In this document: positions 1 through 64,000 of the stretch, piece by piece | Layout of the letters: each line of letters begins with the position of its first letter | Numbering within the stretch: the stretch's first letter is position 1 | Origin: Chlorokybus atmophyticus | Taxonomy: Eukaryota; Plantae; Mesostigma and Chlorokybus algae | NCBI GenBank assembly: GCA_009103225.1 | Contig: RHPI01003642.1 | Span: forward strand, 218,451-282,450 | Length of the DNA stretch: 64,000 nucleotides | Direction of reading: 5' to 3' | Program-made: the position numbers and the translations under genes | Notes under the pieces: generated by a model | Databases searched by the model: none | Told to the model about the DNA's origin: nothing | Seen by the model: only the letters and a program-made list of their open reading frames with translations

Positions 1-490
1 CTCAGCCACTTGTGCACCCACATGTTGATCGCCAGTGCCGCGTACATTGCAACTTACACGGTAGCAGTAACACCAAGCAAGCAAGCAAGCAAGCAACGCA
101 GCGCAATGTCACCAATGTCATACAGCTGTTCATAACAGCGTGCAAATGCGATAATCAGCTGCGCTTCGCCAAGCACACCGCTGCGCTGCACAGTGCAACA
201 CAGTCCCCAAAACGCACGCCAAGCACAACGCCGACACAAGGCGGTTACGAGCGACCAACTGTCGGTGCAGTGGCTTTGAATCGGACGACCAGCTGCGTTT
301 GACCGCGTCGCCAAAGCGATGCCTGTCGTGAGATGCTACAGAACCGTCATAACGGTCGACGGTGGTGGCACTGTCGGCGCATGAGCACCGTGCATGTGAG
401 CAGCTGCATTGCTGGGCTGGGTTGGGCGGTGGCGGTGGCGGTGGCGGGAGCGGCGGAGGCGGAGGCGGAGGAGGAGGTTAGCTGTCAGCG

Positions 491-2068
491 TTGGTGGAGT
501 TGGATTCGGTGGAGCTGCTTTTGAAGGATGCTACTTGCGTAAGCAAGCTGCTGGTGGCACGGCCAGGACGGTGCTTGCGGCAGGCCCAGGAAGCCGAGCA
601 GGCTGTTGTGTTTGCGTGCATGTTGTTGGGAGCGGCGGTGCTAGCTGCAGGCGCGTTCTCTTCCGTCATTGGGTGCATGCTGGCCCAGCCTGGCGTTCAA
701 GCGAGTGGTTGCAGCGTTGTAGGTGTATAGTCGTGTGCGTCCACAATGTCATCGGCGGCAGTTACGCCCGGAGCGCCGTCCGCGATGGGTCCGGAAGGAC
801 AGGACTGCGCTGCGCGTTGAAAGCCACTGTGTGTCCCTCAGCCTATCGTTCTTAAAACCGACCATCGCGGTAAGTCCCTTCCCTGTAGCTTCTCTAAGCC
901 TGGGGATTGCAACTGCTTTCATGCCGTGCTTGTGAAGCCCTGACTACTGCATTACACTGCATCCCAGCCAGTGTACTCACGGCTGCGCGACATGCAATTG
1001 ATCTATCTCACAATGGTGCTCACAGTTGCGGCTGTTACACATAGTGCAACTGATGTTGGATGAGCCGTTGAAGGAGGAGCTGGACATGCGTGTGCTCATA
1101 GCGCTGAGTTGTTACATCAACATGCGGGTTGAACGATATGAATGGCTGTCCTTCAGTGGTGTTGGGGTCAGTGTGGCCATTCCGTGAGCTGCTTGCATGC
1201 TGTATGATCTGATCGATTAATGTGTTGATGCCTGATGTGCAATCATCATCAACAGATGCAGGCGCAACCTGTTCCTGACCATCTACGACGACAAGTAGAG
1301 ACAAGCTGCCGCTTATTATCATTTGAAAAAACAGACCGGGTATGATGCTACACATGTCATCAACCGCACTGAAGCGGTTATATAGCAAGCAGCTGTATGA
1401 CGTACATCGTGTTATGCGCCAGTATCATGGTAGCATAAGCCTAGGTTTGGCTGTCGTTAAAGAGTGGTGAAACATGTGTGCTGTACAATGGTGCTGACAA
1501 CCTTGCTGTACAGGCAGTGTTGAAGTCAACACAGATGTTCACTATGTTCCCTGAGTTTGCCAAATACATTATTGGGGACCCACTCACGCAGGCTCCTGCA
1601 GTCAGCCAACCAGGTGATGAGCTATTACTATGAAGTGAAATGATAGACATGCACGCTGAACAGGTTGTCATGTGAACTGACGTTGTGGACGCAACCTGTA
1701 AGGTCTTTTCTCTGTTGCAGGGTTGGACTAATTGGCATACGTGACATTGCTAAACCAGCTGATGATGATGTGCACGCAACTAAACGAGGATGCCAATCTG
1801 CAGAACCATAATACATTGCCCATCAGATAGCCTTACTTTATGTAAGTGCTTCACTGCATTACCTGCATGTGTCATTGCAGCCATTATTGCAAACTGCTCG
1901 TGAGGTGGTCGCTGGCTGACAGTTGCTTAACTGCAGCAATTCCTTAATCTGACACGTGCGGAAACCAATGCCTTCAAGAAGCGAGTTGAAGAGCAGCAGT
2001 TTGAGAGCGTCAAACAGATCACGGAACAAGCGACAGCAACACCGGAGTTGAGTGACTTTCATCGGTAA
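491..2068 (+). CDS. Hypothetical multi-exon protein (5' end uncertain)
   Basis: Short exons joined at GT-AG give continuous protein-like sequence: ...RTALRVESHCVSLSLSFLKPTIA|LRLLHIVQLMLDEPLKEELDMRVLIALSCYINMRVERYEWLSF...|RCRRNLFLTIYDD|KPGMMLHMSSTALKRLYSKQLYD|VWLSLKSGETCVLYNGADN...|QFLNLTRAETNAFKKRVEEQQF...DFHR* (stop 2066-2068). No family recognised. Confidence 0.45.
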
Positions 2069-5000
2069 TGGTAAGGACTGTTAAGAAGAGTCATGCAGAC
2101 TGCACATCACGAAGCAAGCAAAGTCAAGATGGCGTCCTGTCGTTCTATTGTGCAGAGTATGTCGCATGCTTGTAACTGTTTGTGTCTGATGTGATTTTGT
2201 GCACTGGCAGGCTCCATAAAGTTACTTGGGACATTCGGAGTCGGTATCACAGTTTCCACCGCAATTGCTTCAGAGGCTTCAGCCAGTGGCAGATGTTGTT
2301 CAGCATGCACAAGCTGCACTTGCAAGTTGATGTGCCAAGTTTTGTTCCGCAAATGCCTATATTGTTTATTACAAAGTATCCTTTTGGGTGTGCGGTGTTA
2401 TTGCTAGCATCAAATCCTGCGCCATCTCAACCAATGAGCTGCTAGTCAAACCAAGCACTCAACCCACAGCAGTTGTGCAGGTGGAGGGGGTACAATCTGA
2501 GAATCTCAAGCGATCACAATCGTACACTTAATGCAATGTTCAACTGTCCATGCGTAGTACATGCAACCATGACACATGCATGGCTACATGCACCGCAGTG
2601 CATACTTTGTACACCTATAGCTGCCGCGCGCATATCAGTTTACATCCTATATAACATGACACAGGCGGCAACCACCATCATTGCGTGTACATAACCCATT
2701 TGCCTAGCAAACATTTGATACACCAGAGTTGAAGTAGGCAAACAACAAGGCAAGCAACATACACAGCAGTGCCTAGTTTTGGCAACCACATGCACAGGTT
2801 AAAATTGCAAGGGCCGGTAAAACAAGCAGACACAACACAAATTTTACTAAGCTTCAAGCAATGACCTACACGACGGCACTTGATTTGTCGTCCATGCAGC
2901 TTCCGCAGCGGCTCGCCATGCTCCTGCTTGATTATGCTTACAGCACATTTGCAGATATCATGATTATCAATGCCTGTATAATCAACGAGGTGGGTAGTAC
3001 AGTAGTACATAATTGAGCATTGCTGGCATATCACTGCACGTAAGTTGGTGAGGGTCATTATGGACAGCGTGTTACAATGTGACCCTGCAACATCTGCATA
3101 TGGCTACGGCCGTTGAGATTTATGTACAAACACATGATTTATTGTATACTCTATTATACAGTAATTATACAGTAATTAATAATCATATAGGCTTAACGTT
3201 GAGCTTAGGTAATGACTAGCCTAACACTCAGCTAGGCTACTAGTATGGAAGTTGAGGTTGCTGTGTATCGGAATGTTTGCCTCTGAATACAGAGGTAAAT
3301 ATTACATAGGGTATCCATTATGGTCATCCCCAGTTAAACACACATGCTCAGTGTGCAAATATATAGCATACAAGAACAAGCAAGCATGAACAAGCAGACA
3401 CAGTCATTACACCCGGGCCTTCACCTCATCTTCACCCCACTAAATGCCTTACGTGCTATGCAAGTGTCGTGCAGCAGGAGGCAGCAGCAGCTACCAACGG
3501 CATAACCAAACCAGTGAATCACAAGTTTTATGCTGTGTTTTTTGCGCTAATTACCAACCAATTCTTAATGTCTGCCTCATGCCACTTTTGCACACATATG
3601 GCACTTCGTTCGAAAAGTTTATACAAAAACTTGTAATTGGATTTAATTCATAGGCTAGAAGGCCCCAAGAGTGATCGTTGTATTGCCCTACATGCTGTAC
3701 TCTGATCCACAATGTGACGCGTTTAGTTATATTGTGGGCCCCTCTATTTTACCCTATCATATACCGGTTTGCATGCTCATGACCATCGGAATGTTCAAGT
3801 TATGCATGTACGCATGCTTGGGGGTGAGGGATTAAACCAAACAATGAATTGGTTGACCATCGCTTTGGTAGCGAAGGTTGATTACAGCGCTTGTCCTTCA
3901 CTACATGGGAATGGTCAACAACCAGGTCAATAATGAGCCTTTATTAATCATTATGCAACATTAAAAGGCATTGTCAAGCGTGCACATAAAATTTCATGAG
4001 CTTAGAGCTTAGAGCAGCACTGACTCAACCTTCTATCCCCCCCCCCGCCCCCGCCGTTCCTCGCTGCCGCTACGGCCACCAAGGCGTTAAGGGCGGGAGC
4101 TCAGTTGTACCTCAAAGTTGGAACCCAATGACGGCTGACATCAAGCTTAGTGTCTGCGGCGGGTGCCTTGCTTGTAGCTGTAGCGGAGTGGCGGAGTGGT
4201 GTTCTATTTGCGACAAGCTTAGGGCGAGGCGGAGGGCACAATACGAGGATTGCTGCTTGTAAATGGTGGCTGGGGATTGCGCATGCCTGTCATGGCGTGC
4301 GGGCATATTGTGCATGCTACATGTAATCCCCGTTAATGTGGAATAGGCTAAGAAGGGCTTGTGAAGCATTAATAAGCAATACACACAACCTCTCATGGTA
4401 GCGACTTTTGCTATCATGGCCTAGTCGGCTAAGCCCCGCGTTACACACTACAGGTTGGTTCTAGTGCTGCTGGTACCTGCTTCTCACCTCCGCCAGCTTC
4501 CTTCATGCATGCAGTTAACTATAGCACATAGGCGATTGCTGCATCTACCTTTGCAAAGTTGGTTGCCGTTGTTTGTGGTGTAGGCGAGTGCATGCTGCAC
4601 ATGTAATGCTGCAATTCCATCGCCCAGCCTTTACCCCGAAAGGTACCGCTATGCCATCTGCTACCGTTGTTGGTGTTGTCGTAGAAGTTGTAAGTGTTGT
4701 CGTTCATGCAATTGTTAGAGTCCATACATCACTTACGCATACGGCCTTTACCATGTAGGCGGCATACTGCAGTATTGAGGCAGTTTCGTGCCGTGATCCA
4801 ACACAATGCATGTAGCTGCAAGTACCAGTAGCATGCCGCGAAATGTACACAACAAAGCAATAATGGTTGACACTGGAAGCGCATACCGGCGCTACTATAC
4901 ACCAACTAGACCGCTGGACTCTTAGCACTTGGACCCTAGCAGAGGACATGCAGAGGCGGATAGGCAGGCAGGCAAGGACTCGCCACCTGCACGGCAGGAG

Positions 5001-6033
5001 GCGAGGCATGTAGGCTGGGGTGTACCAGTTTTTGTCCAGGTCTCTGTGTGTCAGTGTATGATGGCGGCGTCCTGGAAGCAGACAGCGAGCGCCATCACTA
5101 GAGGCGCTGGTTGTGCCATCTCAAAGGGGCACATCATTATTGACGTTGGCAATGTTCGTAGTATTGCTGTGCAGCCTCTTTCGTACACTCCCCTTTGCTT
5201 ACGCCGGAGCGTAGCATCCACAGGTCGTCATGAGTTGGAAAGAGAGGTGGCACCTTTGTTAAGCTGGCGGGCTTGGTGACAGCGGCTTCATTTGCGCGTC
5301 CAGTTTACATGAGGCCTGTGAGCACCCGTGAGGACATGATCAACCCTGATGACAAACACACACAACTTGATAAACTGAATTGGTAGTGTGCATGTGAGTG
5401 TTGGTGTGCATGTGGCATATGTATGCGTGTGTCTCACACAGCACTTCACATACCCTATACACATTGGAAGCAGAACTGCGTGAAAAGGATGCTACATTTG
5501 CTCGCTTGCAAATGATGGTGGCGAAGTCTAAGGCCCATACTTACTGTACACAACTGTAACTTACTGTTACTCTCTGCTTTCGTAAGTTTGTGCACGCTGC
5601 TTGCAACAGTGACCAGGTGCTTACGCTGTTTGAGCACTACTACGCAGAGTGATCAAGTGCTTGCCAAGACTATTGCAATCCAAACATTATCAAGCGATGT
5701 CTATAGAAGAGAAGCGGCGAGCACTAGACAAAGAGTTGAGAGCCATGTGTGGGGAGTGTAAGACTCGGTCAGAGTGTGGGCAGATGGGGTCTCCTACAGA
5801 TATGGGCAGTTAGTCTTCCGTTGCATGGTAGATGCATTGATGTTGTGAAGGTGAAACGCTCACTGTCAAGATCATGGAAGAATCTGGTTGTCAGGTAGCA
5901 GTGCTGAGTATGGCCATGCTTAGCACTAAATGTACGGGTTCCAAACCAGTTAGGAATGCCCAAATGCCGGAATCCACTTCGAGGCCAATGTGGCCAGCTA
6001 TACACAGCACTGCTATCACCTATTACAAACTAA

Positions 6034-7596
6034 TTACATACTGTTGCTAAGAAATGACAAGAATGCGATTTCTTCCACTACAGCACCAAGAGCGCTATTC
6101 ACCCTATTCTGCAGCCACTGCTTCAATGGGGCGGTCTCTGCTGAAGTCGACTTGCGGTCCGTGTCCAACATGTCATTGGACATCTTGATGTAGTCACCCA
6201 GATTGTGAGCGCTTTGAGCACCTGCGCTGGCTGGTGGTCAACTCATGGTACCCTTACATCGGGCCAGCAATCCACCTTAACTCAAGTACTCACCACGTCC
6301 CCTAATGCAATCGCCGGGTGGAGGCGGCGCAATCCACGAGCCGTCTCGGTTGCGCATGTGCCGCCTATCAGAGGCAAAGGCGTCCCTAAACGAAGGCGCT
6401 GCAACAATGCGATACAACCTGTGCACAACAGCGCAACAGTAAAGCTCACGCTATGCTCTCAATTACATCCATGCACACAAGCCAGCAACATGTTGCAACT
6501 GTGCGTGCCTTCTCTTTGGAAATGGCAGGTCCAACCGCAAGGCTTGCCGCTGGTACTCTTTGATTGAGACGGGAAAGTCGAGTGTGGTGTCTAAGTCCCA
6601 CACTAGCGCACCGTGCTGTACGCTAGTCTGTACAACAGAAGCATTTGAGTACCGAGACCTGTGCCAAGCGGGTCTGCTGCTGTGCATGACGCTCACTTGC
6701 ACGCATATGACATGGTAGTCCCACAAACACAAGCCTCCATCTGCTGCTTTGCCCGCCTTTTGTCGCCAAAGGGCAATCTGCATGTGGTCACATGGTGTGG
6801 TGCGGTCAGCGTGCATACCAGTCCTCAAGCAAAGCCCTGGGCTGATACTTGGCAACATTCAGCATGACGCACACAACACCACGTTTGTAGTGTTATGTTT
6901 GTTATGCCTCTTGTGTGGGGTACTAGCGTGAGCTTAGCTTACATGCTGGCGCTGGTTGGAGATGAAGACGACCAACAAGTCAGACAGGTCCTCGCGTGCG
7001 ATCTTGGCGGCTGCTAACCGCTCGCAAAGCCGGTAAACGTTCTCCTCACTGGTATGGGATTGCACACATGCAGCATTATCACGAAGCAGCACATAATGCA
7101 AGCAAGTTGAAAGCAGAAGTTGAGCCAGAAGCAAACACAGCCACTGTGCAGGCATTCTAACATCAACAGACGCAGTACACATACATCAATTGACACGACA
7201 GGCACACATGGCCATGCATGCGTTGCTGATGCTCCTACACCAGCTCGAGCTGGCAGTTAACAGCCTTCAGCCAGTAGATCAGCTTGGCGATCTTGCATCA
7301 AGGCCTGTTTCCTATCTGTTTTCAAATACTTGGCTTCATGACAAGCTGATCTGTCATCTTGGACCGGTTGATTTTGGCAGAGCAAATGAGACGCATGCAT
7401 GTCCACTACTCCTTACATCCGTTTTTCTGCAAACGATTGCTCACCAGTAACAGGCCGTGTAGGCGCAGGCCTCCTTTCTTAAAGCAGCGACAGTAGTAGC
7501 AGCAGCAGAAGTAGAAGTAGCCCCTCCTCGTGCTACCAGCAGCTCCTCCTCAGCCGTATGCTCTTCAGCCTTAACCGCCGGCGCCGCCACAGACAT
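6034..7596 (-). CDS. NTAQ1: Protein N-terminal glutamine amidohydrolase (Nt-Q amidase)
   Basis: Spliced motifs YTACY(C)|EENVYRLC, VVFISN, LWRQKAG...LWDYHVI (WDYHV signature), WDLDTTLDFP, FASDRRHMR, WIAPPP. ATG at 7596, stop at 6034. Confidence 0.92.
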
Positions 7597-7668
7597 GCCA
7601 CTGCACTTGTCTCGGCGCTGTGAGTGTGAGCGTGAGTGACATTTGGGTTGGCATTTGTTGGGTCACTC

Positions 7669-10600
7669 ATGGCGGCGGCGGCGGCGGCGGCGGCGCCGTC
7701 GGAGTGGTTGGCAGAGCCTGGGGGCTTTTGCTTTGGCGTTCCCCCCAGGACAAGGCGGAAGAGTAGACAGCTGTTGTCCAGGCGGGCGGTCGTCAGGGCA
7801 AGCGCCGCAGCATCTCAAGAGCCAGGGCAAGGCAGTGATGAGGTTGCCAGACGTGCCGTCGTGGTCGGCGGCGGCTGGGCGGGGTTTGGCGCCGCTCACC
7901 AGCTGTTTAAGCATGGCTTCCAGGTCCGTTGCCACAGCTTCAAATGCACGCTTTCTGCAAGTGGCAGAGCTTTGTCAAACCCTCGTACATGCTTCCGCCA
8001 AATGCAGGTGACGCTTGTTGACGCCGCAGATAACCCTGGCGGTCTGTCCAGTGGCTTTCGCACCGCCAATGGCCGCCCGGTTGAAGCTGGCATCAAGGGC
8101 TTCTGGTGAGCATTCACAGAAGGCATGAGCATCACTGGTCGCATGCGGCATTGCTGTGCATGCGTTTGTGCTGCCATGCAGTGTGGTGGTTGTTGACCAA
8201 AACCAGTGCATGAATATGTGCTGTTCTTGGGATGCAGGTACCAGTATCACAACATCTATGCGCTGATGGACGAGCTGCAGCTTGTGCGTAACCGACAGCG
8301 TATGCCACGCAGCATATGAAAGAGTGCTCGCATCTGAAAGGCATGTCGTAGCGCTGCAGCGCAGCTGCCAGCCATCAAACTAACTCGTATCTCATGCGTT
8401 GCCTTTATGCAGGAGCCGTTTACAGATTGGACTCGAAGCACGTTCTATTCGCCTCGCGGCATAGTGGTGGAATCACCAATCTTCCAGGAGCTCCCCCGTT
8501 TGCCAGCACCGCTGGGGAATCTGGTGTACACAAACCCATACTTCAGGCATGGGCATTGCTGTTGGCCCTCCCTCAGACCTTTGCTTAATACATGCCAGGC
8601 ATATAGGTCATGTTGTTGTTTGCACAGAAATCTCCCGCTGCTTGACCGCCTCAGCGCCTTGCCTCTGCTGCGAGCGCTGCTGGAGTTTGATGTGGTACGC
8701 TACGCACTGTGCTTTCTGTGCACATTGCACATATAGCAACATGTATAGAAGACAATGTCATGTGTACATGTACAGTGCAGGATGAGGCAACGTACAACCT
8801 GTATGACAAAATGACAGCACGCGAGTTGTTCAGAACTGCCGGCGTCTCCAAACGGCTCTATGACGACTTCCTGCAACCAATCCTGCTCGTGACTCTGTTT
8901 GCACCCGCTGAGAAACTTTCAGGTGCGACTATTCACCATGCTTACAATACCACAACTGCTTGCACAACCATTAGGTGTTTGCAGAAAGTCTTTGCGGTTC
9001 GACTGCCTTGGTTTCTGCTCTGAAGTTTAATCCATGTGTGTGGTTGTCACAGCTTCCGCTGCACTCGGAGCTCTCTACTACTACGTGCTCGCGCATCAAG
9101 CGGACTTTGATGTTAGGTGGTGCAAAGGCTCAGTAGCAGAACGCATTTTCACGCCATGGGTCAACAAGCTGCGGGCTCAGGGTGCACAGATTACCGGCGG
9201 CAGGTTGGTTGAGAAAGTCAGCTGCAACGATGCTGGGCTCGTGTCAAGTGTGACCACAGGTAGTGGCCAAGTTTTGGGGTTGTCAATATGATCGTGCAGC
9301 GTATGTGCCGTTGTGTATTTTGCACATGACAAGGTGGGTTGCGCAGTTGACAAGGGCGGAGAAAAAGAAACCATACCAGCTGATGTTGTCGTGTTCGCTG
9401 TTGGCGTCAATGCGATGCAGGTGACTTGCAAGTGTTGCGTCGCTATTGTGTGAGTCATCGAGCGCATGCTTCAATCCTGCGGCTGAGCCACTTGGCGAGG
9501 AGCTAGCAAACACTGGCATGCAATATTTTAGGCGGATGTGATTTCTCAATCATCCACACCTGTGCATCAGTCACTACCTGGGGACATCGCAACCGCCAAC
9601 ATGTCAACACAGACACTTGTGCTATGCAGAAAGTACTAAGCCAGAGTCTGTGCCTGCAGAAAATTGTTGCTGCATCACCTTTGCTGGCGGGGCGCAAAGA
9701 CTTCACAGCCTTTGCAAATCTGGGCGCTGTTGATGTGCTGGCAGTGCGTTTGTGGCTTGACAGATACGTGACAGTGAAGAACCCTTCCAACGTGTTTGCC
9801 AAGTTTGATTCTACAACTGGTGGCACATTCTTCGACCTCACTGTGCTGCAGCAGGAGGTGAGGTGTGGACGCAATGCAGACTAGGTTGCTCCATTGGAGG
9901 AGATTTGTTCATTCTGAGCGGCATGCCTACAGGAAGGCTTGGCAGCAGCGGTGCCCTCTGGTGGGACTGTTGATGAATTTGGACAAGGGTCGGTAGTGGA
10001 GGTTGACTTCTACCATGCGTCCCAGCTTCTCCCGTTGTCCAACGATACCCTTGTCCAGCTGGTCAGCAGTTGACACTTGTCAGAGCATGCTGACTGTTAC
10101 GCAGCACCTTGTGATCAACATCTGCATCAGTACCCATATCCACATGTCACTCTGTGCTATTTCTCCAGTGTTTGCACAAGTATCTGGCTGGCTGCGAGCC
10201 TGCATACGCCGCCTGCAAGGTGCTCGACAGCAGTGTGTTGCGCTTCAAGGGTGCGGTGACGCTGTTTGGTCCAGGTTCCCACCAGCACATGCCAACCACG
10301 CAGACAAGCATCCTCAATGTGTTCATCGCCGGTGACTGGCTCAAGCAAGGCCCCGGGTCTCATGGTGCACGCGGGTTGTCACAGGTCAGTGATGTGCTTG
10401 CAAAGATGCATATAGTTGTTACTGTGCAGTTGGCCTGTGCGGCCTAATTCAGTCAAGAATACTTACCCAGGCGCATACTGTACACAGGAAAAGGCATATG
10501 TCACAGGTTTGCAAGCAGCAAATGCAGCAGCCGGTTGGCTACCCACACAGCCCCGGCACTATGACATGTTGCCAGTTCCCATCCTTCCTGTAGAGCAGGA

Positions 10601-10694
10601 TGAAGTCCAATTTCAAGTTGGCAAGTCTTTGTTCAGAGCAACAAGGCAAACCCTTCAACAGTTAGGACTTGGCAGCGTTTTCATTGGACCATGA
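7669..10694 (+). CDS. Probably plastid-targeted FAD-dependent oxidoreductase, PDS/ZDS-like amine oxidase family
   Basis: Ala/Arg/Ser-rich transit-like N-terminus; Rossmann motif VVVGGGWAGFGAA; EAGIKGFWYQY; FDVRWCKGSV; FIAGDW; QEKAYVTGL; about 12 exons. Confidence 0.85.
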
Positions 10695-10973
10695 TATATA
10701 ACTCGCGAAACCGTTCTGCTTTGTGTATGGCTCATTTTGGTCTGCACCTGAGCTTGCATTGTGTCCACCAGTGTTCTTGGTCGTACTTGGAAATCATCTG
10801 CAATGGCAGTAATTGTTGCCATCATGCTTTAGCTGACTGTTTAGCATTATCATCCTGTCTCAGATGGGGGCACAACAGAATTCCGTAGTGCTTGTGACTT
10901 GCGTCGTGTGCAATCATTATTTCTCAAAAGCTATTTCGCAAGAGCTGTACAGAGCTTGGGCTTATGTGCACAA

Positions 10974-13900
10974 TCAGCCCGCACTGGGGCGGGTTTTGTT
11001 GTAAGCGCTGAGCAAAGCTATGGCGCAGATGGATGCCGCAAAGGCCTTGGTGGGAACCTCCTTGAAACCCTTGGATCCCGAGTCGTACTTGTGAAACTTG
11101 CTCACCATCTGCGCCTCGATGGTGGAGGGACCAGCTCCACATAGCCTCTTGACCTGCATGTGTGAGAAGGTGAGCACAGACGTTGTGTGAAGTGCATGAG
11201 TGACTTGCACAGAACCTGTACACACCTCTGCGCGTTCCACATTAAGAGAGTACAGCCCCTTGAAGATGGTGCTTCTGTCGTTCTTGAACAGCACGACAAA
11301 GTTGTCACTTGCACACTGGTCGAGTACTTGAAGCACCTGCGCAGTATGCAAGGCGCGGGGTCAGGGGGCTTGCACCATGGTAAGCAACAGACGCATGGCT
11401 CAGTGTTCTCGATTGGCATGGGCGCACCTGAGTGTTGTCCTCCTTCTTGGCAACACCAGCCAGGCACACCGTGTTGAGCGCATTGCGGACAAGTTTGCGG
11501 TTGGACATGCGCACGGGTGGTGCATACAGCACCAGCCCGCTGCCGCCGTTGTTTGCATTACCATTGCTGCCCCCGCTGGGTGGGGCAGTCGCAAGAGACG
11601 ACAGTGGAGCTTGCTGTTCTGCTTGCTGTTCGTCCTCCTGCTGCTGTTGTTGGCTATGCGTTGGTTGTTGCACTTCTGCATGTTGAAGTTGTTGTCTTGG
11701 TGCTTCTACTGGTCGTCGTTCAGGTGCCTCTGCAGGAGGTGGAATGGAAGGCTGCTGCTGCTGCTGCTGTTGTTGTTCAAGTGAAGCACGCTTCGGTCGT
11801 TCCAAACCTGATACTCTCCTCTTTGTTGATGATGGCGGTAGGCCGTCGCGCCTGGCCTTGATCACCTCCTCCTCCGTCGCCTTCTGTTGTCGCGCCAGCA
11901 GAAACCTCTCCCTCTTCTTGTCCAACTCCACCTGAGGATAACACAGCAACCCTCAGCAAATATCACACCTTCAGACTCAGGCTCAGCTAGTATTACGACT
12001 GTTGCTCACTTGAACGCGGGTCTGGCGGACTTTCCAGGCATCTTCCGAGTTATTAGCCTCGCCATCACCATCCTCGCCCTCGACATCATCTCCAACATGG
12101 TCCGGATTGTTGCTGACTTCAAACGCCGCGCCTCGGCTTGTGACAGTAATGGGCGTGATGATGTCGGCGCCGTTGTCTCTGCTGGCAAACAATAGGTGCG
12201 CGCGACGATGCTGCGGGACATTGGCTCTGATGCTAACTTCCTCTTCTTCGTCGCTATCATCCGCATCTTGACGATATCGCTCCGCGCTCAAAGCAATCGT
12301 GAAGCCACCACCTTTGCTACCATTGCTTCCGCTGCCGAGGAGGTAGCCTCTGTAGGCGCCGGCGTTGGCAATGAGGATGCTGCCACTGCACGAAGCCAAT
12401 GACGGAGTAGCCGCATCCACTCCATTGTCATGGTCATCACGGATAACACTGTCTCTTGGCGACGAGAACTCCACCTCATCTGGAGCATTGAGAGACTCCT
12501 CATTTAGAACAGCACTTTGCTCTCGCGCACTTTGCGAACAGCGTAACTGCGTGTGACTGCTGCTGCGCCTTGCATCACTTTGAGAGCTTATGGATAAGTG
12601 CTCCCGTGTTGTTGTGGTGCTGTCGTCTGCGGTTGCTGTGATGCATTCCATTGCAGGGGAGACAGCAATTTCGCAGCTTTCAGCATTCCTGCTACGCGTG
12701 CGGCTCTTATGCAGTGTCATGCTACGCCTTGCTATGGACCCGTCACCCAGAACGGTGGCGGACAGGCGTGCCCCATGTGTGAAGTGTGTGCTTGAGATCA
12801 GCTCGGCTTCGCTGTGAGTCTCGATGCTGTTGCAGTGGCTCTCGCGCGCACTCCCAGCGCAATCATTGGCCTCGTCTAGTTCTGCATGGCTTCTGTCAAA
12901 AGTGCTCTCCTCGGCACCAACACCGACGCCAACATCTTGGTGTGTAATGCTGCCCTGCCCTTTGCTTGATGGGCTTCCAACCTAAGACGAGATTACACTT
13001 CAAATGAGAGTTGGTTCCTTCAAACACAAACAAGTATATGCTCAACTTGACCCACCTGAACTCCCAGTTCTGCACTCTCCCTGCGTCGTACTCGGCGGTG
13101 TTTGCGTTGATACCGATCAGCAACCTCCACAACATCATTGTTGTCCTCCTCTTCCTCTTCCTCTTCCTCTTGTTCCCACTCAAGCCATGCATTGACGCTG
13201 AACCGCGCCCTGTCCGCGATGCCCGGCCGCAGCGCCCGCATCGCAACCGACTCGCTCATAGCCTTGCTGTTGATGTGGTGCGGCTTTTGTTTGTTGTGCT
13301 TCGCTGCTTGCGGGGTTGTCGAAGATGTTGTTAACAAGGACGAGGATGAAGACGATATTATTGCAGAGGCTCGCACGGAGCGCTCTGCTGTTATGGCGCC
13401 TTGGGTGGAGACCGTTGGTGAGGTTGCACCTGTCCGCGTCTTTGTTGTTGGGCTGTTTGTGCTTGTGCGTGCGGGTGTCTTGGGTTTTGTTGCTCTTGTT
13501 GTTGTTGTTGCTATTGCACTCATACCAACAGCACTTGTCTTATATGCTGCATGCCCATTCGCATCCACGCTTGTGGTTGCGGCAGAGTTGGAGGAGGACC
13601 TCAGTGATGATCTGGTCGTTGTCAATGGCATGGATGTTGATGTCCTCATCGTGGGCGTCGCCGACATTGGAGGAGGCACTGGCAGCAGCGGTGGCAACAC
13701 AAATACGGGACCTTCGGGCGCAATGTGTTGTTGTTGTCTCGTAGCAGCAGACCCAATCTTGTTGCCCTTCAGCAGACTCAGCTTGCTAGTTGCATAACCT
13801 CCCCCAACCACACCAGCAGCGGCAGCAGAAGAAGCAGAAGCTTGGTCACCGCCATCGTTACTCTTCCGAACAACACCGTTTCCTGTTTGCTCTGCAGCAC

Positions 13901-15923
13901 ACGCTACAACATCAACATCTTCAACACTATCATATGTAGTAGTACATGAAACAGTAGTAGCAAGCAAGACTGTGAGAGAGTGATACCTGCTTTGGGTGCA
14001 TCAACACCCCACTTAGGGCTTGTCTTTGTCTTCTCTATTCTTCCCCCTCTTTGAAGCTGTAGTTTTGTAAAGGCTTCAGTAAGAAACGCCAGTAGGCTTG
14101 GCTTGAGCTCTGCGTGCGTGTATAGTAGATCCTCTACAGTGAGTGGGAAGCAGAGGTCGAGGGCCGCGCACGCCTCGTGCACACGTGCAATGTTGCGTGC
14201 CTTATCACCCACGCCAAGCCGCGTGCCCACACCCCACGAGATGGACTTCACGTCCAACGCAGACGACGAGTAGTAGCTTAACAGGGCTGCCACGCAGCGG
14301 CCGTCACCGCAAAGGTCCAGCAACACGTCCTCCGCCACCAACCCTACCCTGGTGAAGAAGTGATGTTGGGTTGTGGTGTTGGGAACAATGTGAAGGGTGT
14401 GCGCGTCGACAAGTGAGGGTGTGTACTTGCTGGCGGGGGGGCTGAGACGCAGAACGGCGTTGACCCAGAGGAGGAGGGCGTCCTCCGCATCGTAAGGTCG
14501 CTCGCGCCTGTCGTTGTAGTCTCCCCCTCTCAACAACCTGTTCCATGTGTTGTTTTGGTACACGCACACGCACAATTCCATCATCTTCGCACCCTTACCC
14601 ACCCGTACCTCACTTGGGCGACGACGGTGTCGAGGTCCGCGTGCTTCGCAACGTACGCGGCCATGACGCCGTCCGTGAGCACATTGATGCGGTCGTCATC
14701 ATCATCGTCGGCGTCATCACCAACATCAGCGCCGATGCGAACCCCGTGCGCAGACACGGCCTCGCGTACGGCCGCCAGGCGCACGTTGCGTGGCGCAGCG
14801 GATGCAACCTGCGTATGTGCTTATGAGTTGAATGCGCTGCTTACTGAGTGTGTGTGTATTGCGTGCAGGGGGGTGATTGTTGTTATGCATGTGTCTGATG
14901 GTTTGGGTCGGTGTTACTCTTACTGCTGGGCAGGCGTCTAGGAGGAGGCGACGGCATGCTCTGTAGTGCAGCTCACCGGAGGAAAGCTCCTGCAAGTCTG
15001 CATAACTCTGGACAAGACGCACAAGCAAGGCCTGGTTGGAGCGGCAGTGATAGACTTTGTACATGCATTGTACATGCTGTTGCTTATATTTATGCCTACC
15101 TGTGCGTATCCGCTAACACTTGCTTCTGCTCCAGCATCTTGATGGTTCTCATCATCCTCGACGCTGCTATTGCCGCTGCTACTGGCCATGTGCGTGAGCC
15201 ATGTGCGTCCCACCCGCGCAAGTGCCTGGTGGTGATGTTAATCATGACAACGATATTGGCAAACCGCGACCGTGACGACGATCAAGAAGCAAAGGCAGGC
15301 AACAATGCATATGTATTTGTTAGCTAAATGCATACTCGATTGAGCTAGGCGTATGCTTACTCAACGTCATATATATGCTGTGTCAAAGTATGTGGTTACC
15401 AAGATACAACGCTGCTTCTGATGCGTTTGTACAAGTATGGGAGTGTGTTTCTGTCCGTTTGTTTCGCGCTCTTGCACACATTCAGCAGGTCATGAGTTAC
15501 TTAGTGCAGCGCTCATAGCAATGTATAAAACAGCAACTACTATCACAGACACAAATTCTAGCTATTCAGTCCGTCACCATACTTAGCACCAAGCACACAA
15601 CCAGACAGCACTACCTGTGTATGGCTTGTAGGCGCATCCCCATATATAGTTACACAGTTAGTAAGAGCTAGCTTCTTGCTGAACCGCAATCGCTGGAGAG
15701 TGAACAGCAGACTTAGCGAACAGCACACTCAGCAATCACTGTACGTGAACCATGCGCAATGCATCTACCTGACCCAACTGTGCGCAGTGTATAACCCCAT
15801 GCCATACATATCCTTGCGTATACACCCTGTGAACACAAGCTGCAAAAGTGGATGAAGTGGCACCTGCTGAAGGTCGTAGTCCGCCAAGCTTGCAACCCGG
15901 CAATCCCTGCTTGCATACGCCAT
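10974..15923 (-). CDS. CAMSAP: CAMSAP/Patronin-family microtubule minus-end protein (N-terminal region, CH domain, coiled coil, CKK domain)
   Basis: N-terminus SLADYDLQQ|ALARVGRTW; LSSGELHYRAC; DGVMAAYVAK..LDTVVA; PYDAEDALLLWVN..DLCGDGRCVAALLSYY (CH); KKRERFLLARQQK (coiled coil); SNRKLVRNAL..CLAG..NFVVLF..FKGLY..GAGP..KYDSGSKGF (CKK). Confidence 0.85.
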
Positions 15924-16695
15924 GGCTTTGGGATGAACCTTACCTGACTAGTACCGCTATTATATAACTCCACTACTTCTCACAAACAACTATCACTTAC
16001 ATGTGTTGAACTCAGTGATTACTCCTGCAACACCTCACGCTTACACCACCAATGCCAGCTCTCCAGCTCCAGCTTATGACACAGCACAGATCAATCCACC
16101 ACTGTCACTTGAAGCTACGCAGATATCAAACTACTGGAGTACTGTCTGCTTCATCCAAACCTACCTCTGCCTACTGCGATACCACCGCCGCCGCCGCCAT
16201 CATCATCATCAACCACCGCCTGCCTGATGCAAGGCGTGGCTCACACAAGTCACGTGACGGGCTCTTTAGTCGCGATCGACGGAACTGGGTCCACACCTGC
16301 TTTCTCAATCCGAGTCGCTCTCGCCACGACGGGCAACCCGTACACTCCGTACGACTGCCCTTAGCCACTTCGCTGAAATGTGAACTCAGTTCGCGAACGC
16401 TGTTTTTCAAGAATTACGCCAACTGACTGCAACAGGCCACTCGGATATTCCACTCAATTGTTGATATTTCTACCATTGAGCGTGCATTTTGCCAGCTTTG
16501 GGGTTTGTGCTAAGTATATCTCTGGAGCGTCCAGTCCATTGTTTCAGGATCAGGGTTACGTTAACCAAGCCCATTGGCCCGGTGGTTGTTGACCACAGAG
16601 CCCCTGCCAAGTGGCGCATTGTGGCTGCGTCCACCGCCGCCGCCGCAGTTGGGCTGTCATTGTCGTTGTCGTGGTGCACCAGGACGGTGGTCAGG

Positions 16696-19600
16696 ATGCT
16701 GCGGAAAGGGGCGGCGTCGCTGCTGCTGCTGGCCGGTGCCAGCAGCAGGCAGCAGAGCTGCCATGCCGCTGGTGCGGCAGCAGCTGTGGTGGGGTTGAGG
16801 AGCTATGCAGCGGCGGCGGCGGCAGCGGAACAGGATCTGAAGAAGACCGCCCTCTACGACTTCCACGTCGCCCATGGAGGCAAGATGGTGCCCTTTGCCG
16901 GATGGAGCATGCCCATCCAGTATAAGGACTCCATCATGGACGCCACTGTGCACTGCAGAAGGCAAGCTGATACTGATCAAGCACAATGGCCGGCATTGGA
17001 TGTGTGCAACTACCGCATTTCCTCTCGCAATGCCTCACTTTTTCTGTGTTTCCTACTTTGTCTCATGTTTTGGGATATGAGCGCCATGTTAGGGCAGTCG
17101 TGTGCACCATGCATGCATCATATTATCTTCCAGGCAAGCAACTGCATGCCATCAGCCTGATCGTGTTGCTTACTACCACATCACATGAGCTATGCAGCAT
17201 TGCGCATCAATCAGCAAGTCAGATCAAGCGTTACCGCATGCAATGCCCATGCATGGTTGATGACCGCAAAGGTCATCATCTGTATCTTCGTTACTGTAAT
17301 GTGTTGCAGTTGCATGCAATGCCAGTCAACACGCATTCACAGTTCACCTCCTACCGTAGTACAGCACAATGCCACGTCACGTTGAAAGAAGCACACAATG
17401 CAAAAGACTTCAACATATTCATTCTCAATAGGGCTGCCTCCCTCTTTGACGTCTCTCACATGTGCGGCCTCACCCTCCGCGGCCGCGACGCCATCTCCTT
17501 TATCGAGACTCTCGTCGTGGGGGACATCGCTGGTCTTACGCCGGGTACAGGCACTCTATCTGTATTCACAAACGACAAAGGCGGTATCATTGATGACACC
17601 GTCGTGACACGACTGCCGGGAGACGGGATGGGAGTGTATCTTGTGGTCAATGCTGGGTGCAGAGAGAAGGACTTGAAGCATATTGGGGCAAAATTGGAGG
17701 AGTATAAGAAGGGGGGGAAGGAGGTGGACATTACCGTGCATGAAGACAGGGCGCTGCTTGCACTGCAGGTGGGTTCGGAGGGTTGGATTGTACCTGACGC
17801 AATGGATGTGGCATTGACGGGATGCAGCTATTGCATCATGCATTGCAACGGGCATGTCGCAGGGTGCGCATGCAATATTATCATGTCTGAGCGAGTCCTG
17901 CATCTAGAAATAAATACACACAACAGTGAGGCAGTCAAGGTACGCAGCACGGCAGTGTGCATGGACGCAAGTAAGATGCAATGCTGTTGAACGGCAGTGA
18001 TGCCTCACTCGAGTACAGGTAGTCTGTTTACATACAAATGCACCAAGATCATCAGGCGTCACTGTGCTGTTAGTTATTGTCAAAGAAAGAGCACAGTTGG
18101 TGATAGACAATGGTACATCCTTGTTGAAGGTATGGTCAGTACTGGCAGGCAAATGGCAGTCATTATGGCAGTCGTCATGTCCAGCATTGAACGTCATTGA
18201 ACTCATACCTTATCAATTGTCCCCCACCGACCAATGGGGGTTTGACCGGTACTTTCTGTGATCCGAAAGCAGTTGCATGTGCTTAACTGACTTACTCACT
18301 GGTTACTTAACAAGTTGGTCACTAAGTGAGTCAACACTCCTGAACGAAGCACAACATTCCGACGTGCTAATACATTAAGCTGTAGGCGTTGCATACCAGT
18401 AATTTAATCAACTTCCATGCCACTCCCAGGGTCCGGAAGCCCCTGGTGCGTTTCAGAAGGTTGTGAAGGACGACTTGAGCTCGCTGTATTTCGGTGAGTT
18501 CAGGGAGGTTGAGACGGAGGGCGCTGGCAAGGTGTGGGTCACGCGGACGGGGTACACCGGCGAGGACGGCTTCGAGATCTCCGTCCCCAACTCCAGCGCC
18601 CTGGCACTCGCCGAAAAACTCACGCAAGACTCTAAGGCACGATGATGCTGGTTTGGCTGCATGTACGTCTACGCACCGTGACACGACGGGTGTGGGCATG
18701 CGGGCATCTCTCGTGTGTGGTATGCTGTGTCGTGTGCGTGTATAACCCCATGTTCATGTTTGCGTGCGTGCGTGCGTGCATGTGGGTGCGACATGAGCAT
18801 GCAAATACAGAGCGGGCATGTGCACAGAGGTGTACATGCAATTGTCCGCAGGCACGCATACCGCACACGAATTATACGCATACATGCATACACACATCGG
18901 TGCAGGTGTGTGTATGTGCGGGCGCATATGCGTGGTAACCTTCTGCCACCGTTGACACTTGATCACCTCTCAGGTGAGGTTGTGCGGCTTGGGAGCGCGC
19001 GACAGTCTGAGGCTGGAGGCAGGTCTTTGCTTGTACGGCAACGACATCGATGAGGGGATCACCCCCGTGGAGGCGGGACTCGCGTGGACCATTGGCAAGA
19101 GGCGCCGCGCAGAGAAGGGCTTCCCCGGCGCGGATGAGATCCTGCGCCAGATCAAGGAGGGCGTCCCAAGGAAGCGCGTCGGCCTCCTGCCTCAGGTGAG
19201 GACTGACTGTGCGCACATGTGTCCTAATTACATGTCTGTGGTAATGCGACAGCAGTATACGCACTCTGTTGCAAATAAGCACAATGTGACCAGCTATGCT
19301 TCTGTTGTACACATGTTCAAGAACGCTACATGGTGAAGTCGGCACGCTGCATGGTTATTGCAGTGCACATTCTCACTTGGCAGATTTTGGCACCCAATGC
19401 AGTAGTCCAGCCACGAGGTTCCGAGTTGCTAAATCAGTGTTGTGCTCGCATTTGAGCACAGCACACAACCCACGAAAGCAACCACACAATCACGTGAGCG
19501 GACCTGCTGATGCTCGACGGTTCTTACCTCCAGGGTGCACCTGCAAGGCAGCACGTTGAGATTCAGGACCTTGACGGCAAGACTGTCGGAGAGGTGACGT

Positions 19601-19767
19601 CGGGGGGGTTCAGTCCTACGCTCAAGTTGAACATCGCCATGGGCTATGTCGCAAAGGAGCTCTCAAAGGCCGGCACGGAGCTGCAGGTCTTGGTGCGCGG
19701 CAAGAAGGCCACCGCCACCGTTGCCAAGATGCCATTTGTCAAGACCACCTACTACAAGAGGACTTGA
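16696..19767 (+). CDS. gcvT: Glycine cleavage system T protein (aminomethyltransferase), mitochondrial
   Basis: [89 protein letters not shown]. Confidence 0.97.
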
Positions 19768-20527
19768 GAGGACACTGTGGGGAGACTTGCTGGTGTTTTT
19801 GCTTTCACATTGTTTGTCGGAAGGATGCACAGATAGCACAGTACAAAAACAATGTATACATGCTGCACCATGCTGTTCGCTTGTAGAATCTGTAGGAATG
19901 TGTGACAGCTGTACTGTGTTTGCCAATGCAAGGCTTCACCGTCGGCGTGGAGTTGTCGCCTGTTGGTCACTACAAAGAACCTCACACCACCTTGTTTGCT
20001 ACTGCAGATGTGACATAGGGTGTACGTAGGGTTGCCACCATGTGTGATTGATGGTAATTGTCGCAGATTGCTGAGGACTCTATGCATACAACTGTACAAT
20101 GCAAGCGCTAACACCATACCTCGCCACACGATCCTACGACCACATGCAACACACGCATCACACCACATCCTATCACCATACAACCACATGACCATGCTGG
20201 CTCACTCTGCTGCTGCCGCAAATTTTCCCGCGGGCAGTAACGCGCCAGTGTTTGAGGCACATAAAAAAGACACCTAGGCTAGAGTCCGCAGCAAGTTGGG
20301 ATTACAATGCGCAGCAGTGTGTATCTACAGCGCACAGTGTAATAGGTGCCAATGCAAGCAAGCAGAGTCACGCAGCTTTCAATGCTGATTGTGAATGAAT
20401 ATAAAAGTCTATGCACAGCGGTTTACGGGACAACAGCAGGTCAGCTAGCGATGAGCTGTGACAGCAACATGGCTGGCATTGTCCTGCACAACTTCATCAC
20501 CCAGGTCGTCAACAGTAAGCAGTCGTC

Positions 20528-21168
20528 TTAGGCGAGCTGCACGTTGTACTGCTCGGCAAGCTGCTCAACCTTGGCAACGTAGTTCTGCTTGGCGGTCTCC
20601 TTGTCCATGCCCTTGTTGGCGTTCCATGCGTCCCACTTGGCGCGGTCCCTCATGTTGAACATGCCGGGCCGCTGAACGGACAAACGCACAGTCAGCAACA
20701 CTGAAACCCTAGCAGCAGCCCGTATTCAACACTACGCCAACAGAAGGTGGGAACCAAACACAGTAACTCACACACCATGCAGGCGCAGCATTACAACCAG
20801 CATCGGCAAATGTGCAACCAGTGCATGTCAGGCCGTCAACGCTATAGTAGTAACAATACACCTTGCAAGCTGATGACACTTGCACTCCAGCTTAATCAAC
20901 CTTCGGCAGCCATGAAAGGTAACCCCTTTGACTGCCTACCTGAGTGTCGCAGTCGCCAACGGTTGCCTGCTTGAACAGGCCGTAGAGAATCAGCTTCTCC
21001 TCGTTTGTGGTGCTCTCTGGAAGCTTCTTGGCGTTGTCAGCAGCGGTGTTGAAATCCTCCTGCAAGCAGACAGTAGGCCAACCATGCATGAGACGACGCA
21101 CAGCATGGCAACAGCGTAAAACAGCTTGCTAGCTCATGCAGCACATCAACACTCACCTCAAGACCCAT
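20528..21168 (-). CDS. ACBP: Acyl-CoA-binding protein (small class)
   Basis: MGLE|EDFNTAADNAKKL...LILYGLFKQATVGD..|RPGMFNMRDRAKWDAWNANKGMDKETAKQNYVAKV; three coding exons. Confidence 0.95.
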
Positions 21169-21819
21169 GTTGGCTGCTGCACGCGTCAAATCAATGCACC
21201 TCTTATACCTCAGACACCTGCCTGACAAAGACAAGGACAACCTCAGCCACAACAACGAGACAGCCAGCCGGATGGCACAATGCGGGTGATGATACTCAGC
21301 CCAGCAAGCGGCCGACTGCATGCACACAGCAACCGGTAGCGCCTCACCAGCCCAATGTCGTCGCCGCCGCCCCTACAATCCACGTCAGCGCCACGTGGCT
21401 TTGCGGCAATTAGGGCGGTGAAGATCTTCGCAACAGCCGATATCAGCATCGACTCTGTACATTACAACACAGATATCATAGATGGAGTGTGACGCATGAA
21501 GCAGTTACGCGTGATGCGTCACAGTATCGCCCATGCAGAAAAGTCCCCCACAGCGGAATCCAAAGATTCGATTGCCATCTCGCACGCGGTTGCTACACGT
21601 GGCGATTGAGCTCGAGGCAGAGTGAGTTGTCAGCGTGTGTTCCGTGAAGCGGCGGTGGTAGCGGCGGCGGCGTGGGCGGCGGGAGTGGCGTTGTGATTGG
21701 GGTCGTTTGGTGTGTCTGGTTGTTTGCGCGCGCGCACAAGGGTCCGCAAGGGGCAGGTTTTGAGTGCTCGTTGCCAGCAAGCCAAGGCAGTCACGTGGCA
21801 GGTGGGTCACGGCTTTCAA

Positions 21820-21828
21820 TTAGGGTTT
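21820..21828. promoter_or_regulatory. Telo-box-like motif (TTAGGGTTT) between ACBP and CCX
   Basis: Plant telomeric-type motif in the region between two divergent genes. Confidence 0.4.
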
Positions 21829-22523
21829 TGATGTGTGGCAATTGTCCCGTGTTATGGTGTCTAGATGCAACCCGTTATACGAAGCGGTGATCATGGCATG
21901 AGCAGCAGCAGTCACACCATCAGCCACAAATTGCTCCGTTGATTGGGTATTGCTCTGAACACAAGTAAGCGAATTGTGAAGCGAGTGGTTTCTTCTTGTC
22001 AGGCTGCATGCACCTCAGATAAGCGTCTACGACAAACTTTGATTCTGCGTAAATGTTTTTGTCAGCACACAAAGCAGTTGCGACGGCAAGCAGTTGGTAC
22101 TATAACTCTTGCTAACGCCTGGTTTGTGGCCCGACGGTTCGCATTGTGCTTGTGTTTGCATACTGCGTACTCTTCAAGGCCCGCTGTGATTGGTTTCCAA
22201 TCAACCTTGGTACAATTGGTTTTGCGTAAGACGCAAACAAGCGCCTTAGCTTGTTTTGTATGTAGTTTACCTTACATGCAGGCACGCATGCCTAGGTTTA
22301 ACTAGATGCAACAACATTGGACATGCTTGTTATACAAGGGCCGAATGGTTTGGGGTGCGGAAAATCTGATAGTGCACGACGAGCACTGGCGTCACTTCAC
22401 GATCTCATACATTCTGTTCTGTTCTCAGGGTTCTTAGGTAGTGAAGCTGTGGTTCTGACCGGGATTTAGCAGAGGTTACAGGCATGTGGCGTTGATAATC
22501 AATCTGCAGACGCTGCGCGCAGC

Positions 22524-24670
22524 ATGCGGCAACGCAGACCTTTAGCAGGCCCTAAGCACAAGAAAGCTCCCTTCTGGTTGCGCTGGGGCCCGCGTTTGGG
22601 CTATTGTGCTCTTCTAGTGTTAGTGTATGTTGTGAGACAGCACCAGCAGGCTGCAGCACAACCTGTACATACTGTCACACGATTAGGGTTAGGGTTTGTG
22701 CCTCGCTTGCTTTTGGAAGAAGATCCACCCACCAATAACAGCTGCTCAAGCATTACCCATGTGGGCGGGCCCGCCGAGCAGTGCCAGTTTGTGAAGTCCA
22801 CAGAAGCCTGCAGTTCTGGCACTTACTTCCAGTATACACAATTCTTCTACTGCACACTGCGCAACCAGCATGGATTGGCGCTTCTCCTGCTCGTGTTATG
22901 GCTACTCGTGTTGTTCTACACACTGGGCAACACGGCCGCCGATCACTTTTGCCCTTCCCTGCAACAGCTGTCAGGTATCGCAAACGTTGGCATGCATGGT
23001 TGTAGTGGCTAAATTGTGAGTGCTTTGTCTAATCCAGTTGCAACCTTGACTGACTGTTGCGTGGCAAACAGACTTGCTCAATCTGCCGCCAAGTGTGGCT
23101 GGAGTCACGCTGCTGCCGCTGGGGAACGGCGCGCCTGATGTCTTTGCCAGCATCGCTGCTTTCACCAGCAACCAAGGACAGGGTGATGTCGGGGTCAATG
23201 CAGTGCTTGGCGGAGGTGTCTTCGTGACAATGGTTGTTGCTGGCTGCGTCGCACTTGTCGCTAGTGAAACGCGCCTTCCCCGGTTGTCCTTCTTACGAGA
23301 TGTTTTATACTACCTCTTCTCTGTCACAGTGAGTACCTGGCTCAATGTCAAGAGAGCAGAAAACTTGGCTGGCACTCAGCTAACACCTGTCTCTGCCAGG
23401 TGCTGATGCTCATTCTCTTTATCGGCAAGGATAGGATCACCCTATATAGTGCAGTTATATTCATTTCCCTGTACCCCCTCTATGGCATCATTGTGGGAGT
23501 TTCTGAGTACATGCAGCATAAGGAAAGGAAGAAGTCAGCCATGCTCTTGGAAAAGTTTCTTGCGGATGGAGAGTCTGGCCGATCATCCCCAGTGTCAGAG
23601 ATCACAATGACCGAAGACGACTATGCGCCGTGGGCGGATCGGACTTCTTTGCCGCAGTGGGTCTGGAATTATGAGGTACATGACCATGCTTGTGCGGCAG
23701 ACTTGACAAGACTGCATTGCATCGGCTTGTTTGTTGGTATATCAAACTACAAAGAATGCATATTCAGCTTGCTTCTAGGCGGTTTCACTAGACACTGACA
23801 ATTACTCTGGCTGTGTAGGTTGCCTTGTACTCGTCAGTAGATGCAAGCATGGACAACAGGCCAGCTTGGGGCTGGGAAGAGGAGACTGAGGAGCGCAAGT
23901 GGTGGCACCCACATGTGGTGTATCACTATGTTGTTGAAGTACCACTTGAGCTGCCACGGAGGCTCACAATCCCTGACGTGACTGCAGAAAAGTGGGATCA
24001 GCGCTTTGCTGTGCTCAGCTGCATGGGTGCACCACTTCTCCTTGCGGTTGTCACCGGTGCCAATACAAAACTGCTGAACGTCCTACCAATATGGGCGTTG
24101 GCTTTGATCGTCGGCGTTGTGCTAGCGGGTCTTGCGGCGAAGTTCACATCGCCGCAGCATCCACCAACCCGATGCTTGCTGCCTTGGCTCGTTGCCAGCT
24201 TTGTGATGAGCGTCATGTGGATTTACCTCATTGCATCGGAGCTGGTGGCTACACTTGTCACCTTTGGCATTATTCTGGATGTCAAGGCGGCGCTTCTGGG
24301 AGTCACGGTGCTTGCTTGGGGCAATTCTGTTGGTGACCTTGTGGCCAACGTGGCCATAGCACGCAATGGCGGCGCGCAGATGGCTTTCGCCGGGTGCTAT
24401 GCGGGTCCCATGTTCAACCTGCTGATAGGTCTCGGGCTGTCGATGTGCTTAGCAACAGCAGCGCAGTTCCCTGCACCTTACGTGATAGACATCGACAGCT
24501 CGATATACTCAACCTTTGCGTTCTTGGTCGTCTCCCTGCTCACTGCAGCCACTGCGGTGCCCCTCAGCGGCTACCAGTACAAGCAACCTGTAGCTATAGC
24601 TTTGCTTGTGCTGTACGGAGTGTTCCTGGTGAATGGGTTCGCGGCCATCATACGCAGCGGGAGTGATTAG
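22524..24670 (+). CDS. CCX: Cation/Ca2+ exchanger (CCX/NCLX family)
   Basis: Alpha-1 repeat AGVTLLPLGNGAPDVFASIAA; alpha-2 repeat LGVTVLAWGNSVGDLVAN..GPMFN; many TM segments. Confidence 0.93.
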
Positions 24671-25398
24671 AGTTTGGTACATAGTGCATTGTTCTCGGCA
24701 GTCATAGTTTGGTAAAGTCTAACAGTTGTACAGTTTGACAAGTGTTGGCATTTTCGGATGCTTTCTCTGAGCCTGGAGTCCGCTCCTTTTCTGCTTTCAT
24801 AGGACTGGAAGCTTGTGCTAAGTGTGCACAAGCATGCATGCATCATCAGGGACGCCCTACTCCAGATTATGTGCCCTAGCTAACTGCCTGGCTTTGGTTT
24901 GTGGGTGTTGCGGTCTGAATCAAAGCAAATAGCCAGTAGCTGATGGTACGATATCAATGTACTGGTATGCACTGCTGGTCATGAGCAAACCAGCTTCTCG
25001 TTACACTATGCCTTGTGTACAGGTAATGATGCATGCATGCTGACTACTGGGGCAAGGGCAATAGCGAAGCTAGCTACCTAGGTTGCATGCGCAGCCCGGT
25101 GGTGAGGTAAGTTGCTGCCATATTGACCTGTGCTTGTGCTTACATATGTCACATTGGCCGTGCAATGGTCAGTCACATGCACGGCATTGCATATTTTCTA
25201 CACTACTGGTTGGTCCATGGCATTCAACGATATGCTGCCTTTGCCTGGAAACACATGAGCAGCAGTGTGCTGCTGACAATGTCTGGCATACGAGGCAGCT
25301 GTTAAGTCGCAAGTGATATACACATGAAATGATTTGGTACATTGAAGGTGGTACTGTACACAAAGGGAAGGCATTAACTGTAAACCTGTCCTGAAGGC

Positions 25399-26449
25399 TC
25401 AACTATCCTGCTCAAGTTTCTTCATATTCTCGTTCAGGATCTTAATCTCCTTCTTCAGCTCGGCCTTCTGGAGGTCGACGTCCTTGCTGCGCGGCAGCTC
25501 GCGCAGGTGCTCCAACTCGTTCACAATGCTCTCCATCTGCTGTTGCATATCTTGCCGGATTGAACGCCCCCGCGAGGTTGCAGAGGTTGCAATGGACTGC
25601 TCGAACAGGCTCGGGTTCGCGGGCAGGTCCCCTAGCGTCTCATCCACTGTCTTGCCCGCAGTAATTGTTGATATTGAAGGAGGGGGTTTGAGCAATGGGG
25701 GCTGCGTCTGCACGGGCGCGCGTGTCTCCCCCTCTTTAGCCAACATGAAGTAGTTGTAGTAGACGGCGCCTGCGATGGCGGAAGCCCCGACTATGGCCAC
25801 AATGGGTGCGACTGATGATGGCGGTGGCCGTGGAGGAGGAAGGCCACTCTCACCAACTGGAGGAGGCTTTGGCTTTGTTGCCGCAGATACTGACTCTGCG
25901 ACCTGCATGATGTTGGAGTGTCACAATGTGGAATTGGCCAGCATAACATACTGTTGCACACTACAAAGCCTCTGCTGTTCCTGTTGGCCAGACTGCAAAA
26001 CTTGACCGACTCCAGAAGCACAACAGCATACACTGCAAATGAACTGAGTTGCGTCGGCACTCGACAAACAATTTCACCCACCATGAGCACCACTACTTGC
26101 TCCAACATGCATGCGATTGGTGACCAATGCACAAAGGACTGAGTACAACGCCCTGCTCAAACACCTAACAGCGCATGCGCAGGTACAGGGCATGCACTGT
26201 TTCCCTCTGACTAGGGTTGAACGCGACTAACTATAGTCCTGCAACGCTGCAAGCGGCCGGATCCACCGAAGCTGTGCTAGTGATCAGGGCAAGCATGCAC
26301 GCCTGAGAATGTACAGAGTACAGAATGCCGCCCAACAACAACAACAACAACAAACTACTTACAGGGTTGCTGGCGAAGCGGCGGGAGGCGGCGGCGACCC
26401 CCCGCGGCGCCACGCCCTGCCTCGCTGAGCGCAGCGCCGCCGTGAACAT
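25399..26449 (-). CDS. Orphan single-pass membrane protein, probably mitochondrial, with C-terminal coiled coil
   Basis: Exon 1 MFTAALRSARQGVAPRGVAAASRRFASNP|gtaagt is presequence-like; exon 2 carries the TM segment IVAIVGASAIAGAVYYNYF and a heptad-rich tail; both splice sites are phase 0. Confidence 0.7.
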
Positions 26450-26645
26450 CGCTGCGTCGCACTCAACAACAAGCGCCCTGTTGCAGAGCGCCACTGATGC
26501 AGAGCCACCCTCCCGCGCACAGCGCTGACGACGCCGACGACAATGCCGACAATGTCAGCGTCCTCGCCAACTTTGGCACTGCGGGATTCACTGACTCGCT
26601 AACAAGGCGGATCTCGAAACCTGCACCCTCGGTGTAAGCTTAGGG

Positions 26646-27700
26646 CTAGCAATCAGGGCCTGATTGTATAATCAGGCCGAAAGGAAGGAGACACATGCAA
26701 GATTCTTGTCTTCATGCTTGCGAGTATAACAAGAGCTTACGCACATCACAACTTGGGAGTTACACATGACCATTGTGATGTGAGCTTCAGAGCTTCACCG
26801 TGAATAATTGATCACGCAATAATGCAATGTGCTAATACAACAAATTAACATTTTTATAAAGCATTGCATTATTTATGATTTATCGGCTATTGTTCATGCA
26901 AATTGGAATGAAAACAATAGATGCATGAGCTCTTATACGCGTAAGTTAATTTATGTTTTGGGGACTGCACTATATCCTCACCGTACTGTTTAGCCTAATT
27001 GTGTGGTTGAACATTATATCCAGAGGCAATGTGTAAAGCATGTATGTTATTTGTATGATCATGTATCATTATAACATAATGCATGCCAAGTTGCTAACCA
27101 GGCATAGCATGTCCATGTATACATATGTGTATACACAACATGGGCAATCGCGTAAAGCACGTATATTATTCATAGCATTATGTGTCCTCACAATATGCTG
27201 CGAAGATTCGTAATAACTGAAATTGAAGTCAATTGTTATGAATAACTTAGCCTATTATTGTATTTATTGTGCTTATTTGTGTGACCATCCAATAACGCAT
27301 TGCACAGCACAGATTTTGCTTGACGCTTTGTGAAAAAAGTTTATGCATTATTGTGCATAATGCTGATCCATTAGTGCGTACGAATTGACCAATATGGATG
27401 TGATGTGACCTACAATTATACCAACATTACACAAAGCTGAAATATTCCTAAAGCCTTCAGACCAAATGCAAGTATGACGGTCAACATTGCATTTGATTTG
27501 GTACATAATATCATTGAACATACAGTTTCTTCTGGATTGCGACTTTGGTCAAATTGCAATTGGGTTTGCGTTATGCTTCATGACCACCGCCGCATGATTT
27601 TATCAAAAGATAGGTGAAGGATAGACCATGCACATGCAATATGTTTATGGAGGTCATGGGCATTGTATCACAACACATGCATTAGACCCTTGGTGTATGT
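26646..27700 (-). mobile_element. AT-rich decayed island with a Helitron-like hairpin+CTAG terminus
   Basis: Hairpin GGCCTGATT-gtat-AATCAGGCC (26657-26678), 7 nt from CTAG (26646-26649), at the edge of about 1 kb of AT-rich, ORF-poor DNA. Confidence 0.35.
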
Positions 27701-27844
27701 AATTATATAATTCATTGCTTGTTTGCTGGCTTGGTTTTGGTATGCCAATGCATGAGTATGGTTGCGCATGTGGCACAGCCTGTTAGGTAAATGCATGCTA
27801 CAATGGTACATTATTCTCGCAATAGAGTATAACATATACAATGC

Positions 27845-29040
27845 AAGGATTGTGGCATGCAAGCGAGCGTGAGGCATGCACCCACAGCCACATACCACAG
27901 CACTCAACTCTTACATTCACCACCGGGCGTTCCATCTACGCACTACCTACATAACTTCACTACTTTGCCAACCTCGTTAGACATGCAGGTAGTTTGGCAG
28001 GGCCATAATAGCTGCTACTGCCTGCCTACTGCCTGCCTCACTGCCTGCCTTGCATGCACATAGGTCCAGCCCCATAGCTAGCTAGTTGTATGTGCCTTGT
28101 GGTGGTCTATATTGCTTTGGTTGTTGTGTGTCTGCTTGTTTGCTTGTGGCCCCTCTGTTATACCCTATGCAGGCATGCATGCACAGGTATTTCAATAGCA
28201 CAGATCCAATAAGGTACGCACACATGCACGCGCCATTACCTGCACCATGGCCGTTTGTCAGCGGCCCAATCTTCAACGAGGCAGCAGCAGCAGCAGCAGC
28301 AGCAGCAGACCCCACGGACTCCCCCTCCGCCCACATCACCGCCTCCACTCTCAACTGCGTCGCTCACCTCCCTGTCGCAGTGCCGTCGCTGTGTGTGCGT
28401 CAACTTTACTGACACGGGCAGTCGTCACTGCTCCCCATGTACTCAGACTTCAGTCTTTGTCTTTGGTCTGTAGCACTGCCATGCATGTCAACAGGGCGGG
28501 CTCCAACTATCGCACACTACCTATGCATGCATGCTGCTCCCGATTAAACACCCACCTAACCACACCACTGTCACATGGCATGACGGATCACAACATGCAC
28601 GCCCTATGCCTTAGCATAGGGTAGCCAACCGCTCACCAAGACAGCATGAGCGAGCTGGAATGGCCTTTGGTACGCGAATGGCTGCGCCAACCAAAGCATG
28701 GGGCATACAATAAATAGGATGCAGGGATTGTGGCATGCAAGAGAGTGCGAGGCATGCACCACCAACCAAATACCACAGCACTTATTACTTACATTCATCA
28801 ATGGGCGTTTCACCTACTCACTACCTTCATGACTTCACTACTAGCCCAACCCCGTTAGACATGCAGGCCTGCATGCACGCGCCATTACCTGCACCATGGC
28901 CGTTTGTCAGCAGCCCAATCTTCAGCGAGCAGCAGCAGCAGCAGCAGACCCCACGGACTCCCCCTCCTCCTCCGCCCACATCATCGCCTCCACTCATCTA
29001 CGTCGAACACCTCCCTGTCGCAGTGCCGCCGCTGTGTGTA
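27845..29040. repeat. Local imperfect tandem duplication (27845-28400 vs 28720-29040)
   Basis: 28225-28400 is near-identical to 28872-29040 (atgcacgcgccattacctgcaccatggccgtttgtcagc...gcagaccccacggactcccc); 27845-27990 resembles 28720-28865. Confidence 0.85.
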
Positions 29041-29462
29041 GAACGAACACGAACAACCCCAAGCGGTCATACCACTTGAACAGCTAGAATTCAAGGCCAC
29101 TGGTATACAATTGTACATGGGTCCCAGCATGGTGCCTGTTGCTCGCTACCGGCAGCACAATGACTAGGACTCCATGCCCATCACTTGTACTCTCTTTGCC
29201 GCCGTTGTCGCCCACTTGCTCTCGCGTTGTCAGCTGTTACTCCTTGCTACTAACGCTAGCTTACACTGTGCTGCAACTGAATCAGTGGAATAGTTGGACT
29301 CGTTGTTGGTTGGGTTGCTTTGATCGAGTCGTTGTACAGATACTGCCTATGCACACGCTGCGGTGCGATGGTGTAGTGAACTGCAACGCCAAGCAAGAGT
29401 TGCTGTAAGCAGGGTGCAACTTCCAAACGCAGAGAGGTAGGGCGCAAGCTGTCTCGCTGGCA

Positions 29463-32164
29463 TCAAAGCGCAGTTCGCAGATTGATGAAAGGCGCTTCCG
29501 CAACAGCCAAGGGTATGGCTACTGCTAGCATAGCATGAAAGAGAAATTTCCTGAGCCGGACAGGCACCCATAAACTGTGCTGTTCTGATGCCCTTGTAGG
29601 CGAGAGACATGTTACCCATTCGGCTGCAAATGCCATGGCTGCCCCATGGGCAATGCAGAAGGCTGTCCAAGCTAACAGCCACGTGCTGTCATTGCCACCA
29701 GCCCTGCATACCAATAGTATAATGTTGAACTTACAACCTTGGTAAATGTTGCAGACAATGCAGATTTGAGATGGTTACTCACCAGCCTATGATGACGTGT
29801 CCAGCATACCCATAACCCAGCCACAGTGATAGCAGCAGGGTGAACACGGGCTTATTTGCTGCATTGACCAGAGAGCCTTGGTGCCACTGATGAAGGCTAT
29901 AAATGCCGGCCGCAAGAGCCGGAGCCAAGCGTATGTAGCTGGCTAACATGCAGCCTGCAATGCCAAGGACTTGCTGGGTTTGTCGAATGCCACCTGGCAT
30001 CAGCCAAGATGCAGGCGTCTTCGAGTTGTCAATGCACAACTCCATTGACCGTGTGAAATGCGGAGCCACTCCCCTCCATGCTTTGGTTGTCATGACAGCC
30101 AACACCAACGCCAGTCCTGGACAGCTCACACGTGTCAGTATAGTATACACACCTCAATGTCGGAATGGCAGGCAAGCCTGCGCATGCGACATGAAGCCCT
30201 GACAACCGGAACTGCCCATGTGCTGCGTCCACCACTTACCAAAGAGCAGCTCATCGACCAGCATGCGGCGTAGATCTGTCACAGCTCGTGAAGCCGCTTC
30301 TTCCTGCTTGTGTCTTCGTTTGTCATCAATCGCCTCTCTCTGGTTGGCAACACTCTCAGCAAGATGCGAGGTTGCTTCCTGCTGCAACTGAACACCCTGG
30401 CTTTGGACCTGCAGCCCTGCAAACTGCAGTCGCAACCCTTGCTCCTGCAAGCAATGACGAAAATCAACTATCAAGCCCCCCCACCGAAAACAAGCTTCGT
30501 GAACAGCCCATGCCGCATGCAAGCAGGTAACCAGCGACACATGATGATTACCTGCAAGTGGTTACTCTGTTCTAGAGCTACAGCCTTGCGAAACTGCACA
30601 TGCAGTTTAAGTGCGTGCCAGAACTCATTGCTGTCCAGGCCGCCAGCTGCAAGTGCACGAACAAGCCGCAAAGGACAGATGAAATCCGTCTGATGCTGAC
30701 AAGCTGCCCTCCGGGGCTTCACCTCACAACACCAATCACATGGAACACAACTAGCATGCTGTGATATTAGTCCACAAGCGTCTAGATGAAACTGACCTTG
30801 GTTGAGTTTCTGAACCATGAGCTGCTGCACATCCACAGCATCGCCTTGGTACATACCCGCCCTCACTTGAAGAGTGCGAGACTCAACGGGCATATACGCC
30901 GAAACACTTGCTTGCAGAGGTGCCAGCAAAGACTCGCACTGTTGCGTACTCCACATCTGCCCATGATACGACATTTCAGCAATGATGATGCGAGCGCAAC
31001 ATGCACACACAAGTTTGTGGTTGGGTTGTTGTATACTTTAATATTGAAAAACAATGTGCATAGCCTCACTAGGCTCATGCTGCTTACCGATTGTAGCTCA
31101 AGCTTGCAACACTCTGCTAGTATCTGCAATCAAGCTTCACTGAGATCCTTGCATCGGCAATACAATGCTCGGCGCTCTGTTGCTCCATGGCTACATGCAT
31201 GACACCCATGTCAGCAATACCTTTGCTACCTTAGCCGCATCCAGAGAGGCTCCATGGCTGCGATGCGTATCAAGCTGCATTGCAAGGACAAGACACGAGT
31301 TCAGCTAGTGCTGGTGGTGTTGCGTGTCTTCATGTGCGATAAGTGTGTACCGCCAAAAGAACGCATGGGCGTGCGGCCATCGTGTCAGGCTACAACAGAC
31401 TGCAACGGCTCAACAACGCTCTGGGCGCTTGATCTAACCTCTGAAAGCGCGGTCGCAAAGCCATGACCCAATCTTTCCCCAAGCGCAGCTAGAAGCGAGC
31501 TTTGCTCAGCTTGAACACCAACATGCGCACGCTGTTCAATTGGTTCAGCAACGCTAGAGCTGGGGTGCAGTTCGCTGACGACATCATGAGCCGCATGAAC
31601 CTCCTCCTCACTGTGCACAGCATGCACTTGCTGACCAAGCAGCAACTCCTGCAATTCAGCAGCGGCCTCCGCTTCTTCCGCTTCCTCCTCCGGCGCAACC
31701 CTGGCAGGCCTCAGACTGCTCCTGCTGACAGTGCGTGCGGGGCCGCTTGCAGCTGGGGTCAACGACCTTATAGCGCTGCAAGCATCGTCAGCTTCAGCCT
31801 CGCCTGCTTTAGCCAACGACCAGGCTTCCCTCTCCCTCAACCTCTGCGCCTTGTAGCGCTCAACCCGCCTGGTGAACCTGCGCCTCTCAAGGCGGACGTT
31901 GACGAAGAGCAGGATCAAAGGAATAAGCAAGCCGAGAGGAAGCAGCTGCAACACTAGCTGAGTGTTGAACCCTCCGCCTCCTGCTGGGCTGTTGCTGTTG
32001 CTGGTAGTGGCCGACGGCGTTGTTGTTGTTGCTGTTGAAAGTATTGTTGACGGCACAGTTTCCTGCAGCACCACCACCCGCTGCTGCTGCTGCCCAGCCT
32101 CAATCGCCCCCCTGAAACCGCGCCTCACCCCCGCCGCCGCCGCCAGGTTATCCTCCACAGCCAT
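29463..32164 (-). CDS. CPR5: CPR5-like transmembrane nucleoporin
   Basis: About 8 exons. LGERLGHGFATAL, coiled coil, then MELCIDNS..ASWLMPG, KPVFTLLLSLWLGYGYAG, GGNDSTWLLAW, PVRLRKFLFH..AIP..APF. These match, in order, recalled CPR5 motifs (LAKPLGFSLAAF; SVC..SSWWVP; MPISF; GGDGKLWLIVW; PYWARR..LP..LPF). Confidence 0.7.
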
Positions 32165-32440
32165 GCCAACTCTGTTGCAGCGAGTGTGTCAGCGGGGTCT
32201 TTTTGCTTTGCTTGGCGTCTGCGGCGGCGAAGCAGCACAACGGACAATACGTCAAGGCCGTGGGATTGTCGGGTTGGTGTTGTGCGGTAGCTGATTCTGA
32301 AGAGAAGCGCACTCTCAGTTAGCTAGCAGTGTCTTCTGCTTCTGCGTAAGAAGGAGCACTTCTGCTGGCCAAGTGGCGTGTGGCTAGGTGAGGTTTGGGG
32401 TCAGCGGTTCAGAGCGTATTCACAGCCTGACTACAGATTG

Positions 32441-32499
32441 TGTGCTGTGACGGTGCATGAAGTAGCACAGTTTCCTGCTTCATGCACCGTCACAGCACA
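32441..32499. repeat. Perfect 22-bp inverted repeat (hairpin)
   Basis: TGTGCTGTGACGGTGCATGAAG (32441-32462) and its exact reverse complement (32478-32499). Confidence 0.95.
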
Positions 32500-32749
32500 G
32501 ACTTCTGCACCTTTCCCATGCCCACCTGAGTTTGTGCGTCTGACTGGTGAACGGCCGAGCGTGCATTGTTTTTCGTCCCATGCATGCTTGCTGTGATAAG
32601 CAATGATAGCGCAACAGTGTGGTCTTGCCGTTGCATGTGACGTTTGCAGCATCCAGCGTAACAGATTTGCTTCTTGTCGCGAGTGTAGTGCAACCAGGCT
32701 GTCACCACATGCTTTGTGCCGGTCGTCTCAGTGGTGTTGCCGTGTGCAG

Positions 32750-34997
32750 GCGAGCAGGCTCAACAGAGACAACTGAGATATGGTGCTGTCGGTATAATGG
32801 GGTTGTCAGCAGTACTTGTTGGCGTAACATCTGCGCTTGCGATTGCGGGATTCAACATCTTCGGTACACTATATGGCGTGCGACCTTGTGTGCTTGATTC
32901 GCATCGCACTTCAAACTAGCAATCCCAACTCGCAACAGGAGAGAGAGCGTATGCATGCAGCCATGCACAACGTATACGCGCGCAACTCTGCACATGCTCT
33001 TTAGCACATCCGTGTATTGCATTCAACGGACACTGTCAACGCTGCCTCAATGCGATAAGTCGTAGTAGGCATAAGGTGTCCTGTCATCATCAGCCAACAA
33101 CATGCAGGCCACAGACCTACCGTGTATGTCCCGGGCGCTTGTGATCGCCTTGAACCGCACCTTCGCCACCACATCGTTGGACAGGTAGGTGAGTGCTTGT
33201 CGCCTTCAGTTCAGTCGCTTCGTATCAATAGTTGATTCAGTGTTGTCGTCCTTGCGCATAGGATGATGCGGTGTCCCTGCTTGCCGACGCTGTGTGCAAC
33301 CACCTCGGTCAGCTTCATCCCAAAAAGCCGCTCGTGCTTTCAGTCCATGGGCCCCCGGGCGTGGGCAAGTCTTTCTTTCACCAGCTGCTAGCGGAGGTTT
33401 TGTATAATGTCACAAATGTTGAGGTATACTACATGAAGGCTGAACTTTGCACAGGTTTGCAAAGAAAGGAAGTCGGGTTGCTGATGTTATCTGCAGGACT
33501 GCCCTCCTGAGCTTGAAGACCAGTGCTGGCGCAACAAGTGCCCTGGAAGTCATTGCCCTAGCTATAAGATTGTATTCGGGACAGATTATGTGAGCAACCA
33601 GTTTGAGGTGCAGGCGCAGTTACTCAAGGTAAGATGCAGTAGTATGTCCATCGCAGTGGTTACGCTCTCTTGCTTTGCTGTTGGTGCAGGGCCTTCACAC
33701 CTGTTGTGCGCAGGATGCATTGTTGACGCATGTGCAGAAGCACCGAGAGTCCGTTCTTGTCGTTGAGGAGTATGACAAGGTGCAGTTGAAGGCTGCTTGG
33801 TCATGATGCTGCATTGCTTTGCTGGTTGCACACAAGAGAGACTTGTTTGGTTGCGCAGATGAACTGCCGCTCGCGTGGCATGCTGCAGCAGCTTCTGCTA
33901 AAAGGTTTTGCGGCGGCAGGCATCCAGTTTGACAGGTTTGCCGTGCACGCATTGCATAACATGGACGGCTGCTGAGGGGAATGTTTGGCTATCATTTTGC
34001 TCAATTGATGCGCTCTACACAGGACTATCGTGGTATTGGAGTCCAACGTTGGCTATGCTGAAGTTTTCAGTAGGCTTGAAGGAGGGAAACAGGTGCATAA
34101 CGTGCATACATTATGCCACGTCAAGGACAATTAACGTCAACTAACTTTGCTGCAGGCACCAGCGTTTATGGTAATTTAGGGTTCGGTGCTTGCAGGTGTC
34201 AATAGACGAGCTGCAGAGCATATTGAAGGATGCATTGTTCCAAGATTGGGCACGCCAGGGATGTGAAAGTCATGGCGATACATCAAAGGCCGTTGCACTG
34301 ATTGATGTGTATGTTCACATGTGGTGCTGCTGCTGCTGCTGCAATGGGCATTGTTTGTACACCTTCTTTGAGAGTGTCTGTGCCACTGCTAGCTGCTCTG
34401 CCTGCCTTTTGCAAGGCTCTCAACGCTGTTCAACAGGTTTGCACCGTTCACACCGCTGAACAAAGAGCACATAGAAGCACTGATGCGGCTGCAGCTGCAG
34501 CGACGGGTGAGCGATACAATTGGTGGTATGAAACGCGTGCAATATACTTACAAGGTGGTTGTATACTGACTAAAGCATCATCACGTGTGCACAGGTCGAC
34601 CGTCTGGAGTACGACCTTGTGAGGAGCGGCCTGGCAGACAAAGTAGAGTGGTCTGCTGGTGTTATCGACTGCCTCACCAGCAAGGTTTGCCATTACCTAT
34701 GCAAGCAGTGTCACTCTCAGCAGTAACAATAAAGCCCGTGAAGCAACACCAGTTCATCAGTCCATGTTGCCGTACCTGCAGGTGGAATTCGAGGGTGATT
34801 ACGCCATAGAGGGTGCCAAGTCAGTTGGCACTACAGTTGGGCTGCATGTAACAAGAGCCTTGAAAAGGCTGAAGGCAAGTCTAGGGGACGAAGTGCGCGA
34901 CGCTCACATAGGCAGGACGCTGCAATTCAGTGCAACGCCAGATGGCAGAACTCTTGCAGCAAGGTTACTGCCCCAGGAACAATGTTTACCTGGTTGA
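32750..34997 (+). CDS. Torsin-family AAA+ ATPase (start uncertain; possible ATG at 32797)
   Basis: Hydrophobic leader; LRHHIVGQ; KPLVLSVHGPPGVGKS (Walker A); VVEEYDK (Walker B); ALIDVFAPFTPLNKEH; EGAKSV (sensor-2 position). Confidence 0.8.
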
Positions 34998-35399
34998 GTG
35001 TTTGAGGATCAAATAATCATGTACTCGCTTAGGCAGGCAGGAAAGCGGTGTTCATTAAACAACTAGGCACTTGTGTGCACAGAGCACACGTGTCAACTTG
35101 CGTGGTCATTGTCGTGTGCCATGTTAATTGCTAGCGGGCATCAGCGGGCGTTGTCAATTGTGGTTCGTTCAAGCGCTTTACAACCATTGCATTGTGTGAG
35201 GCATGTTATGATTGTATATGCAACTGTAGAGGTGACCGACACCGGATTGCGATACTTAAGGATGAGTTCCGAACATGATCTTGGTGAAGCAGGGATACAT
35301 GCATGTGTTGACACCATTTGACAGCATGTAAAGCAGCCATTGCAATAAGGTATGGTATTTGCGCAATAAAGTATTGTTGATGTTGAAGTTGTAGCAACG

Positions 35400-36300
35400 C
35401 ATTGCTAAGTAGTAGTTTATTCAAGTCGACAGCTAACAATAATATTCAATGCATGGTACCACAAGATACGGCTGTATAATCAGCACACACTCAACTTTGG
35501 TCATTTATTAGTATACCAATGCAGGATGTGAATCACCAATCATCAATAATTCATTCGTTGTGTGCACAGATCGCAAAATTTAATGCAAGCATGTGCAACC
35601 ACCAAGTAACAAAGAGCTAGATGAGGTGAATGCATGGATGAAGTACATCGCTTTTAAACTCGTCTTGTCTTATTGTATAAGTAACAAATAATTGCCCCAC
35701 TTTTTCATAACGCACATGTATCACATGAGGATTCCGTGTGTTTTGATATACATGCGTGACATTACCGTATGTGTATACACCCCCTACAAACAAGCTCCCC
35801 CCCCTCCCCCCCCCCTTTTTTTATTGGGGGGTGTTGTATTAGGGCTGCATAATGAGTATAAAGTAAACCCCACCCCCACCCATCCAATGTGGATGTTGTA
35901 TTCGCATAAATATGTTGGCAATGTGTAAAGAGTGTAATATTATACACATAAAAAGCACGAGCAATATCAACATAAATGTAAGCTTGTTCGTGATGAGAAA
36001 CCGAGTGCATCATTATATAACGTGAAGTACGTGTATTGTATGTCGAAACTAGATGGAGCAGGCATATCACTCCATAATGACGATTGATATTTGATGCATA
36101 GTTCACCCACCGATAATATAATATGCAAAACCAATATTCGTAAATGTAAAGACGCTGAGTATTGGCACAAATGACAGCCCTTATTAAATCAAGTATTCAT
36201 CTCAAGCGCATGCTACACCGTTTCTGCCCTTACATTACGTTTGACCTTATGAAACAATATTAGGAGCTTTATTGTAGAATCCATGCATAAACATCTGATA
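35400..36300. other. AT-rich intergenic island
   Basis: Visibly low GC, homopolymer C/T/G runs near 35800, no credible ORF. Confidence 0.5.
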
Positions 36301-36335
36301 CCTTTCATCACCTACGAGTCATCCATGCTGGACGA

Positions 36336-36382
36336 GTTCTGGTACATGCGAGTCGTCAAGGACGACTCGCATGTACCAGAAC
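36336..36382. repeat. Perfect 22-bp inverted repeat with 3-nt loop
   Basis: GTTCTGGTACATGCGAGTCGTC-aag-GACGACTCGCATGTACCAGAAC. Confidence 0.95.
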
Positions 36383-36675
36383 AATCCGGAACCCAGCACT
36401 TACTTTCCTATAACGATAGCGCGCTATATCCATGCCTTCCGGGCCGTGCACAAGCAGGTTGGTCTAGACTTTAGCGGTGGCGGCGGCGGCGGCGGTATAG
36501 TTGTCGTCAGCAGGAGCATAGGTGTACACATCCAGACAACTCTGTGCATCGCTCGCGCTGTCCTGCAGCTGGACGACATCAACACTACAGCGCCTTGCTT
36601 TTTCTCTGGCTGTGTGGGACAGTGATGCTCGGAGCAGATCAAGCCTAGCAGCATCAGCTGCTTGATGGTGTTGCC

Positions 36676-39470
36676 ATGATGGACGGCGACGACGGCGACG
36701 ACCTCAACTTCGACTTCGAGGGCGGGATTGAGGCCGGCATCGACGGAGGCGGGGCTGGCGACGGTGGTGAGGAGAGCTACCAGCTTGCGCGTAGAGGAGC
36801 AGGAGGGGGTTTGCCCGAGGGAGGTGTCGGGTATGGAGGGGGCCAAGGGGGCGGCTATGGAGCAGGCAACGCTGGGGGCGGCGCTGGGGCTGTCGGTGTG
36901 GGCATGGGTCCCGGCAGGAAGAATTACAGGCAGACGGTGTGCCGCCACTGGCTGCGGGGGCTGTGCATGAAGGGCGACGCATGCGGTTTCCTGCACCAGT
37001 TCGACCCCGCACGCATGCCGATCTGCAGGTTTTTCGCCAAGCACGGCGAGTGCCACGAGCCAGACTGCGTCTTTAAACACTCCGCGGAAGACATCAAGGA
37101 TTGCCACATGTACAGTAGTAAGTTTTGACGCTTGACTCATTGCTAGGTTTTTCTTTCTAGCTTGCTTGGTTATGTAGTGTAAATTGTGTTGGCACGTGAC
37201 GCTAGATAGTGCAGTAGTGTGCGCACTACCTGCACACTCTACTGTACAGGTAGTGTGTTCACAGCTTATTGCAAGTTTAGCTGTACGTGCACTGTGCAGT
37301 TATTCAATAAAGAGTATACACCATGTATAGTATGCAGTGTACATCATATATATCTAGTGCAGTATATTGCCGTGTGTAATGCGCCACCTGTTATTCTGAT
37401 TTTCACGGTCAGGTTTTGTGACTTACAAGCAACGTGTCTTGTGTGTGTTTCTTGCAATTTCCATCTTTCCTACCATCGCTCTTGTGTTTTACGCTTCTTC
37501 GATAGCGAAATCTCGTGTAATTTGCTTGCATTTGCTTTGCTGTAACAATGTTGCTCATGCCAAGCATTGACAGGTACAAACTTGGTTTCTGTCCCAACGG
37601 GCTGGGTTGTCGCTACCGCCACAACAAGCTGCCCGGTCCGCCCCCGCCAGTGGAAGAAACCCTGCAGCGCTACCAGAGGCCACAGCAGACGCCGCAGCAG
37701 CAGGAGAAGGAGTCTACCACAACACGATCGGCTTCTCAAGCAGCAGCGCCGGCGCTTCCGGCTCCGCCAGGCAAGGCTGCTGAACAAGGCCAGCAGCAGC
37801 AGTTGAATGCGGAGAATGGTGCGCTGATGGTGCATGGCGAAGATGAACAGCCTGGGCCGCCACCACACTTACCACCAGGCTCGTGCAGGTGTGTATCATG
37901 ATATCGTATTGACTGTTGCACAGCATGCAGGTCAGTTTCTTGCATCGTACTACGTTGCAAGCACTGGCATGTCTAGTGTTAGCGTAGTTGTGGCGGTGTG
38001 TTTGGCCTTGAAGTTCTGCATGTGACATTGTGCAACTTTGCAGGTTTTTCCTCATTAAGAGTCTGAACTATGAAAACCTGGAGATTTCCGTGCGGCATGG
38101 TGTCTGGGCGACACACAGAAACAACGAGGGAAAGTTACTGGAGGCTTTTGAAACTTGCGATCATGTGATTTTGGTGTTTTCCGTGAACGAGAGCCGTCAC
38201 TTTCAGGTGTGATCATCAGTCTCAGCAATTTCCATTCATAAAGCATATGCATGCTATTACATGAATGATGCTTTGGCTGAAGTCGTAGTCATTAGCACAT
38301 GCACTTTGTCTCACAGGCAGCTTCAATTGCAGGGGTATGCAAGAATGTGTTCACGGTTTGGAGAGACGGATGTGCCTGAGAGTGTTTGGAAGTTTGCAAA
38401 TGGCAGCGGCAGCTATGGTCGCAACTTCAGTGTGCGATGGTTGAAGGTAAGCAACCTTCCCACACCCTGGCTGGCATTTTTGAAATCCACCTTTTGTTGC
38501 TTGAGAGGGGGAGGCGCATTCGTAAAGGCTTTACTTGGAGGTTTGCCAAACAAACTCTGACTTGAGCGCTTTGTTCGCAGTTGTGCGAGCTGCCTTTCCA
38601 AGACACCCGCCACCTGCGCAATGCTTTCAATGAAGACCAGCAGATCAAGGTAAGCACTCGCTCACTTGAAATGGCATCGTACTCAAGATTGACATTCCAG
38701 CCATCAATTGTCCAAGTACGTGTATGTATCATTCAACTGGTCGTTAGGTTGGGAGAGATACACAAGAGATGGAACCCGAGGCAGCCAGGGAGTTGACAGC
38801 GCTGTTGTTTGGTCAGCCAGACAGTCCGTTGATGGTGAGTAAACCACAGTTGTCTGTTTAAGCTGCGTGCTATGCATGTCACCATTCGCATCTCATGTGT
38901 GCGTGCGTGCTGTAACAGGACATCGCGCGTCAGTCGGAAGACCAGCGCAAGCTGAACCTTCGAGCCAGAGCGAAGCTCGAGGGCATGTCTGGGCGGGGCG
39001 GCCGCATGCGAAACGAAAGGCCTTTGCTGCCTCACCATTGGGGTCCTGGACCCATGATGGACCCCGGGTTCGGTCCGCATGGACCTGTCGGCCCGGGACC
39101 TTTCATGGACTGGGGGCCAATGGGTCCCGAGCCTGGCTTCATGCCAGGCTTTGGTCCCGGGATGGGTCCTATGGGACCCGGCATGAGCCCGATGGGACGG
39201 CCCATGCGGCCTTTTGCCCCCAGCGCGTTTATGGGAGGGCCTCAGCAGGGTCCCTTTGGCATGATGGGAGGAGGGGGAGGGGCGGATATAGCAGAGATGG
39301 AGTATCATGTCCGGCAGGCCAAGGAGTTTGCGGCCCGGCTTGCAAAAGAGAAGAAGAGGCGCAAGCAGCACAGTCCCGCGAGCAGCGCCAGCAGCGATCA
39401 GCGCAGTACGGGTGTTAGTCCGCGTAAAGTTCGTAGGTCTTCTAGTCGATATGATGATGATCACGGTTGA
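36676..39470 (+). CDS. CPSF30: CPSF30 with C-terminal YTH domain (plant CPSF30-L type)
   Basis: LNFDFEGG; three CCCH fingers (TVCRHWLRGLCMKGDACGFLH...); YTH motifs RFFLIKS..ENLEISVRHGVWAT, LVFSVNESRHFQGYARM, GRDTQE. Confidence 0.95.
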
Positions 39471-40138
39471 AGCTATTACATCAATATCAAGAAACTGCCT
39501 GCGCTTGCCCTTGCGAGTCAATGATTGCCGCCTTCCTGGCCGATCAGTGGATGATGACAACCAATTTGTGCTCTTTTGCTGCTTGTGTGCGTATATGTGT
39601 CGCCTTTATGTTCACATGCACCGCATTGCATGTTTTGTACACTACAGGTACAAGTATCACAAAGTGTGCTAGCATGTACCACTACCCAAATGTGATTAGC
39701 AAGAGCATATCTGTTGATGATGCGTTTCTGCATGGTTGCAAACGTGGACGTGTACATGCCACAAACACGCATATGTATCAACCACAGACTCATGATTGTG
39801 CCTGCCTGCTGTGCCAGTCAACAGTGTCCTGAAGTGGTCTGCAGGCAGCAGCCTATTGTGTACGTTGGATCATGGGGCCAAATGCTGCAGTGTAGCCCGC
39901 GCGCTTGCACACCAGCCTGACAGTGTAATGACTCAACAGCACGAGCAACACCACAAACCAGCATTTGCTGCGGTGATGATGAATGCGCCTCTTACGCAAG
40001 TACAATCAATCAAGGGCTGTGGTAGAAGGCCTTCACCCTCTAAGCAGCCCAATACTGGCATCGCTTGGCATGACACAGTGCAGACAAGTGCAGCACCACA
40101 TCTTGCAGCATGAGCAGTGCAGCAGCATCATGATATTG

Positions 40139-41572
40139 TCACATTTCGCCACATTCACTGATAAGACACGGGAATCGCGGTTTATTGTTGGGGCCTGTCT
40201 GCACGTTTTCTAGTTTCCTTACCACTAGCAAGCCGTCGCCCAGGACCCTCTGCGGAGAATAATAATGATAAACAAAACAGCACACAGCACCCAGTTAACA
40301 GGAGAATGAGAGCAGTACCAAGGCAACATGCACGAGACGCCCCAAAAGCCACGCTCACCCCAAAGATCACATGCTTGTTGTCTAGCCACTCTGTCTTAGC
40401 GCATGTTAGGAAGAACTGCACACAAGGGGATGCAGGACACAGTTAGCGTCAAGCAGCAAAGCACGACACAATCGCTGCAACAAACGAACAAATTGTGTAG
40501 CCACATGTGTGAGTGTGATGGAGCTGCACTGACCTGGCAGCCGTTTGTATTTGGCCCGCTATTGGCCTGCACAAGCATATGCAGTTAAGATGATGACGTT
40601 ACGATATGTGAGCAGACCTATCGCCACAATCAAATGCAAACTGATGCAGCATCGCGTGGACACATTGACATGCTAAAAGCGCACCATGGACAGAAGTCCT
40701 GGCCCCGTGTGCTTCCCTATAAAGTTCTCATCATCAAACCTGCTCCCGTATATGCTCACAGCACCCGTGCCATCACCCTGAAAAGGGGTGAAAGACATGT
40801 CTAAACACAAGTCACCTCTTGGGTTATGCATGTCAACTGTACAGCACAACCTTACCTTGAGGAAATCGCCTCCTTGAATCATGAAGTCCTTGATCACGCG
40901 GTGGAACTGGCAGTTCTTGTACCCCATGGGCACGCCTGCTTTCCTGCACAAGCACAGCGCACACGCGATCACATTATGCTATGCTGATGTAAGAAGTGTG
41001 TGCTTGCGAATACTTCAACGCTAAAGAGACAAGCACACTTGCAGGGCAAAAATGGGCGTTGCTCACTTGAACTCGCCGGTGCACATTTGCCTGCAGCACA
41101 CGATTTGCTTCAGGTTACAACTTTCGAGTCTCTTTACCATGGCTGGTTTTACGAGTCACAAGCAGCAAGCGGAGCACGTCATCCATACGCTGCAACATTT
41201 GCAAGTTCACGCAGTTGACGACTGCGCATTCACACTGGCAGAGCGCCACACAATGCACACGCATGCTGCAAACACACACTTGCTCCTGCAAACTGCACAT
41301 GCCACTAATCAGTGCTACTTGATCAAGTAAGCGATTACTCACATGCACATGAAAGGAAGTGCAAGGAGTAATCACCCCATCCCTGACCTGAAGTTCTCGG
41401 CTGTTTTGGGCACAATATCCGCGAACAGCTCCACCTTGATCCGGCCGGCGGGCGTCCCCCCGATGGCCACGTCGAAGAAGACGACGGGGTTCTTGGGGTT
41501 GGGCGCCCGAGCGTGCCACTGGACGCCGTCATGGGAGGTCGGGCCGCCGCCGGACGCCATGCCCGCCGACAT
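40139..41572 (-). CDS. PPIH: Spliceosomal cyclophilin H (U4/U6-20K type PPIase)
   Basis: [90 protein letters not shown]. Confidence 0.93.
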
Positions 41573-41643
41573 CGCCGCCGACGCCGCCGACGCACACCTA
41601 CAAATGGTAGGCTTCAATGCTTGCGCAGAATGAATAGAAGCAA

Positions 41644-41645
<2 letters not shown>

Positions 41646-41682
<37 letters not shown>
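41646..41682. repeat. (CT)n microsatellite
   Basis: Direct reading; lies just upstream of the PPIH start. Confidence 0.95.
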
Positions 41683-41687
<5 letters not shown>

Positions 41688-42654
41688 GCACCTTACTAGT
41701 GCAGTGCCAGACAGGGTGTTTAGGTACTAAGTTACATCCCATGCAGGGCCAAGCCATTGTGCATAGCCACATTGTGCTTAAGCCACCGTGCACGAGTTCC
41801 CTCCAGGCTGGTGCATTCATATTATTAAACCCAAGAAGGAAGAGGGTTGCAGTTGACTAACCCCCAAGTAGCTGGTTTGACACTTCCCAGCCTAGCTAAC
41901 GTTCATTCACTGCAAGTGTAGTTTGGCAAGGCGTAGTGTTGTGTACAAGAACCTGTGTACACAAGATAGTATGCAGATATATAGATTAGTAGCATGGTGT
42001 CAGGCACATGCAGTCTCATGCCAACACTTCATACCACTATTTTTAACTACACCTAACACGCTCCTTGCCTACCCCGTTAGCCACACCAGCACGCATGTTG
42101 TCAGTCAATTACACAATGATGGCACGTGGTGCCGAGTGTTTAAAGAAATGCGATGCAACGTGTGTACTCTCCCTTGATTTTGGGTATATGCCATCGGTTT
42201 TGCGTATCACATTGCACGCATGAAACATTCATGTATGTTGCATGCACTCTGTGCCGTGCCGTCATGTAGTGTGGGATGCTGTAGCTAGTTGTTATGATAG
42301 ATATGCGTGGCGGGAGGACGGTCGCGCAATGGTGTGGTAGCGAGCACGTGACGTTGTACATAGCATGTGGAATACCATCGTGCGTGCAGAATTCTGAAGG
42401 TTTCGCACATGCAGCAATAGCATGCAACATGACACAGCTGCCTGCACGTTGTTATCACCGCGTTGCATACTTTGTACACAGCATGCAACAATTGTGCCTC
42501 CGTGTTCTTTGATACATGCAATTTTGGTGAACTCTGTATACAACGACTTTCCGACTACTGTGTGGCCCAGTATATCATATATGTTCAAGACAAGAGGAGG
42601 AGAAGTTACTTTGCTGCATGCTTCCTCTTTCTCTCTTGCTTCCATTCCTCCCTT

Positions 42655-43945
42655 ACCTTAGCGAGCTGACCAGAGCGTGCGCGTTCACCGAGTGCGATGT
42701 GTTGATAGTGAAGCGAAGACGCGATGAGTAGGCCGAGCAGGCCCGCGAAGACGAGCACCCAGCCAACAAAGCCCGCACACGCGGAGAGCGGCAGTAGTGC
42801 TTGACACCCGTTGATACAAATTTGCACACGTCGATGAACAGGTACGAGGTCTGCGTGCACACATACACGTACGCATCAGTCAGTGTACAAAAGTCCAAAG
42901 CACTACTGTGTGCATGTGCGTGTGCGTGTGACCCTGGATTGGAAGAGTTGCTGTGACTTGCATGACAAACAGCAGATAGACACGTAAGAGAGTGCTGTTG
43001 TGCTGTGTGTGACCTGGAACATGTAGAGCCAGGCAACGCTCTTGAAGAAGATTTGGATGGCGAGGGACCATGCCACGTATGGGGAAGCAGGTGATTGTAA
43101 GCAGCACCCAGAAAGCCACGCTCAGCTGTTCATACAGCAGTTATGAGAGGTACATGCAGGTTGGCAAGAAGGGGTCTCTGATCCATGCACCCACATTCTA
43201 CTACTAATACTGACCTGAATGACCCATCTGTCCCAGGGCCTGCGGTTCTGGCCGCCCTGCCCGCGTGTTGCGTGCACGTCGATCCAGCCCAGGTAAACCA
43301 CTCCAGCTGCAAACCAACCAACGTCACGGGTGGGTACTCATGTAGAAACACCTGGCAGATCAAATGCTACAAATGTTACAAAACAGGTTTTCGGGCGCGG
43401 GCAACCACACATGCCAAGCCAAGATGCGCGAGGTTCAATGCGGGATAAGCATTCTGCAAGCATGCATGTGCGCTTGCATGCTGACAGCTTTGTCGCTCTA
43501 AACGTGTACATGTATAAGTATGTGCACATGCGCGTTTTCATCCATGAAAGCACTGCAACATGTTGATGCGTGCACCTGGACGGTGGTGGTGGCGACGATG
43601 GGGGATTGGATGAAGACGCGTGTGACACACAGCTAGCCAAAACCCCTCCCTGCCCTCCCTCCAACCTGAGGCATGCATGGCCATGCATGCTTGCAGGCAA
43701 TATGCAGGGTGTCGAACAAATGCAGTGGCCCACTGTAATGCATACATGCAGCCTTCATGCATGCGCAAACTCCAACTGCAACGCGCGCATGCATGCATTG
43801 CTGTCGTTTGGCCGGTGGTCGGGTCAGTATAGGGCTTGTGGCCAAATCAGGGCTATGTATGTGATCTTAAGACCACAGTACAACGTTGACTCACAGCCAC
43901 ACCAGTCAGCAGCGACAATAAGCAGAGCAGTCGAAGAGCTAAGCC
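42655..43945 (-). pseudogene. Multi-TM protein gene with two apparent frameshifts
   Basis: Exons give GVVYLGWIDV..RRPWDRWVIQ|LSVAFWVLLTITCFP(frameshift)YVAWSLAIQIFFKSVAWLYMFQ|TSYLFIDVCKFV..(frameshift)CAGFVGWVLVFAGLLGLLIASSLHYQHI. Confidence 0.4.
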
Positions 43946-44182
43946 TATGCTGAATGCAAAGCACTGCAGCCTTACCACTCACAGCTGCGGCGGTGGCGGA
44001 GAAGAAGCCCCCTTTTTCTGTGCCGGAGCAAGGGCCTGCTCTCCCACCCTCCCACCCTCAAGCGTAGACTCACCACACGTGTATGTAAGGGCCAACCAAC
44101 GTGACCAATGCAAGAAGGGAAAAGGGGCAAGGTCGACCAGCATGCGAGCATCGCTTCAGTTCCACACCTCAGGCTGTTTTCC

Positions 44183-44647
<465 letters not shown>

Positions 44648-45183
44648 TTGCTGACAGCCGTCAAGGTGATGGTCATGATATCTCCTGACTGAGCCCTGTC
44701 AATGCAATACACGGCATGGTGTGATGCGTAGTGTACCAGCGCGCTTTGTGCACGCGTCAGCACTGAGCGGCTTGGAGGCAAACAAGCCATGACTGACGGT
44801 CACTTCACCTAACAGCACAGGCCAATGGAGAAGTGACCACCTAAATCAGCGCATAAAAACACACTAGAGTCTTACATATTGATGTGTTGTGTGTGGCACT
44901 TGGAAGCCATGTGCGCTCAGCATGAATAAGTTGCACTAAAAGCTGTGACTGCGAACTGCACATTCCATCTCGCAATGCCTTTGTACTAATGCTGTACGAT
45001 GACGACAAGCTAACCGTCGCGTTCTCTTAGCTATACACTGGCTGCACGTCAACAACATGCAGGCATCGTATGATTAAAATGACAGCACAGTACCATTGAC
45101 ACTTGTCGTGGGAAACAAACAGACAGCAGGGTACCATGAGCTGAGCAGACCTCACCCAACTGTGTAGTTACTAGCACCAGAAT

Positions 45184-47168
45184 TCAGCAGTTGTACGGCA
45201 ACACATACTCTACTCTCCTGCGTATAACCTTCGATGTCAACTCATGCTGTATTCGTGTCTGGAGGTAATGCTTCACTGCGTGGTCAAAGTCATCATGAGA
45301 CTTCAGCCACTCTTTGCTGAAGGATGGCACCTGCCACACAGCAACAACAAATGAGTTGCAGTGCAGCAAAGCAAAGTACACTCAAACTATGATAAACTGC
45401 TCATGACAAGTTGCACGAACACGCATATGGTGTAACGGTCACCTCCATTGTGAGCAGTACAAGCGCATTCCACGCTGGGATTGATTTCCCCATGTGCGCG
45501 TATGAGCCTGTTTCACTCAGGGCAGGCACCAGTGCGTTAAGCTGCGCACAACACACATCCCATTGAGCACATTGAATCATGAACCCGTCTTGCATCGTGC
45601 AGCTGCTTACCACATCTGCTTGGATGCTGTCCAACGCCTCGACCACAATCACGCCATCCGGACACTTGTCCAAGAACTCTGCAAGGCGCAGCTGCAATTG
45701 CCCGCGTGACTCTTGTGAAGACACCGAACTGTTGGAGTAGTCGCCGCCGATTATGTGAAGCAAGCACCTTGTACTCACGCATTGGGAGAAGACAGCACTC
45801 ACTGCCTGCAACCATGTTGTCTCTTCAGGCCTGCAAGCGAACACACAAGTGCAGTTGTAAGGTACAACGTGCAACTCACTTGTGCAGCTTTTTGGCTGTT
45901 GCCCTGCGTTCGGCCTGCCAGCAGTGCAACCAGTGCTTTTGTGGGTTGAGCGCGTGCACGCAATGCTTGCTTGTCCCCAGCTTTGGCGCGCACATCATCT
46001 ATAAAGACTGCAGACCTGCAACCAGTATGACTGTTGTGCATAAGTCGTCACCACACATTGCTGCCCCTCTTTCTCCCTCCCCACAATACACTCACCCTCA
46101 CGCACATTTCCAGCCATTCCTCTGTTTGTGGTAGGAAGCTGCTGAGTTCTGCTGCGCTCACGCTTCCATAACATGGTCGCTGCCTGGATCCGCTCTTGTC
46201 TTGTGACAAGAGGGAAACCTGTCCGATCTACGCCAACAATGAACAATGTGTCGGCGGTGCGGTTGTGCAGCACAAATCAACATTGGCACACATACCCTCC
46301 AGTTTGGCACTCGTCCTTGGTTCAGGTACAGCATGGCGGCCACGAACAGTATAAGCAGTGGCAACAGGTAGCTGGCAACTGGGACGCTGCTGCCGCTCGC
46401 AGGGTTTGGCACTTCGCCCACGCTTGTGACTTGCGTCACCTCGACTCTGCTTGTCTGAATTACTCTGCGCTTGACCGTAGCATCTGCTGTCCCCTCAACG
46501 GTCGTCGCTGTTGTCACAGTAGTCGGCTTGGCAACCTGCATCGCGCTTGCGGCTTGTCAACATGATGAACTACACTAGCTGCCTGAACCATCAACTGGAT
46601 GAGTCAACTAGAAAGTGTTACTACAGCATGCACGAGCAGTCTTATACGAGTACGACACAGCTTGACATGGCACCCAACACCAGTGCCAAACCTATGCTGT
46701 GAGTGTGCTGATAAATAGCTGTCACACAACTGCTGTGTGCGACTGCTGCTCATATAGCATGTCACTCCCAAGGATGCTGATAGCGCATGCCTTGACAATT
46801 TCACAATCTCTCACAGGCTTAACCGACGGGGGCTGCACGTGTTGATGGTATTCCTCCTCTTCCTCCTCCTCCTCGGCCGACTGCACCTGAGTGGCTGCTA
46901 GCACGACACGACCGACAGAGACACTGTGCTGGTCTTCATCGCTGTCTATAACGTACTCGGAGCTGCGCCCTGTGCCAGCAGGGCTGTCTTCACCACCACC
47001 ACCACCACCACCACCATCACCACTACCAGCAACAGCCGTGTCCAGCACGTGCTGCTGCTGGACCCTGGACCCAGCAGTTGCCTGCCGCCGTCTCCTAGAG
47101 GATGGCGTCGCCGAGGGCGGAGCCGGAGACTCCTTCAGCTCCCTGCCTGACCTCGTTGACACCGGCAT
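45184..47168 (-). CDS. LAP1/LULL1 (TOR1AIP)-like single-pass protein with degenerate AAA+ domain
   Basis: Disordered basic/acidic N-terminus (SRRRRQ, poly-E); one TM (YLLPLLILFVAAMLYL); then an AAA+-like domain with no GK(S/T) P-loop (LVALLAGRTQGNSQK), degenerate Walker B (VIVVEALD), NALVLLTME, and C-terminal IRRRVEYVLPY. Confidence 0.6.
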
Positions 47169-47350
47169 GGCCGCAAACCACCTGACTCAGCTAGCAGCAG
47201 CCGGACACCGATGCGCGCAGCTACACCGCCGCCCAGGTGAAGTAACTGCAGTCTGCACGAGTTGTTAACGTCGCTTTAACTGAGTGGCTTAGCCAAGCAG
47301 CGTTAACTGAGGCACAGCTTGGCGGGAAAACTTTGACGGCGGCGGCGGGG

Positions 47351-47773
47351 ATGCGTGCTGGGTTGGTAGGCTTGGCTGCGGGTGGTTTGCTTGCTACATT
47401 GTGGAGCACACTTGACTTGGGGGAGCTCCTGCCGAAGTCTGCCATCCCAGAAGGCGACTGGCTGAAGCATCCGCAACCCTGGTCTTTTGGCCAGCCGGCG
47501 GGGGTCTTCCTGTGGAACGCCCTGACCGTGGTGGTCGTCGTGCTTGGGCTCCGTGCCGCCTACGACCTACTCACCAAACCTGTGCCAGCTGCGCCTCCTG
47601 TAGAGACCCGCCGCCAGCAGGATCAGGTGCGAGTGTTCGCAGCATAGCGTAGCGTGTTGGCCAGATATCGTCTTTGCATGAATGGCTGTGGCATTGAGCA
47701 CTTTATTCAACAGGGATGGAAGCAGTACAGGCAGAAGCGGCCGAAGCAGTCAAAGGCACGAGCTTCTCGCTGA
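47351..47773 (+). CDS. Small (about 111 aa) membrane protein upstream of and overlapping the UBE2Q-like ORF
   Basis: Exon 47351-47626 has two hydrophobic segments; splicing to 47714 adds GWKQYRQKRPKQSKARASR* (stop 47771-47773). Confidence 0.5.
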
Positions 47774-49288
47774 TTGGGGTCAAAGACAAGCGGGTTGTCT
47801 TCTCATGCAGAGACGGCGGCGGCTTTTACGTGGATTGCATGGACCCGTCCTTCATCAATGTAGGCACGGATAGCCCAGGTGTGGCACTATAGCATGCCGT
47901 TTGTGACAACATACACACAAGTTGCGTTGTGTGACCAATAACAGTGTGATCTCTAGGCGCTCTGCCCAAGGACTGGCTGGAGGCCACCGCTGAAGTAGCA
48001 TTGGACTGCCAAGGCAATATCGGCCGCCTGCTTGCCAAAGCTGCTCGCTTGTACAGTAGAATGTCTGCCAAACAAGGTCGTTCCATGTCACTAGACAACG
48101 CACCGCAGCTTATGGAGGATGCAATGGACCACGAGCAGGTTGTCATGCAAGTGCCTTGGTACTGACGTGCAAGCGTTGCTTTGTGCTGATTGCGAAGGTT
48201 TGTTTGCCAGATGCGTCAACAGGCCACTCCATCCAGTAAGGCGCCATGTTTCTCAAATGACGTTCCTCTACCTTGCCGCACATCATCTGCGCTTGCTACG
48301 GCCACCTTGCAAAAGCAACTGGCACTTCTGGCAAAGATGGACACGCGCCGGGAAGGCTTCTTGGCAATGCCTTGTGACAGTGACCTGTACACCTGGTATG
48401 GCATTGTCTCCATGTAACAAGCAGTTTCTTGCGAGTGTCACGTGCAGGCTGCCAGCAGTTAAGTATTGTTTGCCTGCAGGGACATCCAGCTGTTTGGTTT
48501 CGACGCTTCAGAGCCGCTTGCAAAGGACTTGAAAGCAGCGAAGCGGCACTCTGTAGAGGTAAGCAGTTGGTACATCAAGCTTTAGTTGCGAGGGAGATGT
48601 TCCAGTAAGCTAATGTTGGATTCCTTCGCCATTAGATGCGCGCTGTCTTTTCTGCTGGCTATCCAAATGAACCGCCCTTTTGTCGCGTGCTCCGACCGAG
48701 GTTCAAACCACATACAGGACACGTTGCAAAAGGTATGCAGGTTTGTCCATGCCTGCAATGTTGTTGTCTGCCGCGAGGTTCGCATGCAACTCACAGCACA
48801 ACTGACTGCCTTATGCAGGTGGAGCGTTGTGCCTGGAGCTACTCACACCAAGCGGCTGGACACCGGCCAACTCGATAGACGCCATTTGCATTCAGGTACA
48901 GCTGTGCCACATGCTGTTGCATGATTTGGGGTGCTGCATGCGCAAATGGTTGCTTGGGTGGGTGCTGTGGGGAGTTCCTGTAGGTCGCAATCTGATGTGG
49001 TGTTGGTCTTAGATCCGTGCGGCTCTTGCGGATGGGCGCGCTCGCCTGGATTTGAGAAACACCAAGGAGTACGATGAGCAGCATGCATGGAGGGGCTACC
49101 AGGATCTGATGAAAGGACATCGATGGTACTTGTGCATACTTGCGCATATATTTCCTGGTACCCAAGTGCACTGTGCGTAGCATGGTAGAGTCTCTCTATG
49201 TGCATCTGTTAGTTAAGTCAACAACAATGTCGCAGGGAGTCCCCTGGCGAGTCTCCGGAGGAAGGGAGGTGCAAGAGGCGTCGCCTAA
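47716..49288 (+). CDS. UBE2Q-like ubiquitin-conjugating enzyme
   Basis: DLYTW, F...YPNEPPFCRVLRPRF, GHV..GGALCLELLTPSGWTPANSI (catalytic Cys), GRARLD, EYDEQHAW..HRW. The 5' model is ambiguous. Confidence 0.85.
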
Positions 49289-49459
49289 GCGGGACAGCAA
49301 TGTGTTTTGCTAAAAGATAGCCCAGTCAAATCAATAAATGCATCAATAGTGGTGAGGTCACAACTGTTGTCACAAATTATCTGTCCTCCAGTCCATGTGA
49401 CTTGTGGGGCTTTGTACAATTCAACGACCGGTTATTTACTTGGGGTTGGTTTAGAGAGC

Positions 49460-52400
49460 TTATTGCGTAACTATTTGAAGCTCCAGCCTGTGTGCTCGAT
49501 GTCTTCCTGTTGTTCTGCTGGATATGGAAGGTGCTGCGCTCATGCATCGCGCTGCCAGACGCTCTCTCTCACTCCTTGGGAGCAGCATGCTTGTGCTGGT
49601 TGGTCTTCGCGCGAGGGTTTGCATATCAGGTGGTGCCGATGCCGCCCGTGTTGACAGCGTAGTTTTTTGCCTGCACAATCAATCAGCATACATCAGTCAC
49701 AGGCTGGGTAAAGATTTTACATCACAGCAATAACTCGTGCATGTTGGTCGTGCAGTTAGTTGCAACTCACTTGGCTTGCTCTCTTCGCCAGTCCTTCTGG
49801 AGATACATGCGATAGCAGTCTTGGCAAATGGGTCGCTGCATTGGCAGTTGTGTTGACAAGGTGTATAGCTGGCTTCAACTGCTGCAATGCACTGCCAATG
49901 AGTCGTGCGTACCAGCTCGTAGACTAGTCGCCCAAGCTGGTCATGTGGCTGTTGCATCACCTGGGCAGTGATGAGCAGTAGTTGCAGCTGGCGCGAGACC
50001 AGCGAGAATTTACATCAGATGATGGTGTGCGTGACGTTACCGATGGTGGGCAGCGGTCTTGCGGGACATGACATGTTAGTTGGGCATTCCCACGCTTACC
50101 TTGCGCACTTGTATCGGCAGCTCTTGCTCATAGTTAAGGGAAGGCTGGCGTGACACCGCCATGGTTGCTGCCTCTGGGTATGATTTGCTCTGCAGCAACA
50201 ACTGCTTACTCAGCTTACGGCTTCACATAGTCATTATCAATTGTGCAACTCACTTGTGCGGTTGTAAGCGCATGCACTCGTTAGGGTGCATCGGTATCAC
50301 AGACTCATACTATCCTCAAAGCCATGCGGTGTCACTCACCCATTGCATTCGCGCGATGTCAACGGCATCTGTGGAAGTCAACTGCAGCAGGAAAAGGATG
50401 CTAAGCACAAAACGTTAACAACAAACACAGACCGCCAGCGCACCACCATGCATCATCAACCTACCTGCACCCTGGTCATGCCACTCTTAACAGCCTGCTC
50501 CATGAGCGTGTTGTCGCGCTCGTCAAACGCGTCAAGGCCGCCATTGGCATTCTTCACATACCTGCCCACAGATGCAAATTTACAACTGACGCAACTGCAC
50601 ATATGGTGCTTATGATGGTAGAGGCTGATTGCGTGCACGCACCATTGCCCTTTCTGCTGCTTGCGCTCCAAAGCATCCAACACTAGCGAGCGCATCGTGA
50701 TCACGTTGGCCGGCACGCCACATCCAGGCGCATGCGTGACTATCATCCCCACACAGATGTCAATCCAACGCATTATGCAGCACTCCGTCTAGGCCTTGAC
50801 AACCAATGCCGTATTGTCCCAAATGTGATGTGGACAAAGTGCAACCGTACTTGTCTTCTGCAGGCGTTGCCTTGTGACAAAGCGCTGCCGCTCCAACAGA
50901 GTCATCATACTGAAGTTCACCTCCGTTAACAAATCATCGTAGGCGCCACTCACATCCTGCATGAAAAGGGCTCACTATGGCTTCAGTCGACACTGAATGA
51001 CAACAACAACAACAACAACAACAACAACAGCAATGACCACAACAGCTAAGCACCTCTTTGGTCGAGTTACCCAACCGCACTCTGCAGTACTGTCCCCAAC
51101 ACCTCTTCCCCCTGTCCGTGAGGCTGTCACCTTCCCCTAATGCCTTTATGCGAGGAGCCAACATCGCCTTCTCACCCAACCTAAACCCCTTAACCTGGAT
51201 CAGAGATAACCACAGTAAGAACCTCATGTGTGTCTTCGTGCGTGCATGTGTCTCTGTGCACAACCACTTGCTTGTATGAAGTAGCAGCGTCCGTCTTCCC
51301 CACGCACAAAGTCCGCCACGAGTTCCGCGAAAACACGCCTCAAGTTGCGTGACGCATGCTGCGCGATCGCGGCTGTCGCCATGACCGCCTCTTTGGTCCA
51401 CGGCGCACTCGTCGCCTGGACACAATGCGGACACATCTCATGTCGTGTCGGGCAATTGCGGACGTTTAGTAACATCTCACTGCACTGTACCAGCATTATT
51501 GTGGTGGCATGAGGTGCTTCCGTGGTGGTCAAGTACGCGTGCGCGTTGTTGGCGCGGGGCGTGGGCCAGCTGGCGTTCATGTTGTTGATGGTGCTATGAA
51601 AGTTGGTGTTGGTGGTGGTGCTACTACTACCAGCTGGCATCGTGGCACGCCGCATGTCCAAACCCGGCACGGACTGCGAACCCTCCTTGCCTGTGATTGA
51701 GTGACATCAGATGCAACGCACATGCACACGCATGTTCTCTGTCTACACACACATACACACACACACATTGCTCTGACTGACATGCACGCCCCTTGCCTGA
51801 GCGCTTGCGTGTCAGGATGCGTTGCGTTGGTGAGGCAGGCGGTGACAACCTAGCGTTACCCCCTATCGACGTCGTGTCGATGAAGTTGCTCTGCGTTCGC
51901 GTGTTGGCGCCGCCGAAGAGGAGTGAAGCGTTGTGCTGGGCCACATTGGAGATGAGAAATACCTGGATGTGCGTGTGTGACTATGTGTACACGGGCTCGT
52001 GTGTGTCGCATGCGCACGTACGCATGCACGTGTGTGTGCAGTTACGTGTTTGTGTGTGTGCCACATGCATGTTTGTAAGTGTGGGCGAAGAGAGTGTGCA
52101 CAAGGAGATGGTGGTTTGAGTTTGAGAGGCGTGTGATGTACCTGTGGTGGTGTTCTGGAGTTTGCCTGCCACCGCACCCGCACGATGGCCGCGCGCGCTC
52201 CCCTCCCCCGCACGTACGCCTGCCCCATGCACCGCGCATGCGGAGGCGCATCCAACCACCGCTTCGCCTCCTCCACACTGCACAACACAAAGGGTGTTCA
52301 CGCAATGTCAAACTCACACGCATCTCCACAACTCAACAACAACAACAACACTCACGTCTTAAGCACAGCGATCTCATTCTTGTTGCCACCCGCAGGGTGC

Positions 52401-52710
52401 GGCCACTTGGCCACAGCAAACGGCTGCGGTAGCAGCTGCACTTGCACTTGTCCTCCTTGTTGCTGCTGCTGTTGTTGTTGTTGTTGTTGTTGCGCACGCG
52501 GGCTCGCGGGTGTCACATGTTCACAGTTGTTGGACTCGGCACGTCGTGCTGCTTGCGTCGGTCTCGCGCTGAGTGGCGGCGACGATCCCGGGGTTATAGT
52601 TAGAGGGGAGAAGGCGAAGGAAGAAGAGGAGGAGGAGGTGAGGTCGCGGACGGCCTCGTGGACGACGACGTGACCGCCGGGACTGGTGCTGTAGCGCTGG
52701 GAGGGAGAGA

Positions 52711-52741
<31 letters not shown>

Positions 52742-53831
52742 AGCGTGTGAGTGCACGTGTGTGTTCATGCGCGCGTATGTATATGTGGATGCATGTGCTC
52801 ACACGCACACACGCATGTTGGCACGCTACTTACACACACATTACTGTCCTCACCTGAACATCAAACCCGTCTATGACCACTGTTGGCGGCATCAGCAGCC
52901 TTAGCCGGCGCTGCGGTGAAGAGTTATTGTTGTTGCTCGTCGCGGTTGCGGCGTATGGACCCAGCAGTCGGAACACGTCCAGCGGGTGCGCTGGCGACGA
53001 GAAGCTGGTTTCCGTCCCGCCTCCTTCGCGTGACGTGGAAGGGGGGGAGACGGGAGAGCAGGAGAAGGACACACGCGCCACGTCGTCGTAGTAACTGCCG
53101 GACATGTGTGTTGGCGCGTGGACGTGTATGTGTGGGCATGTGCGTGTATCTGTGTGTGAGGTCGCGCGTACGCCAGCGCACGCGCGCGGGTGTGTATGTG
53201 TGCCATTGATCAAGTGACATCTGATGCGCACCGTTTGAGCGCGTACTGCTTTGCAGGGATGGCCGGGTGGCCTTTTTCAAGCGTCCAGACGTCAAGGCGC
53301 CCCGTGTGCAGTTGGTTATTGTTGGTGTTGGTGTTGGTGGTGTTGGTGTTGGTGGTATTATTGTGGTTGCTGTTGCGGGACTCCGCTCGCAAGGCCATGG
53401 GCCCCGGCGTATGCGAGCGCTTGGCCAGCGGGGAAGCGGGACGGCTGTGTGAGTCAGCCATGGTGGCGTCACCATCAACGATAATGTGGTGGTTGTTGTC
53501 GTCGATGTCATCATCATAGTTGTCGCTGCTGGTGTCGTCGTCTGTTGCGTCTGAATCCGGTGGCGGCGGGGGCGATGCCGCCGCTGCTGCGCTCTTTTTC
53601 CTGCGCTGCGCCGATTGGTTGCGTAACCGATGCGCCGTGCGACGCCATTGCCTTGCTACAAACAAGAAAAGAAGGGGTGAACTGGTTGCAACAAGCTTGG
53701 TAAGTTTATTGATAAATTCAAAGCGGCTGATAACGTGATGTCATGGTGGATGCATTACAAGCGTGGATCCACTCTCACTCACGTGATTCGCGCTGCAGTG
53801 GCGATGGCGTTGTTGACCTATCACTCCCCAT
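49460..53831 (-). CDS. Large orphan protein, low-complexity, with an ATP-grasp-like segment and a C-terminal CxxC motif
   Basis: Many spliceable exons; RCMGQAYVRGRGARAAIVRVRW; VFAELVADFVRGEDGRCYFIQ|VKGF; RPICQDCYRMY. Confidence 0.6.
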
Positions 53832-54575
53832 TGAAACCAACTCACTCAAATCAGGTTGTGTCTCAAGACGAGCGTGAAATAATCAATAATATCAAAAAAG
53901 AAAAAAAAAGTCGCATTATCTACCAACAATACTAGCAAGCAGATACGCAGGTCTGTATGCCTGTCCTGGCCTGGCCTCAAACTATCCCAACAGCTGCTGA
54001 TGTGGTGTTTTACGCGCGCTCTGTATGCTCACAGATGGCATGGCAGCCAGGGGAGCTTGTCTGAAGAGACGGGTTCATCCCCCTGGGATGCACTTGGGAT
54101 GTGTTGTGTGGTGCAACTTTCTTGTGATCCCAACCCGGGAATCCAACCCGCTCTCCGCAGCACAGCAGACTAGTCCTAGATCCCATCAGCTTGCTCCATG
54201 TGCCTCCTCCCAGCAAGCTGACGCACACAAACTGCACCCACACCCACAGCATCATCCGCTAAGCTTAGTCAGTGTAGTGTACGGCCGCCGCCGCCGCCGC
54301 CGCCGCTTGACCATCCTCATCCTCATTGTTATCATTGGAGATCAGGTGAGGTGGAATGGAAACCCTTCGTCACTGTGTTTGTGTGTGTGAGCATCACGTG
54401 ACCGACGCCAAGTCCTGAACCAACTTGACCGATCTGGCCTTGAAATGGCTGTCTCGATCCGGAGCGTGGATCTCGGTCACGAGGTGAGTGACGCTGCGGC
54501 AACGGTCGTAACGCGGGCGGGCCAGCGTGACTCCAAAACGCCTTGCGGAAGCCAACCGAAACCCTAGCTGAGGAT

Positions 54576-54722
54576 ATGCCTCAGGCGGGGACGGCGGCGG
54601 CGGCGGCGGCGGCGGCAAGGTCAGCGGCGAGGAAGCTGCTGGAGCGGCAGTACAGACTTTGGAACGGCAGGGCTGGTGCCATTGAAACGCTGCTTCCGGA
54701 AAAGAGAACTTTCCAAGGGTGA
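54576..54722 (+). other. Candidate upstream ORF (48 aa) in the leader of the CCHC gene
   Basis: ATG at 54576 just after an AACCCTAG telo-like motif; the stop codon lies inside a GTGAGT donor site. Confidence 0.3.
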
Positions 54723-55117
54723 GTTTGTTGGAGGGTCGGTGATGGCATCCTGCGTAGGCGAAGGCAGCGTTGGCAGTTGAATTCGCCGCAGGTTGCTCGT
54801 TGACATCTTCTAACGGCTGGCATGTTATTGAAGGCTGTTCTAGCCTGAGACAAAGCCTTTGGCGTTGAGGTCATTGCAGAATCTATGCAAGGCCTACATA
54901 TTGGTGCAAGCCTCCTCAGTCTCAGCTGTTTGGCTTTTTTTTGTCAGCTGCACGCGGCAACTGCACAGCTCAGCTCGTACTCCTGGCTTAGACACCGCAG
55001 ATGACATTGGGCATACATTTACACTACTCCATACAGCTGCCAGCGCCGTTTTGCATGCAGCATCTCTGAAATCTGCGCTCTGCAGCTGCTAGTGTTGCGG
55101 GGGGGCGCTGAGCATCC

Positions 55118-56929
55118 ATGGCTGGAGTGTACCCGCCGTACAGGCGATCACCTCCAGGCGCTGAGTATGGAGGAGGGCGTTCAGCTGCTGCTCAACCATA
55201 TCCAGAAGGCCGCTCCCGTTCGCGTTCTCCTCTTCGTGATCGGGGTTACAGCAGCCGAGGCGGAGGCGGAGGCGGCCATCATCAGCGTGCTGTCTCACCC
55301 AACAACGACCGCCGCAACATGAGCAACAGCATCCGTCCACGCGGTTCCGAATATGATGCAAGCAGAATGGGCGCAGGCGGGAGCTACAGCGGGAGGCAAA
55401 GGTATGATGGTGATCGCATGGACAGGCAGTATGGTGGTGGGCGCGATGGTGGGTTAGACAGAGACCACAGCCGCGGGTATGCGAGTGGGCAGAGGGGAGG
55501 GGGGACAGGGGATCATTATGATGAGTATGGGTATGCCTCGCGGGCAGCAGCAGCAGTGGCTGGAGGGGGTTATGCACGCATGTATGAGCCTGAGCGGGAT
55601 GCTTATCACCGTTCAGACAGGCCCGATAGATCTGGCCCTGGTATGTATGACAGCTACGCAGCTAAACATTCAGACAGACCGGCGGACTACTTTGGGCGGT
55701 CGAGAGATGGGCACTATGGTGAGGTCCCGGCTGTGCCTGGCCGCTATGGCGCCATGCCAAGCGAGCATCATCGCTCTGCTGATGGTTACACAGCGTCGCG
55801 AGGCCATGCAGGGAATGGCGCAGACGCATCGGTGTGCTTCTATTGTTCACGCCCAGGTCACTTTGCTCGCGAGTGCCCAGAAAAAATGGAGAGAGGAGGA
55901 GGTGGTGGTGGTGGTGGGCGCGCACCGTACTCTTCGCGTCCCAGAGATGGGCCGAGCGACCCGGACGCGGAACCCAAGTGCTACGAGTGCGGGCGCCGCG
56001 GGCACTTTGCTCGGGAGGTACAGGAAACTACTACTACTAACAGTGTGACAGAGGGTGTTTATAATAGAGCCGCTGCTGCTGCTGCTTGTGTGCTACTGGA
56101 CAATTGTCATCAGCATCGACTGCCAAACCAGCTGCTGCCCTACTACAGCCACAACGTACCCTGTGCAGTGCCCTGATCGCCACCCAGGCAACGCCAGAGT
56201 GGACAAGTGCTACCAGTGCGGCAATGTGGGACACATTGCGCGAGAGTGCCCAACCGGGAGGTCGGCTCCCATGGACGTTGCCGCACCCAAGACAAGTTCC
56301 CGGTATAGCGACGTCCCACCTGCAAGAGACATCCCTCGCTTTGAAGATATACCTCCTAGAAGAGACAGCTCTCGATACGACGATCGCACGCGCAGACGGG
56401 AGACTTTATTCAGCGATGCTCCTGGACGTGAAGCCAGTGTTGCCGTGATGGCGCCTCCTGCACCAGACTTTGCTGACGGCAGCGCCGGTCCATGCTTTGC
56501 TTGCGGCAAACCAGGACACTGGGCGCGTACTTGCCCAGAGAAGGATGCGCGTGGGCAGCAGTCTCGCTATCCTGCGCCAGCCAGACCCATGTACAATGGT
56601 GACGGTGCAGCAGAGCGAGCGCCACGCAGCGACAAGTGTTACACCTGCGGCCAACCAGGCCATCTGGCACGCGAGGTAACAACTTGAGAGTATGACGTTG
56701 ATTAGAAATTTGTTTGGCTGACTTGTTGCATGCACAGTGCCCAGACAGTGCTGGACGGGATCGCAGTGGTGCACGTGATCAAGCGGAGTATGCCAGACCG
56801 CCCTCAGCTGGGCCCAAGCCGGATGTCAGGAGCAACCGTCTTGATGAGGATCTTGATAACTATTTTGGGGATCATCCTCGGCGCAAAAGAAGGCCAGAGG
56901 ACGATGAGGTGATGGAAGGGCCCATGTAA
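55118..56929 (+). CDS. RG/RS-rich protein with five CCHC zinc knuckles and a C-terminal LDxxLDxY motif
   Basis: CFYCSRPGHFAREC, CYECGRRGHFARE|C, CYQCGNVGHIAREC, CFACGKPGHWARTC, CYTCGQPGHLARE|C; RLDEDLDNYF near the C-terminus. Confidence 0.85.
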
Positions 56930-57479
56930 GCCTTTTCCACGCTGTACCAACCCTTGTTTGCGTTACCAGCTAGCAGTTCAGTGTAGGCTTCCCGTCCTTG
57001 TTATAAATGTAGTAATTGCCAGGGATTGGCATTCTGTATGATGGCATGGATGCTTCAATCGGATGTGGAACCATGTTTGGTTGATCTTCGCTGTGCCCAT
57101 TGTGTCCGCACCTCATACAAGGTGTTCTCAGTGAATTGGTGACCTCGCTGCTCACTGATCATTCAAAAATAGGTCTAGTGTGTAAAGTCAGTTGCGACAG
57201 CCTTGTGTGAGAACAGATATGTTACAGCACAGACATTGTGGGTTGCAGCATGTGTGGCCCCAGAACGACATGTGTGAGCTGTGCGTAACACATACATCAC
57301 GTGCATATTCTGTACACTACTGGCAGCATATCCTGTACAACAAAGTCTGTCTCTTGCCAGTATCCGCAGCATGGTTTGCAAAGCCATTGATGCCATACAC
57401 AGTATGCAATGCAGAGTTCACACATGCATGACATGCAATTACCACCAGCATATACGCAGTCATCAAGTACATCATAGGG

Positions 57480-57985
57480 CTATGCACTCATTACAATACT
57501 ACCTACTTATCTACCTTTACAACCGCCCAACACCCTGTTAGTCACACATGAATACATGTTTACCTGCCCACATGGGCGGTATACCCCTTTACGGTGGTAC
57601 ATAATAAGTTGAATAATTAATGTTTTTCTGAATGTGAAACACTTGTATTGTGCCGGTGCAGAGCTGCAGTGGGCATACATGCAAACCCATGTGCCATAGG
57701 CAAAAATGTAGGGGCCCAGAATAGAAGCCAATTGCCACCATGCATCATGTGTGACATAGGATGCTTGTAACACAAACCACGCAAGCATGAATCGGTGCAT
57801 GTGTACAGAATATGCAACTGATGTTTGCAACAAGCATGACACATGCATGGACACGACACTTTCTAACTAATACCACACTCACCTCAAGGTCGACCACCGG
57901 GCTAGGTACACACTAGCTACCACTACCTGCGTCACTACTCTACTGCCCAACCCTGTTAGTCATGCATGTATGCATCACCTGCCAC
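57480..57985 (-). repeat. Two copies of a dispersed exon/intron-like repeat, also present near 25020-25115, 27845-27990 and 28720-28865
   Basis: Shared core catg..actaacagggt.gggc..tag...cccggtggt..gag|gt.ag. Confidence 0.55.
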
Positions 57986-58421
57986 ATCGCTAGTAAGGTT
58001 AGCCTCGAGCAGAACCACGTTGTCAATTATTACCCCAAACATGTCTCGTAAGCGCGCAAAGCAGTACTGAACATAATCTGAACACAGTTTAGTAGTGCTT
58101 TTCGCAAGGATGGTTCTCATGATACAACTTCTACTGCTCTCCAACCTCCGCACTCACCTCAGCCCCACTTGTGTTGACTCAGCCGGTGCAAAAGCCATGG
58201 TCAGGAAGGCCCCGGCATCTCTTGCTGTTGAGGGACTAGTTGCTCGCATGCCTGTGGGCATCACAGCTGTGCACAATGCAAGCAAGCTCATGTGGGTGGC
58301 AAGTGTGCACCGATGTGTACATGCTACCAGATTGATACCCCATGTATGGACACAGCTGGAGCCACATTGTAGCATTTGCACAACCGTATGTAGTACACAA
58401 TAACAAATTACTAGTGCCCTA

Positions 58422-60560
58422 TTAGACAGGTGATATTTCATGTGCGTCTTTGATCAAATCAGCCGCCGCAGCTGGAGCCCCGTTGGAAGACAACCTCCTG
58501 TCCAGATCCAAGTGCGCTGTTGCGGATTCGTGCGAAGAGATCCTGTCCAAGTCCGGATGCGGCACCACCACTCCTGCAAAACCACCAACTTCTTTTTCTT
58601 CCTGCTTGCTCTCCGGCGAAACATGGCTTGGAGTGACGGCGGGGCTGCCGATCCCGTGCAGGTTGCCTCCAACAGCCAGGTTGAGCATAGCGGGGCGGTT
58701 CGAGGTTTGCTGTTTCTCGATATCGTCATCCTCGCCTTCGCTCGCAGGGGAGCCCGACGGCCGAAGGCTGTACGGGTGGTGGCCTTCCTGCAACTCCAGG
58801 TCCGCTCTTCCTGGTGACGGGGGGTCCGGCAACACCGCACGCAGCTGCAACCTGCTCGGCACCCAAGGGGCGAAAAACACCTCCTTCCAGTTTGATAAAC
58901 ACCCTCGATTGTACGGGTTCGCCTTGCTGTCAAACCGGTAGCGAAAGTTCTCGTATGTGGTCTGCGCGTGAACACAGCAGTCAACAACTACTTGCAACTA
59001 CGCGCACGTAAACGATACATACGGGTTGGAACGCTGTTGAGCAGTGCAGCGCTGTGGAGAAGCTGCAACATAATGTACTCACTGTTGACATACAAATGCG
59101 ACGAGCAGGCGCATGTGACACATGCCATGACGCTGTGCATGGAACCTACTGGTGCACTATACAAGCAACTACCAACTCTAATTGTCTGAAACCCTACAGC
59201 CAATAAGCAGCACACCTTGATGCAATACAACGACATGTGCACACCTGATTGGTGCTGATGAGGTAGGCATGAAATACCGACAGCCCGCCCACAAACCAGA
59301 AGAATGCGAAGCAATAAACCATCAGCACAATTGAAGCAGGGCGCTTCGCTAGTGCAGTCCCAACACCTGTTTGGTCCAGCTCCTTTTTCACGCTGACATC
59401 ATAGGCAGAAACGGCGAATACATACATGGCGGTGATTGTCGAGCACACCAGAAAAAGGTAGAAGAACCGATAATTTCGCTGCGCACAGGGCACGTGTTGG
59501 TATTGTGAGTGCAAGTGCACAAATACACACAAGAAAATGTCCCACCTTTCCTATACACTGCCCTACCCAAGGGCAGTGATGGTCAAAGCGTTCAACACAG
59601 TTATTGCATATGCTGCAATGTGAACAACGCGGGGGCCGGTAGATGTTGCAAGTTTCGCAGAATTTAATCTTCACAACATGCCCGTTCACCTGCAGAACGA
59701 GGGCGTCACGCGGCAACTTCTACCTCCCACACCCCATGCACACAATACAGCATGCGTATGCAGGATTAGGGCACTATTTTCTTCACGGATCTCTTTGACT
59801 GTTGTACACCATGATGATGAGCACATTGTGCGCATCTTCTTGCAGTACAACACACCTCTATTTCTCGGGAGCGGGGCAAGCGCGGATTACGGCCGTCGAC
59901 ACTGGATTCATCTTTGGGGTCAATTTCGGGAGGGTGGGTAGAGCGGGGAATGATGCCGGGGTCTCGCAGCGTAGTCAGCAGCAAGAGCAGCAGATCTATG
60001 CAGGAGAGGACTATCCCCAGGACAAAGTACACCCACGAACGGTGGTGCCCCAGAAACACCCCTACGAAAACGGAAAACACCGCAGCCGGAGCGATGATGA
60101 TGCACACCGTTGCAAGAAACGACTTCCAGTCTGGACCCAGGATAAACCTTCCTCGGAAAGCAAACACCTGCGATACAAGGGTAATAAATCGCATGTCGCT
60201 TCTACTTGAAGCAACATTGACAGCAACACTACGATACTACAACAAGTAAGTAACTAAGCATATGATGAGTTGTCAGTAAACATTGCACAGCAACTACTGT
60301 GAGATGCCGATGTGTAGATACGTAGCAAGTGCAGATGTAAGTGCAGATGTAAGTGTAGATGCGTAGCAAACAAATGACCAGCTTTGTATGTGCAACACAA
60401 AAACAGTGAGATACGATAGGCACTGGCATAATGCTTGCGCAATTAACCTAATTACAAGAAAGTGCCGTATGCAACCAAACAGGTGTATTTTGGGGACACA
60501 CGCACGCACGCACGCACGCACATTTTTGCCGGGCCATTGCTGGTAGGCCCTTCGGGCCAT
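58422..60560 (-). CDS. DHHC protein S-acyltransferase (ERF2/ZDHHC9-like clade)
   Basis: YQQWPGKN|[80 protein letters not shown]. Confidence 0.95.
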
Positions 60561-61007
60561 AACTCTATAAATCACGCCCTGCTGCGGCAGGCTTTCCAGC
60601 AGCTTCGGCGGCGGTCCTCGCTGGTAACAGGGCAGAAGCACTCCACCCGCCTGCGCCTCTTCGCACCCATCATCACCCTAGCGGCGGAGTCCGCCCCCCA
60701 CGCACCTACCGCCGCATCATCACCTCCAGGACGAAGTGCCAGACCAGCAGCTATGTTAGCAACGCGATCTACAAAGTAAGTGTGTTCCACCTTCGCAGCG
60801 CTTCGCTAGCGGTCCGGCCCCACGCCGGCACCGCCGACACCGCCTCCTCCTCCGCCGCCGCCGCCGCCGCCGCCGCCGCCTTGTCAACGATGTGACGGTA
60901 CTCTTCCTCGTAAGCGGCCTCGTACTTGGTGTGTGTGATTGTCAAACGCACCCAGGCAGAGAGTGTCGTCGTCGCCGTAGCCAGCTCACTTGTCCGGCCA
61001 AGCTTTG

Positions 61008-61017
61008 AAACCCTAAA
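61008..61017. promoter_or_regulatory. Telo-box (AAACCCTAAA) upstream of the DHHC gene leader
   Basis: Exact plant telomeric motif at the edge of the GC-rich leader. Confidence 0.5.
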
Positions 61018-61632
61018 CGGGACTGTGCAGGGCTTGCATGCCGATGTAAGAATGCACGACCGGCATATATATCTCACTGGCGCATGCTTGTCTGATGAAA
61101 TTGCTTTGGGGAGCCAAGCCCCTCTCAATTAGGGCAGCACTGCTGACTGTTACCCGGTAATGCGGCAGTCATGATGCACGTGTGATCCTTATGCTCCGTC
61201 AAGATTGGCGGGCAAGGCACCCAGGATATGATCGTGAGGTCAAGGGTTGTGCCCTATTAACGTACATGAGGTATAAGAGTGCATAGGGTGGAGTAAAGGG
61301 GCTCGGAATATAAGCAAACAAATTACTAGTGCACGCAACTTAAATGTATTGGCAATACAATACAGGCATGCATGCGTCTACCGTGTTGGTTACATTGCAA
61401 TAGCATGCACTCATGTTTGTTAATTCACTCTACACGCACGATAATTCTGGCGGGACACGCAAGAGCTACATACATTGAGACCTACCTTCGTGATAAATGA
61501 AAGTGCTACATATGTTATGCAAGTGCAATTAGGGCTAATAGCGACCAGTGATCAACTTAGCCGCAAAGAAAATGGTTTAAGGCAATGCACGAGGATAATA
61601 ACGTGTTGCGTAGTGCAGCTTAATGCAGTGAA

Positions 61633-61670
61633 GTGATGTGATGTGATGTGATGTGATGTGATGTGATGTG
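61633..61670. repeat. (GTGAT)n microsatellite
   Basis: Direct reading. Confidence 0.9.
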
Positions 61671-62147
61671 GTGTTCTGTTGAGCCTCACCCCGTCCCTGC
61701 ATCTGTCGCCATATCCTCATTTGTAGTATAGATTGTGGTATGTCATGCTCAAACATACGTGCACACATGCAGAGACTGCATAGCGCTAGCAGGGCTAGCA
61801 GAGCAGGCAAAACAAGCAGGGGCAGTTGACATTACACCCGGGGCCGCAACCTCACCACTTCCGGTGCTGTTATGTGTTGTGTGTGCAATGCAATGTTGTG
61901 GGACCGTCAGTTGGCAGCAATGGGGATTACCCAACTAACCTAACCATCACACGTAAGGCGACAACTTGGTCTTCGGGTTAGGCATTGGCAGGACAAACAA
62001 GATGTGAGCGGTACTTTGGTGTAGGCGACTGAGCCCCGTTATGCATATGTAAACATGTATAACATGAAAATGCTGCAATTCATATGAATGTGTGCGCGTG
62101 GCAAGCATTGTTGACACCATCAACAATCGACTTACGCAACACACCTG

Positions 62148-62480
62148 CTAGCACAACACCCACCCGCTCACTATGGCGTCATGGTGAGCGGGTGGTCGAC
62201 ATGAAGGTTTATATTCCGAATATAAGAGTCAACGAAATCTTACACTTAATATCTTTGCAATTTCAAAAAGACTTCCCTTAAAGGGAGATCTCCCTTTTAG
62301 TAATTTTCTCAAGTATTCTTATCCAAGACAAAACTTCTTTAAATTGAAACATATGATGTACGGGTTATGCAGTAACTTTTCATCACGTTACGACCGATGC
62401 ACGCTGTCACGCGTAGAAGATTGGCAAAATTCACACATTCGGTTCATCTTTTATTCCAAGGTTAAGCGAGCTGTGCTTAA
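62148..62480 (-). mobile_element. Helitron-like 3' terminus (hairpin+CTAG) bordering an AT-rich segment
   Basis: CACCCGCTCAC-tatggcgtcatg-GTGAGCGGGTG (62161-62194), 9 nt from CTAG (62148-62151). Confidence 0.35.
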
Positions 62481-62853
62481 CACTTGTTAGTGCGGTTCAT
62501 GTTCTATACACATGGGCTAGCACACAGCTGGTCATGCCAACCTCCAATGTTGCACTGCGAACCAGCATACTTTCAGCCTTGAGAAGCGGCCCATTGTTTG
62601 CATCCCGCAGGCTATACTATGGTAATGGTGATTGCTAGCAGTGTGACAGCGTGGAGCAAACCAGTGAAGTGACCAATGGTTTGATTCAGCATGAAGCTGA
62701 CTGGTGCTTCAATGCACACATATGGAGGCATGTGCTATATGTCAGGGAGCTAGAGTTGGCCACATGGCAAATAAATCACTCACAGTCCATCTGCAACATA
62801 TTAAGCCCTGTGTGTGACGCATAACACAACATGATCTAAAACGCCATGTGGCT

Positions 62854-62958
62854 TTACCCAAGTGTGCGTGGTGCGCGTACTTACCCAAGTACACGTGTTC
62901 CGCTGATGCGCGGTGCGCATACTTGGGTAAGTATGCGCCCCGCGCACCAGCAGAACAC
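62854..62958. repeat. Nested fold-back element; 30-bp stem with 3 mismatches and a 4-nt loop
   Basis: 62895-62924 pairs with 62929-62958; TTACCCAAGT occurs twice and its reverse complement once. Confidence 0.9.
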
Positions 62959-63024
62959 CGAACAACCTATGCATTACAGCAACTCAACCAATAATTACGG
63001 GATGCTATGTGTCGTAACACATTT

Positions 63025-64000
63025 CTATAGCAGCTTGACATCCGTCCTTGACGACTGCATACGCTTCAACGTACGATAGCCTCTATCTGTACCAAACAGC
63101 CTGCCCATAGAAAATTTAGATGGCAACATTCAGCTGCATGGGCCACGTACCAGTCCATGTACACAAACGTCGGAAGAGTAGTTGCCAGAATTTGTGTACA
63201 ACAACCGATGGTGGTAGTCGTGGAAGTCAGCACCCCGTACAAAGGCAAAAACCTGTCACGGTGACAGGCATACAAACACTCCCATGCCGGCAGCTCTGAC
63301 ACACAGCAGTTGATCAAAGCTTGCCAACATACCTGGATGGCGATCATGGGAAGTCGTATCCGCAATGAGCCTCTACAGCTTCTATCAAACGCAGGCCCAT
63401 CCAAGCCCACATAACCAACAAGTGAGGCCCCACCAGCGCGGGACCGATCACCGTTGCGAGCCCCAAGAACAGTATCTCCATTGGGTGGACATAGAGTGCG
63501 GTGACTCCGAACGGAGTAGCCCACTCGTGATGAACACTGTGCACGTGCTTGTACAACCACTTCGTGTGTAGGAGCCGGAGGCCCCAGTAGAAAACGAAGT
63601 CCTCAATGATTACAAATGCAAAAATCTGCCACAGCACGCGCCAAATGTCAACACAACCACTACCAGCAAGCGCACAAAGCATTCAACATCACAGTGCATG
63701 CCATGCACATGCAATGCAGTGCAAGACTAGAAGCTTAACCATTGAACGTCAAAACACACATCAAGCAGAGGAGCAACCCAGTCCAAATAGAAAATACTTG
63801 AGCGATCTGTGCAACAGCATGCAAAGTCTTGAAGCCGCTGACCTGAAGAATGGCGAGGGAGAGGGAAGGGAGTGGGAGTTTGGAGGTGATGCCCATGGCG
63901 GAGTAGGCTGGGTAGGAGACGGCCATGAGTGGCAGGTTGACGGAGAGGTGGTAGAGGAAGAGGCGGACGACGCAGCGCCACTGCTGGGTTGTGGAAGTCC
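63025..64000 (-). pseudogene. SMO2: Disrupted sterol C4-methyl oxidase (SMO2/ERG25-like), 5' part outside the window
   Basis: EDFVFYWG(L)RLLH, HSVHHEW.TPFG, AHCGYDFP(*), FLPLYG-(frameshift)-ADFHDYHH, LFGTDRGY. Lesions: His-to-Leu, a TGA stop, and -1/+1 frameshifts. Confidence 0.85.

Follow-up and report, generated by a model that had tools for sequence, protein, structure and literature searches.

A predicted CAMSAP/Patronin-family gene in the streptophyte alga Chlorokybus atmophyticus

Gene model and domains

The window we analyzed, the whole 64,000-nucleotide stretch taken from a contig of the Chlorokybus atmophyticus assembly, very probably contains a nuclear gene of the CAMSAP/Patronin family that encodes about 1224 residues, is under selection, has been transmitted vertically in the green lineage, and is predicted to specify a stabilizer of microtubule minus ends or of the microtubule lattice. 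The gene lies on the minus strand (15923-10974), with its ATG at 15923 and a TGA stop at 10976-10974. The model comprises ten exons and nine introns, all of the GT-AG type; the joined exons (3675 nt) form a single frame of 1224 codons with no internal stops (Table 1). The stretch 15700-15611, which has phase 0 on both sides, was considered as exon 2 and dropped, as the splice from exon 1 to 15225-15100 gives the animal motif spacing. With a 60-nt form of intron 5 (13986-13927) the frame is maintained but meets a stop at 13904, and the 68-nt form (to 13919) is needed. GC content is 0.38 in predicted intron 5, compared to 0.54-0.58 in the exons on either side. The gene is under purifying selection: compared to a relative with 90-95% identity, there are 19 synonymous and 13 non-synonymous differences, distributed over the three codon positions as 10/3/19. 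The encoded protein is absent from the two protein collections searched and appears to be missing from their Chlorokybus proteins; there is therefore no independent gene model for comparison, and surveys based on proteomes would miss the gene.

Table 1. Exons of the gene model and the two predicted introns between the CH and CKK regions. Positions are those of the window.
Feature	Positions	Strand	Length (nt)	Description
Exon 1	15864-15923	-	60	ATG and 'ADYD' start of N-terminal motif; phase 0, donor CAG|gtgcca
Exon 2	15100-15225	-	126	Rest of YD...A.......W motif; phase 0/0, AG and GT sites
Exon 3	14924-15031	-	108	'ELH/ELY' box
Exon 4	14609-14808	-	200	Pre-CH helix; donor AG|gtacgg restores CH frame
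Exon 5	13987-14537	-	551	CAMSAP-type CH; fold core ~14039-14494; Pfam match 14117-14332
Predicted intron 5	13919-13986	-	68	GT..AG; joins CH exon to remainder; removal restores frame
Exon 6	13056-13918	-	863	Ser/Thr/Ala-rich linker; 287 codons open
Predicted intron 6	12982-13055	-	74	CAG|gtgggt ... tcttag|G; GC 0.39; removal restores frame
Exon 7	12010-12981	-	972	Acidic/Ser-rich linker; 324 codons open
Exon 8	11428-11931	-	504	LDKKRERFLL helix (~11848-11931), Gln-rich linker, N-terminal third of CKK (~11428-11538)
Exon 9	11226-11336	-	111	Middle of CKK; aligned to 5m54/1ugj
Exon 10	10974-11153	-	180	CKK C-terminal part and stop codon

A reading of the sequence alone had placed a CH domain and a CKK domain in this gene; both domains are confirmed, and the coordinates match exactly. 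The Pfam CAMSAP_CH model (PF11971) matches the CH exon (13988-14536, minus strand) with an E-value of 1.7e-9 (37.8 bits, cut-off 27), upstream of the CKK domain, and tblastn aligns proteins from Klebsormidium (E 1.7e-14), Cyanophora (E 9e-14) and Haliotis (E 3e-12) onto the same exon. The AlphaFold model of this domain has a pLDDT of 68, and its top structural matches are all CH domains (~100 residues aligned, Z-scores of up to 8.8); searching PDB sequences with the CH open reading frame gave no matches. The CKK domain is C-terminal and spread over exons 8, 9 and 10. The Pfam CAMSAP_CKK model (PF08683) matches the contiguous open reading frame at 10974-11351 (minus strand) with an E-value of 7.5e-20 (71.6 bits, cut-off 27), and matches the exon 8 part, over Pfam CKK positions 3-33, with an E-value of 4e-5. 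All three exons of CKK align, in order and in register, with the CAMSAP1/3 CKK chains 6qus, 5m54, 5lzn and 1ugj in the PDB (E ~3e-8). A protein atlas search with the CKK open reading frame and with the Klebsormidium CKK gave no matches. Among the residues linked to microtubule binding and minus-end selectivity, human N1492 has an asparagine as its counterpart and lysines (exon 9) stand in for R1528 and R1535, judged by alignment only, with the human numbering counted from the construct of PMC6868217 (residues 1474-1613).

The same reading proposed accessory motifs like those of animal proteins, and these fare unequally. The ELH box in exon 3 is the clearest, with 0/1000 shuffled sequences reaching its score against Klebsormidium, 12/1000 against Littorina and 29/1000 against Haliotis; the pre-CH helix in exon 4 is reached by 7/1000 shuffles against Haliotis and 5/1000 against Littorina, at collinear positions. 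Exons 1 and 2 are weak when taken singly (~0.1 in the shuffle test), but their mapping is collinear: exon 1 aligns to Haliotis residues 11-29 (107/1000 shuffles reach the score), exon 2 follows directly at residues 30-43, and the spacing of the YD...A.......W motif across the joined exons equals that of the CAMSAP1-like proteins of the molluscs Haliotis and Littorina. The Pfam N-terminal model PF25532 (CAMSAP2-like module) found no match when the exons were searched one by one. Together these alignments lend moderate support to a CAMSAP-like N-terminal module. The element described as a KR..FLL coiled coil is a short conserved helix: LDKKRERFLLARQ matches Klebsormidium LDEKRAHFLLERQ, and Rhodelphis has a similar motif. 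The same pattern was not found in the two mollusc proteins.

No Pfam family matched the linker in exons 6 and 7, and the exon 6 portion is probably disordered. The CC1 region is not needed for membership in the CKK family outside animals. CAMSAP_CC1 (PF17095, the spectrin/calmodulin-binding region) found no match in any exon at E-values of up to 10, whereas the Haliotis control gave 2e-15. With CC1 undetected, the N-terminal module moderately supported, and a CH-to-CKK frame that needs the removal of two introns left unspliced in the RNA contig, the description of the gene as having a full CAMSAP architecture was an overstatement.

Transcripts, host lineage and alternative origins

RNA contig X1 (depth 64) extends from 10891, in the 3' UTR, through exon 7 to 14104 inside the CH exon; three introns of the CKK region are spliced in it (both around exon 8, and both sides of exon 9), and it carries a 168-nt in-frame skip at 13418-13585 (exon 6), whose GT..AG lies on the opposite strand. 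X1 thus connects the exons for CKK with the 3' end of exon 5, and the ten-exon model joins them in one frame, but X1, the only transcript contig there, retains both predicted introns, 5 and 6, and either one brings a stop into frame. A single CH-to-CKK polypeptide is therefore inferred. One could assume that the locus makes no such protein, the abundant RNA representing a truncated CKK-bearing product, for example with a start in exon 7, or CH and CKK being expressed separately; the beginning of X1 at 14104 with both stop-bearing introns in place would fit this assumption, as would the RNA contigs further 5', which have a depth of only ~4 and are unspliced. However, this explanation is unlikely. 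Removal of introns 5 and 6, both low in GC, at canonical GT-AG sites gives one frame over two long open exons (863 nt and 972 nt), and the annotated relatives in Klebsormidium and Cyanophora each unite CKK with a CH-like domain in a single protein. Furthermore, the parts of a gene cannot be ranked by contig depth, and the intron retention would be equally explained if the assembler had merged in an antisense transcript. The 60-nt first exon (15864-15923), for which the sequence-only reading had looked to RNA, has no coverage in the RNA runs examined.

Many of the best-scoring named matches in the first search were chytrid proteins labelled 'CAMSAP', which might suggest that the gene is a contaminant or was recently acquired from a zoosporic fungus or an animal. 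This origin is very improbable, and the contig is supported as belonging to the green lineage (Chlorokybus). The adjacent gene, about 0.6 kb away, is 93% identical to Chrsp33S05113 of C. atmophyticus Chlat1 (JGI Chlat1), and its further best matches are all green algae or plants; a contig search for this Chlat1 neighbor protein gave no matches. GC content and intron style are uniform across the window. A sister taxon carries the CAMSAP gene at 90-95% identity, and a contig of a related taxon is about 91% identical over 15152-15254. The best matches of the gene itself are in Klebsormidium and Cyanophora, and in a small CKK tree Chlorokybus groups with Klebsormidium and Tetraselmis (support 82/88), apart from the clades of fungal (97/93) and animal (99/95) proteins. 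The input for this tree was the contiguous open reading frame that reads through an in-frame 72-nt intron, and thus represents only the C-terminal two-thirds of CKK.

Predicted function and history of the family

In animals the CAMSAP/Patronin family protects microtubule minus ends. The Chlorokybus protein is predicted to have the part order of animal CAMSAP1-3, Patronin and PTRN-1: a helical module resembling the N-terminal part of CAMSAPs comes first and the CAMSAP-type CH domain second, after which a long, disordered linker and a short helix that is conserved lead to CKK at the C-terminus. Judging from the structures solved for human CKK bound to microtubules, the domain most likely sits at the intradimer site, wedged between two protofilaments, and would thereby bind and stabilize free minus ends or the adjoining lattice, with the CH/N-terminal part and the linker serving in partner binding and self-association. 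The likeness to animal CAMSAPs includes the register of CKK with the human structures and the retained asparagine; about 30% of the residues are identical in CH, and 38-45% in CKK. The Chlorokybus protein differs from them in that neither CC1 nor, exon by exon, the N-terminal Pfam model is detected, and in its much shorter coiled-coil content.

Microtubule binding and minus-end preference of the Chlorokybus protein are inferred by analogy. Homology does not reveal whether a CKK domain is specific for minus ends, because those of Naegleria and Phytophthora bind the lattice with no preference for them (PMC6868217). An alternative explanation is that the Chlorokybus protein is a CAMSAP homolog of this kind, a general microtubule-associated or flagellar-root protein rather than a minus-end protector. 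Besides the precedent of such domains, the replacement of both loop-3 arginines by lysines points in this direction, as does the finding that the named non-animal holders identified in our searches all belong to lineages with flagellate stages. Nevertheless, loop 3 is still basic, the asparagine is kept at the position where the human N1492 mutation lowers minus-end selectivity (PMC6868217), and the ancestral CKK has been proposed to prefer minus ends (PMC6868217). We regard the lattice-binding alternative as a serious one, though the less probable of the two, and prefer the reading as a predicted minus-end or lattice stabilizer. A CKK domain from the green lineage is now on offer for asking whether minus-end recognition is ancestral.

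The gene is not the first of its kind, contrary to what the sequence-only reading implied: public databases already include the Klebsormidium nitens protein KFL_000770250 (CH, CAMSAP_CH, CKK) as well as a CKK protein from Tetraselmis, and the presence of CKK in the last eukaryotic common ancestor had been proposed before (PMC6868217). With a similar gene public from another streptophyte alga, the Chlorokybus gene is therefore a useful extra data point. KFL_000770250 (P0261, 2045 aa; UniRef name 'Calponin-homology (CH) domain-containing protein') is the best match for the CH exon and for every CKK exon (79%, 53% and 41% identity, the first over 28 residues of exon 8). Its Pfam matches are likewise CH/CAMSAP_CH and a C-terminal CAMSAP_CKK, and the ELH box, the helix before CH and the LD.KR..FLL.RQ helix occur in both proteins. 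The Klebsormidium protein exceeds the Chlorokybus one in length by about 800 residues, and ~450 residues of additional sequence in its N-terminal part contain a further CH-like segment. The annotation of this protein is automatic, and no discussion of it was found in the literature searched. Further Archaeplastida CKK proteins come from Cyanophora paradoxa (tig00000737_g3816, P0007, 1606 aa), the second-best match overall, which shares the CH-domain motif ERPYDAEDALLLW, and from Rhodelphis marinus (P0075); both have only CKK by Pfam, and their placement as sister to the green proteins is weak (75/65).

Because the nearest relatives are found in Klebsormidium (a streptophyte), Tetraselmis (a chlorophyte) and Cyanophora, the simplest reading is that the streptophyte ancestor had a CAMSAP that was later lost. 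This part of the earlier proposal is supported by the green relatives and the tree. The Chlorokybus, Klebsormidium and Tetraselmis genes suggest that the family was present in the green-plant ancestor and in early streptophytes, and land plants are reported to lack it (stated in PMC10980349; table in PMC5371999); the loss would therefore have occurred inside the streptophyte lineage, and a survey of Chara, Coleochaete, Zygnematophyceae and bryophytes could put a date on it. The gene also bears on the description of plants in the cell-biology literature as organisms without CAMSAP/Patronin that use the unrelated SPIRAL2 instead. SPIRAL2/TORTIFOLIA1 of land plants, the presumed functional analog, stabilizes free minus ends (PMC5839793, PMC10980349), but it is unrelated in sequence, with a TOG domain and a p80-katanin-like domain and no CKK. 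A more tentative idea, which we consider possible but doubtful, is that the streptophyte-algal CAMSAPs of Chlorokybus and Klebsormidium are working minus-end regulators that SPIRAL2 replaced toward land plants, after the split of the Klebsormidiophyceae. The green lineage would then have relied on the animal-type system up to that point, and if true, this would be a dated and testable exchange of the minus-end machinery, linked to the emergence of plant-type arrays.

The CAMSAP-like proteins of zoosporic fungi (Spizellomyces SPPG_01254, Chytriomyces KAJ3223327.1), which form the separate, well-supported fungal clade, carry CKK at the C-terminus and, at the N-terminus, a weak CH-type domain whose similarity to the Chlorokybus gene is lower. 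As these fungal proteins show, the family extends widely beyond animals.

Gene model and domain architecture

The CAMSAP/Patronin-family candidate lies on the minus strand (15923-10974), in a window of eukaryotic composition with a GC content of about 52% and short introns. The gene model was built from reading frames, splice sites, RNA joints and homology, with phases checked for each exon. It predicts ten exons and nine GT-AG introns (638, 68, 115, 71, 68, 74, 78, 91 and 72 nt, in order), and the predicted reading frame is unbroken over 3675 nt, i.e., 1224 codons plus the stop. A sequence-only reading had placed a full-architecture CAMSAP at 10974-15923, and both ends are identical to those of the model.

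Predicted exons of the Chlorokybus CAMSAP candidate (window coordinates)
Feature	Position	Strand	Basis
exon 1	15923-15864	-	gene model
exon 2	15225-15100	-	gene model
exon 3	15031-14924	-	gene model
exon 4	14808-14609	-	gene model
exon 5 (CH exon)	14537-13987	-	gene model
exon 6	13918-13056	-	gene model
exon 7	12981-12010	-	gene model
exon 8	11931-11428	-	gene model; both flanking introns spliced in RNA
exon 9	11336-11226	-	gene model; both flanking introns spliced in RNA
exon 10	11153-10974	-	gene model

The CH and CKK domains named in that reading are both detected by Pfam. The CAMSAP-type CH domain scores E 3e-9 when the raw ORF is searched and 1.7e-9 when the exon is; the CAMSAP CKK domain scores E 7.5e-20 for ORF 10974-11351, and its N-terminal 30 positions sit on the preceding exon (E 4e-5). 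In a PDB sequence search the three CKK pieces match human and mouse CAMSAP1/3 CKK chains, ordered and in register (6qus, 5m54, 5m5c, 5lzn and 1ugj). The CH exon found no match in the PDB sequence search; its fold, predicted from an 11-row alignment, has a mean pLDDT of 68 with well-predicted core helices. The top Foldseek matches to this model are all CH domains, as are all 50 of the 50 entries listed by VIA-align (e.g., EB1, alpha-actinin, fimbrin, SPEF1 and MICAL; Z 7-8.8 over about 100 residues).

The claim of a full architecture is only partly right, because CC1 is undetected and the N-terminal module has moderate support. For CC1, the Chlorokybus exons gave no Pfam match. The Pfam model of the CAMSAP N-terminal module, PF25532, matches the molluscan Haliotis control at 1.6e-48 but gives no match when the four short exons of Chlorokybus are searched singly. 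In exon-wise local alignments evaluated with 1000 shuffles, the score of exon 3 was reached in 0/1000 against Klebsormidium and 12/1000 against the mollusc Littorina, and that of exon 4 in 5/1000 against Littorina and 7/1000 against Haliotis; exons 1 and 2 align weakly (shuffle fraction about 0.1 each). The four exons are collinear on the Haliotis protein (11-29, 30-43, 74-87 and 134-161). The helix LDKKRERFLLARQ, which may correspond to the helix that precedes CKK in vertebrates, has the counterpart LDEKRAHFLLERQ in Klebsormidium, and Rhodelphis carries a similar motif.

Transcript evidence and introns 5 and 6

A 2829-nt contig assembled from RNA-sequencing run X1 spans 10891, in the 3' UTR, to 14104, within the CH exon, and so reaches the final CH helix. 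Introns 7, 8 and 9 are removed in this contig exactly at the predicted sites (CT..AC ends on the plus strand after shifting the ambiguous cut), which makes expression and splicing of the CKK exons and the conserved helix certain. Introns 5 (13986-13919) and 6 (13055-12982) are retained in this contig, the only transcript contig there, and retention of either would stop the CAMSAP frame. That CH and CKK share one frame is therefore a prediction of the gene model.

Several observations argue for introns 5 and 6 being real despite their retention. Their splice sites are canonical, their sizes fall in the range of the gene's other introns (68-115 nt, the first excepted; 72-91 nt for those confirmed by RNA), their GC content is 0.38-0.39 versus 0.54-0.58 in the flanking exons, and excising them exactly joins two long open frames (287 and 324 codons). 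The same contig lacks 168 nt of exon 6 (13418-13585), in frame, with GT..AG ends on the strand opposite to the CAMSAP gene (plus). A strain indel within low-complexity sequence or an artefact could account for this skip; so could a spliced antisense RNA that the assembler fused with the sense transcript. If the unstranded assembler did merge in such an RNA, this would explain both the retention of introns 5 and 6 and the plus-strand GT..AG ends of the skip.

Farther 5', the RNA contigs are short and unspliced, with a depth of about 4 versus 64, and exon 1 has zero coverage among the aligned RNA contigs. That the depth-64 contig stops at 14104 may be due to 3' bias, to transcription starting internally or to an antisense RNA ending there. 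Contigs of run X3, from the same study, are 90-95% identical to the window; the 32 listed exon differences are 19 synonymous and 13 non-synonymous (10/3/19 by codon position), and 12 to 4 in the CKK alone. Such a pattern is consistent with the predicted frame being that of a functional gene.

Relatives, prior records and source organism

An exhaustive phmmer comparison of the CKK ORF with 1.84 billion representatives returned 133 matches, all at ≤48% identity; therefore the Chlorokybus protein is not in that library. Nor was it found in a word-indexed library searched with the Cyanophora and Klebsormidium CKK. A neighbouring protein from the JGI Chlorokybus set (Chlat1) is present, whereas a close CAMSAP protein is absent from both libraries; the public gene set probably lacks the gene or models it wrongly. 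Named matches include many zoosporic fungi, several annotated CAMSAP1 or CAMSAP2, as well as Cyanophora paradoxa, Rhodelphis marinus and molluscs. The Cyanophora CKK retrieved Klebsormidium nitens KFL_000770250 (2045 residues; CH E 2e-10, CAMSAP_CH 1e-6, CKK 5e-27), and the Klebsormidium CKK retrieved Tetraselmis striata TSEL_010705, a CKK protein of 1425 residues. Klebsormidium is the best match of each CKK exon (79%, 53% and 41% identity) and of the CH exon; Cyanophora ranks second overall.

In a maximum-likelihood tree (108 columns from the C-terminal two-thirds of CKK, 22 labelled rows), Chlorokybus groups with Klebsormidium plus Tetraselmis (support 82/88), Cyanophora is weakly placed as sister to this green group (75/65), and animals (99/95) and fungi (97/93) each make up a clade of their own. 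The branch of Tetraselmis is long, so the green grouping is supportive rather than decisive. Klebsormidium (P0261, residues 1-450) and Tetraselmis (P0270, residues 1-60) carry an extra N-terminal CH-like segment with a W...DGR..L pattern, whereas the Chlorokybus model does not; either those lineages gained the segment or the model lacks an exon farther upstream in Chlorokybus. All named non-animal CKK holders found (chytrids, blastoclads, Cyanophora, Rhodelphis, Tetraselmis, Klebsormidium and Chlorokybus) have flagellate stages, which hints at a tie between CKK and the flagellar apparatus or microtubule roots.

The family has been stated to be missing from plants (PMC10980349; table in PMC5371999) or restricted to animals (PMC6678760), and structural work proposed CKK for the last eukaryotic common ancestor (PMC6868217). 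The literature searched contained no link between CAMSAP and Chlorokybus, Klebsormidium or streptophyte algae. The novelty implied for a green-lineage CAMSAP does not hold, however, because KFL_000770250 is already public with CH, CAMSAP_CH and CKK domains; the Chlorokybus gene adds a further member.

Non-plant contamination is ruled out for practical purposes, and a Chlorokybus origin is supported, because the adjoining aminomethyltransferase (glycine-cleavage T protein) gene, divergent at 16489-about 18000 (+), best matches EukProt jgi/Chlat1/5096/Chrsp33S05113 (93% identity over the exon part), and its remaining matches all come from green algae or land plants (among them Closterium, Chlorella, Selaginella and Zingiber). 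The intergenic distance to the CAMSAP start, about 0.6 kb, points to a bidirectional promoter common to both genes.

Predicted function and other neighbours

In solved complexes the CKK wedges itself between protofilaments, at the intradimer site; human N1492 adjusts the selectivity for minus ends, with R1528 and R1535 contributing affinity (PMC6868217). With human residue numbers taken from the 1474-1613 construct as it aligns in 6qus, the Chlorokybus CKK keeps Asn at the N1492 position and has Lys at the other two. By analogy, the protein would most likely bind and stabilise free microtubule minus ends or the adjacent lattice. Minus-end specificity has about even odds, because some CKK domains show no end preference (PMC6868217).

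A convergent neighbour at 7636-10694 (+) has a Rossmann motif for NAD(P)/FAD binding (NAD_binding_8, E 2e-6) and likely encodes an oxidoreductase of the amine-oxidase or desaturase type; its 3' end (10600-10793) is covered by RNA at high depth. ORFs at 55118-56687 (+) contain multiple CCHC zinc knuckles (E 8e-22), and their product may be retroelement Gag-like or a cellular CCHC protein.

Follow-up and report, generated by a model that had tools for sequence, protein, structure and literature searches.

A LAP1/LULL1-like candidate torsin activator encoded near a finger-less torsin in the streptophyte alga Chlorokybus atmophyticus

To our knowledge, LAP1 (TOR1AIP1) and LULL1 (TOR1AIP2), represented by PDB entries 4TVS and 5J1S and by Pfam LAP1_C (PF05609), are known only from animals. 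Two studies supply the features that define them: both are type II membrane proteins with a Clp-D2-like luminal domain that has no Walker A, a degenerate Walker B, no lid and a conserved arginine (R563/R449), and in which a disulfide ties the C-terminus to helix a1 (C424-C582; C310-C468) (PMC4358337, PMC4999309). In animals, this design activates torsin (PMC4358337, PMC4999309). According to published statements, torsins themselves occur in animals, and neither plants nor single-celled organisms have them (PMC4358337; bioRxiv 10.1101/2025.11.07.687155). A literature search on algal and protist torsins found no mention of an algal torsin or an algal cofactor, and public databases already contain algal torsins, labelled Pfam Torsin but unremarked. 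Here we describe what is, judging from its sequences, a separate and unannotated green-algal family with the full LAP1/LULL1 design, both partners being encoded on one Chlorokybus scaffold.

Chlorokybus atmophyticus is an early-branching streptophyte alga. Within the window, a stretch of 64,000 nucleotides from one of its contigs, RNA contigs define a seven-exon gene on the minus strand that runs from an ATG at 47168 to a stop codon at 45184-45186 (Table 1). The contigs come from two studies (X1 and X2) and from a relative that is about 6% diverged (X3); once spliced, they give six introns, all GT..AG on the minus strand, and joining their pieces yields an open reading frame of 1290 nt (430 codons). 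The exon carrying the transmembrane segment and the exons carrying the AAA-like domain are thus joined in one transcript, with coordinates exactly those proposed from the DNA letters in the initial annotation. Exon 1, preceded by a 5' UTR that reaches at least 47206, encodes a disordered N-terminal region rich in Ser, Pro, Gly and Glu. The JGI Chlorokybus model of the same gene (P0001, 437 aa, eukprot jgi/Chlat1/5104/Chrsp33S05024) carries, compared with the RNA-supported product, an additional 7 aa at the exon 3/4 joint, without support in the RNA contigs; it was used as a stand-in for the 430-aa product in our analyses, the seven extra residues lying in helix a0. Three versions of this joint (46016-46105, minus strand) are on record: the in-frame joint of X1 and X3 (430 aa), that of X2, which uses an alternative exon 3 donor at 46096, 10 nt downstream, and whose frameshift leads to a 248-aa product, and that of the JGI model. 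The differences reflect either alternative splicing or assembly noise. The listed differences between the window and X3 number 40 and divide into 27 synonymous and 13 nonsynonymous ones (17 versus 6 in the luminal/C-terminal domain), and this synonymous excess fits purifying selection on the gene. A long (CT)n/(GA)n microsatellite with an assembly-gap run of N occupies approximately 44100-44690, 500 bp downstream of the 3' end of the gene.

Table 1. Features of the candidate gene and of the neighbouring torsin gene, in positions of the window.
Feature	Position	Strand	Basis
Exon 1, codons 1-118	46815..47168	-	RNA contig pieces and joints, ORF assembly; start codon 47168
RRRR run, residues 25-28, NLS-like (putative NLS function)	47085..47096	-	Read from the sequence
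Exon 2, codons 119-198, holds the sole transmembrane segment	46296..46535	-	RNA joints 46533/46813 and 46227/46296
Transmembrane helix, residues ~169-189 (VPVASYLLPLLILFVAAMLYL)	46323..46385	-	Kyte-Doolittle maximum 2.35, only peak >1.6
Exon 3, juxtamembrane luminal segment and start of helix a0	46106..46227	-	RNA contigs, ORF assembly
Exon 4, helix a0, strand b1 (LVALLAG), degenerate Walker A position (GRTQGNSQK, no P-loop)	45880..46015	-	RNA contigs, model
Exon 5, helix a1, CxxxxC, b2, a2 (RGxLQ..L..FL), CPxG, b3 with degenerate Walker B position (VIVVEA)	45611..45805	-	RNA contigs, alignment, model
Exon 6, a3, SExG, pre-sensor-1 beta-hairpin, b4 (LVLLT, sensor-1 position)	45443..45541	-	RNA contigs, model; CLPB profile match covers the stretch
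Exon 7 coding part, a4, a5, b5	45187..45330	-	RNA contigs; stop 45184-45186, 3' UTR to ~45060
Invariant RRR, proposed arginine finger, residues 419-421 (426-428 of P0001)	45214..45222	-	Alignments; end of a5 in the model
Torsin gene, 11-exon model, 379 aa, proposed partner	32797..34997	+	All-GT..AG model; Pfam Torsin; alignment with 13 algal torsins

The product has the layout that had been read from the DNA: residues 1-165 are of low complexity and disordered and include the basic run, a single hydrophobic segment follows, and the remaining ~235 residues form one C-terminal domain. Equally borne out were the lack of a P-loop lysine (GK[ST] is absent between strand b1 and helix a1), the degenerate Walker B and the C-terminal RRVEYVLPY, which in full is RRVEYVLPYNC. 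The protein is predicted to be of type II orientation with its C-terminal domain in the lumen. The positive-inside rule is not clearly met around the transmembrane helix; the luminal topology is argued from the long N-terminus, which has no signal peptide, from the SAP domains of relatives and from the conserved cysteines, four of which lie in the C-terminal domain and fit an oxidising lumen. An N-terminal SAP domain is found in two subgroups of relatives, with a strong match in P0007 and P0018 (E=2e-11) and a weaker one in the group of P0015, and these domains point to the inner nuclear membrane for at least some members, as for LAP1. A nuclear-envelope location is likewise presumed for the Chlorokybus protein.

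A full HMMER scan of 1.84 billion representative proteins with exons 5-6 as query found 12 true relatives, to which a profile search added three and a cluster look-up a sixteenth, from Cymbomonas, all 16 having the same layout. At least six proteins were found by a homologue search with the family alignment, and a word-indexed homologue search with the JGI model matched only that model itself. A bacterial cadherin/Ig-repeat protein from the representative search (P0006) shares no motifs with the family and was set aside as a chance match. Cluster look-ups trace the family to Cymbomonas tetramitiformis, to MMETSP transcriptomes and to marine, freshwater and soda-lake metagenomes, where it lies on compact contigs of picoalgal type; the family is therefore old, being present in chlorophytes (Cymbomonas and picoalgae) and in a streptophyte. 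It has no Pfam family or functional name and its members are labelled hypothetical; one UniRef cluster bears the name AP2/ERF domain-containing protein.

All 14 full-length members have a single hydropathy peak, corresponding to one transmembrane segment, N-terminal to the domain, and in all 14 the chain ends 8-19 residues past RRR-[IVF]-[DE]. The RRR itself is invariant in both family alignments (A3 and A4, of 15 and 17 relatives). The other conserved elements are CxxxxC, RGxLQ..L..FL..CPxG, SExG...G and a Thr at the sensor-1 position, and the conserved cysteines comprise the CxxxxC pair after a1, that of CPxG before b3 and one N-terminal Cys. Across 15 sequences nothing is conserved between b1 and a1 and no GK[ST] occurs, so that Walker A is lacking, and the b3 consensus, G.V.L, has no conserved acidic pair, which makes the Walker B degenerate. 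A C-terminal lid domain is missing as well, since the chain ends so soon after RRR (14/14) and the structural model stops after b5.

In sequence searches, Pfam LAP1_C (PF05609) gave no match at E up to 10 in 15 family members or in the JGI model, Pfam Torsin (PF06309) matched no family member, and Pfam searches with single exons of the gene were negative; the sole Pfam signal of the family is a weak, sub-threshold one to AAA_2 (E=0.02). Searches of PDB sequences with the JGI model or the family profile yielded no match to LAP1, LULL1 or TorsinA. With phmmer, the JGI model retrieved only low-complexity noise and a weak match to CLPB, whereas the family profile gave a match to human CLPB/Skd3 (E=1e-5) that spans Walker B to sensor 1 of its AAA+ domain, and weaker ones to ClpC, ClpB and Hsp104 D2.

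An AlphaFold2 model built with the family alignment (pLDDT 83.9, pTM 0.82) shows five core strands in AAA+ order, with a pre-sensor-1 hairpin formed by model residues 174-183. When the sequence is mapped onto this model, the interval from b1 to a1 is without a P-loop and b3 without a conserved acidic pair; RRR lies at the end of the last helix (a5), and the chain stops just past strand b5. In a Foldseek search with this first model, ClpC, ClpB and TorsinA stood at the top and LAP1/LULL1 fell outside the top 50. A structural ranking against 48,161 representative chains placed LULL1 first. With a second model (P0015, pLDDT 83.3) LULL1 scored 13.4 and CLPB 13.6, and since gaps of less than 1 Z unit count as ties, LAP1/LULL1 and Clp D2 are tied, so that the comparison identifies a Clp-D2-type AAA+ large domain and proves no specific relationship to LAP1. 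From these models we confidently assign the C-terminal domain to a Clp-D2-type AAA+ large subdomain of the HCLR clade (Clp/Hsp100/torsin). Language-model embeddings, which we treat as leads only, gave LAP1_C as the nearest named family to the Chlorokybus domain (0.86), and with P0015 put torsins (0.82) ahead of LAP1_C (0.81). The expected similarity to LAP1C and torsin profiles or structures was thus found in part: the AAA+ fold superposes on almost the entire LAP1/LULL1 chain, but neither the LAP1_C nor the Torsin profile matches. In the ESM Atlas, a Streptophyta cluster of 84 proteins (307 aa, AAA_2 in 18%) scored 0.83 with both family members used, and may represent a relative, in land plants, of this family or of torsins.

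The superposition also bears on the position of the invariant arginines. Every alignment ends with a model residue opposite LAP1 573, LULL1 459 or ClpB 755/756; if the last ten residues are ungapped, LAP1 R563 and LULL1 R449 fall on the middle Arg of RRR, and ClpB R747 on the third, in the three alignments.

The gene 10.2 kb from the candidate is a true torsin, as had been claimed for it: Pfam Torsin matches its exon 3 alone with E=3e-9 and the JGI model (P0091, Chlat1/5101) with 3.3e-11. Pfam and PDB phmmer searches with the other, short torsin exons gave nothing useful, and an Atlas search with exon 3 was uninformative. P0091 (452 aa) extends some 70 residues further upstream than the ATG at 32797, which itself opens a signal-like hydrophobic segment. 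A putative CPR5-like gene (31385-32164, minus strand) begins about 630 bp from this torsin start, head to head with it; its first exon (259 aa, one transmembrane helix) has no Pfam match.

A metagenome scan with torsin exon 3 led to intronless algal torsin genes, one of which (L011:3830-5269; Pfam Torsin 2.6e-13) has human Torsin-1A as its sole PDB sequence matches. As a query it retrieved 67 relatives, among them P0091, proteins of Chlorella variabilis, C. sorokiniana, Micractinium, Auxenochlorella, Trebouxia and Tetraselmis, and others on metagenomic picoalgal contigs. In an alignment of 14 green-algal torsins (A5: P0091, L011:3830-5269 and 12 others), Walker A (HGPPGVGKS), Walker B (VVEEYDK), sensor 1 (LE[SA]N) and a sensor-2-like EG[AG]K are invariant or nearly so, the last standing where animal torsins have Gly-Cys-Lys. 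The finger column, which precedes [IV]-[DS]-x-F-x-P-F-x-P-L and which an HMMER alignment to TorsinA places in the LIDYFVPFLPL segment, holds L, V or A (A-L-I-D and similar) and an Arg in none of the 14. Finger-less torsins are, by this alignment, widespread in green algae. Green-algal torsins are a well-conserved family in which CPGxxCxxY (CxxxxC) is an invariant insertion between the two Walker motifs; members of prasinophyte type have a long low-complexity insert after Walker A. Outside the green lineage, a 68-member Atlas fold cluster, commonest in Oomycota, has Pfam Torsin in 59% of its members, and torsin-like proteins may therefore also exist in stramenopiles.

Compared with these torsins, the candidate is the reverse throughout: torsins have Walker A and B, sensor 1, sensor 2 and a lid and have no arginine finger, whereas the torsin motifs (Walker A GxxGxGK[NS], Walker B, sensor 2, lid) are all absent from the candidate. 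The two groups belong to the same AAA+ clade and, probably, to the same compartment, and their profiles align, weakly but colinearly (hhalign E=0.003), with RRR opposite the Arg-less torsin column and with CxxxxC before b2 common to both. From Clp/Hsp100 D2 domains (ClpB, ClpC, Hsp104 and human CLPB/Skd3) the algal protein differs in having no P-loop, pore loops or lid, and in being membrane-anchored, predicted to be luminal and predicted to be unable to bind nucleotide.

LAP1 and LULL1 offer the closest match in design. They share with the algal protein the single-pass type II layout (predicted for the latter), a luminal AAA+-like domain of about 230 aa that is closest to Clp D2, the lack of Walker A and of a lid, the degenerate Walker B, and an Arg, strictly conserved, that closes the last helix some 10-20 residues before the C-terminus; Chlorokybus, moreover, also has a finger-less torsin. 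They differ in that there is no detectable sequence similarity (Pfam and phmmer were negative), that the disulfide between a1 and the C-terminus is not conserved, the algal family having CxxxxC and CPxG cysteines instead and only the Chlorokybus protein a C-terminal Cys, that the algal Arg is triple rather than single, that the algal N-terminal domain is disordered or SAP rather than LAP1_N, and that the family is found in green algae, not animals. Of the features published for LAP1/LULL1, six are thus present and two, the LAP1_C profile and the a1-C-terminus disulfide, are lacking, and for the latter reason we do not file the protein as a demonstrated TOR1AIP member.

We favour the reading, with a probability of roughly 0.6, that the candidate is a torsin activator, a membrane-anchored donor of an arginine finger to a luminal torsin. 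It would be a single-pass type II protein of the ER and nuclear envelope whose N-terminus, disordered with a basic run in Chlorokybus and a chromatin-binding SAP domain in some relatives, would face the cytoplasm or nucleoplasm. Its luminal C-terminal domain would be a catalytically dead AAA+ large subdomain of the HCLR clade in which the P-loop, the conserved Walker B acids and the lid are gone but the arginine finger (RRR) just before the last strand is kept. The luminal torsin, with its ATP site intact but no arginine finger of its own, would offer its nucleotide face to this domain for docking, and insertion of the arginine would trigger ATP hydrolysis, as with LAP1/LULL1 in animals. Torsin binding and ATPase stimulation are here predicted by analogy. 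The initial annotation had gone as far as naming the protein the cognate activator of its neighbour; its architecture, fold, key Arg and Arg-less torsin fit that claim, and the negative LAP1_C and PDB LAP1/LULL1 sequence searches, the structural tie with Clp D2 and the unconserved linkage do not.

The original proposal had presented the pair as a genetically linked system. In Chlorokybus, the two genes lie on the same scaffold under JGI model numbers 5104 and 5101. Six other LAP1-like loci had no torsin within their flanks, nine torsin loci had no LAP1-like gene within theirs, and none of 40 loci holds both families; the linkage is therefore absent at 15 other loci and conserved synteny was rejected. 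A torsin and a LAP1-like gene were seen together in Chlorokybus and in one freshwater metagenome (3300027621), where they occupy separate high-GC, intron-poor contigs (L003, LAP1-like; L014, torsin) that may come from one picoalga.

This lack of conserved linkage, together with the missing sequence link to LAP1_C and a fold match that ties with ordinary Clp domains, would suit a different role, in which the dead AAA+ module acts in the nuclear envelope or ER as a structural protein or adaptor, such as a luminal bridge or chromatin tether, with no part in torsin hydrolysis and with RRR serving folding or another ligand; the SAP domains, too, suggest that tethering could be the main function. 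We nevertheless consider such a role unlikely, for RRR is the most conserved single element of the family and sits exactly at the AAA+ finger position, torsin, the only known luminal AAA+ partner, is without exactly that Arg in every alga examined, and in its loss of the lid, Walker A and Walker B the protein matches LAP1/LULL1 in every point. Less probable still is that the protein binds torsin as a negative regulator or assembly cap, ending filaments or rings rather than activating. A domain with no lid cannot continue a ring, an argument already made for LAP1/LULL1 (PMC4999309), but a pure cap would give little reason for an invariant Arg at the finger position, and the same design activates torsin in animals (PMC4358337, PMC4999309). 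An origin of the gene by recent duplication of the neighbouring torsin, followed by degeneration without function, is very improbable in spite of the proximity on the scaffold and the CxxxxC before b2 in common with algal torsins, since the family profile scores ~0 bits against the Chlorokybus torsin, which largely refutes recent copying, and reaches algal torsins only at E=0.003 by hhalign, and since the gene is transcribed and spliced, its synonymous excess fits purifying selection, and its family is old and present in chlorophytes and a streptophyte.

As to the ancestry of the candidate activator, it either is a far-diverged LAP1/LULL1 orthologue or arose independently from an algal torsin/Clp-like gene, and the CxxxxC that it has in common with algal torsins hints at the independent origin. 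Since a protein built like LAP1/LULL1 is expressed near a finger-less torsin in Chlorokybus, the two-part enzyme probably also exists in green algae. We would venture only tentatively, as the less probable side of the question, that a two-component torsin machine, consisting of a finger-less luminal torsin and a membrane-anchored, dead-AAA+ donor of the Arg, is not an animal invention at all; it would have been present in the ancestor of green plants and animals and then lost in land plants and fungi, or been invented twice alike, with the algal activator tied to chromatin at the inner nuclear membrane by SAP domains. If true, this would provide a unicellular system for the role of torsin at the nuclear envelope. 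The LAP1-like algal family would in addition be a new family at the Pfam level. If the pair works together, either the torsin system had a much earlier origin or the case is one of clear convergence, and the function of torsin at the nuclear envelope, including pore biogenesis and the mechanism of dystonia, would become testable in simple photosynthetic cells.
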